Part shown: positions 1 through 12,336 of the stretch, one piece after another
Numbering within the stretch: position 1 is the stretch's first letter
Layout of the letters: each line of letters opens with the position of its first letter
Source of the DNA: a virus
Taxonomy: Duplodnaviria; Heunggongvirae; Uroviricota; Caudoviricetes
DNA length: 12,336 bases
IMG/VR virus record: IMGVR_UViG_3300031760_000008
Location: 1-12,336 of that record
Direction: 5' to 3' (one strand)
Notes under the pieces: model-generated
Told to the model about the DNA's origin: nothing
The model's database searches: none
What the model saw: the letters and a program-made list of their open reading frames with translations, nothing else
Position numbers and translations under genes: made by a program

Positions 1-315
1 ATATGTTTGTCCTGGACCTTCTAAAGATATTAATATTGTATTACCCATTCCTGGATCTCCAGCTTCTTCATCAAATATTTCTTTTAATCTATTTATTTTA
101 GTTAAATCATCTTGATCAGGTAGTTCTTCATAAATATCATTTAATTCATCTTCATCACCGTCTAAAATATTTATAAAAGCATATTCAAAAGCTTCTAAAT
201 CTAATGGGTATTCTCTTTCTTCTACTATCCAATCTTCAATTAGATCTCTTCTTGTTTGAGGTCTGCGCTCTGCACAAGCAGTATTTAAAAAATATGTAAA
301 TTTATATTTAGCCAT
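1..315 (-). CDS. Hypothetical acidic protein, 3' end truncated by the window edge (MAKYKFTYFLNTACAERRPQTRRDLIEDW...)
   Basis: Not in the ORF track because it has no stop in the window. ATG at 315-313 follows GGAAGGAG, and the frame stays open for 105 codons to base 1. Confidence 0.8.
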   Translation of the reverse strand, partial: MAKYKFTYFLNTACAERRPQTRRDLIEDWIVEEREYPLDLEAFEYAFINILDGDEDELNDIYEELPDQDDLTKINRLKEIFDEEAGDPGMGNTILISLEGPGQTY

Positions 316-330
316 TTTAATTCTCCTTCC

Positions 331-666
331 TTATATTTCTGAAAGATAAGCATAAACAGTTTGCTTAGATCTTTCTTGTTGAGGTAATTTAATATCAAAA
401 GTCACTTCAAATTCTATATCATCTAAGTTTCTTGCTGTTTCCATTGTTTCAACAGTAGCATTATCTATATTTTCAAAATAAGTTTCTTGTTCAAGATTTT
501 TCTTTAAATCATCTAAATTCTCATAAGTCTCTTTGAAAGAATCATAATTACTTTCATATCCAGATCCTACAAATTTTATACCATATTGTTTTTCACAGCC
601 TAACAATTCATGTAAATTATTTAATTCATTTACCTTCTGAAATAATGTCTCTAAAACTATTACCAT
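331..666 (-). CDS. Hypothetical protein, 111 aa
   Basis: ORF with an AAGGAG RBS at about 675-680, co-oriented with its neighbours. No recognisable motif. Confidence 0.8.
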   Translation of the reverse strand: MVIVLETLFQKVNELNNLHELLGCEKQYGIKFVGSGYESNYDSFKETYENLDDLKKNLEQETYFENIDNATVETMETARNLDDIEFEVTFDIKLPQQERSKQTVYAYLSEI

Positions 667-723
667 GCTTAATTCTCCTTATATATTTACTATTAATATT
701 TTACTAAATAATAAAGAAGTTCT

Positions 724-2619
724 TTAATTAGAACTTCTATTTAAAAGTAATCTGATAGTAGTTTCGCTAGCTACATTAAGAGTATTAATATCATCTACTG
801 TTTCTCTATTTCTACATCTAGATATTCTAAGTAGATATAAATTCTTTTTAGGTCTAGTTAAAGCTACATATTGTAAATTTTTCTCTTGTTGTTGAGCATC
901 TTCTGTTTGAGAACTATATACATATGGAAATCTAGGATAATCATAAATATATACATTATCAGCTTCTCCACCTTTCATCATATGTATAGAAGATAAAATA
1001 GGTGCTTCTTTATTTATATTTCCTTTTAAGAAAGAATCTATATATACTTCTAAATCTTTTACAAGTATAGAACTACAATTTTCTTTATAATTATTAATCA
1101 AAGATTCTACTACATCATAATATTCAGCAAGAACATTATCTTGCATACCATCATATACAAAAGAATAATCTCCTTCTTCTTTATATTCTTTCATGCAATC
1201 TAATAAATAATCAACAGTATAATTAGATTTAGAAATAGGTTTCTTTAATGTCTTAGCATTTTTAACTAATCTTTTAAAAGTATTTTGCATATATTCCCTA
1301 TCAGATTTAGATATTTTCTCATCACTTTGTTTCCAATCGATATTTGCTTCTTCACATAATCTATATAACTCTTTTTCAACATTTAAACATTGATTATATC
1401 TTTTTATATATTCTTTAATAACTCTTTTAATTTCATTTACAATAGTTGTTACCATTTCAGTATTTTTAAATTTAACAGAAATCTTATCATCAAGTACTAA
1501 TTTTTTATATAATCTAACCAAATCATTATTTCTTCTTGCAAGAATTACATCATTTGCTTTAATATTTTTAGCTAAATCAATTTCATCTAAAAATTTAACT
1601 TCTCCTTTATCATCTCTTTTATGATTCCAATCAATTTCAGGTACTATATCTTGAGCTACCTTAATTACATTTTCAGGACATCTATAACAAATATTTAAAG
1701 GTAATTCATTTAAAGCAAAATTCTTTTTTAAATTTCTAATAGATTTAGTATCAGCTCCTGCAAAAGCGTAAATACTTTGTTTTTCATCTCCAACAGCTAT
1801 TAATCGAGTATCAAAATTAATAAGTAGTTTTAGAAATAATTGTTGTAATACTGATAAATCTTGAGTCTCATCAACAAGAACAAAATCTAAATATTGACGA
1901 GTAGCCCAAGGAACATTCATTTTATATAAACAAGGAAAATATATCATATCAGTATAACCAACTCTATAAATAGGTTTTCCAAAAGAATCTAGTTCAGGAT
2001 TTTCAAATTCATATTTAATTTTATCAATTGCTTCTTCTATAACTTCAGGAAATTTTCTTAATCCTAAATCATCCCAATTTTTCAAATTCCAACATAAACG
2101 AGGAGCTAGTTTATATATCTCATCATAATCATGATAATTAACATTATATAATCTAGAATAATTAACCATTTGAGATATTTCTCTTAATACATCTCCAAGT
2201 AAATCTTTAAAATCAGAATCAGATAATTCAGCATTAGCTATTCTGAATTCAGTATCACATTTTTGAGCAAATGAATTTTGTACCCATTCTTTAATCCTAT
2301 CATCATGCTGATCTACTTCAATTATATAATTCTCTCCATGTTTCTTATATAAATAAGATCTTAAAAAAGTTAATCCTAAACTATGTAGAGTTTTAATTTG
2401 TACATTATCAGAAATAATTCTAGTTTGTAACTCTTGTACAATTGATTTATTAAATGCTAAAAATAAACATTTTTTATCTTGAGCAATAATTTTATCAGCT
2501 ATTAAACATAATGTAGATGTTTTACCAGATCCAGCTTTTGCATCTACAAGTAAATTTCCATTATTACTATCTATATAATTCAAAATATTTTTTTGATAAT
2601 TACTTGGTTCAAATGACAT
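724..2619 (-). CDS. Superfamily 1 (UvrD/Rep/PcrA-like) ATP-dependent DNA helicase
   Basis: Walker A AKAGSGKTS, motif Ia LAFNKSI, motif II VDETQD, AVGDEKQSIYAFAGAD, LNICYRCP, SIHMMKGGE and YVALTRPKK. AAAGGAG RBS upstream. Confidence 0.93.
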   Translation of the reverse strand: MSFEPSNYQKNILNYIDSNNGNLLVDAKAGSGKTSTLCLIADKIIAQDKKCLFLAFNKSIVQELQTRIISDNVQIKTLHSLGLTFLRSYLYKKHGENYIIEVDQHDDRIKEWVQNSFAQKCDTEFRIANAELSDSDFKDLLGDVLREISQMVNYSRLYNVNYHDYDEIYKLAPRLCWNLKNWDDLGLRKFPEVIEEAIDKIKYEFENPELDSFGKPIYRVGYTDMIYFPCLYKMNVPWATRQYLDFVLVDETQDLSVLQQLFLKLLINFDTRLIAVGDEKQSIYAFAGADTKSIRNLKKNFALNELPLNICYRCPENVIKVAQDIVPEIDWNHKRDDKGEVKFLDEIDLAKNIKANDVILARRNNDLVRLYKKLVLDDKISVKFKNTEMVTTIVNEIKRVIKEYIKRYNQCLNVEKELYRLCEEANIDWKQSDEKISKSDREYMQNTFKRLVKNAKTLKKPISKSNYTVDYLLDCMKEYKEEGDYSFVYDGMQDNVLAEYYDVVESLINNYKENCSSILVKDLEVYIDSFLKGNINKEAPILSSIHMMKGGEADNVYIYDYPRFPYVYSSQTEDAQQQEKNLQYVALTRPKKNLYLLRISRCRNRETVDDINTLNVASETTIRLLLNRSSN

Positions 2620-2650
2620 AATATTTACAACTCCTTTATTTTATACTATT

Positions 2651-2660
2651 TATAACAACT
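2651..2660 (-). promoter_or_regulatory. Putative extended -10 promoter (AGTTGTTATAAAT) for the helicase
   Basis: TG-n-TATAAA about 30 nt upstream of the ATG. The same TGTTATA core recurs upstream of other genes. Confidence 0.5.
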
Positions 2661-2840
2661 CATATTATTAAATTTGCTATTACTATTATATTACAGTTTT
2701 GAAAAAATGGAACGAGATTTATTAAAATAAATTTAGGAAAATTTTTGGATCTGAGCAATCCATTGAAATAAAAAGCTTCGAATACGGTTTTTTAAGAATT
2801 TTTGGACAAATAGTCGGTATATTTATAAGGCAAAACTCTG

Positions 2841-2920
2841 TATACTCTATATAATGATATACTCTATATAATGATATAGTCATATAATGATATAGTCATA
2901 TACTTATATAATGATATCAC
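2841..2920. repeat. Tandem array of four ATATAATGATAT cores (iteron- or DUE-like)
   Basis: Exact 12-mer at 2849-2860, 2866-2877, 2882-2893 and 2906-2917, with ACTCT or AGTC linkers. Confidence 0.9.
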
Positions 2921-2932
2921 TCAATTCTCATT

Positions 2933-2991
2933 TCTGTTTCAGATTCAGATCTCTTTATCAAATTTCAGATTCAATTATCTGTTTCAGATCT
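2933..2991. repeat. Second short-repeat cluster built on TTCAGAT
   Basis: TCTGTTTCAGAT at 2933-2944 and 2978-2989. TTTCAGATTCA at 2937-2947 and 2963-2973. TTCAGAT occurs four times. Confidence 0.85.
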
Positions 2992-3006
2992 GTTCTGGAA
3001 ATGATT

Positions 3007-3613
3007 TTTGACAGATTTGTTAAACACCACCAGACAACCGATTTATAACACGGACAGCATCCACTTCGTGTGACGCTCGTGTTTTGGAAGCAGAAGTCAC
3101 CTTACCCTCCTCTCTAAAATCAATAAAAAATTGACGTTAGAGATGAGAGTAAAGTGCCCGAAAAAAATAGTGAGAACCTGGCTGGGGTGCTCACTAGAAC
3201 AATTTTCATAACGCGTGATTACGCGCTTCGTATAGCTTTCGGCCACATGCTAGATACTACTTCCTCACCAAGACTCGCTTATATGAGGGTCCTATAAAGA
3301 TTTTACAAGTAAGTCGGTTACTGTGATTATATATCTTACTTGTAGTAATTTGTATTTCGTTTCTAGTTACCTGCTATCATCTATTTACTTGATTCATACT
3401 GTGTTCAAATATATTGGAAATTACATTTGAACAACTGAGGTAATTAATATTTGCTTATGAACTTTCTATATATGCATCGCACGAGGACGGGATTAAATTT
3501 GTTCGCAGCTCGCGAGATGACTCTTTAACAGCCGACAAAACAGCACAACCGAACCGCGCCTGGTACTTGGAGATCGAACTTAGACAAGTTGAAATACCTT
3601 TCCATCGGTCAAA
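3007..3613 (-). ncRNA. Putative large (~610 nt) structured non-coding RNA, family not recognised
   Basis: No long ORF and raised GC (57/120 at 3481-3600 versus 8/60 in a sample coding line). Helices: 19/20-bp stem 3137-3156/3098-3117, 10-bp 3335-3344/3304-3313, 9-bp 3425-3433/3402-3410, 7-bp 3592-3598/3562-3568 and 7-bp 3221-3227/3210-3216. The termini pair (3613-3604 with 3016-3007, 9/10). G-U pairs work only on the minus strand. Confidence 0.7.
3161..3196 (-). terminator. Intrinsic terminator/attenuator-like hairpin inside the structured RNA
   Basis: Minus strand reads TAGTGAG-CACC-loop-GGTT-CTCACTA followed by T7. Confidence 0.55.
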
Positions 3614-3620
3614 TTCAATT

Positions 3621-3650
3621 ATTATTATTTATATAAAAATAGTATCGCAA
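3621..3650 (-). promoter_or_regulatory. Putative sigma-A-like promoter for the 610-nt RNA
   Basis: TTGCGA (3650-3645), a 17-18 nt spacer, then TAATAA/AATAAT (3627-3621). The predicted start near 3615 coincides with the 5' strand of the closing helix. Confidence 0.4.
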
Positions 3651-3688
3651 CTTCTATATAAACTTTAATAATATCTTTTATATCTCCC

Positions 3689-3948
3689 TTAACGTTGTGT
3701 TGCCAGTTATTTATTCAATCTAAATAGATTAAGTAGATTTCCTATCAACTACTCCTCAATATGCTTTCCCATATATCTTGATTATGCTGTATGAAATTAT
3801 ATTAATATTTCATTCCCTATAATCTTGTTTTGAATCAATTATAGTTTAAATAGAACTACTTTAAAAATATAGTTTATCTGATGTGTTATACAAACCGTTA
3901 CAAGAGTTCCTTTTTATAAATGTATACCTCAACTCTTTTGCACGTTAA
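3689..3948 (-). ncRNA. Compact ROOL-like structured RNA
   Basis: Closed by a 7-bp helix TTAACGT/ACGTTAA (3948-3942 with 3695-3689). Internal stems at 3931-3937/3902-3908 and 3807-3813/3791-3797. Segments GTTCTATTTAAACTA..AATTGATTCAAAAC and GAGGAGTAGTTGATAGGAAATCTACTTAATCTATTT..TTGAATAAATAACTG match my recollection of the 3' part of ROOL RNAs, which is unverified without cmsearch. Confidence 0.55.
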
Positions 3949-4164
3949 TTTTTTACTTTATAGATTTTATCCCAGGGCAAGGGACACCAGATTTCTGTGA
4001 TCAGCCTAAGAGGCATTTCCGTTACGAGTTATTCTAAAGGAGGGATTAGCTTAAATATCAAAACTTATTTATCTAATTTTCATATGACGCTCTAGAACCT
4101 ACTTTTAATGTTATATAAAACTATCTATATCTGGTCATAGATAGAATTTTAATTTACTAGATAT

Positions 4165-4233
4165 TTATAACATCTTTTTAAAGCAAATTAATAATCATGT
4201 GAAATTTTTATCACATGATTATTATAACATCTT
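4165..4233 (-). promoter_or_regulatory. Tandem extended -10 promoters flanking a perfect 14-bp inverted repeat
   Basis: Direct repeat TTATAACATCTT at 4165-4176 and 4222-4233 (minus strand AAGATGTTATAA[T/A], i.e. TGn-TATAAT). Inverted repeat TAATAATCATGTGA/TCACATGATTATTA at 4189-4202 and 4211-4224. Confidence 0.65.
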
Positions 4234-4239
4234 AATTTT

Positions 4240-5346
4240 TTAATTTTGATTAAATCTTTCAAATAGTCCCCCACGAATAATTTTATTATCTTCTCTAATT
4301 GGTAGAGATTTATCAAGATCTTCTATTTTTAAGTGATCTATAAGATGAGAAATTCTATCATATAAAGCTTCCACATCTAGAGTTTTAATTTCTAAATCTT
4401 CTAGAATAGAATAAATCTGAGGTCTATTATTATTTTCAAAAGGCATACAGTTACTATAAATAGTTGTTTTAATATTATTGATTACATCATCAGTAATATC
4501 ATCATCAATTAATTTTAAGTTTGTAAGTAATATATTAGTTAAAAATTGATCTTCATTAAAATTAAGATAAGCTTTTCTTTTAGGTACATCCATTTCTTTA
4601 CATACTTTATCTAATTCTTCTTCTGTTTTAGGAAAAGATCTTTCTTTATCTACTAAAGAACTAAATAACTTATATAAACCAGGAGCTGTTTTTTCTCCTA
4701 CTTGAAAACATGCAGAAGGAATATTATCTGAAGGATCTCCTACAATGCACTTACAACCTATATACTCATCTATATTCATATTCTTCTCTTTAAGAGTATT
4801 TATATCCCACATTTCTTCTTTCATGGGTCTTCTTACTTTACATCTTCTATTATCATCTTCAAATACAAGTTGTATTAAATCTTTATCATCTGAAACAACA
4901 ATACTATTTCTACTCATTTTAGAAAGAATACAAATTAAATCATCACCTTCCCAATCATTAATTCTAATTGTAGGTATTCCAAATAAAGGTAATAATTGCA
5001 TTAAATCATTTCTTTGAGTACTATATTCTCTTCTAAATTCTAAATCAAATAGTTGTTCTTCAGTTAAATCTTCATCTTTACATTCAAGTAAAGCTTGTCT
5101 TTCAATATTCTTTTTATAATTAGGATATATTTCTAATCTTCTTTTAGATAATCCTCCATCAAATATTACAACTGGATAGAAATTCCAATCCTTAGATTCT
5201 TTAATAATAGACCTAAGTACTCCATATATTCCACCTGTTCTTTTACCTTTAGAGTTTATCATTTCCCATTGATTAGGTTGACTAAGATTTCTATGTAATA
5301 AATACGATCCATCAAATATTAGAACTCTATTAAAGTTAATATCCAT
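4240..5346 (-). CDS. 5'-3' exonuclease / flap endonuclease (Pol I 5'-nuclease, T4 RNase H and T5 D15 family)
   Basis: LIFDGSYLLHR, VIFDGG, RRLEIYPNYKKN, WEGDDLI, VVSDDKDLIQL, and the H3TH motif GDPSDNIP..VGEKTA. AGGAGG RBS. Confidence 0.93.
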   Translation of the reverse strand: MDINFNRVLIFDGSYLLHRNLSQPNQWEMINSKGKRTGGIYGVLRSIIKESKDWNFYPVVIFDGGLSKRRLEIYPNYKKNIERQALLECKDEDLTEEQLFDLEFRREYSTQRNDLMQLLPLFGIPTIRINDWEGDDLICILSKMSRNSIVVSDDKDLIQLVFEDDNRRCKVRRPMKEEMWDINTLKEKNMNIDEYIGCKCIVGDPSDNIPSACFQVGEKTAPGLYKLFSSLVDKERSFPKTEEELDKVCKEMDVPKRKAYLNFNEDQFLTNILLTNLKLIDDDITDDVINNIKTTIYSNCMPFENNNRPQIYSILEDLEIKTLDVEALYDRISHLIDHLKIEDLDKSLPIREDNKIIRGGLFERFNQN

Positions 5347-5402
5347 ATTTAATTCCTCCTAAAATCAATTTTAACAGCTTTTTTATTATTAAGCATAAAA
5401 TA

Positions 5403-5461
5403 ATATATCTTTAATTAAAACAACTTAATATATTATAAATATGCTTCAATTAAAGATATAT
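5403..5461. repeat. 14-bp inverted repeat upstream of the exonuclease gene (operator or terminator)
   Basis: ATATATCTTTAATT (5403-5416) pairs with AATTAAAGATATAT (5448-5461) across a 31-nt spacer. It lies next to TGTTATAAT at about 5462-5470. Confidence 0.6.
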
Positions 5462-5473
5462 ATTATAACATTT

Positions 5474-6106
5474 TTATCCTTCATTTTGCTTATGTTGATA
5501 AACAAGTCTATTTCTTATCTCCTTTATAGCCTTCATAGGATAAATTTTATATTTATCACATAAAATTCTTATTTGTTCATCAGTTTTAGAATTATATATG
5601 ATATCATCTTTAGCTTCTCTAGATAGAATTATTTGTTTTTTAGAATTAACTTTAACATGTTCATTTTCTGTAACATATACATCTATACCAAATTTATATA
5701 TTCTTTGTTGTGGAATTTCTACTTCTTTCTCTTTAGGTTTAATAGTTCTTTCTCTTTTTATATTTAGATTAAAATGATCTTTTGCAGCATTAATTACATT
5801 ATTTAAATCTTCAATTGATATAGTAGCTACATAATTATATAAAGATCTTTGATCTCCTGTATGTAATGTATCTAATTCTACATACATATAATCATTATTA
5901 ACTTTAACTCTACAAAATGATCTCTCCCCATATTCAGTAGGTTTTACTTTCAAATAAGTAAATTTTTGTCTTTGAAATTCATCAGTAAAAGCTGATAAAA
6001 TTAAAACATAACCAGAGCCAGCGCTCATGCCTTCATAATGTTCTTCATATTGATTTATACTTTTAACTGACCATATAGTTCCTCTTTTTAAATAAATATT
6101 CCACAT
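5474..6106 (-). CDS. Hypothetical protein with a probable N-terminal PemK/MazF-like fold and a helical, possibly HTH, C-terminus
   Basis: LKRGTIWSV...VLILS...VELDTLHTGDQRSL..YVATISIEDLNNVINAAKDHFNL parallels the PemK pattern KRGDIYWV..RPVLVVS..LLEQIRTIDKSRL..IG.LS.E.M..V..AL...LGL. Confidence 0.5.
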   Translation of the reverse strand: MWNIYLKRGTIWSVKSINQYEEHYEGMSAGSGYVLILSAFTDEFQRQKFTYLKVKPTEYGERSFCRVKVNNDYMYVELDTLHTGDQRSLYNYVATISIEDLNNVINAAKDHFNLNIKRERTIKPKEKEVEIPQQRIYKFGIDVYVTENEHVKVNSKKQIILSREAKDDIIYNSKTDEQIRILCDKYKIYPMKAIKEIRNRLVYQHKQNEG

Positions 6107-6119
6107 AATAACCCTCTAT

Positions 6120-6686
6120 TTATACAATTCTGTTCATTTTAACAAGTAATTTTCTATCTTCTTCAGGTAATTCATCTTTTTCTATTAATTCTTGTAATTT
6201 TTCAGTATCTCTGTATTTCCAAGCTATAATTTCATAAATTGAGAAATAAGATAAAATATTAAATTTATCTTTACCTTTTTCTAAATTATTTAAAAATAAA
6301 GCTACTTGTGTTTTTAATCTATTTGTAGGTACATTATATCTCTTACTAATTTCTCCTATTCTAAAATCTACAACTTCATTATTACCTTCATTTAAAAATA
6401 CATCAAATACTTCTTCCATAAAAGCAATTGCTACTTTTTCAGACCAGTCATTTTTACCTCTTTTATAATTAATGTCTTCAAGAGTTTTAACTATAGTTCT
6501 TCTTACAGAAATGTTAGAAAAATAAGATGTTGTTACAAACAAATCTTTATCTTCTTCACAAACAACATTAGGCTGAAAATGACCATAGGTTTGAATATAG
6601 TCTTCTAAAGATATTCTCTTTAATAACCTCCTTCCTAATTTTTCAAATTTGTTAGAAAATCTGTTAATTGTTTTACAACTATCCAT
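6120..6686 (-). CDS. Hypothetical protein, 188 aa (possible HTH segment IGEISKRYNVPTNRLKTQV)
   Basis: ORF with a GGAGGT RBS. The HTH assignment is only a pattern impression. Confidence 0.75.
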   Translation of the reverse strand: MDSCKTINRFSNKFEKLGRRLLKRISLEDYIQTYGHFQPNVVCEEDKDLFVTTSYFSNISVRRTIVKTLEDINYKRGKNDWSEKVAIAFMEEVFDVFLNEGNNEVVDFRIGEISKRYNVPTNRLKTQVALFLNNLEKGKDKFNILSYFSIYEIIAWKYRDTEKLQELIEKDELPEEDRKLLVKMNRIV

Positions 6687-6701
6687 TTTTCTATACCTCC
6701 T

Positions 6702-6965
6702 TTAAGTTAATTTAATATATTTATATTTCTCCTTTTGTTTTATAACACTTTCATTTAAAGCTCTACCTTTACTCTCTGATTGCATTAAAGTATTATAAAC
6801 ATCAGGTTCAACATCAAAATATAAATAACTAGAGTTACCTTTAAATATAACTCTTAATACTTTTTTATTTTCATCATATCCCATAGCTACTAAGTTTGAT
6901 GAAAACACTCTTTGCATTTTTATATTAGTTACAATTTCTTTTATTTGTTCTTGACTTATTTCCAT
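6702..6965 (-). CDS. KTSC domain protein
   Basis: MQRVFSSNLVAMGYDENKKVLRVIFKGNSSYLYFDVEPDVYNTLMQSESKGRALN matches the KTSC signature V.SS.I...GYD....L.V.F..G..Y.Y..VP..VY..L..A.SKG. Confidence 0.9.
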   Translation of the reverse strand: MEISQEQIKEIVTNIKMQRVFSSNLVAMGYDENKKVLRVIFKGNSSYLYFDVEPDVYNTLMQSESKGRALNESVIKQKEKYKYIKLT

Positions 6966-6977
6966 TCTTATTCTCCT

Positions 6978-7529
6978 TTAACTAAAATCTCCTGATGAAA
7001 ATCTATATCCTTCTACATTTCTGCAATAATGAAAATTATCTGGATTTTCATGGTTTCTTTTGTCTTTCTGTTTATCATCTATTATTTTTAACATTTCTTT
7101 AGGAGTAAGTTTTTCATTATATTCATTTATAATAATTTTATCTTTCATATTATCTTTATTAGTTATATAGTTTTTAAATTGTTCATATGAATGCCACTCA
7201 TCTTGGTCTTGAAAATTAAATAACCATCCCCAAGAAGATTTTCCAATATGTTTAGCTTCTCTTTCTTGAATAGATAAAGGATAATCTAATCCATATCTTA
7301 AATCAGATGCTATACTATCTAACATTTCTTCTATTTTATCATTAAATGATTCTTTAATGGTTTCTAATTTATTTTCATCTAAAACTTTTATTATATCTTC
7401 ATATTCTTCATTTATTAAATCTTGTATTTTTTGTTGAATAGAATCTACATTTTTAGATCTTAATAATTCATCTATTTTTTGATCTAACTCAAATTTTTTT
7501 CGGTTCATAATATAATAATTAGTTCCCAT
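6978..7529 (-). CDS. Hypothetical phage protein (MGTNYY...HIGKSSWGWLF type)
   Basis: AGGAGG RBS. The MGTNYY start and HIGKSS-GW-F motif are typical of a recurring phage hypothetical family. Confidence 0.8.
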   Translation of the reverse strand: MGTNYYIMNRKKFELDQKIDELLRSKNVDSIQQKIQDLINEEYEDIIKVLDENKLETIKESFNDKIEEMLDSIASDLRYGLDYPLSIQEREAKHIGKSSWGWLFNFQDQDEWHSYEQFKNYITNKDNMKDKIIINEYNEKLTPKEMLKIIDDKQKDKRNHENPDNFHYCRNVEGYRFSSGDFS

Positions 7530-7569
7530 ATTTTAAAAACCTCCTATATACTATAACAACTTGAAAAAA

Positions 7570-7599
7570 TAAAAGTCTATATATGAATATAGACTTTTA
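7570..7599 (-). terminator. Intrinsic terminator
   Basis: 13-bp inverted repeat TAAAAGTCTATAT/ATATAGACTTTTA with a 4-nt loop, followed by a T-rich run on the minus strand. Confidence 0.75.
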
Positions 7600-7617
7600 A
7601 TAAAATAATATAGGAAT

Positions 7618-7788
7618 TTACATAGCAGGGTCTAGTAAAGGACGATCATATTCATATTTAACACAATACATACTTGTTTTATCACGGTACACATTTACAG
7701 TAAATATATTCTGACTGCATTCATTTCTATAAACACAGTATTTACAAATTGATTTATTATATAATTCTTTATCCTTATTCTCACCCAT
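7618..7788 (-). CDS. Small Cys-rich protein, 56 aa (MGENKDKELYNKSICKYCVYRNECSQNIFTVNVYRDKTSMYCVKYEYDRPLLDPAM), possible Zn-binding
   Basis: Below the ORF-track cutoff. AAGGAGA RBS 7 nt before the ATG, CxxC..C..C pattern, and it fills the gap before the terminator. Confidence 0.75.
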   Translation of the reverse strand: MGENKDKELYNKSICKYCVYRNECSQNIFTVNVYRDKTSMYCVKYEYDRPLLDPAM

Positions 7789-7808
7789 AATAGATTCTCC
7801 TTTATCAG

Positions 7809-8027
7809 TTATATTTTTAATAGCTCTGATATTAAAGATTCTATTGAATTTTTTAATGAATCATAATCTTTATGATTTTTTAATATATCTTTTAATTGAG
7901 CTGCAACAGCATCTTTTCTAATTGAAAATCTTAATAATTCTTCATTTTTAACAAATTGATCTCTAACAACAGTTAGTTGATGTACTAATTTGTTACCCTC
8001 TTCAATAATATCTTTATCTACTTCCAT
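7809..8027 (-). CDS. Hypothetical protein, 72 aa (MEVDKDIIEEG...)
   Basis: Start moved from 8054 to the ATG at 8027, which follows AAGGAG overlapping the upstream gene's stop. Confidence 0.75.
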   Translation of the reverse strand: MEVDKDIIEEGNKLVHQLTVVRDQFVKNEELLRFSIRKDAVAAQLKDILKNHKDYDSLKNSIESLISELLKI

Positions 8028-8038
8028 GATAACACTCC

Positions 8039-8206
8039 TTATATCGCTCTGCATTTTTTAATTTTAGAAAGTGGAAATCCTCTTCTATAGGCTTCTTTCT
8101 TTTCTCTGATTTTAGCGAGTCGTTCCTTGTACTTTAAATAAGTTTCACAGGTTGCATGACAACCAGGCTTTCTATTTGTACAATTATAACAACTTGCTCC
8201 AGACAA
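8039..8206 (-). CDS. Small basic Cys/His protein, 55 aa (MSGASCYNCTNRKPGCHATCETYLKYKERLAKIREKKEAYRRGFPLSKIKKCRAI)
   Basis: TTG start (or GTG at 8209) after AAGGTGGT. CxxCxxRxxGCHxxC motif of small phage Zn-binding proteins. Confidence 0.7.
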   Translation of the reverse strand: MSGASCYNCTNRKPGCHATCETYLKYKERLAKIREKKEAYRRGFPLSKIKKCRAI

Positions 8207-8240
8207 CACTGACCACCTTCTTCATTAATATTTTACAATT

Positions 8241-8269
8241 AAAAAAGAGATGAATTAATTCATCTCTTT
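8241..8269 (-). terminator. Intrinsic terminator overlapping the tdk stop codon
   Basis: Perfect 26-bp palindrome AAAGAGATGAATTAATTCATCTCTTT (8244-8269) ending in T6 on the minus strand. Confidence 0.8.
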
Positions 8270-8794
8270 ATAACATTTATGACATAGGGCTAGATATTCA
8301 TCATTGCCAACTAATATATCGTTATTTTTATTATTTTTACAATAAGTATATATAGCAGGATTACCACACTTATCACATTTAGCTTCTAGATATTCTACTT
8401 CATCAGCTAAAGCTAATAATTGAGGCATATTACCAAAAGGCTTTCTTTCAGATGTTAAATTTAACCCTGCTATATAGAATTTTTTACCATCATCAATAAA
8501 ACTATTTAATATTATATGTAAATCTTGTCCTTCTAAAAATTGAAATTCATCTATGAAAAATATATCTACAAGATCTCTGTAAGGTAATAGATCATAAATA
8601 GTTTTTATATTCACGCAAACTATTTTATCTCCATCACGACTAACAACTTCTGTTTCAGAAAATCTATTATCTATATAAGGTTTAAACATCATGCATTTAT
8701 ATTTTGTAGTTTCTTTTAAATCTTCATATATAGATATTAATCTAGATGTTTTACCACTTTTCATAGGTCCTGTAAAAACGTTTATTAATCCCAT
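8255..8794 (-). CDS. tdk: Thymidine kinase (TK1/tdk type)
   Basis: P-loop GPMKSGKTS, FKPYIDNR, IDEFQF, AGLNLTSERKPFG, and Zn-lasso cysteines CDKC...YLALCHKCY. Confidence 0.95.
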   Translation of the reverse strand: MGLINVFTGPMKSGKTSRLISIYEDLKETTKYKCMMFKPYIDNRFSETEVVSRDGDKIVCVNIKTIYDLLPYRDLVDIFFIDEFQFLEGQDLHIILNSFIDDGKKFYIAGLNLTSERKPFGNMPQLLALADEVEYLEAKCDKCGNPAIYTYCKNNKNNDILVGNDEYLALCHKCYKEMN

Positions 8795-8795
8795 A

Positions 8796-10661
8796 TTATA
8801 CTAAATCTTCTCCTTCTATATTTGTCAAATCTACTTGAGGAGCTAATTCAGGTTCTTCTGTTTCTTCAGTAGAAGCTGGAGCTTCTTCATTATCTAAATC
8901 AATGTCAAAATCAAATTTTGTTGAAGGACCTCCTCCAGCAGATAATTCATGTTCATCATCTGGTTCTGATGCATTTCCTTCAATAGGATTTCCTGCATCA
9001 TCAGTTTCAGTTTCTAATTCTTTTAAATGCTCATTAATAATATCTACTATATCTTGTTGATTTAGATATTTACTTAACCATTCTAAGATCATATCAAGTT
9101 TAACTTCTTCATCAACATTTTCTAATCCATTCATCAATGATAAAATATCATTAACATTTCTGATTTTAGTTTGTAATAATTCATCACGTCTATTATCCTC
9201 TACTGTAATAATTGGAGTTAATTTAACATCAAAATTATTTACAACTTTCTTTCCTAGACCATCACCTAATGCAAATATATTAATAAGATTTTTTAAAGCA
9301 GATGTTAAAGCTACTTGACCTCTTTTAATACGTCTAGCATAAGTAGTGTTCATTTCTGTTAAAGATCCTCCATTAGAAAGACCAGAACCATCCATATCAG
9401 CACCTAACATAGCTTTAGGTATTAATAAAGATCCATATACTTTGTTTTCAGAATCTTCAACATCTCCAAGATTTCCAATATCTACATCTCCACCTATATT
9501 AACAGTTGATATAGTACCTTTTCCATCTTTAGTTGTAGTATAAATAATATTTTCAATAGGTTGAGCTCCAGCTCTACTTTGTATAGTTCCAGCTTCTTTA
9601 TTAAGAATAATTTGTTGTTCAATCTGCTGTTTAATTTCTTGAAGTTTTCTTCTTTTTTGAGCTTCAGGCATATCACCTAATTCAACTTGAATTACTCTTG
9701 TTATAGAAGATTTTGTTATTCTTTCAAGTAAAACTGATTCTTCTTTTAATTTTAATGTTTGATAAGCTCCATATACATTTTCTAATACTGATTGACCTGT
9801 TTTAACTTGAAAAGATAAAGCAGCGCCTGCTCCTTCATAAGCAGATCCATCTATTGTTCCATCATCTAAAGTTTTATCAACTTCTGTTTCTTTTATTAAT
9901 TGGAATTTTTCAGGAAATCTATTTATATTAGGAGATAAACAAATATGTATAAATTTTGTTGGATTTAATATATTTATATCTGTTACAGATCCTGAATATA
10001 AATATGTATTATTTTCTAATGTATTTTCCATATCATCATGTGATCTTATGAATCCAGCTGTTTTACCTCTATATTGTAAATCATAAACTTCAGCTGAATT
10101 AGGAACTTTTTCTATATATCTTTCTAGTTTAGCTCCTTTAATTGTTTTTTGAGTTCTTACATGAGGATCATGTTTTGTTGGTTCTAATATTAAAGATGGT
10201 TTAGTATCATTAACTGATGTATTTTCAAATGTTTCTAGATATACATCTCCATATAACCACATACAATAAGCCCATGACCAAATATTTTGTTCAACATTTA
10301 AATCATCTAAAAGTTTATTACCATAAGCAGCTACATCAGAATCTTCTGATTCTACCCAAACAATTTTACCATCTGAGTTATATTGAACTGTATCATTAGC
10401 ATACATTTCTACAGCAGCACCAATTCTACCATCTGCTACCATTTCTTCAAATACTTTATATTTAGTATTACGATCACCTTTTAGAGTAGTAATTTTAGTT
10501 AAATCACTAAGATCAATTCTTTTTCCAGATTCTGTAGCTGTTTCCATCTGATTAGGAAGTGAATGTCTTTCATCAGTAAATTCAGTTACATCTTCAGGAG
10601 CTTGTTTAGGTATTACTCTTACTCTAAAGATTCCTTCTCTTAATCTATCAAATACACCCAT
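8796..10661 (-). CDS. Portal protein, T4 gp20-like, with an acidic C-terminal tail
   Basis: FEEMVADGRIGAAVEMYANDTV, WSWAYCMWLYGDVYLE, SVLENVYGAYQTLKLKEESVLLERITKS..RVIQVELGDMP and KVYGSLLIPKAML parallel the gp20-family blocks (RRMA.HPEVD.AI, FRRWYVDG, SYLHKAIKP.NQL.MLEDA...R.RAP.RRVFYIDVGNLP, KLY.SL.VP). Confidence 0.85.
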   Translation of the reverse strand: MGVFDRLREGIFRVRVIPKQAPEDVTEFTDERHSLPNQMETATESGKRIDLSDLTKITTLKGDRNTKYKVFEEMVADGRIGAAVEMYANDTVQYNSDGKIVWVESEDSDVAAYGNKLLDDLNVEQNIWSWAYCMWLYGDVYLETFENTSVNDTKPSLILEPTKHDPHVRTQKTIKGAKLERYIEKVPNSAEVYDLQYRGKTAGFIRSHDDMENTLENNTYLYSGSVTDINILNPTKFIHICLSPNINRFPEKFQLIKETEVDKTLDDGTIDGSAYEGAGAALSFQVKTGQSVLENVYGAYQTLKLKEESVLLERITKSSITRVIQVELGDMPEAQKRRKLQEIKQQIEQQIILNKEAGTIQSRAGAQPIENIIYTTTKDGKGTISTVNIGGDVDIGNLGDVEDSENKVYGSLLIPKAMLGADMDGSGLSNGGSLTEMNTTYARRIKRGQVALTSALKNLINIFALGDGLGKKVVNNFDVKLTPIITVEDNRRDELLQTKIRNVNDILSLMNGLENVDEEVKLDMILEWLSKYLNQQDIVDIINEHLKELETETDDAGNPIEGNASEPDDEHELSAGGGPSTKFDFDIDLDNEEAPASTEETEEPELAPQVDLTNIEGEDLV

Positions 10662-10677
10662 TTAGCATACTCCTTTA

Positions 10678-10821
10678 TTATTCTTCTAATTTTTTTCTGT
10701 AAGGATATTTTTCATCTAATTTTGCTTCTTTACGTTCTATATAATCAATAATTAATAATATATTTTTAATTAAACCTGTAATAAAATAAGAAAGTAACAA
10801 TATAATCAATAAAACCCACAT
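10678..10821 (-). CDS. Small membrane protein, 47 aa (MWVLLIILLLSYFITGLIKNILLIIDYIERKEAKLDEKYPYRKKLEE)
   Basis: AAAGGAGG RBS, a hydrophobic N-terminal helix and a charged tail. It fills the gap exactly up to the portal RBS. Confidence 0.75.
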   Translation of the reverse strand: MWVLLIILLLSYFITGLIKNILLIIDYIERKEAKLDEKYPYRKKLEE

Positions 10822-10835
10822 TATAATATCCTCCT

Positions 10836-11297
10836 TTAATCTTCATATAATATTTGTAACAACTCTCTAACTTCTTTTGCACATTGTAACAAATCTGTAG
10901 GATTAGTATATAATGCATAATTAGTTAAAGCTTCATTTAATCTGTTTATATTCATAGCAGATGCAAATAAAATTCTTTCCTGCTCATTAGATATTTTAGA
11001 ATAAGAAATTAAAATTTTAGTTACCAAAGAACTAATAGCTATAGCTATTTCTTCAATAGCTAGATCTTTATTTCTTAAATTTCTATATAAAGGATTTTTA
11101 TTTCGGGATGAATATATAACATTATAAGTATCATATATTTGTAAAAATTCTTTATCATATTTGTTAATTAATGAAATAACTTCCATAGGAACTACTTCAC
11201 TTCTAACAACTCTTTGTACTTCTCTACCTAATTTTAGGTTTTCTCTTTCTTCAATATCATAAAGTTTTTGAATAATATCTTTCTTTGTAATAATCAT
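10836..11297 (-). CDS. Hypothetical all-helical protein, 153 aa
   Basis: ORF with a GAGGAGG RBS. No recognisable motif. Confidence 0.8.
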   Translation of the reverse strand: MIITKKDIIQKLYDIEERENLKLGREVQRVVRSEVVPMEVISLINKYDKEFLQIYDTYNVIYSSRNKNPLYRNLRNKDLAIEEIAIAISSLVTKILISYSKISNEQERILFASAMNINRLNEALTNYALYTNPTDLLQCAKEVRELLQILYED

Positions 11298-11344
11298 AGG
11301 AATATCTTTCCTCCTCTCTACCTCTACAATAATATTTTACAGAT

Positions 11345-11376
11345 AAAAATAGCATCTAAATTAATAGATGCTATTT
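11345..11376 (-). terminator. Intrinsic terminator
   Basis: 12-bp inverted repeat AAATAGCATCTA/TAGATGCTATTT (11347-11358 and 11365-11376) ending in a T-run on the minus strand. Confidence 0.75.
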
Positions 11377-11380
11377 ACAC

Positions 11381-12235
11381 TTATACTATTTCACCATTTA
11401 TTTCATCAACTTTATCAATAACTTCCTGATCTATATCTTTTCCTGGATCTAAATCTTTAAGTTCAATAATTCTATCTCTTATTTCCATTACAGCGGCATC
11501 TACCAAAGCTTGTGTTGTATCAGATCTACCATATTCATATATAGCAGGTGATTTTAAAGTATTACAAGCAGCCCTTAAAGTAGGATATAATTCTGCAAAT
11601 CTATCTAATAACTCATTCATAGATTCTCTTAAATCTACTTTATCTAATTCTTCATAAGGTTGGTTTTGAGAATCAACAGAAATAACAGATATAGTCCAGT
11701 TGACTTCAATAACACTGTCTGCATCTTTTTTAATAGGTTCAAAAGTTATTCTGAATAAACAGTTATTACCATTTTCTCCTGAGAATAATCCAGCTTCTGC
11801 TATTTTTTCTCCTTGATATAATTCTTCAGGTAAATATGTAACAATAACAAGTTGTACATAACTTTGAGTTGATCTATTAACTATTGTATTTCTCTCTGGT
11901 AGAGCTATTCTAGGAGATAACTCACTTAATAATCTAGTATCATTAATTGATACTTCTGTAGTTATACCAGGAGGAGTTTGTGAAGTAGCAGAATTAGTAC
12001 CTAGACCAAGATATCTAGGAATCCAGTCATATGATACTAAATAAGATTGTGTAGGATTAAATTCACCATTTAACCATTTAACTAATCCCATTAATTGCAT
12101 CTTTAAACATCTGTTATGACCTCTACGCTCTTCAATAATTGCACCTGTATATTTATTTCTTTTAGTAACTTTAACGTTAACACCTACAGAGAATCCTGCA
12201 TCTTCTATGCTAAAACTTCCATTACTCATGTCCAT
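11381..12235 (-). CDS. Probable virion structural protein (tail-fibre N-terminal / baseplate-attachment-like)
   Basis: LGLGT...DTRLLSEL...KIAEAGLFS...LFRITFEPIKKD....VNWTI resembles the fibre-attachment module (GTG..DT.L..E..I.E.GLF....F..I.K....W.I) of tailed phages. Confidence 0.5.
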   Translation of the reverse strand: MDMSNGSFSIEDAGFSVGVNVKVTKRNKYTGAIIEERRGHNRCLKMQLMGLVKWLNGEFNPTQSYLVSYDWIPRYLGLGTNSATSQTPPGITTEVSINDTRLLSELSPRIALPERNTIVNRSTQSYVQLVIVTYLPEELYQGEKIAEAGLFSGENGNNCLFRITFEPIKKDADSVIEVNWTISVISVDSQNQPYEELDKVDLRESMNELLDRFAELYPTLRAACNTLKSPAIYEYGRSDTTQALVDAAVMEIRDRIIELKDLDPGKDIDQEVIDKVDEINGEIV

Positions 12236-12251
12236 TTTCCTTTCATATTAT

Positions 12252-12336
12252 TTATTCAATATCTTCGCGGTTATAAGATTCTTGGAATATAACTCTATCT
12301 GCTCCAAATATTTCTTTAAGTTTTTGTCTATTAATG
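12252..12336 (-). CDS. C-terminal fragment of an upstream gene (...INRQKLKEIFGADRVIFQESYNREDIE*)
   Basis: Open frame from 12335 to TAA at 12254-12252, just before the RBS of the next gene. Confidence 0.6.
   Translation of the reverse strand, partial: INRQKLKEIFGADRVIFQESYNREDIE

Follow-up and report, generated by a model that had tools for sequence, protein, structure and literature searches.

ROOL and GOLLD are large, ornate RNAs known from phages, prophages, and rumen or lake metagenomes (PMC5737381; bioRxiv 10.1101/2024.12.08.627333); ROOL is often encoded near tRNA genes and in prophages (PMC5737381). Few large structured phage RNAs of this kind exist, and no function is known for any of them; ROOL and GOLLD form compact or multimeric particles. 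RNA also takes part in the initiation of DNA replication: in the ColE1 primer, a persistent hybrid requires a stretch of rG residues that pairs with a dC stretch in the template, and the T4 origins oriF and oriG each combine a middle-mode promoter with a downstream DNA-unwinding element (PMC4412123).

The locus described here lies in a window of 12,336 nucleotides (positions 1 to 12,336 of the IMG/VR virus record IMGVR_UViG_3300031760_000008; all coordinates below refer to it), part of the 140-kb genome of a T4-like phage of the ruminant gut with 27% GC, a lytic-type context and all of its genes in one orientation. A reading made from the sequence alone had noticed a long gene-free stretch between a 5′-3′ exonuclease gene and a UvrD-type helicase gene, and this holds: both flanking genes have clear Pfam matches, and the gap (2620-4239) is the longest gene-free stretch in the whole record, with 34-52 stop codons in every one of the six frames and a longest open stretch of 75 codons. 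These counts rule out a protein-coding gene, and no recoding by the +1 frameshifting at CGG reported for this phage could restore one across so many stops; the gap contains only seven CGG triplets. This 1.6-kb gap is a conserved module, and its product is most likely a folded RNA of a new, uncatalogued family. More specifically, the segment from about 4155 to 2840 is probably a self-contained, exchangeable non-coding module of ~1.3 kb yielding one or several structured RNAs. The minus strand runs from a terminator hairpin through two promoter-like motifs, the GC-rich islands, the ATCTGAA repeats and then the 16/17-nt repeats to the helicase promoter (Table 1).

Table 1. Sequence features of the gene-free stretch and its two flanking genes, in the order of the minus strand
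Feature	Position	Strand	Remarks
5′-3′ exonuclease (FEN / Pol I N-terminal type) gene	4240..5346	-	Pfam 5_3_exonuc_N PF02739, E 1e-21; PF01367; left slot anchor
Two tandem ATGTTATAAW motifs, extended -10 type	4230-4221 and 4173-4164	-	candidate cassette promoters, P1 and P2
Perfect 14-bp inverted repeat, 8-nt loop, T-rich tail	4189..4224	-	inverted-repeat search
GC-rich island A	3955..4102	-	divergence 2.4-3.3% in L034, L035, L031
Segment B, AT-richer hairpin region	3620..3949	-	divergence 7-14.5%; several compensatory pairs
GC-rich island C	3450..3615	-	GC 0.53; divergence 0-2.4%
Fast-evolving AT-rich spacer between islands C and D	3390..3449	-	divergence 22-28%, about that of exonuclease third codon positions
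Island D, 5′ part	3160..3389	-	several hairpins, the last an intrinsic-terminator-like stem-loop followed by seven T (3194-3161)
Island D, 3′ part	2990..3159	-	27-bp imperfect hairpin (3156-3098) and G-rich 3′ domain
ATCTGAA (TTCAGAT on the + strand) repeat cluster	2937..3000	-	with CAGATCTG and ATCTG-AAA-CAGAT palindromes
16/17-nt tandem repeats, TATATCATTATATAGAG type	2841..2917	-	repeat search, TRF
Filler from repeats to helicase promoter	2745..2840	-	outside the conserved module; kept in L034
Helicase promoter and leader	2620..2744	-	CGTTCCA box 2714-2708; TATAAT 2690-2685; second TGTTATAAAT motif 2657-2648; Shine-Dalgarno AAGGAG 2636-2631
UvrD/Rep-type SF1 helicase gene	724..2619	-	Pfam PF00580 UvrD-helicase, E 6e-29; PF13361; right slot anchor

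The candidate resembles ROOL and GOLLD as a large (0.6-1.1 kb), GC-enriched, multi-hairpin non-coding RNA of a rumen phage, but differs in that it matches no Rfam model, is not beside tRNA genes, belongs to one narrow lineage, has two arrays of tandem repeats and is replaced by a protein gene in sister phages. Neither ROOL nor GOLLD was matched by cmscan, either at the gathering threshold over the whole window or permissively (E ≤ 10) over 2500-4400 on both strands; the rows returned at E ≤ 10 were chance-level miRNA and snoRNA matches only. Segment B, which had been labelled a 'mini-ROOL', has no ROOL match in Rfam. ARAGORN found no tRNA or tmRNA in the window, nor did Rfam give a tRNA or tmRNA row at E ≤ 10; the tRNAs of this genome lie at 42.6-48.4 kb, more than 38 kb from the module.

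A blastn search at a distant setting against GenBank phages and PLSDB plasmids gave no match. Exact-word scans of IMG/VR (GAGAGGAGGGTAAGGTG; GGCGCGGTTCGGTTGTGC; GGCCGAAAGCTATACGAAGC), JGI metagenomes (GAGCGTCACACGAAGTGG) and GTDB genomes (GGCGCGGTTCGGTTGTGC) matched only two sister contigs, the remaining exact-word matches being attributed to chance because the shared length is at most 21 nt, in high-GC DNA. Homologous RNAs in unrelated contexts, which the sequence-only reading had named as evidence against its own proposal of a replication origin, were found in none of the GenBank phage, PLSDB, IMG/VR, JGI and GTDB scans. Among the collections searched, the RNA family is confined to one narrow phage lineage, with no distant homologue found.

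The GC-rich islands within the gap are real, with GC contents of 0.44-0.53 against 0.27 for the genome. No 100-nt window of the 140-kb genome is richer in GC than that of island C, and island D comes seventh; most of the other top-GC windows fall within the tRNA cluster. Between copies of the module, islands A, C and D diverge by 0-6%, compared with 23-29% at exonuclease third codon positions, 10-18% at helicase third codon positions and 22-28% in the internal spacer; the islands thus change 5-10 times more slowly than the exonuclease third codon positions or the spacer. These comparisons support the view that the islands are under purifying selection. In the 3′ part of island D, some 170 nt show only two substitutions among the window, L034 and L035, both at hairpin positions that are still paired. 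Compensatory changes are also seen in one hairpin of island A (CG to UA) and in the island D hairpin at 3343-3305 (AU to GC). In the terminator-like hairpin, the changes found in relatives lie mostly in the loop and the T run, with one stem mismatch in L035.

Folding calculations point to the downstream half of the module. The minus strand of 3010-3310 has a minimum free energy of -99.8 (z = -5.0), compared with -75.2 (z = -3.2) for the opposite strand, and the minus strand of 2990-3400 folds with z = -4.7 relative to shuffles. This advantage of 25 kcal/mol for the gene strand over its complement points to G-U pairs, and therefore to RNA. Neither the upstream half (3620-4160; z = 0.03) nor island C alone (z = 0) folds better than shuffled sequence. 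In the upstream half, compensatory changes occur in 5 of 95 pairs; slid controls gave 0-1 and shuffles a mean of 1.3, with only 3 of 1000 shuffles attaining 5; the structure was derived from the same alignment on which it was tested, and the power of the covariation test is low because all copies are at least 88% identical. An RNA of 610 nt (3007-3613) had been proposed as a single unit: its 3′ part has a G-rich domain and folds well, but the terminator-like hairpin with its seven T and the fast-evolving AT-rich spacer (3449-3390) both lie inside it, so that it may not be one unit. Since the terminator sits within the best-folding region, the limits of the transcript are uncertain.

At the head of the module, the perfect inverted repeat is probably the terminator of the exonuclease mRNA, or else an operator overlapping promoter P1. 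Its pairing is retained in L028 and L032 through a compensatory T-to-A plus A-to-T change at 4224/4189. ATGTTATAAW occurs nine times on the coding strand and three times on the other, mostly ahead of genes, and the motifs at the module head are kept in all seven cassette copies. Transcription would run in the direction of all phage genes and would begin at one or two promoters of the extended -10 type that closely follow the exonuclease terminator; a transcript of ~1.0 kb would end at the intrinsic-terminator-like hairpin. Read-through would extend it across the long hairpin and the G-rich 3′ domain, and perhaps across the repeat arrays, to ~1.15-1.4 kb. Islands A, C and D would then be the selected parts of the RNA, and the AT-rich stretches its linkers. 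That the stretch might be a non-coding RNA cassette had been offered earlier as a fallback, and this is the reading which gains support from the selection on the islands, the strand-specific folding, some compensatory changes, the promoter-like motifs and the terminator.

Both types of repeat described in the sequence-only reading are genuine and clustered. TTCAGAT is present in four copies within 52 nt (2938-2989), together with related copies, and ATATAATGATAT in four exact copies within 69 nt (2849-2917), with no tandem array in the window scoring higher than the latter (TRF score 94). Across the whole window the counts of TTCAGAT or ATATAATGATAT are not above chance; it is the clustering that is unusual. 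The ATCTGAA cluster occurs in all four full-length cassette copies, varying in number and arrangement, and the 16/17-nt array is longer by 33 nt (two units) in the window than in L007, L034 and L035.

The 'A/T-tract segment' noted previously is present, but it consists for the most part of the promoter of the helicase gene itself; in L035 other sequence stands in its place, and it is not conserved together with the cassette. In L035 the filler has been replaced, and the helicase-proximal part of the replacement is 94% identical to L022, which carries a protein gene in the slot; a 53-aa ORF (2722-2883) is not conserved. The CGTTCCA-N17-TATAAT element has five occurrences in the genome, ahead of genes. 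Standing before a replication gene and followed by a leader of 15-18% GC (2714-2620), it recalls the T4 ori(uvsY). This promoter and leader are not the special feature of the locus, as they are common to all relatives with or without the cassette, including those carrying the protein gene, and T4 origins differ in needing no long folded RNA.

Examination of relatives, proposed earlier as a synteny check, showed that the nuclease and helicase flanks are kept (the exonuclease in all relatives) and that the slot between them holds one of two inserts. Seven copies of the module were recovered, from the window, L007, L034 and L035 and, in part, L031, L032 and L028, all in the same slot. The exchangeable unit of ~1.3 kb comprises the islands and both repeat arrays, the arrays being present in every full-length copy. 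In L014/L015, L022-L025, L027, L033, L048 and L049 the slot holds an ORF of 508-558 aa with no similarity to the module, and an empty slot was seen in none of the relatives examined. In trees of the flanking exonuclease and helicase genes the module and protein states are interleaved, well-supported branches forcing at least three switches; L035 (RNA module) and L027 (protein) are sisters with support of 100/99. The module alternates with a gene for a fast-evolving, multi-winged-helix DNA-binding protein, the two being swapped by recombination at conserved flanks. Matches of the cassette alignment to protein-gene relatives (nhmmer) were confined to the shared promoter and terminator ends, and BLAST of the islands against the whole records L014, L015, L008 and L011 gave no match. 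No homologue of the slot protein is encoded in an 87%-complete sister genome or in the present record. A decayed copy of its gene within the module was considered and rejected on negative tblastn and HMM searches.

The slot protein is 29-57% identical between relatives whose helicases are 54-90% identical, and has at least two winged-helix units. It gave no match in Pfam, PHROGs or a PDB sequence-profile search, and none at E ≤ 0.001 with Foldseek against the PDB. Its best structural look-alikes include the winged-helix domains of ORC/Cdc6 (Z 8.2, 7.2 and 6.6), and its language-model neighbours are clusters annotated DnaA_N/HTH_36, 'replication initiation protein', Phage_rep_O, RepL and RepA_N (scores 0.85-0.91). 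Both sets are leads only, the winged-helix matches being generic, with MarR, CodY and NsrR scoring equally. Windows of 2-6% GC lie downstream of the protein gene in the relatives that carry it. Separately, AAAGCTAAAGCTTT palindromes were noted in the intergenic region downstream of this gene in sister phages.

Given the swap and the position inside a block of replication genes, it is most likely that the RNA module and the slot protein act in one and the same process. That process would most likely be the control or initiation either of phage DNA replication or of the gene block's transcription, with RNA priming as one option only. The proposal that the module is a replication origin, in which RNA from P1/P2 forms an R-loop or primer or controls initiation, the repeats act as iterons, and the whole stands in for an initiator protein and its origin, is unlikely yet still plausible. 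It draws on the slot between the genes of a primer-removal nuclease and a helicase, on the initiator-flavoured, if weak, look-alikes of the multi-winged-helix protein in the same slot, on the very low GC that follows that protein's gene, on the lack of the slot protein in cassette phages, and on the clustered direct repeats that travel with the module. Whole replication modules are swapped among phages, and here too a slot between replication genes exchanges non-homologous inserts by recombination; as in iteron plasmids, one allele would supply a protein with at least two winged-helix units and the other, clustered direct repeats. The periods of these repeats (7-nt motifs with irregular spacing; 16/17 nt) are, however, unlike the length and phasing of typical iterons, which are ~20 bp; the cassette phages encode no initiator-like protein, and the initiator identity of the slot protein comes from weak matches that are equally good for generic winged-helix regulators. 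The likeness to ColE1 RNA II lies in a predicted folded RNA of several hundred nucleotides, directed towards DNA richer in AT, and in a nearby gene for a nuclease of the FEN/RNase H type. Against it, the minus strand of 2620-4239 has no GGGG (longest G runs 3) and no matching dC run, where ColE1 needs an rG stretch (PMC4412123), and the module has no sequence similarity to any PLSDB plasmid. Nor is the A/T segment beside the repeats conserved with the module, and the lowest-GC window of the gap (0.15; 0.6th percentile) is not extreme for a genome that falls to 0.10 elsewhere. Cumulative GC skew, suggested as a check, was run for this record, a 178-kb sister genome and a complete 196-kb relative; it is flat and monotonic in all three and points neither way, being uninformative as an origin test because all genes are co-oriented. 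No positive signal of an origin emerged. The specific version in which the folded RNA and repeat arrays replace a winged-helix initiator and its origin, so that populations swap between protein-dependent and RNA-dependent initiation, we hold to be decidedly unlikely; we know of no precedent for an RNA-only allele in the swapping of replication modules.

A role outside replication is also conceivable, if quite unlikely: the RNA, its repeat arrays or both could serve in host takeover or anti-defence by sequestering a host protein as decoy or sponge (an RNA-binding defence nuclease, for example, or a regulator), with the winged-helix protein as alternative accessory cargo against that host function or a different one. 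Alternation of presence and absence among near-identical backbones, the fast evolution of the protein allele, and repeat copy numbers that differ between close relatives, as they do in phage pseudo-ToxI expansions, would fit such a role, as would the alternative-cargo position just upstream of the exonuclease; yet the lack of empty slots is more in line with an essential function than with an accessory role, the repeats of known type III antitoxins are much longer than 7 or 16/17 nt, and a defence-related partner was not identified. The GC-rich islands could in principle be DNA-level sites instead of RNA. A purely DNA-level element, with islands and repeats as protein-binding or structural sites for helicase-operon control, packaging or recombination, seems very improbable to us: the CAGATCTG and ATCTG-AAA-CAGAT palindromes and the 14-bp inverted repeat would suit dimeric DNA-binding proteins, and the conservation of island C is not matched by an unusual RNA folding energy, but 400 nt of near-invariant sequence far exceeds what binding sites need, the gene strand folds much better than its complement, and a terminator and promoter-like motifs bracket the islands. 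It is extremely unlikely that the module is a functionless, decaying remnant or selfish insert, be it captured foreign DNA or the remains of a gene or mobile element. In favour of this, the slot is a hot spot of recombination and the GC content of the islands departs from that of the genome, but this reading is disfavoured by the slow change of the islands relative to exonuclease third codon positions and the module's own spacer, and by the lack of similarity to the slot protein (tblastn, HMM) or to any of the phage, plasmid, genome and metagenome collections searched.

The candidate RNA brings one unusual clue with it, namely that at the population level it alternates with the gene of a DNA-binding protein, in a fixed slot of the replication block, which offers a direct experimental handle. 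Should the slot protein be a replication initiator, the module would be a natural example of RNA replacing protein in origin function; should it not be, the module would still represent a new, strongly selected RNA family.

Public reads were compared with the window as assembled contigs only. In a bovine RNA library, two contigs of 151 nt each match the window exactly (at 3702-3852 and at 3862-4012); a sheep RNA library contributes a 303-nt contig of ~92% identity (3293-3595). These contigs are too few to count and say nothing on expression, given depths of 2-4, similar pieces on ordinary genes and possible DNA carry-over. Half or more of the sampled words of the stretch occur in each of eighteen public runs, which come from no more than 13 studies; phages of this kind are widespread in the guts of cattle and sheep.

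The gene-free stretch at 2620-4239 (minus strand) is the longest in the IMG/VR record (140,808 bp, 27% GC; 69% complete by CheckV), whose initial 12.3 kb make up the window. Its flanking genes, and the order of elements within it, had been described correctly by the sequence-only reading; genes for a T4-type portal and a thymidine kinase are also found on the minus strand. As all six frames contain 34-52 stops each, with a maximal open run of 75 codons, the stretch is non-coding, also when +1 frameshifts at CGG are considered.

Features of the gene-free stretch and its flanking genes (window positions)
Feature	Position	Strand	Remark
5'-3' exonuclease gene	4240-5346	-	
Extended -10-type ATGTTATAAW motifs (two)	4230-4221, 4173-4164	-	
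Perfect 14-bp inverted repeat	4224-4189	-	T-rich tail
Island A	about 4102-3955	-	GC-rich
Segment B	3949-3620	-	AT-richer, hairpins
Island C	3615-3450	-	
Spacer	between islands C and D	-	AT-rich, 60 nt
Island D	3389-2990	-	includes the next two hairpins
Intrinsic-terminator-like hairpin	3194-3161	-	followed by seven T
27-bp hairpin	3156-3098	-	
ATCTGAA motif cluster	3000-2937	-	
16/17-nt tandem repeats	2917-2841	-	
Filler	between 16/17-nt repeats and helicase promoter	-	about 100 nt
Helicase promoter CGTTCCA-N17-TATAAT	2714-2685	-	5 occurrences in genome
UvrD-type helicase gene	724-2619	-	product 631 aa

The module carries promoter-like and terminator-like signals. Genome-wide, the coding strand has nine ATGTTATAAW sites and the opposite strand three, mostly ahead of genes. 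(C)CGTTCCA followed 17 nt on by TATAAT forms a phage-specific promoter class ahead of at least five genes (the helicase and genome positions 139258, 135648, 126302 and 121061), reminiscent of activator-dependent middle promoters. The motif AACTC(TT)GTAACGG is present twice (4030-4019 and 3908-3895), intact in four of six cassette copies at one site and five of six at the other, and island A holds CCTCCTTT (4044-4037), identical to the 16S rRNA anti-Shine-Dalgarno core.

No other 100-nt window in the 140 kb is as GC-rich as island C (0.53), and island D comes seventh; the tRNA cluster accounts for most of the remaining top windows. Folding of 3010-3310(-) yields -99.8 kcal/mol compared with -74 for shuffles (z = -5.0), whereas the complement reaches only -75.2 kcal/mol (z = -3.2), an asymmetry pointing to RNA made in the same direction as the genes. 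The 411 nt of 2990-3400 give z = -4.7; neither the upstream 540 nt nor island A or C on its own folds better than shuffles.

Protein-anchored searches recovered six additional copies of the non-coding stretch (L006/L007, 97.5% identity; L034, 93%, full length; L035, 90%, as far as the repeats; and contig-end fragments L031, 95%, L032, 90%, and L028/L029, 88.6%). Every one lies between the same two genes, and both repeat arrays persist in every full-length copy with varying copy number and arrangement. Third codon positions of cassette phages diverge by 23-29% in the exonuclease and 10-18% in the helicase; among cassette copies, divergence is 0-6% in islands A, C and D and 22-28% in the C-D spacer. 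Because this contrast lies within one module, recent transfer of the whole piece cannot explain it, and the islands are under purifying selection. Of the 95 pairs predicted in the upstream half, 5 have changed at both positions with pairing kept (slid controls 0-1; shuffle mean 1.3; 3 of 1000 shuffles attain five), and one extra compensatory change occurs in the 14-bp inverted repeat and another in the hairpin at 3343-3305. With all copies at least 88% identical the power is low, and as the alignment had also supplied the structure under test, the covariation is supportive rather than decisive.

Rfam, searched both with gathering thresholds and at E <= 10, has no family that matches the cassette. 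ROOL and GOLLD were included, so the suggestion that segment B is a 'mini-ROOL' is not supported. A tRNA/tmRNA search of the window was negative. GenBank phages and PLSDB plasmids contained no similar sequence, and chance matches aside, only sister contigs came out of exact-word scans of IMG/VR, JGI metagenomes and GTDB genomes; these searches gave no homologues in unrelated contexts.

All the other relatives examined (L014/L015, L022-L026, L027, L033, L048 and L049; exonuclease 53-86% identical to that of the window) carry a 508-558-aa ORF in the slot, followed by a 0.5-0.7-kb intergenic region. These ORFs are mutually homologous and fast-evolving (29-57% identity). Cassette and protein-carrying loci have in common only the exonuclease terminator and promoter on the left and, on the right, the helicase promoter that makes up the final ~120 nt. 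L035 is unlike the other copies to the right of the repeats, its helicase-proximal part being 94% identical to a protein-carrying phage, which places the right boundary of the module just past the repeats. RNA and protein carriers are interleaved in trees inferred by maximum likelihood from the exonuclease gene and from the helicase 5' part (for example, sister pairs L031, RNA, with L022, protein, and L035, RNA, with L027, protein), and the well-supported branches require three switches or more; the two inserts therefore act as alternative alleles that recombination exchanges. No empty slot was seen among the relatives examined, and a slot-protein HMM, which found its positive control, had no match in this record or in an 87%-complete sister genome.

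Pfam, PHROGs and PDB sequence-profile searches returned nothing for the slot protein. Its AlphaFold model (pLDDT 72) contains at least two winged-helix units, and structure searches went no further than generic winged-helix similarity; ORC/Cdc6 winged-helix domains (Z 8.2, 7.2, 6.6) score equally with the NsrR, CodY and MarR regulators. Language-model neighbours of two divergent members, to be read as leads only, were HTH_36/DnaA_N, 'replication initiation protein', Phage_rep_O, RepL and RepA_N (0.85-0.91). The product is therefore a multi-winged-helix DNA-binding protein, and a role as replication initiator is plausible. In protein carriers the region before the helicase (L048:3910-4500, L049:3788-4500, L014:4484-4994) contains 50-nt windows of 2-6% GC and, in some relatives, repeated AAAGCTAAAGCTTT-type palindromes, candidate binding sites or a candidate unwinding element for this protein.

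Most likely, the stretch represents a phage module for a new structured RNA. An ncRNA cassette had been the fallback of the sequence-only reading, and is supported by island selection, strand-biased folding, some compensatory changes and promoter-like and terminator-like signals. Transcription from the two candidate cassette promoters, P1 and P2 (the ATGTTATAAW motifs), would stop at 3161 after about 1.0 kb, or perhaps run on to about 2990 or as far as the repeat arrays. The functional fold(s) would reside in the GC-rich islands, and the RNA would take part in what the protein allele does, namely control or initiation of replication or of transcription of the gene block. Less likely rivals are a host-directed decoy RNA, a DNA-only element, against which the strand bias of folding speaks, and junk, which is at odds with the selection on the islands.

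The sequence-only reading had favoured an RNA-linked replication origin. Speaking for an origin of some kind are where the slot lies, repeats that accompany the module, and a protein allele that may be initiator-like; we nonetheless consider such an origin unlikely and, as it stands, unsupported. The gap's minimum-GC window (0.15) is not extreme within this genome. T4 oriF/oriG combine a special promoter with an AT-rich downstream element (PMC4412123); such a layout exists at the helicase promoter, yet it is outside the module and common to all relatives. In ColE1 a stretch of rG has to pair with one of dC (PMC4412123), its one sequence-testable feature, and the comparison fails here as the gap RNA strand has no run of four or more G. 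Priming of replication by the cassette RNA is more doubtful still. All genes are co-oriented, and this record, the 178-kb sister genome and the complete 196-kb relative each have a monotonic GC skew, so that the proposed skew-based origin finding is impossible. In the whole records G000, G003 and G001, essentially every gene over 140-196 kb lies on one strand with a constant skew of 0.2-0.3, a layout unusual among T4-like phages. The most AT-rich long gap of the complete relative, an ORF-free 1.45 kb of 17.8% GC (G001:C1:34910-36357), is another candidate origin region.

A second alternative-cargo position lies directly upstream of the exonuclease, where the window encodes a 210-aa ORF (5474-6106, minus strand) with no Pfam match and L014 a 213-aa ORF (865-1506) matching Pfam Proteasome (E 3e-16); BLASTP found no similarity between them. 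The helicase of several relatives contains an intein (L014:4995-7901, L023/L024, L025, L034:5001-7793), which includes a LAGLIDADG endonuclease in L014 and in L023-L025, whereas the L034 intein matches an intein-splicing domain only; the L025 reading frame is broken downstream of the intein, and the window helicase has none. In L025:1540-2079 and L026:2-544 a split thymidine kinase gene consists of two ORFs (109 and 57 aa), while the window copy is intact at 179 aa.

What the first reader, a model, noticed from the sequence alone, without database searches (positions are those of the whole stretch)
3007..3613. Unassigned ~610-nt, GC-enriched, highly structured RNA in a phage genome
Seen: a stretch with no long ORF whose 5' part has much higher GC than the coding lines (57/120 at 3481-3600). 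It contains many helices, including 19/20-bp, 10-bp, 9-bp and several 7-bp stems. Long-range pairs are nested: 3613-3604 with 3016-3007, 3490-3486 with 3062-3058, and 3485-3480 with 3081-3076. A promoter-like site sits just upstream. Several stems need G-U pairs that exist only on the minus strand, the pattern expected when selection acts on an RNA rather than on DNA palindromes. I could not match it to tmRNA, RNase P, group I/II introns or riboswitches. Inference: a new large 'ornate' phage ncRNA comparable in size to ROOL, GOLLD and OLE.
Basis: partly seen in the sequence, partly recalled or inferred. Interest (0 to 1): 0.9.

Follow-up and report, generated by a model that had tools for sequence, protein, structure and literature searches.

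The report
New 1.1-kb structured phage RNA
The flagged stretch is the 3' half of a conserved, folded, non-coding RNA of about 1.1 kb in rumen jumbo phages; it matches no catalogued RNA family and sits where sister phages carry a gene for a DNA-binding, replication-initiator-like protein.

Summary
The core idea holds, but several details do not. Window 3007-3613 is ORF-free and GC-enriched, and it folds better than shuffles on the minus strand. It is only part of a larger unit, about 4105-3031 on the minus strand (~1.08 kb). I found this unit in three diverged phage lineages (62-73% nucleotide identity).

On their alignment, RNAalifold gives 151 pairs, 38 of them with compensatory double changes. 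Column-shuffled alignments give 9.1±3.6. The consensus energy is -55.1 on the sense strand, -30.7 on the antisense strand and -17.8±4.2 for the null.

The 3' domain (3330-3025) is stable in all three lineages (z -4.2 to -6.9). A covarying hairpin and a long-range pseudoknot close it. No Rfam family matches at any threshold. Contigs from two rumen metatranscriptome studies fall preferentially inside the unit.

His "promoter" is the conserved loop of a covarying hairpin inside the RNA.

Nine sister lineages fill the same slot with a 495-613-aa tandem winged-helix, Rep-like ORF and lack the RNA. This suggests, but does not show, a role in replication initiation. The scan had already noted this RNA in a near-identical genome (e1-1731675).

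The parts
3031..4105 (-). Whole conserved non-coding unit, the candidate ~1.08-kb structured RNA. The 5' end is inferred from the first covarying helix, the 3' end from the pseudoknot strand.
   Evidence: Homologous over its whole length in L021 (95% identity), L022 (62%) and L035 (66%). 151 consensus pairs, 38 compensatory, against a null of 9.1±3.6. Alifold energy -55.1 vs null -17.8±4.2. No coding signal.
3007..3613 (-). The finding as given: the 3' 55% of the unit plus about 24 non-conserved bases at its 3' side.
3025..3330 (-). 3' domain, the most stable part. It contains helices 3288-3283/3268-3263, 3233-3215/3064-3048, 3180-3169/3101-3091 and the long hairpin 3159-3093.
   Evidence: Single-sequence z is -6.9 (window), -4.2 (L022) and -5.3 (L035). 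Alifold z is -4.6, with 16 compensatory pairs vs 6.4±3.4 (1 of 200 shuffles). Helix table.
3304..3344 (-). Hairpin 3344-3335/3313-3304. Its 21-nt loop carries the invariant CAGUAACCGA.
   Evidence: Compensatory changes at five of ten pairs across lineages. 100% complementary in the window (I22).
3031..3041 (-). 3' strand of a long-range pseudoknot that pairs with hairpin-loop bases 3323-3314.
   Evidence: 10 bp kept in all five sequences, with a C-G to G-C swap at 3323/3031 and U-G to U-A at 3320/3035.
3370..3483 (-). Helix 3483-3468/3384-3370, enclosing a variable AT-rich insert.
   Evidence: 11 bp, 6 with compensatory changes.
3630..3660 (-). Hairpin with conserved loop UGCGAUACU.
   Evidence: 11 bp, 6 compensatory. 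z is -3.8 (window) and -3.3 (L022). The promoter scan match is only 9/12.
3700..3795 (-). Most conserved block, over 90% identical across lineages, with three small helices.
   Evidence: The covariance model R1 built on it finds a single copy in the genome. RNA-run contigs cover it.
4027..4103 (-). 5' helix 4103-4088/4040-4027.
   Evidence: 13 bp, 4 compensatory. The 5' part 4111-3618 as a whole gives alifold z -8.0, with 17 compensatory pairs vs 5.8±2.8 (0 of 200 shuffles).
4164..4232 (-). Two conserved AGATGTTATAA(T/A) motifs (extended -10, TGnTATAAT type) at 4232-4221 and 4175-4163. These are candidate promoters of the RNA.
   Evidence: Conserved in all three lineages although the surrounding sequence is not. 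The same motif occurs twice directly upstream of the helicase gene in L020. Only 3 copies of AGATGTTATAA occur on this strand of the genome. Function is inferred.
2840..2995 (.). Iteron-like tandem repeats (units of 8/16/17 nt and 26 nt) between the RNA's 3' end and the helicase promoter.
   Evidence: Copy number varies between strains. Each RNA-type lineage has its own repeat motif at this place.
4240..5346 (-). Upstream gene: 5'-3' exonuclease / T4 RNase H-type flap nuclease.
   Evidence: PF02739 at 1e-21, phrog_107.
724..2619 (-). Downstream gene: SF1 UvrD-like DNA helicase.
   Evidence: PF00580 at 6e-29, phrog_1967 at 3e-85.

Best explanation
Window 4105-3031 (minus strand) is the gene of a previously uncatalogued, highly structured non-coding RNA of about 1.08 kb. 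The flagged 3007-3613 is its 3' half.

It is probably transcribed in the same direction as the neighbouring genes from its own TGnTATAAT-type promoters at about 4229-4164 (inferred). It folds into a 5' region with several covarying helices, a nearly invariant central block, and a compact 3' domain closed by a hairpin plus a long-range pseudoknot.

It occupies the slot between the RNase H-type exonuclease gene and the SF1 helicase gene in the replication module. Sister phages fill that slot with a fast-evolving tandem winged-helix, Rep-like DNA-binding protein. The two occupants are mutually exclusive.

My best guess at function is a role in initiating phage DNA replication that replaces or bypasses that protein. 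For example, it could be an origin transcript or pre-primer running into the adjacent iteron-like repeats and processed by the neighbouring RNase H, as at ColE1 and T4 oriF.

My odds: the structured RNA is real, about 0.85; it is a single 1.1-kb unit, about 0.55; it has a replication-initiation role, about 0.3.
For: Shown:
- Homologs exist in three diverged lineages, plus close variants.
- 38 of 151 consensus pairs have compensatory changes, against 9.1±3.6 (max 21) in 100 column-shuffled alignments. With partners slid by 1-3 columns the count is 2-10.
- Consensus energy is -55.1 sense, -30.7 antisense and -17.8±4.2 for the null.
- Both the 5' part and the 3' domain are significant on their own.
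- The 3' domain is thermodynamically stable in all lineages.
- A pseudoknot and a covarying hairpin close the 3' domain.
- There is no ORF and no triplet pattern. Only 5 of 40 and 5 of 35 indels are multiples of three.
- In strain variants, 3020-3800 carries 1 substitution against 33 in the flanking ~1.3 kb.
- In two metatranscriptome runs from different studies, 4 of the 5 real contig matches in the 12.3-kb window lie in the unit.

For the replication idea (inferred):
- The element sits between an RNase H-type nuclease gene and a helicase gene.
- It is mutually exclusive with the slot ORF.
- The slot ORF looks initiator-like: RepA_N 1.9e-5 in one member, HTH_36, a tandem winged-helix fold, and language-model neighbours that are all initiators.
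- Lineage-specific iteron-like repeats lie just downstream.
- T4 oriF is a precedent: an R-loop processed by phage RNase H (PMC3016281).
Against: - There are only three independent lineages, so no per-pair statistics of the R-scape kind are possible. The structure was predicted on the same alignment that was scored; the shuffled-alignment null only partly controls for this.
- The middle third (3617-3331) is weakly supported (z -2.3; 18 of 200 shuffles reach its compensatory count).
- Regions 4111-3331 do not fold better than shuffles as single sequences.
- In the 3' domain, sense and antisense energies are nearly equal.
- RNA evidence consists of low-depth contigs without strand information, and DNA carry-over cannot be excluded.
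- No terminator was found, so read-through into the helicase mRNA is possible.
- The helix joining the two halves (4006-3995/3543-3530) shows no covariation and has two mismatches in L022.
- The replication role rests on context only. GC skew is uninformative, and the identification of the slot ORF as an initiator is itself only moderate.
Confidence: 0.6

Rival explanations
1. A self-contained 'ornate' RNA of the ROOL/GOLLD type. It would be a stable trans-acting RNA, perhaps self-assembling, whose function has nothing to do with replication. Its position in the slot would reflect only cassette exchange at a recombination hot spot.
For: Its size, its many junctions and its phage and rumen origin resemble ROOL and GOLLD (PMC5737381; 10.1101/2024.12.08.627333). 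The long invariant single-stranded blocks could be tertiary or intermolecular contacts. The slot is clearly hypervariable: its ORFs are only 14-30% identical between phages whose helicases are 60-85% identical.
Against: There is no match to the ROOL or GOLLD models, even at E<=10. The phage's tRNA genes lie 40 kb away, unlike the usual ROOL/GOLLD context. The strict either/or relation with one protein family in a replication module suggests a functional link.
Confidence: 0.22
2. A long structured 5' leader that regulates the helicase operon in cis, rather than an independent RNA gene.
For: It is on the same strand as the helicase gene, and no intrinsic terminator lies between 3031 and the helicase start. 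One RNA-run contig extends past the 3' pseudoknot strand to 2989.
Against: The helicase keeps its own conserved TGTTATAAA -10 and RBS region at 2660-2620, which is also present in ORF-type phages that lack the RNA. A 1.4-kb leader would be unprecedented. ORF-type phages express the same helicase without it.
Confidence: 0.1
3. A DNA-level element with no functional RNA, such as a replication origin or protein-binding array. In this view the conserved blocks and hairpins act as DNA.
For: The element lies in the replication module next to iteron-like repeats. The antisense alignment also beats the null (z about -3). In the 3' domain the two strands score alike.
Against: There is strand asymmetry overall: -55.1 vs -30.7, 151 vs 90 pairs and 38 vs 17 compensatory pairs. 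About 20 G-U pairs in the window's consensus helices would be A-C mismatches in the other strand. A long-range pseudoknot and helices spanning 100-280 nt are not DNA cruciform features. Contigs from RNA libraries fall in the element.
Confidence: 0.06
4. A decayed remnant of the slot ORF, or of a mobile element or intron.
For: The ORF-free island (1.6 kb) is about as long as the slot ORF plus its spacer.
Against: tblastn finds no similarity to any slot ORF. nhmmer finds no similarity to ORF-type loci. There is strong purifying selection and covariation. No group I or group II intron models match, and both flanking genes are intact.
Confidence: 0.02

Closest known systems
GOLLD RNA (Rfam RF01998)
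   Same: A very large (about 800 nt), multi-domain, covariation-supported non-coding RNA carried by phages and prophages, with function unknown.
   Different: No sequence or structure match. The present RNA is longer (about 1.08 kb), is not near tRNA genes, and sits in the replication module as the alternative to a protein gene. Multimerisation was not tested.
ROOL RNA (Rfam RF03087)
   Same: It originates from rumen samples, is linked to phages, is large (mean 581 nt) and has many junctions and pseudoknots (PMC5737381).
   Different: No hit to the ROOL model at E<=10 in the window or in its homologs. It is about twice the length and has a different genomic context. The 'mini-ROOL' reading of 3689-3948 (e1-5386302) is not supported; that stretch is the conserved centre of this RNA.
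ColE1 RNA II pre-primer, and the T4 oriF/oriG origin transcripts
   Same: In those systems a promoter-driven transcript initiates replication and is processed by RNase H (PMC3016281; ColE1 from textbook knowledge). Here the RNA is transcribed towards an iteron-like, AT-rich region, and a T4-type RNase H gene lies next to it.
   Different: This is an analogy of mechanism only, with no homology. R-loop formation, processing and origin activity were not tested. ColE1 RNA II is about 550 nt and is controlled by an antisense RNA I. T4 origin transcripts need no elaborate fold.
Iteron-binding winged-helix Rep initiators (Pfam RepA_N PF06970, HTH_36 PF13730)
   Same: This is the likely identity of the protein that fills the same slot in sister phages.
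   Different: It is a protein, not an RNA. It shares no sequence with the island. Its assignment as an initiator is only moderately supported.

Membership tests
ROOL (RF03087) | Scores against the Rfam covariance model at or above its gathering score. | tested here: not met
   No hit at gathering score, nor at E<=10 on 2500-4400, nor at E<=1 on L021/L022/L035.
ROOL / GOLLD | Typical context: close to tRNA genes in a phage or prophage. | tested here: not met
   It is in a phage, but the 7 tRNA genes lie at 42.6-48.4 kb, about 40 kb away.
GOLLD (RF01998) | Scores against the Rfam covariance model. | tested here: not met
ROOL / GOLLD / OLE ('ornate' RNAs) | Forms RNA-only homo-oligomers. | not testable with these tools
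   This needs in vitro transcription followed by mass photometry or cryo-EM.
Group I / group II introns, tmRNA, RNase P, OLE, HEARO and the other Rfam 15 families | Covariance-model match. For introns, also interrupted exons. | tested here: not met
   No family reaches its threshold. The best weak hits are miRNA and snoRNA models on single hairpins. ARAGORN finds no tmRNA. Both flanking genes are intact.
Structured non-coding RNA (generic) | Conserved secondary structure supported by compensatory changes beyond a shuffled-alignment null. | tested here: met
   38 compensatory pairs vs 9.1±3.6. Energy -55.1 vs -17.8±4.2, with 0 of 100 shuffles reaching it. Domain-wise results.
Structured non-coding RNA (generic) | Transcribed, with defined strand and ends. 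| tested here: inconclusive
   Contigs from two metatranscriptome runs lie at 3702-3852, 3862-4012, 2989-3144 and 3807-4019. Only one other real match falls in the remaining 11 kb of the window. Contigs carry no strand or end information, and depth is low.
RNA-primed origin (ColE1 RNA II / T4 oriF type) | The transcript forms a persistent R-loop at an unwinding element and is cut by RNase H to prime DNA synthesis. | not testable with these tools
   Only context is available: an adjacent RNase H-type gene and downstream AT-rich repeats. GC skew is uninformative because all genes lie on one strand.

The most novel reading that the evidence does not exclude
An RNA-only replication-initiation module. 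In this reading, some rumen jumbo phages have replaced a winged-helix, Rep-type origin-binding protein with a 1.1-kb folded RNA that performs or bypasses the initiator's job. The RNA would form a structured pre-primer or R-loop at lineage-specific iterons and be processed by the adjacent RNase H. This would be a natural protein-to-RNA swap in a core replication function.
Probability: 0.22. Interest if true: 0.92.

Novelty: new variant of a known kind. Interest (0 to 1): 0.78.

Why it matters
Large, intricately folded bacterial and phage RNAs are very rare. According to PMC5737381, only rRNAs, group II introns, GOLLD, ROOL and OLE are of comparable size and complexity. Each such RNA has turned out to do, or is suspected of doing, unusual biochemistry.

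At about 1.08 kb, this RNA would be longer than GOLLD. Unlike ROOL and GOLLD, it comes with a concrete functional clue: it is the either/or alternative to a Rep-like DNA-binding protein inside a replication module. This turns 'what do ornate phage RNAs do?' into a testable question about replication initiation. It also gives a natural pair of phage types, RNA-type and protein-type, for comparison.

Tried and rejected
- **Alternative genetic codes or frameshifting to open an ORF.** Rejected. Every frame has 36-53 stops of all three kinds, indels are not in threes and substitutions show no periodicity.
- **blastn against GenBank phages.** No match.
- **blastn against relatives with 55%-identical helicases.** Only AT-rich noise.
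- **A recurring promoter motif around 3687-3609.** Only low-complexity matches.
- **Pattern scans of IMG/VR, JGI metagenomes and GTDB genomes with four conserved blocks.** These returned only the two near-identical contigs, plus chance hits (L033, L037-L039, L054, L056) that nhmmer rejects.
- **The genome search 'relatives'.** Not available for virus records.
- **mafft-qinsi structural alignment.** Not installed.
- **Island as a pseudogene of the slot ORF.** No tblastn signal.
- **GC-skew mapping of an origin.** Uninformative.
- **First AF2 model of the slot ORF from 7 sequences.** pLDDT 53, unusable. The 39-sequence model was used instead.
- **PDB sequence-profile search for the slot ORF.** Nothing found.
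- **The count of structure pairs.** Not used, because it would have needed a typed structure string of more than 340 characters. Equivalent counts and controls were computed in Python.

Full report
**Setting.** The window is the first 12.3 kb of a 140.8-kb IMG/VR phage contig. The genome has about 27% GC. In the 178.8-kb near-identical relative G003, every long ORF lies on one strand. The window encodes a T4-type portal, a thymidine kinase, a 5'-3' exonuclease of the T4 RNase H type (4240-5346) and an SF1 UvrD-like helicase (724-2619). Sequencing runs that hold the region are bovine and sheep gut (rumen) metagenomes from 13 studies. The finding lies inside a 1.6-kb gene-free gap, 2620-4240.

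**Checking the observation.** No frame is open under any stop reassignment. GC at 3481-3600 is 57/120 as stated. GC-rich blocks lie at 3000-3300, 3450-3600 and 3950-4050.

The minus strand of 3007-3613 folds at -165.7 kcal/mol, against -142.1±4.9 for shuffles (z -4.8). The plus strand gives z -2.5. Dissecting the region shows that nearly all of this comes from 3330-3025 (z -6.9). Region 3608-3331 gives z +0.5.

- 3490-3486/3062-3058 is not complementary.
- 3485-3480/3081-3076 forms only in this lineage.
- The end-closing helix has its 3' arm rewritten in a strain variant with no compensation.

Rfam 15 gives nothing at gathering score, and only stray miRNA and snoRNA hits on single hairpins at E<=10. 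ARAGORN finds nothing.

**Finding homologs.** DNA searches of GenBank phages, IMG/VR, JGI metagenomes and GTDB genomes gave only two near-identical contigs or chance hits.

I therefore searched with the helicase protein and fetched the contigs of relatives at 56-95% identity. The slot between the exonuclease and helicase genes holds one of two things:
- In nine lineages (L020, L023/L025/L026, L027, L028, L029, L036, L040, L004/L005) it holds a 495-613-aa ORF followed by a 0.5-0.7-kb spacer.
- In three lineages it holds an ORF-free island of about 1.6 kb. These are the window clade (L006/L007 at 97.5%, and L021), L022 with the partial L034, and L035.

The helicases of the three island lineages are only 68-70% identical to each other. 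The window's nearest relative outside its clade (85%) is of the ORF type.

The islands are homologous from window ~4110 to ~3025. Element identity is 95% (L021), 62% (L022) and 66% (L035). Nearly invariant blocks alternate with variable, indel-rich stretches. Indels are mostly not multiples of three (5/40 and 5/35), and substitutions show no triplet periodicity.

**Conserved structure.** RNAalifold on the six-row alignment A1 predicts 151 pairs, 37-38 of them with compensatory double changes.

Controls:
- Shuffling the 3' partners among sequences gives 21±2.7 compensatory pairs (0 of 500 reach 38).
- Sliding the partners by 1-3 columns gives 2-10.
- Re-predicting on 100 column-shuffled alignments gives 9.1±3.6 (max 21), with energy -17.8±4.2 against the observed -55.1.
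- The reverse complement gives -30.7, 90 pairs and 17 compensatory pairs.

By domain:

| Region | Alifold z | Compensatory pairs, observed vs null | Shuffles reaching observed count |
|---|---|---|---|
| 4111-3618 | -8.0 | 17 vs 5.8±2.8 | 0/200 |
| 3617-3331 | -2.3 | 10 vs 5.7±2.8 | 18/200 |
| 3330-3025 | -4.6 | 16 vs 6.4±3.4 | 1/200 |

The best-supported helices, in window coordinates:

| Helix | Compensatory pairs |
|---|---|
| 4103-4088/4040-4027 | 4 |
| 3937-3932/3907-3902 | 2 |
| 3844-3837/3824-3817 | 2 |
| 3660-3650/3640-3630 | 6 |
| 3483-3468/3384-3370 | 6 |
| 3288-3283/3268-3263 | 3 |
| 3233-3215/3064-3048 | 2, plus 3 one-sided |
| long hairpin 3152-3102 | 8 |

The 10-bp hairpin 3344-3335/3313-3304 covaries at five positions. 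Its loop, CAGUAACCGA (3323-3314), pairs with 3041-3031 in every sequence, with a C-G to G-C swap. This forms a long-range pseudoknot that closes the 3' domain.

Upstream, all lineages share one or two AGATGTTATAA(T/A) motifs (extended -10). In the window these are at 4232-4221 and 4175-4163. The same motif precedes the helicase gene in L020. I take these as the likely promoters; this is an inference.

**Other evidence.** In a strain variant (X9), 33 differences fall in the ~1.3 kb flanking 3020-3800 and only one falls inside it.

In two metatranscriptome runs from different studies, the real contig matches in the 12.3-kb window are:
- X19: 3702-3852, 3862-4012 and 9223-9402.
- X25: 2989-3144 and 3807-4019.

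So 4 of 5 lie in a unit that covers 9% of the window. This suggests an abundant RNA. However, contigs give no strand or ends, and DNA carry-over is possible.

A covariance model of the central block (R1) finds one copy in this genome. It finds none in the complete ORF-type genome G001. nhmmer finds no trace of the RNA in any ORF-type locus.

**The alternative occupant of the slot.** The slot ORF family is small: 51 representatives among 1.8 billion protein clusters. It has no PHROG and no consistent Pfam match.

One member hits RepA_N at 1.9e-5 and another hits HTH_36 at 5e-3. Its language-model neighbours are all replication initiators (DnaA_N/HTH_36, Rep O, RepL), with scores of 0.85-0.89, which is a lead only. 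A 39-sequence AF2 model (pLDDT 77.5) matches tandem winged-helix DNA-binding folds, with weak hits to plasmid Rep proteins.

I rate 'origin-binding initiator' at about 0.6. The RNA-type genomes G000 (69% complete) and G003 (87% complete) contain no homolog of this ORF.

**Interpretation.** The structured RNA is well supported, at about 0.85 in my estimate. Whether it is one 1.1-kb molecule or two is open. The only helix joining the halves (4006-3995/3543-3530) is conserved but shows no covariation.

Three things point to a role in replication initiation: the position in the replication module, the either/or relation with a Rep-like protein, and the lineage-specific iteron-like repeats just downstream (2995-2840). 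Mechanistic precedents are ColE1 RNA II and the T4 oriF R-loop that is processed by phage RNase H (PMC3016281). This part is inference, at about 0.3.

A ROOL/GOLLD-like autonomous 'ornate' RNA is the main rival. Membership of those families was tested and not met, and the tRNA context is absent.

The scan had already noted this RNA in a near-identical genome (e1-1731675). My conclusions were reached on independently fetched homologs and my own statistics.

Noticed in passing
window 2840-2995: Tandem repeat arrays: TATACTCTATATAATGA x2, an 8/16-nt ATATAATGATATAGTC series, and 26-nt TTTCAGATTCAGATCT units. Copy number differs between strains: a 33-nt deletion in L006/L007, and a 26-nt deletion plus a 25-nt insertion in run X9. 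L022 and L035 have different repeat motifs at the same place.
   Followed up: partly
L004:5995-8901; proteins P0002, P0027-P0041, P0052, P0058: In several relatives the helicase is 809-988 aa because of an inserted intein (PF14890), in some cases together with a LAGLIDADG endonuclease (PF03161). The window's helicase (631 aa) has no intein.
   Followed up: no
L020:2856-4469 and homologs (alignment A5): A small, fast-evolving family of 495-613-aa proteins with tandem winged-helix domains fills the slot in ORF-type phages. It is probably a Rep-like initiator. It has only 51 representatives in 1.8 billion protein clusters and no Pfam or PHROG family.
   Followed up: partly
window 4189-4224: A perfect 14-bp hairpin lies just after the exonuclease stop codon and is terminator-like. 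It overlaps the first TGTTATAAT motif.
   Followed up: no
window 4117-4139: The hairpin TATCTA(N9-10)TAGATA is conserved in all three lineages. It lies between the candidate promoters and the first covarying helix. Its role is unknown; it could be an operator or the 5' stem of the RNA.
   Followed up: no
window 3161-3167: The length of an A/T homopolymer run varies between strains: one base shorter in L006/L007, X9, X16, X20 and X26.
   Followed up: no
window 4030, 3900 and 3322 (minus strand): The motif GUAAC(G/C)G recurs three times, each time directly after the 3' strand of a helix. It may be a repeated tertiary or protein-binding motif.
   Followed up: no
G003, whole record (L045-L053): Every long ORF in 178 kb lies on one strand, and GC skew is uniformly negative. 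This is unusual even for T4-like phages.
   Followed up: partly
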